Sequence record: SRR20825019_500
Reading direction: 5' to 3' (one strand)
Length of the DNA: 38,785 bases
Shown: positions 1-38,785 of the stretch, in pieces
How the letters are laid out: each line of letters starts with the position of its first letter
Numbering within the stretch: position 1 is the first letter of the stretch
The notes under the pieces: generated by a model
What the model was told of the DNA's origin: nothing
Seen by the model: only the letters and a program-made list of their open reading frames with translations
The model's database searches: none
Translations under genes and position numbers: made by a program

Positions 1-334
1 ACCCCATTTGCAAACCGTCCTTCTGCTCGCGAATCGGCAGCAACAAATCCTTTTCCAAGCCCCAATCGAGAAAGGAACCCACACGCGGATTCATCCCCAC
101 CACCCGCAAGGAAGCAAACTGTCCGACCATCGCCAACGGATATTCCGTTGTCGCGACCAACCGATCCTCGGAATCGCGATAGAGAAACACGTCCACGATC
201 TCCCCCGGACGCGAACCGCGCGGGATATATTTTCCGGGCAGGAGGATTTCGCCGTGTTCGCCGCCATCGAGATAATAACCCGAATCGGTTTCAAACAGGA
301 TGGTCAGCCGATTGCGTTTGCCAATCAAAGCCAT
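1..334 (-). CDS. cvfB: CvfB/YitL-family S1-domain RNA-binding protein (5' part; runs off the left edge)
   Basis: Not in the ORF track. Manual translation from ATG at 334 gives [38 protein letters not shown]...[17 protein letters not shown]...[15 protein letters not shown], open to the edge. The [13 protein letters not shown] and FLDWGLxKDL motifs are typical of CvfB. A GGGAGG SD lies just upstream. Confidence 0.85.
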
Positions 335-368
335 CTGGCAACCTCCCTTGAGTCAATGTGCCCGGTCA

Positions 369-1202
369 TCATGGCAACCATGGGAATTGACTCGCGTCGG
401 GCTTACGCTTCTCACGCTGAGCACTGTGAAACTCTTTCGCCTCATCGCTCATGTAGTAAAGCATGGTCGCATTACCGGCGAGTTCCTGCAAACCGCTTTG
501 ACCGTCCACATCCGCGTTGAACGCACTTTTCAGACAACGGATCGCCAGCGGGCTGTTTTGTAAAATTTCGCGTCCCCACTTCACACCTTCATCTTCAAGT
601 TCGGCGAGCGGCACGACCTTGTTCACCATGCCCATATCTTCGGCCTCTTTCGCGCTATACTGGCGACAAAGATACCAGATTTCACGGGCCTTCTTTTGTC
701 CGACAATCCTTGCGAGATAGCTCGATCCGAAACCGCCATCGAAGCTGCCCATTTTCGGGCCGACTTGCCCGAAGATTCCATTGTCGGCCGCAATCGTCAA
801 ATCGCACACCAGATGAAGCACGTGTCCACCGCCAATCGCGTAACCCGCCACCAAGGCGATCACCACCTTGGGCATCGAGCGAATCAGTTTCTGCAGATCG
901 AGCACATTGAGTCGCGGCACGCCATCGCCGCCGACATAGCCCGCGTGACCGCGCACACTTTGATCGCCACCCGCACAAAAGGCGTATTTACCATCCGTGT
1001 GCGGCCCCGCACCGGTCAGCAACACCACGCCAATCGACTGATCTTCCCGGGCATCACAGAAAGCCTCGAACAGCTCCGAAACCGTTTCGGGACGAAACGC
1101 ATTTCGCTTCTCCGGCCGGTTAATCGTGATCTTCGCGATGCCCGCGGCCTTATGATAGAGAATGTCGGTATATTCTTTAACTGTGGTCCATTCGGTAGGC
1201 AT
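369..1202 (-). CDS. menB: 1,4-dihydroxy-2-naphthoyl-CoA synthase
   Basis: Crotonase fold with MenB motifs [31 protein letters not shown] and GSFDGGFG. Start placed at ATG 1202 (MPTEW); the ORF track opens at 1214. Confidence 0.96.
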
Positions 1203-1315
1203 AGCGAACGGCAATCAAGAAGCGCCGTGGCGGCAACCACAATCACAAGGCAGGCTCGGCGTCGCAGCCATCTTTCTGCTTGGAGAATAAGACAGGATTG
1301 GCAGTGTGAGCGCCG

Positions 1316-3199
1316 ATGCAGACTCACGACAGCGGGAAACACAGCCTTGCCTGGAAGGGACTCGCCATTGGCGCTCTGGGTGTCGTGTTTGGCGATATCG
1401 GAACCAGCCCCCTCTACACCATTCGTGAGTGTATGGCCGTGCTCCCACGGGCCGAACACGCGACCGCGATTCTCGGGGTTCTCTCGCTGGTCTTCTGGTC
1501 ACTGATCATGGTCGTCAGCCTCAAATACACCATCGTCGTTTTGCGGGCCGACAACAAAGGCGAAGGGGGGATTTTCACGCTGTTATCGTTGAGCCGCATC
1601 GATAAATTGGCGAAGGGCAAACTGACCTTCGGGGTGGTGCTCGTTTTAATTGGAGCGGCCATGTTGTTGGGCGAAGCGATTATCACCCCCGCGATCACGG
1701 TGCTTTCCGCCACCGAAGGTTTTCAACTGATTTGGCCGGATGTCAGCCCTCTGGTCGTGCCGATCGCCTGTCTCATCCTGGTGGGAATTTTCGCCTTCCA
1801 ATACCGGGGCACCAAATTCATCGGCCGGATCTTCGGTCCGGTGATGTTGGTTTGGTTTTTCGTGCTCGGTAGTCTGGGGCTCTGGCATCTCGTGCAAAAC
1901 CCCGTCGTGCTCTCGGCCTTAAATCCCCTGCATGGCCTTCATCTCTTACAACATCACACGAAAGAAGCCTCAGTGCTCCTGGGGTCCGTGGTGCTGGCGG
2001 TAACCGGTGTCGAGGCACTCTATGCCGATATGGGACACTTTGGTCGCAAGGCCATTATGATCAGTTGGTATGGCGTGGTGCTCCCCGGGCTCACGCTGAA
2101 TTACTTCGGCCAGGGCGCCTACGTGCTTTCTCATGCGGGACACGTCGAAAATCCCTTTCTCGCCATGGCCCCGGAAGGACCGTTGCGCTACGGCTTATTG
2201 GCACTGTCGTTTCTCGCGGCGATTGTCGCCAGCCAAGCACTCATCTCCGGAGCCTATTCACTCGTGAGACAGGCCGTGCAACTCGGCTACTTTCCGCGAC
2301 TCACCGTGAGACATACCAACGCCGAACAATCGGGGCAAATTTACTTACCACTCGTGAACGTGACTCTGGCGATCGGATCGATCGCGATGGTAATCGGTTT
2401 TAAGTCGAGTTCCGCCCTCGCCGCGGCTTACGGGATCGCGGTCACCGCAACCATGATTGTGACGACACTGACTCTTTTTGTCGTCATGCGTCGTGCCTGG
2501 AAATGGTCACTCTGGAAAGCGCTGCCACTCTGCGGCCTGTTCTTATCCATCGATGTCGTCTTCTTCTCTTCCAATCTGCATAAATTCTTCGATGGCGGTT
2601 GGCTTCCCATCATCATCGCCATCGGCGTGCTCGCGATTATGACCACCTGGAAAAAGGGCAAATACGTCATCATGAAAAAGATCTACGCCAATGAGATCAC
2701 CGAATCGGAACTCAAAGGCATTGCGTCCAGTAAACACATCACACGGGTCAAAGGCACCGGCGTATTCATGGCCGGTAATCCGAAAGGAACGCCTCTGGTT
2801 TTACTCCATCATGTGAAGGCCAATAAGGTTCTGCACGAAACCGTAATCCTGCTCAGTGTGCTGACCGAAGATGCCCCCTATGTCAGTTTGAATGATCGCG
2901 TGGAAGTTTCGGAAATTGGCCACGGAGTATGGCGGGTCATCGGGAGATATGGCTATATGGAGTCCCCTGACGTTGAGGGACTGATCGGACGGATCGCTGA
3001 ACTGGGCGTGGAACTCAACTCCACGGCCGCGACTTACTACTTCAATCGGGAAATGATCATCACCGGCGGTGACACTCCCATGTTCGAATGGCAGAAGCAC
3101 TTTTACGGCTTCCTCAGCCGCAATGCACGACAGGCCCGCGATTATTATCAACTGCCACCCACGCAAATCATCGAGGTGGGATTACCGATCCAACTCTAG
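1316..3199 (+). CDS. kup: KUP/HAK/KT family potassium uptake transporter
   Basis: GVVFGDIGTSPLY, ADNKGEGG and EALYADMGHFG motifs; many hydrophobic segments followed by a soluble C-terminal domain; 627 aa. Confidence 0.96.
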   Translation: MQTHDSGKHSLAWKGLAIGALGVVFGDIGTSPLYTIRECMAVLPRAEHATAILGVLSLVFWSLIMVVSLKYTIVVLRADNKGEGGIFTLLSLSRIDKLAKGKLTFGVVLVLIGAAMLLGEAIITPAITVLSATEGFQLIWPDVSPLVVPIACLILVGIFAFQYRGTKFIGRIFGPVMLVWFFVLGSLGLWHLVQNPVVLSALNPLHGLHLLQHHTKEASVLLGSVVLAVTGVEALYADMGHFGRKAIMISWYGVVLPGLTLNYFGQGAYVLSHAGHVENPFLAMAPEGPLRYGLLALSFLAAIVASQALISGAYSLVRQAVQLGYFPRLTVRHTNAEQSGQIYLPLVNVTLAIGSIAMVIGFKSSSALAAAYGIAVTATMIVTTLTLFVVMRRAWKWSLWKALPLCGLFLSIDVVFFSSNLHKFFDGGWLPIIIAIGVLAIMTTWKKGKYVIMKKIYANEITESELKGIASSKHITRVKGTGVFMAGNPKGTPLVLLHHVKANKVLHETVILLSVLTEDAPYVSLNDRVEVSEIGHGVWRVIGRYGYMESPDVEGLIGRIAELGVELNSTAATYYFNREMIITGGDTPMFEWQKHFYGFLSRNARQARDYYQLPPTQIIEVGLPIQL

Positions 3200-3201
3200 C
3201 C

Positions 3202-3639
3202 ATGTCCGACGCTCCCCTTTTTCGCACCCTCATGATCGAAGATTACGATCAGGTATGTGAACTCTGGAAACAGACCGAAGGCATCGGTCTCAACGAATCA
3301 GATAGCCGATGCGCCATCACACTGTTTCTGGATCGAAATCCCGGTCTCAGTCTCGTCGTCCATACCGAAGAAAATGAGATCATTGGCGCGGTCCTTTGCG
3401 GACATGATGGAAGACGCGGTTATTTACATCATCTCGCTGTCAAAAAATCAGCCCGTGGACGCGGCTTGGGAGCCGGACTCGTCGATCGGTGTCTGGCTCA
3501 ATTGCGGGAGATCGGCATTAATAAAACCAACATTTTTCTCTATGCCGACCATACCGAGGGGCGGTCCTTTTGGGAACATCAACGCTGGCAGCATCGGGAC
3601 GATCTTATCGTCATGCAGCGAGGGGAAAGCGGCTGTTAA
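3202..3639 (+). CDS. GNAT family N-acetyltransferase
   Basis: ATG 2 nt after the kup stop (MSDAPLFR). GHDGRRGYLHHLAV followed by the acetyl-CoA motif ARGRGLG. Confidence 0.9.
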   Translation: MSDAPLFRTLMIEDYDQVCELWKQTEGIGLNESDSRCAITLFLDRNPGLSLVVHTEENEIIGAVLCGHDGRRGYLHHLAVKKSARGRGLGAGLVDRCLAQLREIGINKTNIFLYADHTEGRSFWEHQRWQHRDDLIVMQRGESGC

Positions 3640-5370
3640 TCAACCCAACTGCGCCGCAGCCTGAACGAATAGTTTTTTTCGAAACGCGGCATCGCGCTTC
3701 CGATCCGTCGTCACTTCGAGCACGCGGATCCCTTGATTCGGCAATTGCTTCGTCAACTCGCTGAGATGCGAAAGATCACGCACTGCAATGTGCTCGATCT
3801 GATGAGCGCCACAGAGCTGGGCGAAATCCACCGATTGCGGAGTGGCAAAGTATTCCTCAAATGGCGGGTTATGCTGCGCCACCGGCAGGTGCTCGAATAT
3901 ACCGCCGCCGTTGTTGTTGATGAGAACCACGGTCAATGAACCGACGAATTTCTCACGCAGTAGCAGCCCGTTACTATCATGCAAGAATGCCAGATCACCG
4001 GTCAGCAACACACTGGCCTGTTTGCGATGCGCGATACCCAACGCGGTGGATAACGTGCCGTCGATCCCGTTGGCTCCACGATTGAAATACATCCGCACGC
4101 CTTTAGCGGATACCGGCCAGAAATACTCGACGTCCCTGATCGCCATACTACTGGCCACGTAAAGCGGAGTGTTCTCCGGTAGGCTGAGTCCCAGCGAACC
4201 AGCGATATCGCCTTCAAAATTAGCATGCGGACGAGAGGTCTCCGTCAGCGCTCGGCTCACGATCTCATCCGCTTCCCGCCAGAGATGAGCGTATGCCGTA
4301 TCGGCGGATTTTTTCGGAGCACTGGCCAGCATCTCGACCGGAACCCGCATGTGTCGGGTGCGGCCATGCAGGCAATCGCGGTTATCGATTCGTTCCGTCA
4401 CCAGCACGATCTCCGCCCCACTCTGCTCCAGCCAGCCACGCAGCACCTTGCTCGTCGGCCAACTACCGAGGCACAGAACGGTGCGAGGCACGAGTTCACG
4501 GGCCATCTTCTCGTTGCGCAGGATCGAATCGTAAGATCCGACCACCACCGCTTCGCCAGTTGGAAAATGTCGAAGCGGCGAAACGCCATCCGCTAAAATC
4601 GGCCACCCCAGACTCACACTGAGTTTACTGACAACTTCGGCATAATGCCTAGAATCGCGGCTCAATTCCGGTCCAGCGACAATCAGTCCGCGGGCGGTGG
4701 TCGGTCGTTGCCAGACCTTGCTTTCCCGCATCCCCGCAAAATCAGTGGGCGCGAGGTGGTCAAAAAACGTCTCGTCAATCTCACCATCAGCTGAAACCGG
4801 ATTCCCCTTCGTTGGCGGCACCAAGGGATCACGGAAAGGCACATTGAGATGCACGACGCCAGATTGCGGAATCTGAGAACGCTCGACGGCATGGGCGATC
4901 GTCTGCCGCAAGTAGCGCAACATTTCCACCGTCACACCGGGCACGGCCAGTTCGTGGTAAAACGCCACATAACCGCCAAAGATCTTCTGTTGATCAATCG
5001 TCTGCCCCGAGGCACAGGCACGCATCTCCGGTGGGCGATCCGCCGTCAGCACAATGAGCGGCGCACCACTTTCCGAGGCTTCCACAATTGCCGGAAGATA
5101 ATTGGCGGCCGCCGATCCGGAAGTGCAGACCAAGACCACCGGCTGGCCGGATTGGCGCGCCAGTCCCAAGGCGAAAAAACCTGCAGAACGTTCATCGAGC
5201 ACCGGGATCGCTTCGATCTTTTCATGCGCTGCGAATGCCAGTGTCAGCGGAGTCGAGCGCGATCCGGGCGAGACCACACATTGAGCAACTCCCGTTCGCA
5301 CCATTGTCTCCACCAACACACTCGCCCAGAGCGAGTTTTCAGTCCGGCAATCGAGCGCAATCGAGCTCAT
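3640..5370 (-). CDS. menD: SEPHCHC synthase (2-succinyl-5-enolpyruvyl-6-hydroxy-3-cyclohexene-1-carboxylate synthase)
   Basis: SPGSRSTPL, DERSAGFFALG, TADRP, NRGANGIDG, and the ThDP motif GDLAFLHD...NNNGGGIF. Confidence 0.96.
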   Translation of the reverse strand: MSSIALDCRTENSLWASVLVETMVRTGVAQCVVSPGSRSTPLTLAFAAHEKIEAIPVLDERSAGFFALGLARQSGQPVVLVCTSGSAAANYLPAIVEASESGAPLIVLTADRPPEMRACASGQTIDQQKIFGGYVAFYHELAVPGVTVEMLRYLRQTIAHAVERSQIPQSGVVHLNVPFRDPLVPPTKGNPVSADGEIDETFFDHLAPTDFAGMRESKVWQRPTTARGLIVAGPELSRDSRHYAEVVSKLSVSLGWPILADGVSPLRHFPTGEAVVVGSYDSILRNEKMARELVPRTVLCLGSWPTSKVLRGWLEQSGAEIVLVTERIDNRDCLHGRTRHMRVPVEMLASAPKKSADTAYAHLWREADEIVSRALTETSRPHANFEGDIAGSLGLSLPENTPLYVASSMAIRDVEYFWPVSAKGVRMYFNRGANGIDGTLSTALGIAHRKQASVLLTGDLAFLHDSNGLLLREKFVGSLTVVLINNNGGGIFEHLPVAQHNPPFEEYFATPQSVDFAQLCGAHQIEHIAVRDLSHLSELTKQLPNQGIRVLEVTTDRKRDAAFRKKLFVQAAAQLG

Positions 5371-6794
5371 GATTCAAACAGAGCCTCCTCCATCGCCTTG
5401 AATTTCAATTCGGTTTCCTCGAGTTCCTTTTCAGGTTCGGAGCCGGCGACGATCCCCGCGCCGGCATAGAGTCGGGCCATTTTACCTTCGATCAGAGCCG
5501 ACCGCAGTCCCACAAAAAACTCGCCATTGCCCCGACTATCCACCCATCCCAGAGCGCCGGCATAAAGCCCGCGCGCGAAATGCTCGGTCGATCGAATCCC
5601 CGCCAGCGCCGCTTCACGGGGGACTCCCCCCACGGCCGGAGTCGGATGCAGGCGTGAGATCACATCGAGTAAACGCACCCCCACCGGCATCGCGGTTTTA
5701 ACGGGTGTGTGCAGGTGTTGCACGTTGGCCAGCTGTCGCAGCTCCGGAGTTTCCGGATAGCTCAACTGCAATCCAAGCGGTCGAATACGCCGCAGAATCG
5801 AATCGAGCACCAGGCGATGCTCTCGCAAATCCTTTTCGCTGCGCAGCAATGACTGCCCGAGTTCCCGATCCTCCGACTCGGTCTCACCCCGTTTGGTCGA
5901 TCCGGCCAACGCTTCGGTCGTGAGCATGCCACCGTAACCGCGGACCAATCGCTCCGGACTTGCGCCAATAAAGCTCGGTCCCTCACCATTCGCCACGGAG
6001 AACGCAAAGCACTCCGGAAACCGCTTACGCAAGCCATCCAGAGCACGCAACGGATGCAGCGGTTCGTCGGCCACGAGATCCTTGGCGCGCGCGAGAACGA
6101 TCTTATCAAATTCACCGGCGGCGATGCGATCCACCATCCGTTGCACCGACTCGCGATAGTGATCCGCACTGCTCACCTCACTCAAAGTGATCCGGGGGCT
6201 TTCACCTTCCGAAGTGAAGATTTTCTCGGAATAGGAAAACTCGCCGAATTTCGAATGCGCGCGCCAAACTTTCTCCGCCACTGCCGCGACATCAGTATCT
6301 TCATCAATAACCAAATTCGCGACCGCCACGGTGTGTTCCCCTTTGGTCGCTACCTGCCACCGCGGCACAAAAATACTCGCGGAGGGAAACGCCAGATCCG
6401 ACGACACTTCATCAAAGAAGGAAAACGCCGTGAAGAAATGTGGTCCGGAAAACGGCACGCCCTGATCACCGACAATGATCGCGTTCGCCAGCACGTCATC
6501 GACGAAGGCCTGGCAGTCCTCGAAACGCGACGGTCCGCTGGCGGTGAACTCGAGCACCGCTTCGGCACCGGCAATCGCAAGATGCTCTGCCGGGCGCTCG
6601 ACATAAAAATGCCGCTCATCCGATTCGAAGATCGAACCGAGCACCGCCAACGGATCGAGCGAATCAACTTCCAGTGATATGCTAACGAGTTGCTGCCGGT
6701 GAAACCGACGCGCGGGTTCCTGACATTTTTCCAGAAAACTACGGAGGGCTTCCGAGCTCTGATTTTCGGCAGGATCGAGCGAAACGAGATTCAC
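5367..6794 (-). CDS. menF: Isochorismate synthase (menaquinone-specific by context)
   Basis: Chorismate-binding motifs KIVLAR, GASPERL, ALAGS, HPTPAVGG and YAGAGIV. 4-nt overlap with menD; GTG start. Confidence 0.9.
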   Translation of the reverse strand: MNLVSLDPAENQSSEALRSFLEKCQEPARRFHRQQLVSISLEVDSLDPLAVLGSIFESDERHFYVERPAEHLAIAGAEAVLEFTASGPSRFEDCQAFVDDVLANAIIVGDQGVPFSGPHFFTAFSFFDEVSSDLAFPSASIFVPRWQVATKGEHTVAVANLVIDEDTDVAAVAEKVWRAHSKFGEFSYSEKIFTSEGESPRITLSEVSSADHYRESVQRMVDRIAAGEFDKIVLARAKDLVADEPLHPLRALDGLRKRFPECFAFSVANGEGPSFIGASPERLVRGYGGMLTTEALAGSTKRGETESEDRELGQSLLRSEKDLREHRLVLDSILRRIRPLGLQLSYPETPELRQLANVQHLHTPVKTAMPVGVRLLDVISRLHPTPAVGGVPREAALAGIRSTEHFARGLYAGALGWVDSRGNGEFFVGLRSALIEGKMARLYAGAGIVAGSEPEKELEETELKFKAMEEALFES

Positions 6795-6796
6795 GA

Positions 6797-8335
6797 TTAG
6801 GCGTTGGGTTTATCGGCAGGCTGAATACGCGGAAAGAGCACCAGACTCTTTTCAACCGGAAGAGTCGCGAGACGGCCATCCCAAGCCAGTTCGTCGGCCC
6901 AAACCGCCCCCGACGTGTAGCCCAGCACCGCGTGAATTCTTTCGGTCACGCCCGGTGTCACCGGTTGCAACAGCGTCGCAGCCAACCGCAGTGATTCGGC
7001 CATCGTCGCCAAGGCCGTGCGCAAGAGGACCTGATCCGCGTCTTCGGTGGATTTGCCAAGCTTCCAGGGTGCCCGCTTCTCAACGTAGGCATTGGTCGCG
7101 GTCACAAAACTCATCGTGCGCTCCAGCGCCGTGCTAAACTGGAAGGTCTCCCAAAGCGCGATCACCTCGGTCTGGGTTGAGGTCCAGAGCGCCTTCAACT
7201 CGGTTTCCTCCGCTTCATCAGGACCGGCCACGGGAATCTTTGCATCCGCAAAACGATTGGTCATGTTGAGCGTGCGGTTCACGAGATTGCCGAGATTGTT
7301 CGCGAGTTCGGAGTTATAGCGTGCCTGGAACTGGTAGTCCGAAAAGACACTGTCCTGCCCCACGGTCATTTCGCGCATCATAAAGTAACGCAGCGCATCG
7401 ACTCCGTATTGCTCCACGAACGCCACGGGCTCGACCACATTGCCCGTGCTCTTGGACATCTTGTCGCCATTGATCGACCACCAACCATGCGCGATGATCC
7501 CACGCGGCAATTCGATCCCGGCCGCCTTTAGCATAATCGGCCAGTAAACCGCATGCGGTGGCACGAGAATATCCTTACCAATCACATGATAGGAGGCCGG
7601 CCAGACGCCGGGTTTGTCCGCCACCGCGGAATAGTAATTTACGAGCGCATCAAACCACACGTAGGTCACATATTCCTCGTCGAACGGCAGCGGGATCCCC
7701 CATTCGAGGCGTTCCTTGGGACGCGAGATACAGAGATCGTTCAACGGTTCCTTCAGGAATTCGAGCACCTGCTTCTGGCGGAACTTAGGGAAAATGAAAT
7801 TTTCATTTTCCGTGAGAAAATCGACCAGCCACTGTTGGTAGTTCTTCAGCTTGAAGAAATAATTCGATTCGGTGATCTCGGTGACTTCTCCGAAGAGTTC
7901 CGGCCAGGTGCCGTCTTCGTTGCGATCCTTGTTTTGGAGAAACTGCTCCTGACGCGTGGAATAGAAGCCCTGATACTCGGCTTTGTAGATTTCGCCCTTG
8001 TCGAAGAGCTGCTGCAGGATCGTCCGGACGACTTTTTTATGCCGCTCCTCGGTGGTGCGGATAAAATCGTTGTTGGAGATATTCAATTTGGGCAGAATCG
8101 CCCGAAATTCGGCACTGGTCTCATCGCAAAATTGCTGAGCGGGGATGCCCTTCTTTTGAGCACTTTGCTGCACTTTCTGGCCGTGTTCGTCCACGCCGGT
8201 CAGAAAATACACGTCATCTCCCATCATTCGCCGAACTCGGGCAATAACGTCCGTCAGCACCTTTTCGTAGGCATGGCCCAGGTGCGGAGAACCGTTTACA
8301 TAGTCGATCGCAGTTGTGATGTAGAATGACTTCAT
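6797..8335 (-). CDS. metG: Methionyl-tRNA synthetase (short form without the C-terminal tRNA-binding domain)
   Basis: YITTAIDYVNGSPHLGH, TGVDEHGQK, YVWFDAL and KMSKS motifs; 512 aa. Confidence 0.96.
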   Translation of the reverse strand: MKSFYITTAIDYVNGSPHLGHAYEKVLTDVIARVRRMMGDDVYFLTGVDEHGQKVQQSAQKKGIPAQQFCDETSAEFRAILPKLNISNNDFIRTTEERHKKVVRTILQQLFDKGEIYKAEYQGFYSTRQEQFLQNKDRNEDGTWPELFGEVTEITESNYFFKLKNYQQWLVDFLTENENFIFPKFRQKQVLEFLKEPLNDLCISRPKERLEWGIPLPFDEEYVTYVWFDALVNYYSAVADKPGVWPASYHVIGKDILVPPHAVYWPIMLKAAGIELPRGIIAHGWWSINGDKMSKSTGNVVEPVAFVEQYGVDALRYFMMREMTVGQDSVFSDYQFQARYNSELANNLGNLVNRTLNMTNRFADAKIPVAGPDEAEETELKALWTSTQTEVIALWETFQFSTALERTMSFVTATNAYVEKRAPWKLGKSTEDADQVLLRTALATMAESLRLAATLLQPVTPGVTERIHAVLGYTSGAVWADELAWDGRLATLPVEKSLVLFPRIQPADKPNA

Positions 8336-8460
8336 AGCAGAGCTGGCTAACCAAAACGCCCGGGCGGCAAATGTCGAAAGTTTTGCTAAAGGTTCGCCTG
8401 CACCGAAATCGGTTTGCTTGTCCTGCCTCTGGATCCATCTTCAGAACGACTCCCTTTCCG

Positions 8461-9711
8461 ATGTCCAGCTTTGCCCGTTTAATCGGCCTCGCGGTCGTAA
8501 TCCTCCTCTTTTTCCTCGTGACCGCCTTGATCGCCCAAGGCTGGCTCGAGCGGGAACACCGGCGCGTGCAGAACGAGGCCACGGAGACCCGACGGCAGCA
8601 ATTCCGCGCCGCCGTGGAACTGATTGGCAAACATTCCGGCCTGAACGGACCTCAGCAACTCACCGCCGTGGGCGATCTCATCGACGCCACGATTACCTTG
8701 AAACCCGCTGACAGCCCTCTGCCCGTGACCACGTCAACGCAGATTGCTTTCCGTGAACCCTGGCCGGAGGCATCCGGTCAATACGCGATCATCACTTATC
8801 AACTCCCTCGCGTCGCCCAACTCGGCCTGCTCCACGGACGCACTTGGGGCCTACTGTTAATTGGCGCCCTCATCGCCTTGTTTTCGTTTATTCTCCTCGG
8901 GATTTTCTTCAATCGCCGGTCGTCCGGCAGCGGAGGAAGCCGCGCGCCTTGGGCCACGGTGCGATCCGAGATGAATAGTCTGGAGCAAATCGCCAAAGCT
9001 TCGGCCGATCGTGGCGATATGCTCGCCAGGGAACGCGACGGTCGCAAACGCATCGAGGAAAATCTCACCCTCACTCAGCAACTCCAGACCCAGGTCCTCG
9101 AAGAGAAGATCCGACTCGGCCGGGATTTACACGATGATGTGATTCAATCGCTCTATGCCGTGGGTCTTACGCTGGAGGCTGCCCGGGTTTCCCTCCCCGC
9201 TGATCCCGAGGCCGCTGATCAACGACTCCAACAATGTCTGGATGGGCTCAACGCAAGTATCCGCGATGTGCGGGGTTACATCAAAGGTCTGTCGCCGGAA
9301 AAGCTGCGGCAGCGCAATTTCACCTCGGCTGTCAACACGCTCGCCAATGAATTGGAAGCGGGACGAAAGATCGCGTGGGAACAGATCATCGACGAGGAAG
9401 CCGCCGCCGCCCTCAGTTTCGATCAAACGACCGAGGCCCTCCAGATCACCCGCGAGGCGATCAGCAATGCGCTGCGCCATGGTGAAGCTGATCAAATCAC
9501 GGTTCGCTTGCACCGCAACGATTCCGAAGTGGGGCTATTGATCAGCGACAATGGTCACGGTTTCCAGCCCGGGAAAACGGCCGGCGAAGGCCACGGACTC
9601 TTTAATATGCAAGGACGGGCGAAACAGGCCGGCGCGACCTTGCGCATCGACAGCGCACCGGAAAGCGGCACACGTATTATCATCACGTTTCCCGTATCTC
9701 CGATTACCTGA
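8461..9711 (+). CDS. Membrane sensor histidine kinase, HisKA_3 (NarX/DosS-like) class
   Basis: Two TM segments flank a ~110-aa extracytoplasmic loop. H-box RLGRDLHDDVIQ, N-box REAISNALRHG, G-boxes DNGHGF and GHGLFNM. Start placed at ATG 8461; TGATG overlap with the regulator. Confidence 0.92.
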   Translation: MSSFARLIGLAVVILLFFLVTALIAQGWLEREHRRVQNEATETRRQQFRAAVELIGKHSGLNGPQQLTAVGDLIDATITLKPADSPLPVTTSTQIAFREPWPEASGQYAIITYQLPRVAQLGLLHGRTWGLLLIGALIALFSFILLGIFFNRRSSGSGGSRAPWATVRSEMNSLEQIAKASADRGDMLARERDGRKRIEENLTLTQQLQTQVLEEKIRLGRDLHDDVIQSLYAVGLTLEAARVSLPADPEAADQRLQQCLDGLNASIRDVRGYIKGLSPEKLRQRNFTSAVNTLANELEAGRKIAWEQIIDEEAAAALSFDQTTEALQITREAISNALRHGEADQITVRLHRNDSEVGLLISDNGHGFQPGKTAGEGHGLFNMQGRAKQAGATLRIDSAPESGTRIIITFPVSPIT

Positions 9712-10364
9712 TGAGCCAAACTGATCTCAAACTCCTGCTGGTAGACGACAGCGAAGTCGTGCGAATGGGCCTGCGGGCCCTCCTCGGTGCCGCGGCCGGT
9801 TTCAATGTGATCGGCGAAGCCGACAGTGTGAAGACGGCCGTGCAAGCCAGTCGGGAGCTGAAACCCGACGTCATCCTGCTCGATCTCCATTTACCCGATG
9901 GCACTGGCCTTGGAGCCTGTCGGCAGATTTTGCTGCACAGTCCCGATTCACGCATTCTGGTGCTCACTTCGGAAGCTGATGAACGGCTCGTGGATCAGGC
10001 GATCCGCGCAGGAGCCCACGGTTACCTCCTGAAGGAAATCAACGCCCAGGCGCTCATCCAAGCGATCCGCGACGTGGCCGAGGGCAAATCCATTCTCGAT
10101 CCATCGGTCACGGCGCGAGTCATGCAGCTGGTCAAATCCAACGGACAAGGCGAGGAAACCTCGCTTTCCACGCTCTCCCCCCAGGAACATCGCGTGCTGG
10201 CCCTGATCGCCAAGGGACAAACCAACAAGGAAGTCGCGGCTCAACTCGGTCTGGCCGAGAAAACCGTGAAGAATTACCTCAGCACCGTGTTTGAAAAGCT
10301 CCATGTCAGCCGACGGTCCCAAGCCGCCGCGCTCTATGCGCAGCAAATGAATCAGCGACCATAG
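9711..10364 (+). CDS. NarL/LuxR-family response regulator, DosR/DevR-like
   Basis: REC domain (LVDD, LLDLHLPD, LTS, GYLLK) plus a LuxR HTH (LSPQEHRVLALIAKGQTNKEVAAQLGLAEKTVKNY). Confidence 0.95.
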   Translation: MSQTDLKLLLVDDSEVVRMGLRALLGAAAGFNVIGEADSVKTAVQASRELKPDVILLDLHLPDGTGLGACRQILLHSPDSRILVLTSEADERLVDQAIRAGAHGYLLKEINAQALIQAIRDVAEGKSILDPSVTARVMQLVKSNGQGEETSLSTLSPQEHRVLALIAKGQTNKEVAAQLGLAEKTVKNYLSTVFEKLHVSRRSQAAALYAQQMNQRP

Positions 10365-10379
10365 GGCCGTTTGGCCCTA
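10362..10379. promoter_or_regulatory. 18-bp palindrome TAGGGCC-GTTT-GGCCCTA, candidate DosR-type regulator box (partial copies at 10387-10393 and 10399-10416)
   Basis: Perfect 7-bp arms. GGGnC...GnCCC spacing matches the DosR box. No U-tract on either side. Lies just upstream of the pilin cassette. Confidence 0.6.
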
Positions 10380-10449
10380 CCCACACTAGGGCCATTTAAT
10401 CGACCAATGGGCCCTGATGGTTTCCCGTTCAGTCCGCTATGATGGGAAC

Positions 10450-11100
10450 GTGATACCAACGACCCCACGTAGCGTTCATCAATCAAGACTGGCGAAAGGA
10501 CATCAGGGGATGTCTCTCGTCGAAGTGATGGTGGCAATGTTTATCCTGGCCACGGTGCTGATTGGTTTTCTGGGCACATTCGTGCAATCACGCCGCATTT
10601 CTGAAAGCAGTGTGATGCACGCCGCCGCTTCCAGTTTGATCTACGGCATCGTCGAGCAAATCAAAGGATTTGATTACAATACCCTATTACCCAGCACCGC
10701 AGCCGATCCCAACGCACCAAATGGTTCCAGTCCTCCTTACATTCGTGTGCGGATCAATCAGGACGACGTGGAGTGGCTCCAAACCGTCTACACCACAGAA
10801 GCATCCGGGCTCGGCCCTCAAGCTCCCACCGTCACTCCCAGTTCGACGGCCACCGCAGCCAGTTTGGGTGCGGTCGATAATTTCATCGGTCCTCTACTTC
10901 TTTCCAGCGCAGCCGGAACCCAATCACAAGCGCTCAACCTGAGGCTTTGGATTTGGGTCGATGAAATCCCCGACTCCGACAAAGACGTCACCGAAGTAAA
11001 GAAGGTCACCCTTGTTTACGCTTACCAATATCTGGACGGCCGCACCACCCGCACCGCCATTGATCGCGAAGTCTTTATTCGCACTCGATTCGACCAATGA
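10450..11100 (+). CDS. Type IV prepilin-like protein (PilV-like minor pilin)
   Basis: Class III signal ...RLAKGHQG|MSLVEVMVAMFILATVLIGFLG, with Gly at -1, Glu at +5 and a hydrophobic helix. GTG at 10450 chosen as start; the ORF opens at 10417. Confidence 0.85.
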   Translation: MIPTTPRSVHQSRLAKGHQGMSLVEVMVAMFILATVLIGFLGTFVQSRRISESSVMHAAASSLIYGIVEQIKGFDYNTLLPSTAADPNAPNGSSPPYIRVRINQDDVEWLQTVYTTEASGLGPQAPTVTPSSTATAASLGAVDNFIGPLLLSSAAGTQSQALNLRLWIWVDEIPDSDKDVTEVKKVTLVYAYQYLDGRTTRTAIDREVFIRTRFDQ

Positions 11101-11834
11101 AAATTTTCCCTAAACGCACCTCCAGGATGTCCGGATTTACGATGGTCGAAGTGATGATCAGCTCGGCGATCACGGCCCTCGTCCTCGGCGGCACCATGGC
11201 CACGTTCATGTTTGGTTTCCGCACCATGTATAAGGACAACCAACGGTTGGCGACCAATGCGACCCTGCGCTATTTCATCGCCCAGATCTCCAAGGAAACC
11301 CTCGATGCCACCGAATTTTACGTCTTCCCCGATTACCAATCTCTCGATGGCACCATTAACATTTCCAACGACGTTGCCAGTCTCCAAGCAGATGCTCATG
11401 GCACGTTTCTGGCCTATGGCGATTGCCTCGTCCTCGTCACGCGTTCCTCCATTAACGCCACCTCCAATGTGAGACAGATCCGGATCTACTACCGGGTGAC
11501 CACCAATGCGGCAACCGTTGCCCCGGTGCGATTCTACGAAGGCACCGATTATGGCGTCAATGGGACCAACACCTCTCTCACGACTCTGCTCAACGCGATT
11601 AATCTCGAGGACTACCCGTCCCTCGCCGGGTCCAGTGAGATGGTCGCCCACGCCCGCGGTAGGCTGAAGACCGGCACCAGCAGCACCTACTATCCCATCT
11701 TCTCGACGGAATCCGCGAACATGACTCCGACGAACGACAGCGTTTCCATCAATATCGAGGTCATTAACGGCTCCACGGTGAACAACCTCCTCTCAAGCAG
11801 TAGCTTCAATTACACCATTTCTCCGCGCAAATAA
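11097..11834 (+). CDS. Type IV prepilin-like protein (PilW-like minor pilin)
   Basis: MKIFPKRTSRMSG|FTMVEVMISSAITALVLGG class III signal; ATGA overlap with the upstream gene. Confidence 0.87.
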   Translation: MKIFPKRTSRMSGFTMVEVMISSAITALVLGGTMATFMFGFRTMYKDNQRLATNATLRYFIAQISKETLDATEFYVFPDYQSLDGTINISNDVASLQADAHGTFLAYGDCLVLVTRSSINATSNVRQIRIYYRVTTNAATVAPVRFYEGTDYGVNGTNTSLTTLLNAINLEDYPSLAGSSEMVAHARGRLKTGTSSTYYPIFSTESANMTPTNDSVSINIEVINGSTVNNLLSSSSFNYTISPRK

Positions 11835-11838
11835 TCCC

Positions 11839-14688
11839 ATGAAAACGAAATCCCTTTCCTTACAATGCCAACGGGGCTCAGCCTTGGTTGCCGTCATTTT
11901 TTTCGTCATGATCATGAGCTTGCTCACGGCGAATGTGATTAGTTACTCGGTCAGCGAACGCCGCTCCAACGAACGCCAACGGTTGATTTTGCGCGCCCGC
12001 AATATGGCGGAAAACAGCGCTCTCTATGCTTCTGAACAGGTCACCACAAAACTGTATCGTCTGCGGAGCACCACACCGATCGCGTTCACTTCCGGGAGTA
12101 ACCAAATTTACCTGCCACCGGCGGATGTCTTGACGACTAAATTCTCCACCACCGCAGATACCAGTGTGCTCGGCGGGCTCACCTCCACCACCGGACTCAC
12201 CTTTATCGATCCCGCCGATGCCGCCAACGCGACCAATCCCAACGTGGGGCTCCAGGCGAGCACCAGCTTGGTGCCCATTATCGCAAAATCCACGATGTCC
12301 CACCCCGCCGTCGGTGCGGTCACGGCCTTTGCCCGGCAGGATCTGCAGGTTTCCCTCATTCCCCTTTTCCAATTTGCGATCTTCTACAATCAGGATCTGG
12401 AGTTCTCTCCCGGAGCGGATATGATTATCAGCGGTCCGGTTCACGCCAACGGCAATCTGATCGCGCGTTCGCAGACCGGATTTAATAACACAGTGCAATT
12501 TCGCGACCGCGTAACGGCAACGGGTGGGTTCTATGCCGATACCGCCTACAAAGGGAATATGTATAATGAATACGGCGGTGTGGATAACGGTCCGGGTGGC
12601 AACGGTCCGCTTTACTTCCAGAATCCAGCCGGTTCGGTGACCAACATTAAGAGCAATGGCGGCACATGGCGTGACCATAAATACGGTTCCAACAACGAAT
12701 CCGCCACGACACTGAACCAATTCAAAACCTTCGCTTCCGCCACCTATGGTGCGAACCTCCGCACGAGTGTCCATGGAGTGACCGATTTAGTCTTACCCGG
12801 TATCGACAGTGCCAATCCCGACGCCAACAACGGACGGGTGCTCATCGATGTTCCCCTAGCGGCTGATAACGCCGCCGAAAGGGAAACCAAGTTTTCACGC
12901 AAAACCGGCCTCTACATCGTAGTCAATGCCAGTGAAAGCGACAACGACGGCGTTCCCGATGCCACTGACCGTGGCATCCGCACTGCCAACCTTCCCGATG
13001 GAACTACGGTCAATATGCTCCCTCGGTCGTATCGGTGCTGGCTGAATACCGTCAACGCAGACGGCTCCCACACCCTGACTGAAGTCGTTCTCCCCGGCCA
13101 ACCGAGCTATGGTTACGACGATAGCGGCACTGCCCTTGATTTCACCGACGACGTGATGATCCAAAACGATCTCCCCAACCGCTTCACGGATAAAACTGAA
13201 GTCGGCATGAATCAGGTATTACGCATTCCTTTCAGTGGGCGCCTGCAGGACGAAGCTATCCAAAGCTATGCGGCCGTGAGTCTGCCTCTCATCAGGGACA
13301 ATTTAAACGACAATAACATCAAGCCGGGCTACCCCACGGGCACTCCCGAACTTACGAACGGTTCAACGGTGATTCCGGATGCCTTTTTCTACGACCTTCG
13401 TCGGGCTGACAATAGCGAGGGCTATCCCTTCAATCGTTCCTCCGGCGATCCGTTTGCGCCCCGTCCCATTGCGAAAATTGATTTCGACATGACCCGTTTC
13501 CGCTTGGCCGTTGAACGCACCATGGGCGGTGGAAATAATAGCTCCGCGGTTTACAACCCCGACATTCCCAACAACAGCAATTGGAATAACAATATCCTAA
13601 AATCGAGCGCCACTCCGAAGTCCATGGATATCAATCCCAATGCCGGTGTGTTAAGCCCGCTCGGTGTGCAAGCCTCCGACCCTTTTAAAATCTATTACCC
13701 CAACGGCACCGCTCTTGGTTCCGCCAATCTGATCAATGCAGGCGCCCCATCGCCTTGGTTTGATGGCATCACGGTCTATATCAATTCCGTCGATGCAGAA
13801 TCCCGTGCGATTGAAAACAATGATCCCGATAACAACAAGGAAGCTGATACCGGGGTAAGATTGATCAATGGCCGCGGCCCCGTGGTCAGCTTGTCTCCCG
13901 CGACTTATCCCGGTCGCACCGGCTTCAGCCTCGCGACGAATGATGCTCTCTATATCATCGGTCATTTTAACGCAGACGGCTCAATCAATTCGAACGCTAA
14001 TTCCACGTCCAATCCCGGAGGTTACAGCGCTCGCTACCGTGACAGCACTGACGAGATGCTCTGTTCCGTTATGGCCGACGCGATCACAATCCTATCTCAA
14101 CCCGAATTTACCAAATCCGGCAGCAACTACTATCAAACCAGCGGCTGGTGCGACTCGCATAGCGGCAATCGCCGTTCCTCTTCCAACTGGAGTAGCACAT
14201 GGTATCGTAGTAATCCCAGCGGCAGTAATCGAGTTGACGGCGTCAACCGTTCATTCCGGCCTTCGGAACACCCGTTCCTCGGAACATCGCACCCGGGAAG
14301 CGGTTCCAATCGCAGCACCAAATTCTCGCCCAATGAGACGGAAATTTCAGTTTGTATGCTCACTGGCATCGTGCCGACAGACAGCCACCAAACCAGCGGT
14401 GGAGTGCATAACTTCCCACGATTACTCGAAGAATGGAGTGGCACCGGCCTATACATCCGCGGTTCGATGATCGCGATGTTTAATAGCGAAGTCGCCACGG
14501 AACCCTGGAGTATCCGAATCTACACCGGTGCGGGGCGTTTCTGGGGTCTTCATCAAAACCTGCGCGACGCCAATCACGACGTCCCCCTCGAACCCGTCGC
14601 GCTCAATGCCCAACGTCTGCATTACACCGAGTTGAATGAAACCGAATACAATGCGGTAAAAACCCAGATCGAAGCGCTCCCCAATTAA
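11839..14688 (+). CDS. Large PilX/GspK-like pilin with an Asn/Ser/Thr/Gly-rich extracellular region (949 aa)
   Basis: QRG|SALVAVIFFVMIMSLL signal lacking Glu+5, the PilX/GspK hallmark. PLFQFAIFYNQDLEFSPG...GPVHANGN block; C-terminal GGVHNFPRLLEEW block. Confidence 0.8.
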   Translation: MKTKSLSLQCQRGSALVAVIFFVMIMSLLTANVISYSVSERRSNERQRLILRARNMAENSALYASEQVTTKLYRLRSTTPIAFTSGSNQIYLPPADVLTTKFSTTADTSVLGGLTSTTGLTFIDPADAANATNPNVGLQASTSLVPIIAKSTMSHPAVGAVTAFARQDLQVSLIPLFQFAIFYNQDLEFSPGADMIISGPVHANGNLIARSQTGFNNTVQFRDRVTATGGFYADTAYKGNMYNEYGGVDNGPGGNGPLYFQNPAGSVTNIKSNGGTWRDHKYGSNNESATTLNQFKTFASATYGANLRTSVHGVTDLVLPGIDSANPDANNGRVLIDVPLAADNAAERETKFSRKTGLYIVVNASESDNDGVPDATDRGIRTANLPDGTTVNMLPRSYRCWLNTVNADGSHTLTEVVLPGQPSYGYDDSGTALDFTDDVMIQNDLPNRFTDKTEVGMNQVLRIPFSGRLQDEAIQSYAAVSLPLIRDNLNDNNIKPGYPTGTPELTNGSTVIPDAFFYDLRRADNSEGYPFNRSSGDPFAPRPIAKIDFDMTRFRLAVERTMGGGNNSSAVYNPDIPNNSNWNNNILKSSATPKSMDINPNAGVLSPLGVQASDPFKIYYPNGTALGSANLINAGAPSPWFDGITVYINSVDAESRAIENNDPDNNKEADTGVRLINGRGPVVSLSPATYPGRTGFSLATNDALYIIGHFNADGSINSNANSTSNPGGYSARYRDSTDEMLCSVMADAITILSQPEFTKSGSNYYQTSGWCDSHSGNRRSSSNWSSTWYRSNPSGSNRVDGVNRSFRPSEHPFLGTSHPGSGSNRSTKFSPNETEISVCMLTGIVPTDSHQTSGGVHNFPRLLEEWSGTGLYIRGSMIAMFNSEVATEPWSIRIYTGAGRFWGLHQNLRDANHDVPLEPVALNAQRLHYTELNETEYNAVKTQIEALPN

Positions 14689-14700
14689 GAGAGCGCTCCG

Positions 14701-15309
14701 TTACGCAAGTTGAGTCTGCTCAAGCCACGCGGCCAGCGCCTGCCAAGCGCGGGCCCGGTGACTGAGCAGATTTTTTTGATCTCCCGACATTTCGGCGAAC
14801 GTGACCTCAAAGCCATCCGGCACAAAGAGCGGATCATAGCCAAACCCGCCTGCGCCTTGCGGAGCCACGAGCAATTGTCCCTCAACCTTTCCGGTGAATA
14901 CGCTCTCCGTGCCATCGGGAGACAGGAGAACAAGCACGCAAATATAGTGCGCACCGCGTTGTGCCGTCGGCACATCCCGCATGACGGAGATTAATTTGCG
15001 AAGATTAGCCCCATCATCTCCTTCCGCTCCCGCAAAATAGGCCGATTCCACGCCCGGACCACCCTTAAGATAGTCCACACAGATACCACTGTCATCCGCA
15101 AGTGACCAACCTCCCGGCGGGAGTAAAGCGCGCAAGGCCTGCGCCTTCTTACGAGCATTGCCTACGAATGTGCCGGTATCTTCAACCACCTCGGGCATCC
15201 CCCCAACCTCGCGGGCCGAAGCCAGGGCCACAGCGACGGCAGATTCGTCGGCGAGTCGTTGCAGTTCCGAGACCTTATGCAGATTACCCGAGGCTAAATA
15301 CAGTTTCAT
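14701..15309 (-). CDS. rdgB: Non-canonical purine NTP pyrophosphatase (HAM1/RdgB)
   Basis: LASGNLHK, ADDSG, PGVESA, GFGYDPLF and KNLLSHR motifs. Start 15309 (alternative 15315); overlaps the ribD 3' end. Confidence 0.95.
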   Translation of the reverse strand: MKLYLASGNLHKVSELQRLADESAVAVALASAREVGGMPEVVEDTGTFVGNARKKAQALRALLPPGGWSLADDSGICVDYLKGGPGVESAYFAGAEGDDGANLRKLISVMRDVPTAQRGAHYICVLVLLSPDGTESVFTGKVEGQLLVAPQGAGGFGYDPLFVPDGFEVTFAEMSGDQKNLLSHRARAWQALAAWLEQTQLA

Positions 15310-16444
15310 CGACATGGAATTCTTCCGGATAAACCAATCTTCCCCGAGTCAGCACATCGTCCCCCAGCACCTGATGGCGCACTTCCGACAGTCTGATCGC
15401 GTTGGCAATTTTCTCGGTGCGCAAACCATCCACCATCGGCTTGGCCCGGCCATCGGCAAAAATCATGGGGGCGCGGTAAGCAAAGAGGTAATCGATCTGG
15501 CGTTCCCTCGTCAGCTCACTGAGCAATTGTGATCCGCCTTCAAAATAGACCCCGGCAATCTTCTCCTCGGCACATTTACGGCGGAAATCGGCAATCCCCA
15601 CGCGTTGGGTCTCCGTCGGCAAACGCCAGACCTTGACTCCCATATCATTGAGTTTCCGCACATACCCCACTCCCGCATGAGGTGTCGTGACAACGATGGT
15701 GCGCTCTCGAAATTCATCGGTGTAAAGCGCCGGCATGTTTCGATCATCCACGGTTCGCAGCAAACCATCGAAAACAAATCTCCAGGGGCACCACTCTTCC
15801 ATGCCATCCAGACGAGCGGTCAATCGGGGATTATCTCCCATCACCGTTCCCGCCCCAACGGCAATTCCGGGAAACAATCGCCGCCATTTCATCACGTCGG
15901 CACGGGAAGTCTCGCTGGTAATCCACTGGGAATCACCCGTGCGACAAGCAATCCGTCCATCCAGAGTCGTCGCCGTCTTTGCCGCGAACAGCGGTTCATT
16001 CTTTGTAATCCAATGATTAAAAATCAGGTTCAGGTCGGCACATTCATCCGCGAGCACGTTTTCGATCACTTCAACACCCGCATCCCGCAAAACCTGCAAA
16101 CCACCGCCCGCGTGTTCACCGAAGGGATCGATCGCCCCGACAACCACGCGTTTAACTCCCGCCTCAATGATCGCATCGGTGCAAGCACCGGTGCGTCCAT
16201 GTGTGGAACACGGCTCCAGAGTGGTATAGAGGGTCGCGCCAATGGCGGACGAGCCCTCGGATGACTTTATGGCCACGCGTTCCGCATGAGCACCGCCATC
16301 CGGCTCCGTCGCACCTTCTCCCACAATCTGCCCCTCTTTCACCAACACCGCCCCCACCATCGGGTTGGGATGCGTGGTGCCCCATACGCTGTGCGCCAAT
16401 TCAAGCGCACGCTTCATCATAGTTTCGTGATCAGCCGCTGACAT
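15284..16444 (-). CDS. ribD: Bifunctional riboflavin biosynthesis deaminase/reductase
   Basis: PNPMVGAV, the HAE...LEPC...C zinc motif, and reductase motifs TLDGRIA...SQWIT and EGGS. Start placed at ATG 16444 (MSAAD). Confidence 0.95.
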   Translation of the reverse strand: MSAADHETMMKRALELAHSVWGTTHPNPMVGAVLVKEGQIVGEGATEPDGGAHAERVAIKSSEGSSAIGATLYTTLEPCSTHGRTGACTDAIIEAGVKRVVVGAIDPFGEHAGGGLQVLRDAGVEVIENVLADECADLNLIFNHWITKNEPLFAAKTATTLDGRIACRTGDSQWITSETSRADVMKWRRLFPGIAVGAGTVMGDNPRLTARLDGMEEWCPWRFVFDGLLRTVDDRNMPALYTDEFRERTIVVTTPHAGVGYVRKLNDMGVKVWRLPTETQRVGIADFRRKCAEEKIAGVYFEGGSQLLSELTRERQIDYLFAYRAPMIFADGRAKPMVDGLRTEKIANAIRLSEVRHQVLGDDVLTRGRLVYPEEFHVDETVFSLG

Positions 16445-17066
16445 AGGGGTTGGTTGCTCGCTCTGCTTCGACGGTCGTCTCGGGACCGTGCCCAGGATAG
16501 ACCATCGTCTTGGCAGGCAATGTGTAGATTTGTTCGCGGATAGCACGCTCAAGTTGTGCAAAATCACCACCGGGCAAATCGGTGCGCCCAATACTTCCCT
16601 GGAAGAGGGCGTCCCCCACGAAGGCCAGGCCTGCACTCTCAAAATAAAACAATACGTTTCCCGGACAATGCCCAGGCACGTGCCGCACTTCGATTTTCAA
16701 GCCGAATGCCTCCAATTCATCGCCCTGCGCAACCCACTGATCCACCAACACCGGCTCCAGATTAATTTCAAAATCCATGAAGCGCTTCATAACCTCGGGA
16801 GTTTCGATCATGATCTTATCATCCCCATGCGCCAACACCTTCGCCCCGGTCTCACGGACGACCTCGGCGGCCCCCTGCGTATGATCCCAATGCCCGTGGG
16901 TGATCCACAGCTCGCCCAAACTGCATTTTTCCTCAGCGAGGATCGGTTTTACCTTTTCCCAGACATCCCCCGGAGCATCAATCAGCAGTGCCTCATTCCG
17001 CTCGGAATCGGTCAACAAATAGGCATTGGTCTGGATTAACCCTGACGGGATTACGTGCAACTTCAT
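16431..17066 (-). CDS. MBL-fold metallo-hydrolase (glyoxalase II/YcbL-like)
   Basis: THGHWDH, PGHCPG, GDALFQGSIGRTDLPGG and PGHG motifs. Start placed at ATG 17066. Confidence 0.92.
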   Translation of the reverse strand: MKLHVIPSGLIQTNAYLLTDSERNEALLIDAPGDVWEKVKPILAEEKCSLGELWITHGHWDHTQGAAEVVRETGAKVLAHGDDKIMIETPEVMKRFMDFEINLEPVLVDQWVAQGDELEAFGLKIEVRHVPGHCPGNVLFYFESAGLAFVGDALFQGSIGRTDLPGGDFAQLERAIREQIYTLPAKTMVYPGHGPETTVEAERATNPYVSG

Positions 17067-17158
17067 CGCCGAACAGTCCATCGCATCGATACGACTTCGC
17101 GCAATCGTGAAAATTGCCCTTCACCTTTTGATCGCCTCTTGCTACTTCCGTTCCCCTT

Positions 17159-18259
17159 ATGCCGACGCTCAAGTTTGCCGTTCTTGCCGGAGACTACATT
17201 GGTCCCGAAGTTATGCCCGCTGCCCTGCGGGTGCTTTCACATGTCGCTTCGCAGGAAAACCTGCAGCTGGACTACACCGAAGCCCCCGTCGGTGGTGCCG
17301 CCATTGATAGCTGCGGTGAAGCCCTCCCGTCCGCTACGATCAAGATCTGCGAAGAGGCCGATGCGATTCTCTTTGGTTCCGTCGGCGGTCCGAAATGGGA
17401 AAGGCTTCCCACGAAGGAACAACCCGAACGCGCCGCCCTGCTCCCCCTGCGCAAGCACTTCACCCTCTTCGCCAACATTCGCCCGGGCCTGCTCTATCCT
17501 GAGCTCACCGATGCTTCGCCTCTGAAGACCACTCGCATCCCCGATGGCATCGACATTGTCTGCATTCGCGAACTGACCGGAGGAGTCTATTTTGGACAAC
17601 CCAAGAGCACGACCACCTTGGCTGACGGGGATATCGAAGCGATCGACACAATGGTCTATCGCAAAAGCGAAATCGAACGCATCACCCAAGTGGCCATCAC
17701 GGCAGCACGTGCACGCAAGAACGTGCTCTGTTCCGTCGATAAGGCCAACGTGCTCGAAACCTCCGTGCTCTGGCGTCAGACTGTGATCGATTATATCGCA
17801 AAACACGCTCCGGAAATCGAACTCACCCACATGTATGTGGATAATGCTGCGATGCAGCTCGCCCGGGACCCCAATCAATTCGACGTTTTTCTCACCGAAA
17901 ATATGTTTGGAGACATTCTTTCCGATGAAATGGCGGTAATCTGTGGCTCCCTCGGCATGCTTTCCTCCGCCTCGCTCGGCGCGAAAAGCAATTCACTCGG
18001 CAACCCTTTCGGTCTTTATGAACCGGGCGGTGGCACCGCACCCGATATCGCCGGCAAAAATCTTGCGAATCCCTGCGCACAAATTCTCTCCGCAGCTCTC
18101 ATGCTGCGCTACAGCTTTGGTTTGGATGCCATCGCCACGCGGATCGAAGCAGCCGTGCGCAAAACCGTGACCAGCGGCACCCGCACCGGCGACATCGCCT
18201 TCGGCCAATCCTCTGTCGGCACCACCGAAATGACCGACGCCATCATCGCAAATTTGTAA
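17159..18259 (+). CDS. leuB: 3-isopropylmalate dehydrogenase
   Basis: GDYIGPEV, GSVGGPKW, RELTGGVYFG, VDKANVL, NMFGDILSD and EPGGGTAPDIAG motifs. Confidence 0.96.
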   Translation: MPTLKFAVLAGDYIGPEVMPAALRVLSHVASQENLQLDYTEAPVGGAAIDSCGEALPSATIKICEEADAILFGSVGGPKWERLPTKEQPERAALLPLRKHFTLFANIRPGLLYPELTDASPLKTTRIPDGIDIVCIRELTGGVYFGQPKSTTTLADGDIEAIDTMVYRKSEIERITQVAITAARARKNVLCSVDKANVLETSVLWRQTVIDYIAKHAPEIELTHMYVDNAAMQLARDPNQFDVFLTENMFGDILSDEMAVICGSLGMLSSASLGAKSNSLGNPFGLYEPGGGTAPDIAGKNLANPCAQILSAALMLRYSFGLDAIATRIEAAVRKTVTSGTRTGDIAFGQSSVGTTEMTDAIIANL

Positions 18260-18298
18260 ACAAAGGTAGTTACTACCTGCTGCGAAAACGCGGCGACA

Positions 18299-18333
18299 TC
18301 TACTCACTACTCTCTATCCGCTACTCCCTACTT
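18299..18333 (+). repeat. Five tandem heptamers, consensus nCTACTC
   Basis: TCTACTC ACTACTC TCTATCC GCTACTC CCTACTT, ending 5 nt before the alaS ATG. Confidence 0.8.
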
Positions 18334-18338
18334 TTGTC

Positions 18339-21044
18339 ATGACCTCCGCCGAGATCCGCCAGTCTTTCTTCAATTTCTTTGCCCAAAAAGGGCACTCTGT
18401 CGTGCCCTCCGCACCCTTGTTACCCGATTCACCCGGGCTGCTGTTTACCAACGCGGGCATGAATCAGTTCGTGCCGATCTTCCTCGGAGATAAACAACCC
18501 GACCTCTCAACATGGGCCGGAGCCATTCCCGGACAGGATACCCGGGCGACCGATACGCAAAAGTGCATTCGAGCCGGCGGTAAGCACAACGACCTCGAGG
18601 ATGTCGGTTTTGACACTTACCATCACACGTTTTTCGAAATGCTCGGAAACTGGTCCTTTGGCGATTACTTCAAAAAGGAATCCATTAACTGGGGGTGGGA
18701 ACTGCTGACCAAAATTTGGGGCATCCCGGCCAAGCGTCTCTTTGCCACGGTCTATTCTCCGGACTTATCGAACGGCGATCCCTCCGAATTCGATCAGGAG
18801 GCTTACGACATCTGGGTGGAGATTTTCAAAAAAGAAGGACTCGATCCCGCCGTCCATATCGTCAACGGCAACAAGAAGGACAATTTCTGGATGATGGGTG
18901 ACACCGGTCCCTGCGGCCCTTGTTCGGAAGTGCATTTCAATCTGGAAGAATCCGACGATGAAGCCGCCGGCCGCGACGCCGTGAATCAGGACAGCCCGCG
19001 CTGCATTGAAATCTGGAATCACGTTTTCATTCAATACAACGCCAACGCCGACGGCACCTTCTCCCCGCTCGCGGCTAAGCACGTCGATACCGGCATGGGC
19101 TTTGAGCGCGTGGCGGGGATCTACGCGACGACCAAGGGCTTCACCGATTTCAGTGCGGAACCTTCCAACTACGCGGCCGATGTCTTCGCCCCCACCTTCA
19201 CGAAGATCGCCGAATTATCCGGTAAAACCTACGGTGCCACCGTTCCCACCAAGCGCGAGGGATTGACCGAGCAGGAAAACATCGACGTCGCATTCCGCGT
19301 GCTCGCCGATCACGCCCGCTGCGTCTCCTGCGCCATCGCGGATAGCATCATGCCCGGCAGTGACGGTCGCAACTACGTGATTCGTCGCATTCTCCGTCGC
19401 GGCATTCTTTACGGCAATAAACTCGGCCTCAAAGCCGGCTTCTTTGAACAACTCGTCGAGCCCGTCGTCGAATCGCTTGGCTCGGTATTCCCGGAACTCA
19501 TCGCTCAAAAGAAAATTATCCAACGCGTGATCCGCAGCGAGGAAGAGAGTTTTGGACGCACCCTGGAAAACGGACTCAAGGAGTTTCATTCGTCGCTTAA
19601 GCAAAGTTCCGGATCAAAAGTGGTTCCCGGCACCAAAGCGTTTCTCTTGTATGATACTTTTGGATTCCCGCTCGATATGACCCAGCTCCTCGCCACTGAG
19701 CACGGCCTCACGGTCGACGTGGCCGGGTTTGAGACAGAGATGGAAAAGCAACGCGAACGGGGTCGTGCTGCGCAGAAAAAGGAAATTCTCGTCGCGGCAA
19801 CCGAAGGTGACACCAGCGACCTCAAACCCACCAAGTTTCTTGGCTACCACGAAACGAACGCGGATGCCGAATTGATCGAAATCGTGACCGCGGACGAGGA
19901 TACGTTTCTCGTCTTCGATCAGACCCCGTTCTACGCGGAAATGGGTGGGCAGGCTGGCGATATCGGCACCGTGCTGGCGGATCATAAACTGGTGCACATT
20001 GTCGACACGGTAAAGGACAAGGCCGGACGTTACCTGCATAAGATCGACCACGATTCACCAACTGTTGTCGTCGGAAATCGAGCCGAGCTCTCCGTCAATC
20101 TCCAGCGACGCCGGGCGATATCGCGTCACCACTCCGCCGCGCATCTGATTCACTGGGCACTGCGCAAAGTGCTTGGCACGCATGTGCGACAGGCCGGCAC
20201 CTCGAAAACCCCGGATCGCATGCGTTTTGATTTCTCCCATTTTGAAGCCGTCACCCACGCTCAATTGCAAGAGATCGAGCAGATGGTGAATGAGAAAATA
20301 ATCGATAATGCGCAGGTCGATACCTACGAAACCGAATTCGATAAGAAACCCGAAGACACCCTCGCCTTCTTTGGCGACAAATACGGAAACATCGTGCGCG
20401 TGGTCGATATCGGGGGATACAGCCGCGAGCTTTGCGGAGGCACCCATGTGACGACGACCGGTGAAATCGGTTTGATCAAAATCGTCGCCGAAATGGCGAT
20501 TGCGGCCGGCACGCGCCGCATCGAAGTCGTCGCCGGACAAGCGGCCTACGATTTTGTTTCGCATCACGAAGAATCCCTCAAGGCAATCGGCAACAAGCTC
20601 AATGCAGGTCCCTCGGACGTGATCACCAAACTCGACGCTCTGCTGGCTCATCAGAAAGAAATTGAGGCCAAGCTAAAAGCTTTCACGCAAAAGGCATCCG
20701 CCGGACAAGCGGATGAACTCATTGCCTCAGCATCGGAAAAAGACGGGCTCAGATTCGTCACTGCCGTCCTTGAGGTTGAATCGCCGAATGACCTCCGGAA
20801 GCTCGGGTCGCAGATTATCGCTAAACTCGCCGATGGAGTGGTCACGCTCGGGGCCGTTTTCGACGAGAAGGCCACGGTCGTTGCGTTCTGCTCACCGGCC
20901 GCAATTAAATCCGGGCACCAGGCCGGTAAGATTGTCGCCGAAGCTGCCTCCAAGATCGGCGGCAAAGGTGGCGGCAAACCCGATTTTGCAATGGGAGGCG
21001 GCAAAGAGCCCGCCAAACTTAAGAACGCATTGGGGCTGGACTAG
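18339..21044 (+). CDS. alaS: Alanyl-tRNA synthetase
   Basis: [37 protein letters not shown], editing motifs HSAAH and ELCGGTH, and C-terminal GGKGGG. Confidence 0.97.
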
Positions 21045-24000
21045 GCCCCCTCGCCTGAGCGGCGAGTCCATTGTGTGATGACCCGCTCAAGATCGGGTTT
21101 ACGCACCGGCTTGCCGATAAAGTCCGACATCCCCACTTCCAGACAACGTCTCCGGTCTTCCGGAGTGGTGTTGGCCGTAATCGCAACGATCGGAGGAGGC
21201 TTGGCAACTTTCCGGAGGATTTCTTGGGTCGCCATAAACCCATCCATGATCGGCATCCGGCAATCCATGAATACCAAGGCGTAATCGTGCAACTTCACTT
21301 TGGCGACCGCCTCCGCTCCATTTGCCGCCAGATCCACCTGGCAGCCCAAGCGGGACAACTGTTTACTGAGAACCAGTCGATTCACCGCGTCGTCATCTGC
21401 CAACAATACTTTCAGCGCGGTCGTCGGTGCGTTTGCCTGCACTTCAAATCCGGCATCGGCCGGAACATTTTCCGATTCTTCAATGGCACTCCAAAGCGAC
21501 TGGCAATTTACCAAAGGTTTTCGGATCTGACTCTGCGTTGGAAATGACTCCGTTTTTTTACCTTTCCTGGTTTTCAATCGCAGCATCACGATAAGCCATC
21601 CTCCTTCGGCGTTGGCTTTGCCCAGCTCATCCCGATCCTCATCAGTAAGAGGCACCGATTCATCCAACAATACTATCCGTCGTCCGGATTTACCCTGAGC
21701 CCTCATCCTTGATTTAGCCGCGGCTACCGTGGATTCAGTGATGATCTCATATCCCTGACGCTCGAAGAGATTTTCCACCGCTTTTCGTGTTGGTTCAAAA
21801 TCATCGATGACGATGATTTCATCATGATCGGCCCTCCCTTCAGGCACCTGCGGAGATTCACACACGACCGTGAGATTGAATCCAAAAATTGATCCCAGCC
21901 CTTCGCGACTCTTCACCGAGATCTCTCCGCCCATCAACTCGATCAACCGTTTGCTGATCGCCAAACCCAGCCCTGTGCCACCGTATTTACGGGTCGTGGA
22001 GGAGTCCGCTTGGGTGAATCGTTCAAATAGTTTCGCCAGAGCAACCGGGGAAATACCGATGCCCGTGTCTTGCACTTTGAAGCTCAAGTTCACTTCCCCG
22101 TCGGCTTGTTCGGATCGATTTGGCAAAGCTTCCACCTCAAGAACCACATGTCCATCATCGGTAAATTTTACCGCATTCCCGACCAAATTGATCAGAATCT
22201 GACGCAGGCGAGCCGGGTCCGTCATGACCACTGACGGGGTATTTTTTCCGATCAGAAGGGTCAATTCCACCCGCTTTTCAATCGCATCAGGAGTGATCAC
22301 CTCAGCCACACCACTCAATAGCCCATGCAGATCGACGGCCACCGACTCGATCACAATCCGGCCCGCTTCTATTTTGGAAAAGTCGAGAATGTCGTTGAGC
22401 ACGGAAAGCAGGGCCTCGCCGGATGACCGCAGGGTGGACATATGCTCGCGCTGTTCGTGGTCCAGCTCGGTATCCAACATCATCTCCGCAGATCCGATCA
22501 CCCCATTGAGCGGCGTGCGGATTTCATGGCTCATGGTCGCAAGGAAATCGCTCTTGGCCCGATTCGCGGCAGTAGCCACCTCCATTTCCTTTTTGGCCTG
22601 AGCCGTCTGGGCCTTTTCCACCCTAATCTGGTGATCGCGTTGCAGTAATTCATCTCTGCGGCGATACACGGCCCTAAGGCGCAAGGATACTCCACCCGCA
22701 ATCACGAGAATCAAAAAGACAAACCCTGCAATACGAACAGACCAGCGTTGCCACCAAAACGGGTTTACCCGCAGTAATACTCGGCTCTCCTCCCCCACCT
22801 TTCCTTCCACACTGATCGGTCGCACCCGGAACAGGTGATCACCCGGTTGCAGCGCCGGAAGTCTGGCCACGGGCTCAACTCCCGCGTCCACCCATTTATC
22901 ATCAATCCCTTCGAGCTTATATCTAAAATGAGTATGCTCACCATAACTCAATCCGGTGCCACCATAGCGAATATTGACGCGATCCGTGCCGGGGGCCACT
23001 TCCACGACGTCACCCGGTGAAATCATCCATGCCAAGGGCTCGGATCCAGCACGCACCTGTTCGATGTGCACTTGCGGGATCTGGGGAGTGAGCTTCACAT
23101 TCTTCGGATCGATTCTGGCGATTCCCTTTAAAGTCGCAAACCAGAGACGGCCATCTGCCGCTCGCAACCCGGCATTCGGAAATCCCACCCGCCCCGCCGA
23201 ACTCGCCAATCCATCCCGCTTATCAAAAACCTGGCAGACCAGCTGATCAATCTCACCGGCGGCGACCTCCTGCAGTGACTTCCGGGTAACCCGCATAATT
23301 CCCCGTTCGGATACAAACCACAAGTAGCCTTCGCCATCAGTCGATATCGGGCACCATTTACCCATCGGGATTCCGTGCTCCTTACCATAGCGAACCCATC
23401 CCCCCGCGGCTCGATGGAAAAGCTCCCCACCACTATTACTGATCCAAAAACCATCCTGTTCGCTCCCATACATCCCCAGCACATGCCCGACGGCATGGCC
23501 GGATAAATTATCGACCGGATCAAATCCGTCATCCGATTCTTTCCACAGGATTCCTTGGGTTGTCGTCGCCCAGATTGTGCCGTCTTGATCTTCGATCAGG
23601 TGGTTGAACATTCCGGGCTTTTCCTCCGGTTTAAAGCGCTTGATCTCTTCGTGGTTTTTGAAAGCGACAATGCTCATTTCCGTTCCGACCCACAGGCGTT
23701 GCTGGGAATCAAGAAGCAGTGAATAGACATGACGCGCCAACAGTTCCTCCCACTGCCAATTTCTATATTCGTCTCCTTTTACGTAAACCAATCCCGTGCT
23801 GTAGGTCCCAAACCACGCCCCCCCATCATCGTCCAATTCTATCGTGTGCACCCAGCTCTGATCGTTCAAGACCCCCAAATTCAAGGGCTCTCCATATTTC
23901 TCCCCATCAAATGGCAGCACCCCGCCACCATGCGTGGCGACGATCAAATACCCGGGATCCGTCTCCTTGATCGCGTTGACCATCGGCTGGTTCAATCCGG

Positions 24001-25027
24001 CTTCATATCCAAAGCTAACAAATGAGCGGGGCCGGACTCTCGTGAGACCACCACCATCGGAACCAAGCCAAATATTACCTTCATTATCCGGCAGAATTGT
24101 GAGCAACGCATTATTCATCAGCCCCTCATCTCGACCGCACTCCAAGTAGCTTCCATCCGGATGATAAATAACCAATCCATGACGCTCCCCGGCTACCCAT
24201 AAGCTACCCTCAGGGTCCTCCCAGATACTCACTTCATCATCTCGATGATTGGCGAGCCGGGGTATCGTTCTCACAACTTGCCCATCCCGCCAGAGGTTGA
24301 GTTCATGCTTATCGGCCCACCAAATTCCACTTCCTACAGCCGGGGCCGCTCCCAACACTACCAGATCAAACTGTTCACCAAAAGGGCCCGCGACCTGGAA
24401 CCAGGCTCCACCTTCATAATAAAATAAGAACTCTGAGTTATTCACCCATAAGCGATCCTGAGTATCGAAGAAGCATCTCGTCTCCGAACGGATCATTCGC
24501 CTCGTGGTCAGCCTCGGCGTTACTGGCTCAAAACGCTCCCCATTCCACCGCACAATATGAACATCGACGGCAGCATAAACCTGCCCGTGTGCATCAATCG
24601 CCAGCGAGTAGACCACGCCCTGAGGAACCCCGTCAGTTTCCGTGTAATGCCGCCATCCATCCTTCTGCTTATAGGTATAGACACCTTCCGATGTGCCGAT
24701 CCATAGCGTCCCATCCGGGGCCACCTCCAAAGCCAGCACCAACATGTTCCCAAGCGGGATTTGTTCGGATTCACCCACCGCATACCGCAGTCCATCGAAC
24801 CGCGCGAGCCCCTCATACGACCCCAGCCACAAATACCCGTCAGACGTTTGCGCCAAGGCTGTGACGGAGATGTAAGGAGCCCCTTCCTCGTGTTCCCAGG
24901 AGCGCAATACGTAGTGATCGCCAAATTTTCCCTGAGCCCACACGCCGTTGACCACCACTGCTGCAAACCAAAGCAGCACCACCATCAGGTGGAAGGTTTT
25001 ATATGGTGAGAAAGCACGCACGATCAC
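21041..25027 (-). CDS. Hybrid sensor histidine kinase: periplasmic beta-propeller repeats, Y_Y_Y domain, TM, HisKA, HATPase and two REC domains
   Basis: Repeated DxxGxLWxG blades; [50 protein letters not shown]-terminal LADDD...FMDCRMP. Exact start uncertain. Confidence 0.92.
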
Positions 25028-25180
25028 AAAACTAGATTTCCTCTTCGCTAAGACAAGCTACTGCATATAAGGAATTCTCCCCTCATAAACAAAGGCACTT
25101 TTGTGAGACACGGGCGACTAAGAAGATTGCCGTGCATCCCCCGCTCCCCAGCTTCCCTCTTAATACCGTCACCTTGCTCC

Positions 25181-26443
25181 GTGCCTCTCGCTTCAACAAA
25201 ACCTAATCGCTTCCGCTTTCGAGTCGCCATGCTACTGGCACTAACTCCGGTGTTTATTTTCACCGCCTGCAGCAACCCATTCCCTCAGCGAATGGTAGAA
25301 ACCGAGTCGACTACACAGACACGATGGGCCGAGCTAGCCTTGCACCCGGAACCCACGATAGCGTATCTCGACTGGCCCCGTGCCGTCGCCCTTCTTGAGA
25401 GCTCAAATTTCAAATTAATTGAGTCCCGTGAAGCCCTCCGGGTCGCGAGAAACAACTGGCAGCGATTGCCCCGGCGATTTATCCCCGAGCTAAACTTCAA
25501 TCTATTCACATCCCCAACCTTCAGCGAAGTAAGCCAGGGTGATCTCACCAACACTTACTTTCAAATTGGCGGCCTGCTGGATCTGCCCACACCTTGGCGT
25601 TATCGAGCCCAAGCACTGGAAACAAATCTCCACTATGCTTTGGCCCAAACGAAACTGGAACTCCTGCGACGCGAACAATATGTCGGTCTCTATCGCTTAT
25701 TTCGCGACGCCGAAGCCGTTGCCAAACGACAGAAGCAACAGCAGGCACTGACCGCTTTGGGGAAAATTGACAACACCGATGCCTATGCCCATCAAGCTGC
25801 GAAATTACAAATGGATATCCAGAGCGAGTGGCGCAAGATTGAGGGCACATTGGGCGAACTCCTCGGCGATCAGAACCATCGCTGGCGCCCGGATATAAAC
25901 AGCCAGCTTCCTGTCTTCGATTATACCACGAAACCACCCGCGCTCAATGGGCAGGATGGCTTTGCCGCCCTGCAACTCACTCATACAGCCCTCCAAATTC
26001 TGGGGCTTGAAGCGGCTCGACAAGGACTTCTGCTCTCATCCTGGCCGCGGTTCTCCGTTCTCATATCCGCTCCGCCCATTTATCAATCCTCGACGGGCAA
26101 TAGCAGCTTCTTATCGATCGATGATCTGCGGATCACCCCATTCATCTCCTACTCCACCGATTTTCGCGGACACCGTAAAGCCGCCCGCGAGCAAAACTCT
26201 CATCGTAGTGACATTGCCCGCCGCCAAATCGACCAGGCGATGCAAACGACTCTTCTAAGATTGCGTGATGGAGCAGCCCTTCTGACGAAACTCGCGCAGC
26301 AGCATAAACGACTACACGAAGTTATTCAGGCGCTCCCCGCCGGCATTCCTTCCACTGAGCTGCGTGAAAAACAAGCTGAACTAGACAGCCAAATCGACGA
26401 ACTTAACTTAACCTTTTGGGTCTTTGATACCCAACGTTGGTAA
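25181..26443 (+). CDS. Divergent TolC/outer-membrane-factor-like lipoprotein
   Basis: Basic N-region with lipobox FTA|C. Two repeated helical/beta modules (FIPELNFN and SWPRFSV) as in OMFs. First gene of an MFP-ABC-permease run. Start uncertain (GTG 25181 or ATG 25229). Confidence 0.6.
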   Translation: MPLASTKPNRFRFRVAMLLALTPVFIFTACSNPFPQRMVETESTTQTRWAELALHPEPTIAYLDWPRAVALLESSNFKLIESREALRVARNNWQRLPRRFIPELNFNLFTSPTFSEVSQGDLTNTYFQIGGLLDLPTPWRYRAQALETNLHYALAQTKLELLRREQYVGLYRLFRDAEAVAKRQKQQQALTALGKIDNTDAYAHQAAKLQMDIQSEWRKIEGTLGELLGDQNHRWRPDINSQLPVFDYTTKPPALNGQDGFAALQLTHTALQILGLEAARQGLLLSSWPRFSVLISAPPIYQSSTGNSSFLSIDDLRITPFISYSTDFRGHRKAAREQNSHRSDIARRQIDQAMQTTLLRLRDGAALLTKLAQQHKRLHEVIQALPAGIPSTELREKQAELDSQIDELNLTFWVFDTQRW

Positions 26444-26451
26444 TACGTCCC

Positions 26452-27594
26452 ATGCCTTTATTTTTCACTTTCCGCTCCTCCCACCTGTTCACTGCCTTAC
26501 TGGGAGTCATCAGTCCTCTTCTCATGCAAGGTGTCGGCTCGCCTGAAGGTGCTCCCCTGCAATCATCAATCACGCTGCTGAAAAGCAGTGCGCACCTAAA
26601 GCCACTTTCAACCCTGCATATCAAAGCACCTCTGCACGGGACATTCACACTTGTCGCACCCAATGGAGATATCGCCAAAGGCGACCTTATCGGGCGCTAC
26701 GACGACCGGGCGCTCAGCGCCAAGCTTAGCACCGCGATCTTACGCCTGCGGCTCGCTCAGCTGCAGGAAACCGAATTCCGTGCCGATCTCCCTAAACGTC
26801 GACATGAAGCTGAGATCGCCATCACCGAATTGGAATCCCGGCAATCATTGCTTCAAACCCTCCAGAAGAATCCGCAACTGCGCGAGGACCTTCCTGAAAG
26901 CATCCGGACGACTCTGCGAACCGATAACCTGCAAACCGTCGCAGCCCAACTCACCGCCGCCAGGCAGCGCTTGGACCGGATGCGGGAGTCCGACTATGCC
27001 GAAGACTCTTCGGCGCGGTTGCTGGTTCTCGAATCCAGTCAGACTGTCGATGAACTTCAAAAGCAACTCGCTCAGACCAATCTCCTCGCCCCGAGCGACG
27101 GTTCATTTCAATGCGCTTCGCTCTTTCAGGCGACCTCGGAAACACTACTCTCGACAGGACAGGAAATCGGCATGATCCGGAACCACCGCCAGCTTCTTGC
27201 CGTGATTGCCGCCAATTCTCCTTATTTGGCACGAACAAATCTGACTAACACGACTTTGACTCTGCAAGGCCCCGGCGGTATCCGGTATACCGCCCGATTC
27301 CGGGAAAGCACCACAGAGCGCACCCCCATCTCGGCTGAGAGTCGCGTGTGTTGGTATGAGTTTAGCGAGGCTGACTCCGCGGCTCTTCGCAGCATGGCAT
27401 TGAGCAATGCCTTCGCCACGATCATGATGCACACGGACGAACCCGTGGCCGAAGTAAATAAACTGGAGGCCGCTCGTGCCCATCCCGGCGCATTTGCATC
27501 CGGCTGGGCTGAAGGGGCGGCCTTACTCTGGCCCGATTGGGAGTTAGTGCAGGAAGGCGAAACCACCCTCGGGCTAAAGAAACGCTCTCCGTAA
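26452..27594 (+). CDS. Membrane fusion (periplasmic adaptor, HlyD/MacA-like) protein
   Basis: N-terminal hydrophobic segment; lipoyl half-motifs IKAPLHG...IAKGDLIG and LLAPSDG flank a long helical hairpin. Confidence 0.7.
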   Translation: MPLFFTFRSSHLFTALLGVISPLLMQGVGSPEGAPLQSSITLLKSSAHLKPLSTLHIKAPLHGTFTLVAPNGDIAKGDLIGRYDDRALSAKLSTAILRLRLAQLQETEFRADLPKRRHEAEIAITELESRQSLLQTLQKNPQLREDLPESIRTTLRTDNLQTVAAQLTAARQRLDRMRESDYAEDSSARLLVLESSQTVDELQKQLAQTNLLAPSDGSFQCASLFQATSETLLSTGQEIGMIRNHRQLLAVIAANSPYLARTNLTNTTLTLQGPGGIRYTARFRESTTERTPISAESRVCWYEFSEADSAALRSMALSNAFATIMMHTDEPVAEVNKLEAARAHPGAFASGWAEGAALLWPDWELVQEGETTLGLKKRSP

Positions 27595-27597
27595 TCG

Positions 27598-28248
27598 ATG
27601 GACGCGATCGAAATTAATCACCTCTGTTTCGCCTATCCCGGACGGCGGGACCGTGCGATATTCGAGAACTACGAACGGCAATTTTTACCGGGCCTGCATA
27701 TGCTGCGGGGCTTTTCCGGATGCGGGAAATCCACCCTGCTCCGACTCATTGCGGGCTATCTCAAACCGGATAGCGGCAACATCATCATTCCCGAGGCGAA
27801 GTCTCCCCGTGATCGAGACTACCAAATTGGCTCCCTCGGATTTGTCTTCCAATCGATCAACCTGCTCGAAGCCCTGACTCTCCGGCAAAACATCGAAATC
27901 GTCGGAGCACTCGCCCGCATGCCGGCTGCCGAACTTGCCCGTGCCGCGCAGCATTGGCTTGAAATCATGGGAATCGCTCACCTCGCCAACGAAAAACCCG
28001 ATCGACTTTCCGGAGGGCAGCGGCAACGGGCCGCCTTCGTCCGAGCCATGATCAAAACTCCCCGCATCCTTCTCTTGGACGAACCCTCCGCCGGTCTCGA
28101 CGATGAAAATACCGATGCCCTCATCAGAGCCGCCTCCGCCTACCAACGTAGTGCCCCCGAGGAACGCATCGTCATAGTCGCATCCCACGATGAACGTCTC
28201 CGACCTCACGCGGATCACGTCCACAATTTCCCAATTCCGGCCCTGTGA
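27598..28248 (+). CDS. ABC transporter ATP-binding protein (LolD/MacB-like)
   Basis: Walker A GFSGCGKS, GFVFQ Q-loop, LSGGQRQR signature, Walker B ILLLDEP, H-loop SHD. Confidence 0.93.
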   Translation: MDAIEINHLCFAYPGRRDRAIFENYERQFLPGLHMLRGFSGCGKSTLLRLIAGYLKPDSGNIIIPEAKSPRDRDYQIGSLGFVFQSINLLEALTLRQNIEIVGALARMPAAELARAAQHWLEIMGIAHLANEKPDRLSGGQRQRAAFVRAMIKTPRILLLDEPSAGLDDENTDALIRAASAYQRSAPEERIVIVASHDERLRPHADHVHNFPIPAL

Positions 28249-28252
28249 CGCT

Positions 28253-29359
28253 GTGATCGGATTCTCGCATCTCATCTCCTATCTGCTGCGCGACACGATA
28301 TTGCGTTGGCGGGGACGGCCACTCTCGCCACTCTCCCGCCTGCTCGTTGCTATCTGCCTCGCGTCCGCAGCTCTCCTGGTGCTGGCCTCCTTCGCTCTCG
28401 GCAAAGCGACTTTGGAAGAGCGAATCCAAAACTTTGGGCTCAACACGGTCGTCGTAAGATCTCCTCTGGCCCGGGCGGAAAACCCCATGCCCGCGGAACA
28501 CAATTTATCGGTCTATGGTCGCGCCTTGAGTCTCCGGGCGATCTATCCGCCCGCCCAAATCAATCTGGGTGGCAGCGCCACCATCGCCTTCGCGCACGAC
28601 GCGACCCTTCGCGAGATAGCTCTCTGGGATATCCGCGCCGATCATCTTCCTCTTCTCCTGACTTCTGATTTTCCCGATCGGATTCACGTCGCTGCAGGGA
28701 TCGGTCCGTGGCAGGTTGAAGCGCAAAGCGCGCGCTTGCCCCAGACGCTCACCTCGGCCGGGATCGATTCGCTGCTCATTGCCCGTGAAAGCGATTTCCC
28801 TATGCAGGCGCAAACTGCGGGGCAGGCAATCACCTTGCTCGAAGTCGATACGACCCGTTTTTCGACGGTGGCAATCGTGCGAGCCTTACAGGAAGTAGCT
28901 CAGGCTAATCAACCCGACCCACTGGGCTCACTCACAGTGCAGAGCGCCCTGCCACTCTTGCACGAGCTTCAGCAATTGCAAAATTCCTGGGCACGCTACG
29001 CAGCGCTCATCAGCAGCGTGCTGGCCCTCACTATCGCGGTGGTTTTCGGAGCGAGTGCGATGTTGGAATACGAAATCACTGCTTATACGACCGCATTGTT
29101 ACGAAGTTTTGGCGCCTCGCGTTTTGCGCTGGGCGCACAGCGGATTGCGGAGGCGCTGTTTTTGGTCAACGCGGGATGGGGACTCGCTTGGGTTGTCGCC
29201 AAGACCGTCAGTGATGTCGCCCTCCCTCAGCTCACCACTCATCTGAGCGACAGCTCTGCGTTCCTCCCTTTGATTCTCGCCTTGAATGGCGGAGCCTTTC
29301 TCTCGGGATTACCCGTAGTTTTGGCCTTGCGACGGCAGGTCGGCATGATTCTTCAGTAA
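28253..29359 (+). CDS. FtsX/MacB-like ABC permease
   Basis: One N-terminal TM, a ~220-aa periplasmic domain, then three C-terminal TMs with ALLRSFGAS. GTG start 4 nt after the ATPase stop. Confidence 0.78.
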   Translation: MIGFSHLISYLLRDTILRWRGRPLSPLSRLLVAICLASAALLVLASFALGKATLEERIQNFGLNTVVVRSPLARAENPMPAEHNLSVYGRALSLRAIYPPAQINLGGSATIAFAHDATLREIALWDIRADHLPLLLTSDFPDRIHVAAGIGPWQVEAQSARLPQTLTSAGIDSLLIARESDFPMQAQTAGQAITLLEVDTTRFSTVAIVRALQEVAQANQPDPLGSLTVQSALPLLHELQQLQNSWARYAALISSVLALTIAVVFGASAMLEYEITAYTTALLRSFGASRFALGAQRIAEALFLVNAGWGLAWVVAKTVSDVALPQLTTHLSDSSAFLPLILALNGGAFLSGLPVVLALRRQVGMILQ

Positions 29360-29424
29360 GCCTCACTCCACCATTTGTATTTCACTAATAAGCAAACCTA
29401 TTGAACTGAGCACGGAACCATTTA

Positions 29425-29442
29425 TGCGGATTGCAGTCCGCA
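29425..29442. promoter_or_regulatory. Near-perfect 18-bp palindrome TGCGGATTGCAGTCCGCA upstream of the lipoprotein gene
   Basis: 16 of 18 positions are symmetric; intergenic, 47 nt before ATG 29490. Confidence 0.35.
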
Positions 29443-29489
29443 CTACTGCGTCCCAACCTCCCGAGTTCTTCACAATTAAGAGTTTTAAA

Positions 29490-29978
29490 ATGCAAACCTT
29501 CCGAAAACATCTCACCCACTGGCGACTCATTGGGCTCTGCCTGACCCTTCCGTTCTTACTGAGCGGCTGCGGAGGAGGCGGCGAATCCAGCTCCGAGACG
29601 CCCACCCCGACCATCACATCTCCCAAAAATCTCGTTGGAGCAGTCTTGCTGATCACCTACAGTGATTCCCGCAGTTATACCTTTACGGTAACAAACTCAG
29701 TCTCTACCGGCCTCACGCGTAGCGATGGGCGGGTCGTCACCAATTGGACTGCAAGCGGCTACGGCACGCCGGTTCTTGGTATGAGCATCGCCTATGGTGC
29801 TTTTACCGATGAACAACCTGCAGCGAACGATAATGTCTACGATGACTACATTCTCTCGTTCGACTCGAAAACCGAAGGCACCGTAGTGATCAGGGAAGAT
29901 ACGACAAACAATGACTATGCTGATGCTACCGTAATCACCGGCACGTTTAAGTTCACCACCTATCCACCTTCGGGCTGA
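29490..29978 (+). CDS. Hypothetical lipoprotein (162 aa)
   Basis: MQTFRKHL...LPFLLSG|CGGGGESSSETPTPT: lipobox, Gly/Ser/Pro tether, then a Thr/Asp-rich beta-like domain. Confidence 0.8.
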   Translation: MQTFRKHLTHWRLIGLCLTLPFLLSGCGGGGESSSETPTPTITSPKNLVGAVLLITYSDSRSYTFTVTNSVSTGLTRSDGRVVTNWTASGYGTPVLGMSIAYGAFTDEQPAANDNVYDDYILSFDSKTEGTVVIREDTTNNDYADATVITGTFKFTTYPPSG

Positions 29979-30100
29979 GTTCAGTCACCTTTTCTCGAAC
30001 GGCGATTGGCGCATCAGCGTAATCGCCGTTTTTTGTGCGAACACGATTTGCTCTCGAATGTGTGTTGCCGAGTGCAGGGGCTTGCTTTCCGATTACTCCC

Positions 30101-31858
30101 ATGTCGCCACATTCGACAACTGAGGTTTCCTTCACCTGCATTCTCGCATTCGACCGCTCTAATCTGCTCGCCGTGCGCCAACTCGGCAGTAAGTCCGGCC
30201 TGGCTTTCATGGGAAATGATCTCGTGCTGGCTACCCAGCGTCTTCAGTCCGCCTATCCTCAACACACCCCCCTCCTCGAATATTTCACCGCAGTAACACC
30301 GAGCGGAAGCTACCGGGTCTTTTTCACCCAGATCACCGAACAAACGTCCGATCGTGAAATCCGACTCCGTTCTCTCGAGAGTCTCGAAAACGCTCCGGAG
30401 CAACTTTCCCCCGCTCTCGCTAACATCCTCACCCAGCTCGATCCGCATCTAATCGACATCCCGTATCTGCACATCGGTGAGAATGATTTTATTTATAAAT
30501 TTCGGCCGGAGAAAGAGCGTAATGCCGCCATTTACGCCGAGGATTCCGTTTCCAGTGCGCTTTACCAATCAAAGCTGTGCACCCTGATCAAAACCCTCGC
30601 ACGCACCCACGAACGCACCGCCGCGAAACCGGTTTCTTTGGATTTCGGCCCCATCTGCTACCATATACCCAGCCACTTCGGGTTTTGTTTGGGGGTGAAA
30701 AACGCAATTGAGCGCGCCTATGAAACACTCGCCGGTAATCCGGACCGGCGGGTATTCATGCTTTCGGAGTTAATTCATAATCCATACGTCAACGAAGACT
30801 TGCTGCGCCGCGGATTACGATACCTTCAAACCGACAAGGGCGTGCCCTATTCCACGGACGGCCAACCAGCGAATGGAGCGTCCGAGACTCCCTTGCTTTG
30901 GGATACCCTCACTCCGAACGATATTGTCATCATCCCCGCATTCGGCGCCACTGATGAGGATAAGCGTCGATTGGTCCGCAAGGGAATCGCCGTGTGCCAA
31001 TACGATGCCACCTGCATGCTCGTTGAGAAAGTATGGAAAGCAGCCCGCACCTATGGACGCAAAGGCTACACCGTCATCATACACGGCAAGGCCGAACACG
31101 AAGAGACTAAAGCCACGTTCTCCAACACCAGACGCTACGCTCCTGCCATCATTGTCCGCGATCTCGAAGAGGCTCGCCTCTTGGGTCGCCTGATCGCCTC
31201 ACCCGACCCCGCGGAGCGCGCCACGTTCTACCAGCTGTTTGCCGATAAACACACACCGGGGTTTGATGTTGAGAAACATTTCAATCAGGTCGCGGTGGTC
31301 AATCAAACCACCTTGTTGGTGAATGAAACCAGGGCAATTATTTCGCATCTCCGGGAAGTTTACTCGGAATTGCACGGTCCGGATGGACAGGAACGCGTCG
31401 GCGGGAGCGGCCGCACCGACACACTGTGCTATGCCACGCAAGTGAACCAGGACGCCTTGGCCAAAGCACTCGACCAACCGCTGGATGCCGCTTTTGTGAT
31501 CGGTGGAAAAAATTCCTCAAATACCTATCAGCTCTATCGCCTCTGCGAACAGACCTTGGGGGAGCAGGCGTTTTTCATCCAGTCCGAGTCCAATATTATT
31601 TCCCCGGCTAAAGTGAATCACTATGTTTTCCCCTCTCCTCGCGACGGCAGACCACTGGGCAAAATGATCACAAAACCATTATGGGAAAATGCCGATTCCG
31701 CTTCACAAAAGCGTGTGCTGATCACGGGAGGCGCATCATGCCCCGATGGAATCATTCAACAGGTGATCACCCGTCTAAACGCGCTGTTTCCAAGGGAATC
31801 ACTCCGCTCTCTCGATACCATCCTTGAGGAACTCACGGCACATATTTCAGACGAATAA
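30101..31858 (+). CDS. ispH: 4-hydroxy-3-methylbut-2-enyl diphosphate reductase with a long N-terminal extension
   Basis: Three Fe-S cysteines (FGFCLGV, DATCML, DTLCYAT), plus IHNP, HEE, KNSSN and GASCPD. Start placed at ATG 30101. Confidence 0.92.
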   Translation: MSPHSTTEVSFTCILAFDRSNLLAVRQLGSKSGLAFMGNDLVLATQRLQSAYPQHTPLLEYFTAVTPSGSYRVFFTQITEQTSDREIRLRSLESLENAPEQLSPALANILTQLDPHLIDIPYLHIGENDFIYKFRPEKERNAAIYAEDSVSSALYQSKLCTLIKTLARTHERTAAKPVSLDFGPICYHIPSHFGFCLGVKNAIERAYETLAGNPDRRVFMLSELIHNPYVNEDLLRRGLRYLQTDKGVPYSTDGQPANGASETPLLWDTLTPNDIVIIPAFGATDEDKRRLVRKGIAVCQYDATCMLVEKVWKAARTYGRKGYTVIIHGKAEHEETKATFSNTRRYAPAIIVRDLEEARLLGRLIASPDPAERATFYQLFADKHTPGFDVEKHFNQVAVVNQTTLLVNETRAIISHLREVYSELHGPDGQERVGGSGRTDTLCYATQVNQDALAKALDQPLDAAFVIGGKNSSNTYQLYRLCEQTLGEQAFFIQSESNIISPAKVNHYVFPSPRDGRPLGKMITKPLWENADSASQKRVLITGGASCPDGIIQQVITRLNALFPRESLRSLDTILEELTAHISDE

Positions 31859-31870
31859 ACAAGCATTCAT

Positions 31871-31901
31871 AAAAAAGACCGCCCACCAGCGGACGGTCTT
31901 T
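31871..31901 (-). terminator. Intrinsic terminator (possibly bidirectional) between the convergent ispH and beta-barrel genes
   Basis: The minus strand reads AAAGACCGTCC-GCTGGT-GGGCGGTC-TTTTTT: a GC stem with one G-U pair and a U6 tract. Confidence 0.85.
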
Positions 31902-31924
31902 CGTGGAAAATGCCTAAGTTCTCC

Positions 31925-33046
31925 TTAGAACTTAAAATTCAAACCGCCTCGGAAGCCCTGCAATCGGGATAGATCCACATCCAGCGAATAGCTCGAGGAA
32001 TTTTCCGTGATTTCCTGGGTGTATTCTCCACCGGTTTGGGAAAAACCACCGACATAGATCCCGGCATGTTCGGACAGCAAATACTCCAGACCAATATCAG
32101 CATAATATCCGGTCATCGTCTCTCCGACCGTGCTGCCCACCTGATTGGCAATCAGCGCACCGGTATCAACCGTAAATTGGTGATCCACGGTATAGGTCGT
32201 TCCAGAATACACAAAGACCGGGCCTCCACTGACAATAAACCGGAGTTTATCGGTGATGTTAATTCGAAAAGTCGGGCCAAGGCGGGCCGTCACATAGGTG
32301 CCACGCAATTTCCAAATACTGTTAACCTGCGTGTCGTTCGTCACCGTTGATTCCGATCTGCTATCGGGGCGGCTCCCCAAAAAGACACTTGTTTCGACCA
32401 GGTTGCCATCATCATCCGTGGTAAAAGTAGGTGCCTCATAAGGCACGGTCGCAGGAGGAGTCTGCCCATCAAGACTATAAACATCCGTGATCGTTGTGAC
32501 GCTCGCCATCACCGAATCACTGGCATTGGCCTGCAAGCCGTTGATACTAAGGCCTGCAGTCACCATCCACTCGATTCGATTGCCAATCTTCCCCAAATCA
32601 CGAGAGATCACCAGTTCCGCACCAAGACTCAACCCGTCATCGTTGTTTCTCGTGGAGGTATCCAGAGTCTGTGCCGAATACACATGAAATGCCAAATCAG
32701 CGCCGTCATTGATCTCCTGGGCCCTGTCATCATAGGCCCAATTATTGGTCTTCCCGTCGTTAGCGTCTACTTCACGTTGGTCCAGAAACACACTGCCATC
32801 ATGATAACCTCTCACGACATCCGTGCTGGTGGAGTCCTGCAATTGGGAGAATGAAGAAACAAAGCCCTGACCGCTGAAGGCCGTCTTGGCCCCGGTGAGA
32901 CCGCGAAATCCCACATGCATGCTGATCTTCGGCTCCACATAGTAATCATCCAAATCAAAATTGGGGATCTCGTCCTCCGGGCTGCCGCGACCGGCTCCAA
33001 AGCAAATCGAGACAAGACCGAGAAATAAAAGTAAATAGCGATACAT
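31925..33046 (-). CDS. Putative outer-membrane beta-barrel protein
   Basis: Signal peptide MYRYLLLFLGLVSICFG, alternating hydrophobic strands, and a C-terminal beta-signal GFRGGLNFKF ending in Phe. Start placed at ATG 33046. Confidence 0.7.
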   Translation of the reverse strand: MYRYLLLFLGLVSICFGAGRGSPEDEIPNFDLDDYYVEPKISMHVGFRGLTGAKTAFSGQGFVSSFSQLQDSTSTDVVRGYHDGSVFLDQREVDANDGKTNNWAYDDRAQEINDGADLAFHVYSAQTLDTSTRNNDDGLSLGAELVISRDLGKIGNRIEWMVTAGLSINGLQANASDSVMASVTTITDVYSLDGQTPPATVPYEAPTFTTDDDGNLVETSVFLGSRPDSRSESTVTNDTQVNSIWKLRGTYVTARLGPTFRINITDKLRFIVSGGPVFVYSGTTYTVDHQFTVDTGALIANQVGSTVGETMTGYYADIGLEYLLSEHAGIYVGGFSQTGGEYTQEITENSSSYSLDVDLSRLQGFRGGLNFKF

Positions 33047-33172
33047 TAGGTAAGGGATGAGAGAGTCACCACTGTGACGGCAGAATTTAAAAAAGGTTTC
33101 CAAGAATTTGTGCCACCGACTGTTGAGTCAATGGAGATTGCGGGCTATTTCCTATGGGTCCTCCCCTGAAAA

Positions 33173-33871
33173 TTAGTCCGTAAATTCATTAAATTCTGAT
33201 TTAGCCTGCTTCTCAGCGGAAAGAGCTTTGGCCGCATCAGGGTCAATCTCCGCTTCGCGCTGCTTGAGTCGTTCCTCCAGTGCCGCAAGTCCCTCGGAGA
33301 TATGCTCAAGCTCGGTCTCTTTCTCCTGCTGAGCCTGCACTTTCTCGAAGAGCTTGTTTTCGCTCTCCTCGAGAAAGATTTCGCGTTCTCTCACCTGCTG
33401 TTTCGACTCCTTTAGAGCCTCCTCCTGCTGATCGAGTTCCGCCTTTAATTTTTCCAGCGCCTCTTGTGCTTCCTTGCTGACTGCCGTTTTTGCCGGGGCC
33501 TTCTGGGCCGACACTTTCAGCATATGTTCACGGGCCTGCAGCAAGGCCTCTCCCTCCGCCAGATCCCGTTCCTTTTCAGCAATTCTGTCTTCGGCCTCAG
33601 TCACCATACGCTCACGTTCCACGAGCATGGCCTCGAGCTGACGCAGATTCTTTTCCAGTTCCGCCATCCGTTCCGCATCGAGACTCTTAGCCTCTCCCCA
33701 GGGAGTCTGCGTGGAGGAAACAATCTCTTTGATGGATTGCCGGGCCGCAGCTGAGGCCTCGGACACTTCAAATGGAGAATGAGTCTGCGCGCGTCTCCGG
33801 CGCAATGACAGGGTGAGCGACTCAGGCCGTTTGGCCGGAAATTTTATCGAGCTAACCGGTTTGTCGGGCAT
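33173..33871 (-). CDS. Coiled-coil protein with an Arg-rich N-terminus
   Basis: Two E/K/R/Q-rich heptad segments separated by an A/K/P linker; N-terminal KRPESLTLSLRRRR. Starts 5 nt after the upstream stop. Confidence 0.8.
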   Translation of the reverse strand: MPDKPVSSIKFPAKRPESLTLSLRRRRAQTHSPFEVSEASAAARQSIKEIVSSTQTPWGEAKSLDAERMAELEKNLRQLEAMLVERERMVTEAEDRIAEKERDLAEGEALLQAREHMLKVSAQKAPAKTAVSKEAQEALEKLKAELDQQEEALKESKQQVREREIFLEESENKLFEKVQAQQEKETELEHISEGLAALEERLKQREAEIDPDAAKALSAEKQAKSEFNEFTD

Positions 33872-33876
33872 GAAAT

Positions 33877-34716
33877 TTATTTTCCGAAGAGCCGCGAAAA
33901 GAACCCACGTTTCTTTCCGGATGTAGAACCCGAACTCTTCACTTTAGTCTGCGATTCGATCACCTCGGCGACCTGTTTTTCGGCCTCCTCATTATCCAAT
34001 ACAATTAATTGCCGCGAAAGCGAAGCACCGCCGGCCAAATTGTCCTGAACCGCCTGCCATTCCGCATCAAAGTAACTCAACGCGGCCTGCACCCGGACGG
34101 CATCCCCCTTGGTTTGCGCAAGACATTCGAACAAATGTAACCCGGTGCCGCCCACGCGGAACGGCAACACCTCACGCAAGGCCTTCACATCGACGTGCGA
34201 CAAAGCGTTGAGCAGCTTCCTGAAATCGCCCCCCACGATGACATTCTGGGACATGTTTTGCGCAAAACGCGCAAATTCTCCCACTGTCGTGAGGTTTTCC
34301 AACCGACAGAATTCAAGCGTATCGTCATCGAGTGCGGTCAGCAAAATGGGGAAATTCTCGGGGATGGACAACTTGCCCATATTTTTGACCAACTGATTGT
34401 CCTTCTCCGCATTTTGCTCGGAATGCTCCAGCATATCCCCAAACGGGTCGTCAAATGCCAGGGTGTCTTTCAGAATTGAAACCAGCAGCATCGCGTAATC
34501 CGGAAAACCTTTCAACGCGAGTAACTCCTTCACTTCATCAAAAGTCAGATCGATATAGACAGCAGGAGTTTCTTCGTTTCCCCGGATCGGCCAATCAGGA
34601 CCTTCCAGGTTTTGGGCCAGGCTGCTCAGTTTCGTGTCCACCATGATGGATGAAGCAAAAGCAGTGCGGACTTCATCCCAATCCTGGGCAGTAAAATTTT
34701 CGGCGGATTCAGACAT
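33877..34716 (-). CDS. Hypothetical acidic protein with a C-terminal amphipathic helix (KKRGFFSRLFGK)
   Basis: 279-aa ORF starting 21 nt after the ParA stop; no catalytic motif recognised. Confidence 0.8.
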   Translation of the reverse strand: MSESAENFTAQDWDEVRTAFASSIMVDTKLSSLAQNLEGPDWPIRGNEETPAVYIDLTFDEVKELLALKGFPDYAMLLVSILKDTLAFDDPFGDMLEHSEQNAEKDNQLVKNMGKLSIPENFPILLTALDDDTLEFCRLENLTTVGEFARFAQNMSQNVIVGGDFRKLLNALSHVDVKALREVLPFRVGGTGLHLFECLAQTKGDAVRVQAALSYFDAEWQAVQDNLAGGASLSRQLIVLDNEEAEKQVAEVIESQTKVKSSGSTSGKKRGFFSRLFGK

Positions 34717-34737
34717 CGGAAATTAGCATAAGGTTAA

Positions 34738-35631
34738 TCAGTCGGCACCTTGTCGGATGAGTTCACTCGCAAGACGACGATAATCGGTCAACACATTCTC
34801 TTGCGTCGGATCCTCCGATTCCTGCGAAAGCATCACCACAGGCATGCCGAGAGTGACCGCACGGCGAACGACCATCGCATCACGGATCTGCGTATCATAA
34901 ATCTTGGCCGTTGGTGATACTCGCTTGGCTGCCCGATACTGGTTCATGCGAAGTTGCATCCGCATTTTCGGCACTTCGATATCCACCCCGGTCTTGATCG
35001 AATTAAAGACGACCCCCTGCACCTGGGCCGGAATCCCCATCGAAGCGTCACGAAAACTCGCAGACAATTGATGAAACTTGCCCAATTTATCGATCAGCAA
35101 CGTGAAGCCGATCAGACTGAGTGCATCCGGATTCGACGGAACAATAATTTCATGACTGGAGAAAATACCACACTGTGAGGCGCGTAAAATATTCGGCGGA
35201 CAATCGAAGAAGATAAAATCATACTCATCTTCAATCGCGGCCAATTGCTCCTGAAAGATCAGATAATGGGGCCGCTTCGGATCTCCTCGATACTCAGCCT
35301 CCAAATCAACAAGATTGAAATTCGTAGGAACCAGATCCAACCCGGGCAGCACCTTGTTTCCCGTCTTATCCTCCACCACATCGCGCCAGACAATATCTTC
35401 GATATGCGCACTGCCGGGGTCGAAGATCGAATAGATCGCGCCTTCGCCCGTGGAATTGATTTTATTCCAGCGATCCAACCGCAAGAGCCAGATACTCGCG
35501 TTTGACTGGGTATCCAAATCAAACAGTAACACCTTTTTGCCCAACTTGGCCAAACTGGCCGCCGTATTGACGATCAACGATGTCTTGCCGACACCACCCT
35601 TGTAATTGATAAAGCTGATTTTTCGCGCCAT
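34738..35631 (-). CDS. ParA/MinD-family ATPase (orphan; no parB nearby)
   Basis: Deviant Walker A KGGVGKT, DLDTQSN, Walker B FFDCPP. Start placed at ATG 35631 (MARKISF). Confidence 0.93.
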   Translation of the reverse strand: MARKISFINYKGGVGKTSLIVNTAASLAKLGKKVLLFDLDTQSNASIWLLRLDRWNKINSTGEGAIYSIFDPGSAHIEDIVWRDVVEDKTGNKVLPGLDLVPTNFNLVDLEAEYRGDPKRPHYLIFQEQLAAIEDEYDFIFFDCPPNILRASQCGIFSSHEIIVPSNPDALSLIGFTLLIDKLGKFHQLSASFRDASMGIPAQVQGVVFNSIKTGVDIEVPKMRMQLRMNQYRAAKRVSPTAKIYDTQIRDAMVVRRAVTLGMPVVMLSQESEDPTQENVLTDYRRLASELIRQGAD

Positions 35632-35747
35632 GGGATATGCGTAGAGATAGGCAGAATCGCCTACCATCAAAGTGTTTACTTACTCAGGACCCGCGAGTCA
35701 AAAAGGAGCTTATCAGCTTTTGACGCTTTATTTGCACCCAACCAACC

Positions 35748-36227
35748 ATGCCTAAGACCTATCTACGCGATCAGATCCTTGCCCTCCTTCAATCTGAGCT
35801 CGCCCTGCAGACCAATGCCGCGCAACTCGCTCACGATGAAGCCATCAGCGAGGAAAGCCGTGCCGATAACAAATACGACACCCACAGTCAGGAAGCCGCC
35901 TATCTGGCGGAAGGCCAGGCGCGACTCGCCACGGAAGCCGGCGAATCCATCCAGGCCTACCGGCATTGCCAATTCCCGGTCTTCCAGCCCACCGATCCCA
36001 TCTCCATCGGAGCACTCATTGAGATCAGTTCAGCTGACCACACCACGCGTTTTCTCCTCGGCCCCAAAGCAGGTGGCCTCGAACTTGCCAATCACAAGAA
36101 CGATCCCGTGCATCTCATCACCCCACTGTCCCCCTTGGGCCGCCAATTGATCGGAAAACGACTGGGAGACACCGTGACGCTTCCAGGCTCGGATCGCTCG
36201 ATCTATACGATCACCCATGTTCAATAA
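35748..36227 (+). CDS. GreA/GreB-family elongation factor-like protein
   Basis: N-terminal helical hairpin with DNKYDT...EAAYLA; C-terminal ITPLSPLGRQLIGKRLGD typical of the Gre C-domain. Confidence 0.8.
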   Translation: MPKTYLRDQILALLQSELALQTNAAQLAHDEAISEESRADNKYDTHSQEAAYLAEGQARLATEAGESIQAYRHCQFPVFQPTDPISIGALIEISSADHTTRFLLGPKAGGLELANHKNDPVHLITPLSPLGRQLIGKRLGDTVTLPGSDRSIYTITHVQ

Positions 36228-36324
36228 GCGGAAGTTCTATCAATCTCCCCGGCAGACTATTCGAGCGACATTACCATCGACCCACCGAACGAACCGACCT
36301 AGTAGTTAGGAGCTACCTTTCCTG

Positions 36325-37920
36325 ATGAGTTCTCCTTCCCCCACGACCAACATCACCACCGACCAACCGGAAAGCAGTTCCCTTCCCAACGATAGAGATA
36401 TCCTCACCCGGCTGCGCCACGAGTTGCGCACGCCGTTGAATCAAATCATCGGCTATGCCGAATTGTTGTATGAAGGAGCCAACGAGGCCCCGGAATTTTC
36501 TCCGCTTCGCATCTGCCTCCGCGAGCTACACAGCGCAGGAGAGGAAATCATCACCTTTCTCGGATTCACTTTGGTTCAGTGGAAAATTGATTCCGGGCAA
36601 GTCGACTTGGGGGAATTCCGCCAACAGATGTTGAATATCCTGGCCAAACTCGCGCGGCATCGTGACGAGTGCGAAGCCTATGCAATGGAGTTTGAACAAA
36701 GCGTCTCGCTTTCCGACCTCAAGAAAGTGCGTCGCGCGACGAATAATTTCTACTCCCTCCTCGAACTCGATGAATTCGACGACATCGATTCATGGAATAT
36801 TCCGCCGACCGTCGGCGATCGGGATTCCTCCGAAACCCAACAGCATGTAGGCACGACCAGCGCACCTCCGGAAGACTATCGCAAGCTATTGATTGTCGAT
36901 GATCAGGAGATGAACCGCGAAGTGCTACTGCGTCGCTTGCGGCGCATGGATTACGAAGTGAGCGCGGTTGAAAATGGCCAGGCTGCTTTGGATATCCTCG
37001 CCATGCAGCCATTCGATCTGGTGCTCCTCGATATCATGATGCCGGTCATGGACGGATTCGAAACGCTCCACCGCATCAAGATGGACGAAGCCTTGAAAGA
37101 TACCCCGGTCATCATGCTCACCGCCGTTGACGATCCGGCCAGCACGGTGCGTTGCATCGAATCGGGTGCCGATGATTTCGTCTCCAAACCTCATGATCCC
37201 GTCATCCTTCGGGCACGCATCAACGCTTCCCTCGAACGAAAACGCCTCCGCGACGCCGAACGGGCCTATCTCGCGGAAATTCAAAGCGAGCGCGCCAAAT
37301 CCGAACACCTTCTCCTCAACATTCTGCCCAAACCGATTAGTGAGCGCCTCAAACAAGGTGAGCAGGTCATTGTCGATGCGTTTGAAAATGCCACCGTGCT
37401 CTTTGCTGATATCGTCGGCTTCACCCACATCGCCGTGAATAATTCCGCGGTGAATACGGTGAATCTTCTCAACGAAATATTCTCCTCCTTTGATCAACTC
37501 TCCGAGGAATCAGGGGTCGAAAAAATCAAGACGATCGGTGATGCCTACATGGTCGTGGCCGGTGTGCCGGTTCCCCAGAAAGATCACGCCCTGCGAGTCG
37601 CTCGTGCTGCGCTGGGCATCATTGAAAAACTGAAGGAGTTCAATCAACGAAACGGCTATTCGTGGGAAGTTCGGATTGGGATCCATAGTGGTCCGCTGGT
37701 TGCCGGTATCATCGGATCAAAAAAATTCACCTACGATCTCTGGGGCGACACCGTCAATGTCGCGAGCCGGCTCGAATCGCACGGCGAGATTGGTTCAATC
37801 TATGTTTCCGACGAAACGGCGCACCTGCTCGCCCCGCATTGCCAATTGGTTCCCCGGGGCGAGATTGATCTTAAGAATCGTGGGGCCCTCTCAGTGCATC
37901 AGCTACTCGGTTTTAAATAG
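36325..37920 (+). CDS. Class III adenylate cyclase with N-terminal HisKA-like and receiver domains
   Basis: RHELRTPLNQIIGY; REC (IVDD, LLDIMMP, FVSKP); cyclase motifs LFADIVGFT, KTIGDAYM and YDLWGDTVNVASR. The Lys/Asp pair indicates ATP specificity. Confidence 0.92.
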   Translation: MSSPSPTTNITTDQPESSSLPNDRDILTRLRHELRTPLNQIIGYAELLYEGANEAPEFSPLRICLRELHSAGEEIITFLGFTLVQWKIDSGQVDLGEFRQQMLNILAKLARHRDECEAYAMEFEQSVSLSDLKKVRRATNNFYSLLELDEFDDIDSWNIPPTVGDRDSSETQQHVGTTSAPPEDYRKLLIVDDQEMNREVLLRRLRRMDYEVSAVENGQAALDILAMQPFDLVLLDIMMPVMDGFETLHRIKMDEALKDTPVIMLTAVDDPASTVRCIESGADDFVSKPHDPVILRARINASLERKRLRDAERAYLAEIQSERAKSEHLLLNILPKPISERLKQGEQVIVDAFENATVLFADIVGFTHIAVNNSAVNTVNLLNEIFSSFDQLSEESGVEKIKTIGDAYMVVAGVPVPQKDHALRVARAALGIIEKLKEFNQRNGYSWEVRIGIHSGPLVAGIIGSKKFTYDLWGDTVNVASRLESHGEIGSIYVSDETAHLLAPHCQLVPRGEIDLKNRGALSVHQLLGFK

Positions 37921-37931
37921 CACCCACGGCT

Positions 37932-38612
37932 TCAGCTATTCAGACTGAACACGATCGGGACAGCCATGCGGTAACGCACGATCCGGCCATGCCGACGTCC
38001 CGGCTCAAATCGCCATTTCGAAACTGCACGCAACGCCGCCTCTTCGAATACGCGATCGGTGCGACTGATCACATAAGGAGCGCTCACCCGCCCCTCCTCG
38101 TCCACTGTAAATCCGAGGATGACTTGCCCTTCAATCCCCTGAATCTTCGCTTCCCCCGGATAAAGCGGCGATGTCTGCACAATCGCCCGTGGACTGTTAT
38201 CCAACATCCCCGTGGTGACGATGCGACCGGATTTCAAAAGTCCGCGAATGTCACCTTCCAGTTCACCTTTTAGCCTCGGGTTAATCCGACTCGGATCGGT
38301 AGCCACCACGGGCTCATAGGGTTCGACCGGGATCGTGAATGATTTTGGCGGTGCGGTCCGGGCGATATCAGGCAAAGTCACATGCTGCACTTCCGGATCC
38401 CCCTGTCTGCCAAGTGCCTGATCATCATTCGCTGTCTCATCAACAGGTTCAGGCAAAGTAACGACTTCCATGACCGGCGGCAAATCACAGATTAGGTCAC
38501 CACCCATGGGCTCCCCGTCTGAAACGACAGGAGGGGTGCTGCGAAAACCAAACAATAACGCTGCGTGAAAAACCAAGGCAGCGGCAATTGGGAGTGTGTA
38601 TTTTCTCTTCAT
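37932..38612 (-). CDS. Energy transducer TonB family protein
   Basis: N-terminal TM with His (ALVFHAALL), Pro-rich spacer, and TonB_C motif YPGEAKIQGIEGQV...FEEAALRAVSKWRFEP. AGGAG SD upstream. Confidence 0.9.
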   Translation of the reverse strand: MKRKYTLPIAAALVFHAALLFGFRSTPPVVSDGEPMGGDLICDLPPVMEVVTLPEPVDETANDDQALGRQGDPEVQHVTLPDIARTAPPKSFTIPVEPYEPVVATDPSRINPRLKGELEGDIRGLLKSGRIVTTGMLDNSPRAIVQTSPLYPGEAKIQGIEGQVILGFTVDEEGRVSAPYVISRTDRVFEEAALRAVSKWRFEPGRRHGRIVRYRMAVPIVFSLNS

Positions 38613-38725
38613 GTTGTTCTCCTGGTTGAGGGTTCAACATGACTACGGACCACCCGCAGTTTTCTTAGAGAAACGCTGATTAAACAACATCTCCGCTGCT
38701 GCTTGGCTAAAAGTCAGCTTCAACC

Positions 38726-38785
38726 ACGCGCACAGGGACTTGCGCGTCCACCGGTGAAGACAAGGTGGATGGGCACGTCCCTGTG
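38726..38785. repeat. REP-like inverted doublet (second copy truncated by the window edge)
   Basis: Minus copy GGTGGA-CGCGCA-AGTCCCTG-TGCGCG; plus copy GGTGGA-TGGGCA-CGTCCCTG-TG... The 22-nt arms (38731-38752 and 38764-38785) match at 19 of 22 positions. Confidence 0.6.

Follow-up and report, generated by a model that had tools for sequence, protein, structure and literature searches.

A ParA/MinD-family ATPase and its invariant helical partner Mid: a candidate positioning module restricted to the Opitutales

We observed that three adjoining, co-oriented ORFs on the minus strand of an Opitutaceae (Verrucomicrobia) chromosome encode a ParA/MinD-family ATPase (ParA), a helical protein of a new family (Mid) and a coiled-coil protein (CC). 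The ParA-Mid pair is the invariant module, and the three-part format is specific to Opitutaceae. The reading that we favour, at about even odds (roughly 0.5), is that ParA-Mid-CC forms a ParA/MinD-type positioning module confined to one lineage, the Opitutales, with the ATPase and Mid as its core; the binding, the matrix, the stimulation of the ATPase and the cargo are what we infer here. As part of this reading, and judging from its sequence, Mid would supply in trans the type of tail that MinD-type ATPases carry themselves. The window, by which we mean the whole stretch of DNA that was analysed (38,785 nt of record SRR20825019_500), contains the following features of the module.

34738..35631, minus strand: ParA, a ParA/MinD-family P-loop ATPase of 297 aa (Pfam AAA_31 and CbiA)
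33877..34716, minus strand: Mid, 279 aa, a family without a name
34189..34374, minus strand: central sub-domain of Mid (residues 115-176), resembling helix-hairpin-helix and alpha-CTD domains
33880..33915, minus strand: C-terminal tail of Mid (residues 268-279), GKKRGFFSRLFGK-type, basic, with a short amphipathic segment
33173..33871, minus strand: CC, 232 aa, a long acidic coiled coil preceded by a basic N-terminal region
33701..33847, minus strand: conserved N-terminal region of CC (residues 9-57), from an alignment of 80 sequences

The gaps between the genes are 21 nt for ParA/Mid (34717-34737) and 5 nt for Mid/CC (33872-33876). This tight, co-oriented layout had been described in an earlier note on this DNA, and the ORF coordinates matched it; the protein ends quoted there were also found in the translations (ParA ...LASELIRQGAD, Mid ...KKRGFFSRLFGK, CC KRPESLTLSLRRRR). 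The ParA ORF covers 34738-35670, and the ATG at 35631 (giving MARKISF...) is the start common to the orthologues. The note had also reported no parB, minC, minE, chemotaxis or carboxysome genes nearby. A Pfam scan of 25 other ORFs of the window agrees with this, as it detected no parB, minC/E, chemotaxis or microcompartment genes among them; six of the 25 were without any family match.

Conservation of the gene neighbourhood, a check that the note had called for, was evaluated by tblastn in 80 related Opitutaceae loci. ParA and Mid were present in all of them (80/80 each) and CC in 79/80, in the same order, so that the trio is syntenic in 79 loci. At the lone locus without CC (L075), the contig stops 10 nt past Mid. 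This arrangement is far beyond chance. Among 301 sampled Verrucomicrobiota genomes, Mid was found in 42, and the ParA subtype (counted at E <= 1e-40) in the identical 42. Genomes with two Mid genes mostly had two ParA genes as well, each adjoining a Mid.

When we examined more distant loci (Mid identity 24-56%), ParA lay directly upstream of Mid in 27/30, CC was detected by tblastn in 18/30, and seven loci were clearly of the two-gene form (ParA-Mid). The CC homologue was located elsewhere in the genome in 4/5 Puniceicoccaceae-type genomes. The three-part layout of the earlier note holds for the Opitutaceae loci, but the core is ParA-Mid and CC is a partner that can be unlinked. ParA is 57-92% identical across Opitutaceae and the distant loci, which indicates strong constraint. 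The system was not found in 45/121 Opitutaceae genomes (the MreB control was found in 118 of these 121), and hence it appears to be dispensable for many relatives.

By its motifs and its profile match, the ATPase is a member of the ParA/MinD (A/D) P-loop superfamily. It has the deviant Walker A motif KGGVGKT at residues 11-17 with the signature lysines Lys11 and Lys16, and in an alignment of 21 sequences K11, G12-T17, K16, D38, D40 and D143 were invariant, so that Walker A, A' and B are intact. The Pfam matches were to AAA_31 (E 3.3e-35, 122 bits where the cut-off is 27) and CbiA (E 2.3e-13, 50.6 bits against 25.4), with a partial match to CBP_BcsQ (E 1.1e-8). None of the NCBIfam equivalogs reached its cut-off for ParA, the best being ParA_partition (63 bits vs 180). 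The profile minD_bact (TIGR01968) gave 36.1 bits vs a cut-off of 212.9, over residues 9-41 only. As the earlier note had stated, the protein carries no C-terminal membrane helix; it ends in ...ELIRQGAD, and its last 15 or so residues are unconserved. We rejected an identity with MinD on the sub-threshold minD_bact match, the missing tail and the absence of MinE from 3/3 related genomes, and an identity with MipZ since the PF09140 match is confined to residues 5-44 (positions 3-42 of a 262-position profile).

The best PDB sequence match of ParA was Soj (6iub, E 2.3e-16, residues 3-184 only), and the earlier note had raised the possibility that this ParA is the chromosomal Soj. We found instead that a separate Soj-like ParA and an unlinked ParB are present in 3/3 Opitutaceae genomes examined. 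The Soj-like gene scores higher against AAA_31 (182 bits vs 122 for the Mid-linked ParA, 3/3 genomes), and our ParA is 25% identical to such a paralogue of a related genome. ParB neither adjoins ParA-Mid-CC nor occurs in the window, and in 3/3 genomes no ParA is linked to the canonical ParB.

Five arginines of ParA (R224, R228, R250, R256 and R257) are invariant and lie inside a stretch of net charge +7 (residues 213-257). R224 pairs, in a pairwise alignment, with an Arg of the Soj-like paralogue, which we take to be the equivalent of the DNA-binding Arg of B. subtilis Soj (R189). The stretch lies in the C-terminal half of the protein. Passages of a review (PMC11407121) describe ParA-like ATPases as contacting DNA via a positive C-terminal interface and MinD-like ones as contacting the membrane via an amphipathic helix. 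The DNA-binding determinants are poorly conserved among ParA-like ATPases according to a portion of PMC7229837, and the assignment of the nucleoid as the matrix is therefore weak.

Mid showed no match in Pfam, NCBIfam or PADLOC. We found 1514 homologues at E <= 1e-3, every given source name being Opitutaceae or Opitutae, and 156 representative clusters among 1.84 billion proteins. The AF2 model (pLDDT 87.6, pTM 0.63) is all helix, and the layout consists of three helical sub-domains, a variable linker and the C-terminal tail. A loop of Mid with the motif AFDxPFGDM (residues 87-95) is also conserved. The protein is strongly acidic overall (net -17). Foldseek searches of the PDB with both Mid models gave no match at E <= 0.001, and VIA-align of Mid over 48,161 chains gave nothing above Z 5.4. 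We set aside two VIA-align results that look like generic helical packing, namely a similarity of the N-domain to the CTD of filovirus VP30 (rmsd 3.3-5.6 at Z about 5) and the helical matches of the C-domain. With Pfam thresholds relaxed, T2SSF matches arose in 10/34 members of the Mid family (12-18 bits vs a cut-off of 25.2, about 45 residues); they were not significant and were rejected.

The C-terminal feature of Mid to which the earlier note had drawn attention is conserved. The tail follows the variable linker in 16/16 Opitutaceae sequences, and its pattern (two hydrophobic, two any, two hydrophobic residues) was observed in 73/80 Mid orthologues and in 15/19 rows of a distant alignment, being kept down to 20-30% identity. 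The hydrophobic moment over 8 residues had a median of 0.68 (the body of the protein has its 95th percentile at 0.66); over 11 residues it was an unremarkable 0.21, so that amphipathicity is modest at that window. AF2 left the tail unstructured (pLDDT about 50), with no helix. We consider that it resembles the membrane tail of MinD, and that it is probably a membrane-targeting sequence. A complex prediction for two ParA copies and Mid gave an ipSAE of 0.00 in two runs made without supplied alignments or controls, and is neutral on binding.

CC has no Pfam family, and its NCBIfam matches were all far below threshold and of the coiled-coil type (best FlbB, 24.8 bits vs 110; SMC). Residues 1-35 carry a net charge of +5 and residues 60-232 one of -17, with Glu at 23%. 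The basic N-terminus and long coiled coil that the earlier note had pointed out are both present, and the basic peptide is conserved in the 80-sequence alignment, with the consensus IKFP, L-x-L-RRRR, SPFEVSE-x-SAAAR-x-SIK-x-IV-x-AT. By analogy with published activators, as described in the parts of PMC7993993 and 10.1101/2025.12.01.691545 that concern them, this region is a candidate ATPase-activating peptide.

The genes on either side of the trio were also evaluated.

31925..33046, minus strand: a protein of 373 aa that starts like a signal peptide and ends in a C-terminal Phe, co-oriented, about 126 nt after CC
31879..31892, minus strand: a terminator-like hairpin with a T-run after this gene, from a consensus scan only
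35632..35747, no strand assigned: a divergent intergenic region of 116 nt between ParA and a GreA/GreB C-terminal-domain gene, the presumed operon promoter region

The 373-aa protein is probably an outer-membrane beta-barrel of a Verrucomicrobiota-only family. It had no Pfam, NCBIfam or PDB sequence match; its nearest Atlas clusters are named 'hypothetical protein' and belong to Verrucomicrobiota (score 0.99), and the Pom and OmpW families are Atlas leads only. Its gene had tblastn matches in 56/80 loci, the one in L057 not being downstream of the trio. It is possible that it forms the fourth gene of the transcription unit, as the scan detected no terminator-like site between CC and this gene, and one after its stop. 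The region has nine such sites vs 4.9 +/- 2.2 in shuffles, and the hairpin at 31879..31892 is therefore weak alone. On the other side, 35632..35747 contained no sigma-70-like match, and the GreA-like neighbour is divergent in 66/80 loci.

The companions of the module differ by lineage: the outer-membrane protein, an amidase with a 563-aa unknown protein, or a Ser/Thr kinase with a 240-aa unknown protein. In Puniceicoccaceae-type genomes, it is the amidase or the Ser/Thr kinase that accompanies ParA-Mid, and in three of the five loci of Thalassobacterium type (L113, L115 and L131) there is a co-oriented Amidase_3 gene two genes upstream. Envelope genes near ParA-Mid in other lineages include Amidase_3, Kdo transferase and PagL. 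Among these varying companions, no single cargo stands out.

In the reading that we favour, ATP-bound ParA would sit as a dimer on a matrix, for which the nucleoid is the likeliest candidate; ParA itself lacks a membrane tail, and a basic stretch is conserved in its C-terminal half. Mid would be held at the inner membrane by its tail and would couple a membrane-associated structure to ParA. In Opitutaceae, CC may act as a PomX-like scaffold whose Arg-rich N-terminal peptide stimulates ATP hydrolysis, and the resulting ParA gradients would place or space a membrane-bound assembly. An envelope or division-related structure is our guess for the cargo.

Bacteria use ParA/MinD ATPases as positioning engines for general purposes, and the rules for these ATPases have broadened with every partner/cargo pair that was newly defined. 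In the present case, the invariant partner belongs to a new family and bears the membrane tail that, in the MinD branch, is normally part of the ATPase itself. In sister lineages the ATPase-Mid pair is joined with varying accessory genes, encoding a coiled-coil protein, a kinase or an amidase. If the favoured reading is true, the module would be a natural case of modular rewiring among positioning systems and would also offer an entry point to the cell biology of the Opitutales. These bacteria are common in soil, in freshwater and in the guts of insects, and their cell biology is, to our knowledge, almost unstudied.

Our literature searches found no paper describing the ParA-Mid-CC system, and we compared it with known ones. 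PomXYZ of Myxococcus xanthus, which positions the division site and acts on the nucleoid, also combines a ParA-type ATPase with two non-ParB partners, a likeness of architecture only. A PomX-like architecture (a coiled-coil partner with a conserved basic N-terminus) is present here, and PomZ has two activators, as stated in part of 10.1101/2025.12.01.691545. The Pom complex, however, travels on the nucleoid, while Mid has a membrane tail; it is Mid, and not the coiled-coil protein, that is invariant here; and ParA-Mid-CC is confined to the Opitutales. In common with MinCDE it has an ATPase whose Walker A is deviant, a short C-terminal tail that is basic and amphipathic, and a partner whose N-terminal region is basic, but the tail is on a separate protein (Mid) and not on the ATPase, and no MinC or MinE was found. 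It shares the ATPase superfamily with ParABS (Soj-Spo0J), Soj being the best solved-structure match, but ParB does not adjoin it, and the Mid and CC families are unrelated to ParB. McdAB, ParC-ParP and PpfA-TlpT likewise have an orphan ParA beside a small cargo-specific adaptor, as set out in a section of the review PMC11407121. Here, in contrast, microcompartment or chemotaxis genes are not found nearby, and the adaptor, which bears a membrane tail, belongs to a new family.

The membrane itself might instead be the matrix, in the manner of Min: ParA would be recruited via the tail of Mid (a 'MinD' on two polypeptides), CC would release it like MinE or anchor it like DivIVA, and the pattern would set the FtsZ ring in cells without MinCDE. 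We regard this as doubtful, although it agrees with a tail-less ParA beside a Mid with a conserved basic-hydrophobic tail, with the conserved basic peptide of CC, and with the three Opitutaceae genomes, where FtsZ is present in 3/3 and MinE and MinD were found in none. The upstream Amidase_3 of L113, L115 and L131 also fits, but it is a neighbour in only 3/5 loci of that type; no MinC-like inhibitor was identified, and in G001 the system lies far from ftsZ (1.10 Mb vs 6.41 Mb). MinD is absent from 301/301 sampled Verrucomicrobiota genomes, yet the system occurs in only 42 of the 301, so that it fills no gap specific to its hosts; for the same reason, the idea that it is complementary to Min was dropped. 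Along with the 45/121 Opitutaceae genomes that do without the system, this leaves the division-site role, which the earlier note had listed among the possible cargoes, unsupported by distribution. A bolder form of the idea is a 'split Min', with ATPase and tail on two polypeptides and a PomX-like CC as the Arg-rich hydrolysis trigger. It would pattern the inner membrane for the division plane or another envelope site and would be rewired in sister lineages to a Ser/Thr kinase or a septal-type amidase; we offer this as speculation and consider it unlikely.

Similarly unlikely, in our estimate, is that ParA, instead of forming gradients to position a cargo, assembles or regulates an envelope complex (like BcsQ, TadZ/CpaE or FlhG), with the three proteins as the cytoplasmic parts of a trans-envelope structure that includes the outer-membrane protein of Opitutaceae. 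The co-oriented outer-membrane gene, matched in 56/80 loci and preceded by no terminator-like site, points that way, as do the Amidase_3, Kdo transferase and PagL genes of other lineages and the partial CBP_BcsQ match. However, the outer-membrane gene is missing beside the trio in 24/80 loci, as it is in the two-gene versions, and the trio has no adjoining gene for secretion, a pilus or a polysaccharide synthase within the window. The T2SSF matches in Mid fell short of significance, and there was no flagellar association (47 genomes with Mid and FlhA, 29 with Mid only, 31 with FlhA only, 14 with neither; odds ratio 0.73, p 0.56). Mid could also bind DNA via a helix-hairpin-helix and the membrane via its tail, with ParA acting on it as on ParB; it would then tether DNA to the membrane, or serve in nucleoid occlusion or segregation, and would be functionally like Noc. 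The central sub-domain superposes on the RpoA CTD 1z3e_B (Z 5.1 and 4.9, rmsd 3.1, 58-59/67 residues, nearly the whole domain), and on other RpoA CTD, Y-family polymerase and RAD51C-N rows at Z 4-4.9, an overall range of 4.0-5.1; every one of these scores is below the VIA-align caution line of Z 8. An RNA_pol_A_CTD cluster is among the Atlas neighbours of Mid (rank 28, score 0.76), and the canonical ParB has no ParA linked to it. Yet a Pfam RNA_pol_A_CTD search of five genomes did not pick up Mid, and hhalign against Opitutales RpoA CTDs gave a probability of 0.86% (E 0.064, 24 columns), so that the likeness is without sequence support; we treat the modelled resemblance as a structural lead only. 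A net charge of -17 is unusual for a non-specific DNA binder, and the hosts already have a Soj-like ParA and a full ParB; we consider the tether very improbable. That the genes are chance neighbours with unrelated functions, or that ParA is the chromosomal Soj, is strongly disfavoured and has hardly any probability. Direct interaction is indeed only inferred here, but the order is kept in 79/80 loci, the ParA and Mid presence profiles are identical, duplicated pairs stay adjoining, and the Soj-like paralogue is a separate gene.

Anti-phage defence was rejected as a role, because the PADLOC matches of the trio were local to the P-loop or of the coiled-coil type (E >= 5.5e-8, about 40 residues), with none for Mid. 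Three long forms of Mid (P0398, P0399 and P0400, one contig each) contain scrambled stretches of the read-through or frameshift kind and were treated as assembly or gene-calling errors. A fourth protein (P0207, from a single 2.1-kb contig) joins a Mid-like part to a coiled coil that aligns to CC residues 114-191 (E 1e-5). We give it little weight, and it may be a read-through of a pair of a second Mid and a short CC, like that of L128, where a short CC homologue again comes after a second Mid paralogue that has no ParA.

The three genes proved to be arranged as the earlier note had described them, tightly spaced and co-oriented (spacers of 21 and 5 nt), and every detail matched the ORFs:

34738-35631, minus strand: ParA, a ParA/MinD-family ATPase of 297 aa, read from an ATG giving MARKISF, a start common to its orthologues
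33877-34716, minus strand: ORF of Mid, a 279-aa protein
33173-33871, minus strand: ORF of CC, a coiled-coil protein of 232 aa

Pfam scans revealed neither parB nor min, chemotaxis or microcompartment genes in the window, in keeping with that note, which had reported no parB, minC, minE, chemotaxis or carboxysome genes nearby. The rest of the window consists of chromosomal housekeeping and signalling genes (Kup, MetG, AlaS, RibD, IspH, two-component systems and TonB). Immediately 3' of the trio (31925-33046, minus strand) is a gene for a 373-aa putative outer-membrane beta-barrel protein of a family restricted to Verrucomicrobiota. It had no match in Pfam, NCBIfam or PDB sequences, and the Atlas clusters nearest to it (0.99) are labelled 'hypothetical protein', while Pom and OmpW serve as leads. 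Since CC and this gene have no terminator-like site between them, and one lies 3' of the latter, a single transcript of four genes (ParA-Mid-CC-outer-membrane protein) is possible.

The proposal of a system presupposed that the three genes are syntenic in relatives, and this was what we observed. Among 80 related loci examined by tblastn, ParA and Mid were each present in 80 and CC in 79, with the order ParA-Mid-CC kept in those 79 and constant throughout. The sole CC miss was at L075, where the contig stops 10 nt after Mid. The ParA (77% identical) and Mid (53%) on this 3.6-kb contig, which is filed under a Hyphomicrobiales MAG, are of the Opitutaceae type; the filing is probably a binning error. 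The closest locus was that of a Cephaloticoccus MAG (Mid 77% and ParA 92% identical). The recurrent neighbours in the 80 loci were a divergent GreA/GreB C-terminal-domain gene (66/80), the co-oriented putative outer-membrane protein downstream (56/80) and IspH (43/80). A total of 1514 Mid homologues were found at E <= 1e-3, and all the source names given were Opitutaceae or Opitutae.

We further examined 301 evenly sampled Verrucomicrobiota genomes. The Mid family, searched with a profile of distant Mid relatives, was present in 42 of them, and ParA orthologues (E <= 1e-40 with the window ParA) occurred in the same 42 and no others. Where Mid was duplicated, ParA was mostly duplicated too, each ParA adjoining a Mid. 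In 27 of 30 distant loci (Mid 24-56%, ParA 57-75% identical) ParA lay directly upstream of Mid, and the other three held second, ParA-less Mid paralogues. The invariant unit is thus the ParA-Mid pair. By taxonomic level, as GTDB delimits it, Mid was found in 11/151 genomes of the class, 44/151 of the order and 76/121 of the family. As a check on completeness, MreB was sought in these 121 family genomes and detected in 118, so that most of the 45 absences of Mid must be real. The system is lineage-specific and non-essential to the family.

The linkage of CC was looser. It was downstream in 18 of the 30 distant loci (tblastn), while L100 had a divergent 257-aa coiled-coil ORF at this position and seven loci (L083-L086, L089, L090 and L093) were plain two-gene ParA-Mid units. 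All five Puniceicoccaceae-type genomes had a CC homologue; in four it was located elsewhere, divergent from an ~870-aa gene, and in the fifth it was 3' of a ParA-less Mid paralogue. The surroundings were of three types:

Context types of the ParA-Mid pair
Type A, Opitutaceae: GreA-like gene (divergent), then ParA-Mid-CC-outer-membrane protein
Type B, Thalassobacterium-type: Amidase_3, 563-aa unknown, ParA, Mid, then Kdo transferase, YdjM and PagL
Type C, loci L127, L129, L130, L132 and L134: ~500-aa unknown (L127 and L130 only), Ser/Thr protein kinase (Pkinase, E ~1e-30), ~240-aa unknown, ParA, Mid of 322-345 aa

In the type B loci (L113, L115 and L131) the Amidase_3 is AmiC-type and the family-less gene encodes 563-573 aa, all co-oriented with ParA-Mid. 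The type C pair is paralogous, with a SUI1-domain gene 3' in L127 and probably in L130. Since CC linkage and the accessory genes vary, the three-part system is one elaboration of a two-part ParA-Mid core. The three-gene format of the earlier note thus holds for the Opitutaceae loci (79/80), but not as a general rule, CC being absent from the seven two-gene units.

The same note had raised the possibility that this ParA is the chromosomal Soj. The ATPase is a P-loop protein of the ParA/MinD family (Pfam AAA_31 E 3.3e-35, CbiA E 2.3e-13), and reached none of the curated NCBIfam equivalogs (ParA_partition 63 bits vs 180, minD_bact 36 vs 212.9). Each of three Opitutaceae genomes (complete chromosomes in two cases) had a separate, better-scoring Soj-like gene (AAA_31 172-182 bits vs ~120 for the orthologue of the window ParA), and the Soj-like protein of G001, a related Opitutaceae genome, is only 25% identical to the window ParA. 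A canonical ParB (ParB_N, HTH_ParB, ParB_C) was encoded far from both genes. In these chromosomes the Soj-like parA and parB lie apart (in G001 at 1.735 Mb and 1.286 Mb; L081 4029-4835, L082 3954-4904), and two ABC-2 permease genes adjoin the Soj-like gene. FtsZ was present in all three genomes, and neither MinE nor MinD above cut-off was found in any of them. By these sequence comparisons, the ParA is neither Soj nor MinD. As MinD was missing from all 301 sampled genomes of the phylum, the absence of Min cannot account for the system being limited to one clade.

Mid had no match in Pfam, NCBIfam or PADLOC. An AF2 model from a 34-sequence alignment was all-helical (pLDDT 87.6, pTM 0.63; 74.7 pLDDT in an earlier model from 16 sequences), with three predicted helical sub-domains (roughly residues 3-105, 111-183 and 190-260) followed by a variable linker and the tail. 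The conserved motif AFDxPFGDM (residues 87-95) falls inside a confidence dip at ~81-100, and the block 91-100 has a mean pLDDT of 59. Foldseek gave no match at E <= 0.001, and VIA-align only weak ones (Z at most 5.4). Residues 115-176, nearly the whole of a small domain, superposed on the C-terminal domains of RpoA and on further helix-hairpin-helix domains at Z 4-5.1; a comparison of the Mid profile with that of Opitutales RpoA CTDs was not significant (probability 0.86%, 24 columns), and the modelled resemblance is a lead only.

The tail is better supported than this fold. Of 80 orthologues, 73 have, after the non-conserved linker, a Lys/Arg run and then two hydrophobic, any two and two hydrophobic residues; the ends of the remaining seven are similarly hydrophobic-basic. 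The distant alignment retains the pattern in 15 of its 19 rows, at identities as low as ~20%. Its 8-residue hydrophobic moment had a median of 0.68 (vs 0.66 for the 95th percentile of the protein body), and on an 11-residue window it was unremarkable (0.21). The tail may resemble the MinD membrane-targeting sequence. The long 'fused' Mid-related proteins P0398-P0400 appeared on inspection of their sequences to be read-through or frameshift artefacts. In P0207, known from one short contig only, Mid is joined to a coiled coil that matches CC residues 114-191 (E 1e-5).

CC has no Pfam family, and NCBIfam and PADLOC gave only sub-threshold coiled-coil-type or local matches. The basic N-terminus and long coiled coil noted earlier are both present: residues 9-57 are conserved over an 80-sequence alignment (IKFP, L-x-L-RRRR, SPFEVSE-x-SAAAR-x-SIK-x-IV-x-AT), and an acidic coiled coil follows (net charge -17, 23% Glu). 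In layout CC may be likened to PomX, which, as outlined in part of PMC7993993, has a positively charged N-terminal peptide activating PomZ and a polymer-forming C-terminal domain. PomZ has two activators with different binding sites (from an excerpt of 10.1101/2025.12.01.691545). The rules for the family, as given in sections of PMC11407121, involve the N-terminal region of the partner, and an ATPase with a basic C-terminal DNA interface or amphipathic helix.

By analogy, the reading we favour is a ParA-type cycle: the tail would keep Mid at the membrane, Mid would connect an assembly associated with the membrane to ParA, and CC would provide the scaffold and the activating peptide. The matrix for such a cycle is more likely the nucleoid, because the ParA is without a membrane tail of its own and has retained a basic stretch (residues 213-257, net +7) that includes the invariant R224, R228, R250, R256 and R257. 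This points only weakly to the nucleoid, since DNA-binding determinants are poorly conserved in the ParA family (according to part of PMC7229837). The alternative is a 'split Min', with the membrane instead as the matrix, and the ATPase and the membrane tail on two polypeptides. As to the cargo, the candidates examined gave negative or uninformative outcomes: flagella showed no association with the system (Mid+FlhA+ 47, Mid+FlhA- 29, Mid-FlhA+ 31 and Mid-FlhA- 14 genomes; odds ratio 0.73, p 0.56), ftsZ lies well away from it in G001, and PADLOC gave no match to defence systems. The varying neighbours hint at envelope/division and phospho-regulation, without converging on one cargo.

In full-text searches we found no description of a ParA-Mid-CC system in the literature on Verrucomicrobia/Opitutaceae division, orphan ParA positioning and PomZ/McdA-like ATPases. 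The available text of PMC5147048 and PMC12283558 (on PVC cell division) mentions no ParA or Min system; their supplementary tables might list ParA-like genes. We read the system as a variant of the ParA/MinD type, with a two-gene core and lineage-varying contexts, and is patchy within the family.

Elsewhere in the window (10417-14688, plus strand), a gene whose product has a prepilin-type N-terminal methylation motif (E 4.6e-6) precedes two genes in the same orientation, for proteins of 245 aa and 949 aa that are both without a Pfam family. The longest reading of the IspH/LytB ORF (30035-31858, plus strand) is 607 aa from a GTG, and Pfam LYTB covers only residues 213-581; the protein either has ~200 extra residues at its N-terminus or starts further in. 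Divergent from ParA (35748-36227, plus strand), a 159-aa protein has a GreA/GreB C-terminal domain alone (E 1.4e-7) and is possibly Rnk-like. The gene at 36325-37920 (plus strand) encodes 531 aa, in which a HisKA-like segment and a receiver domain are fused with a class III adenylate/guanylate cyclase domain (E 3.2e-57).
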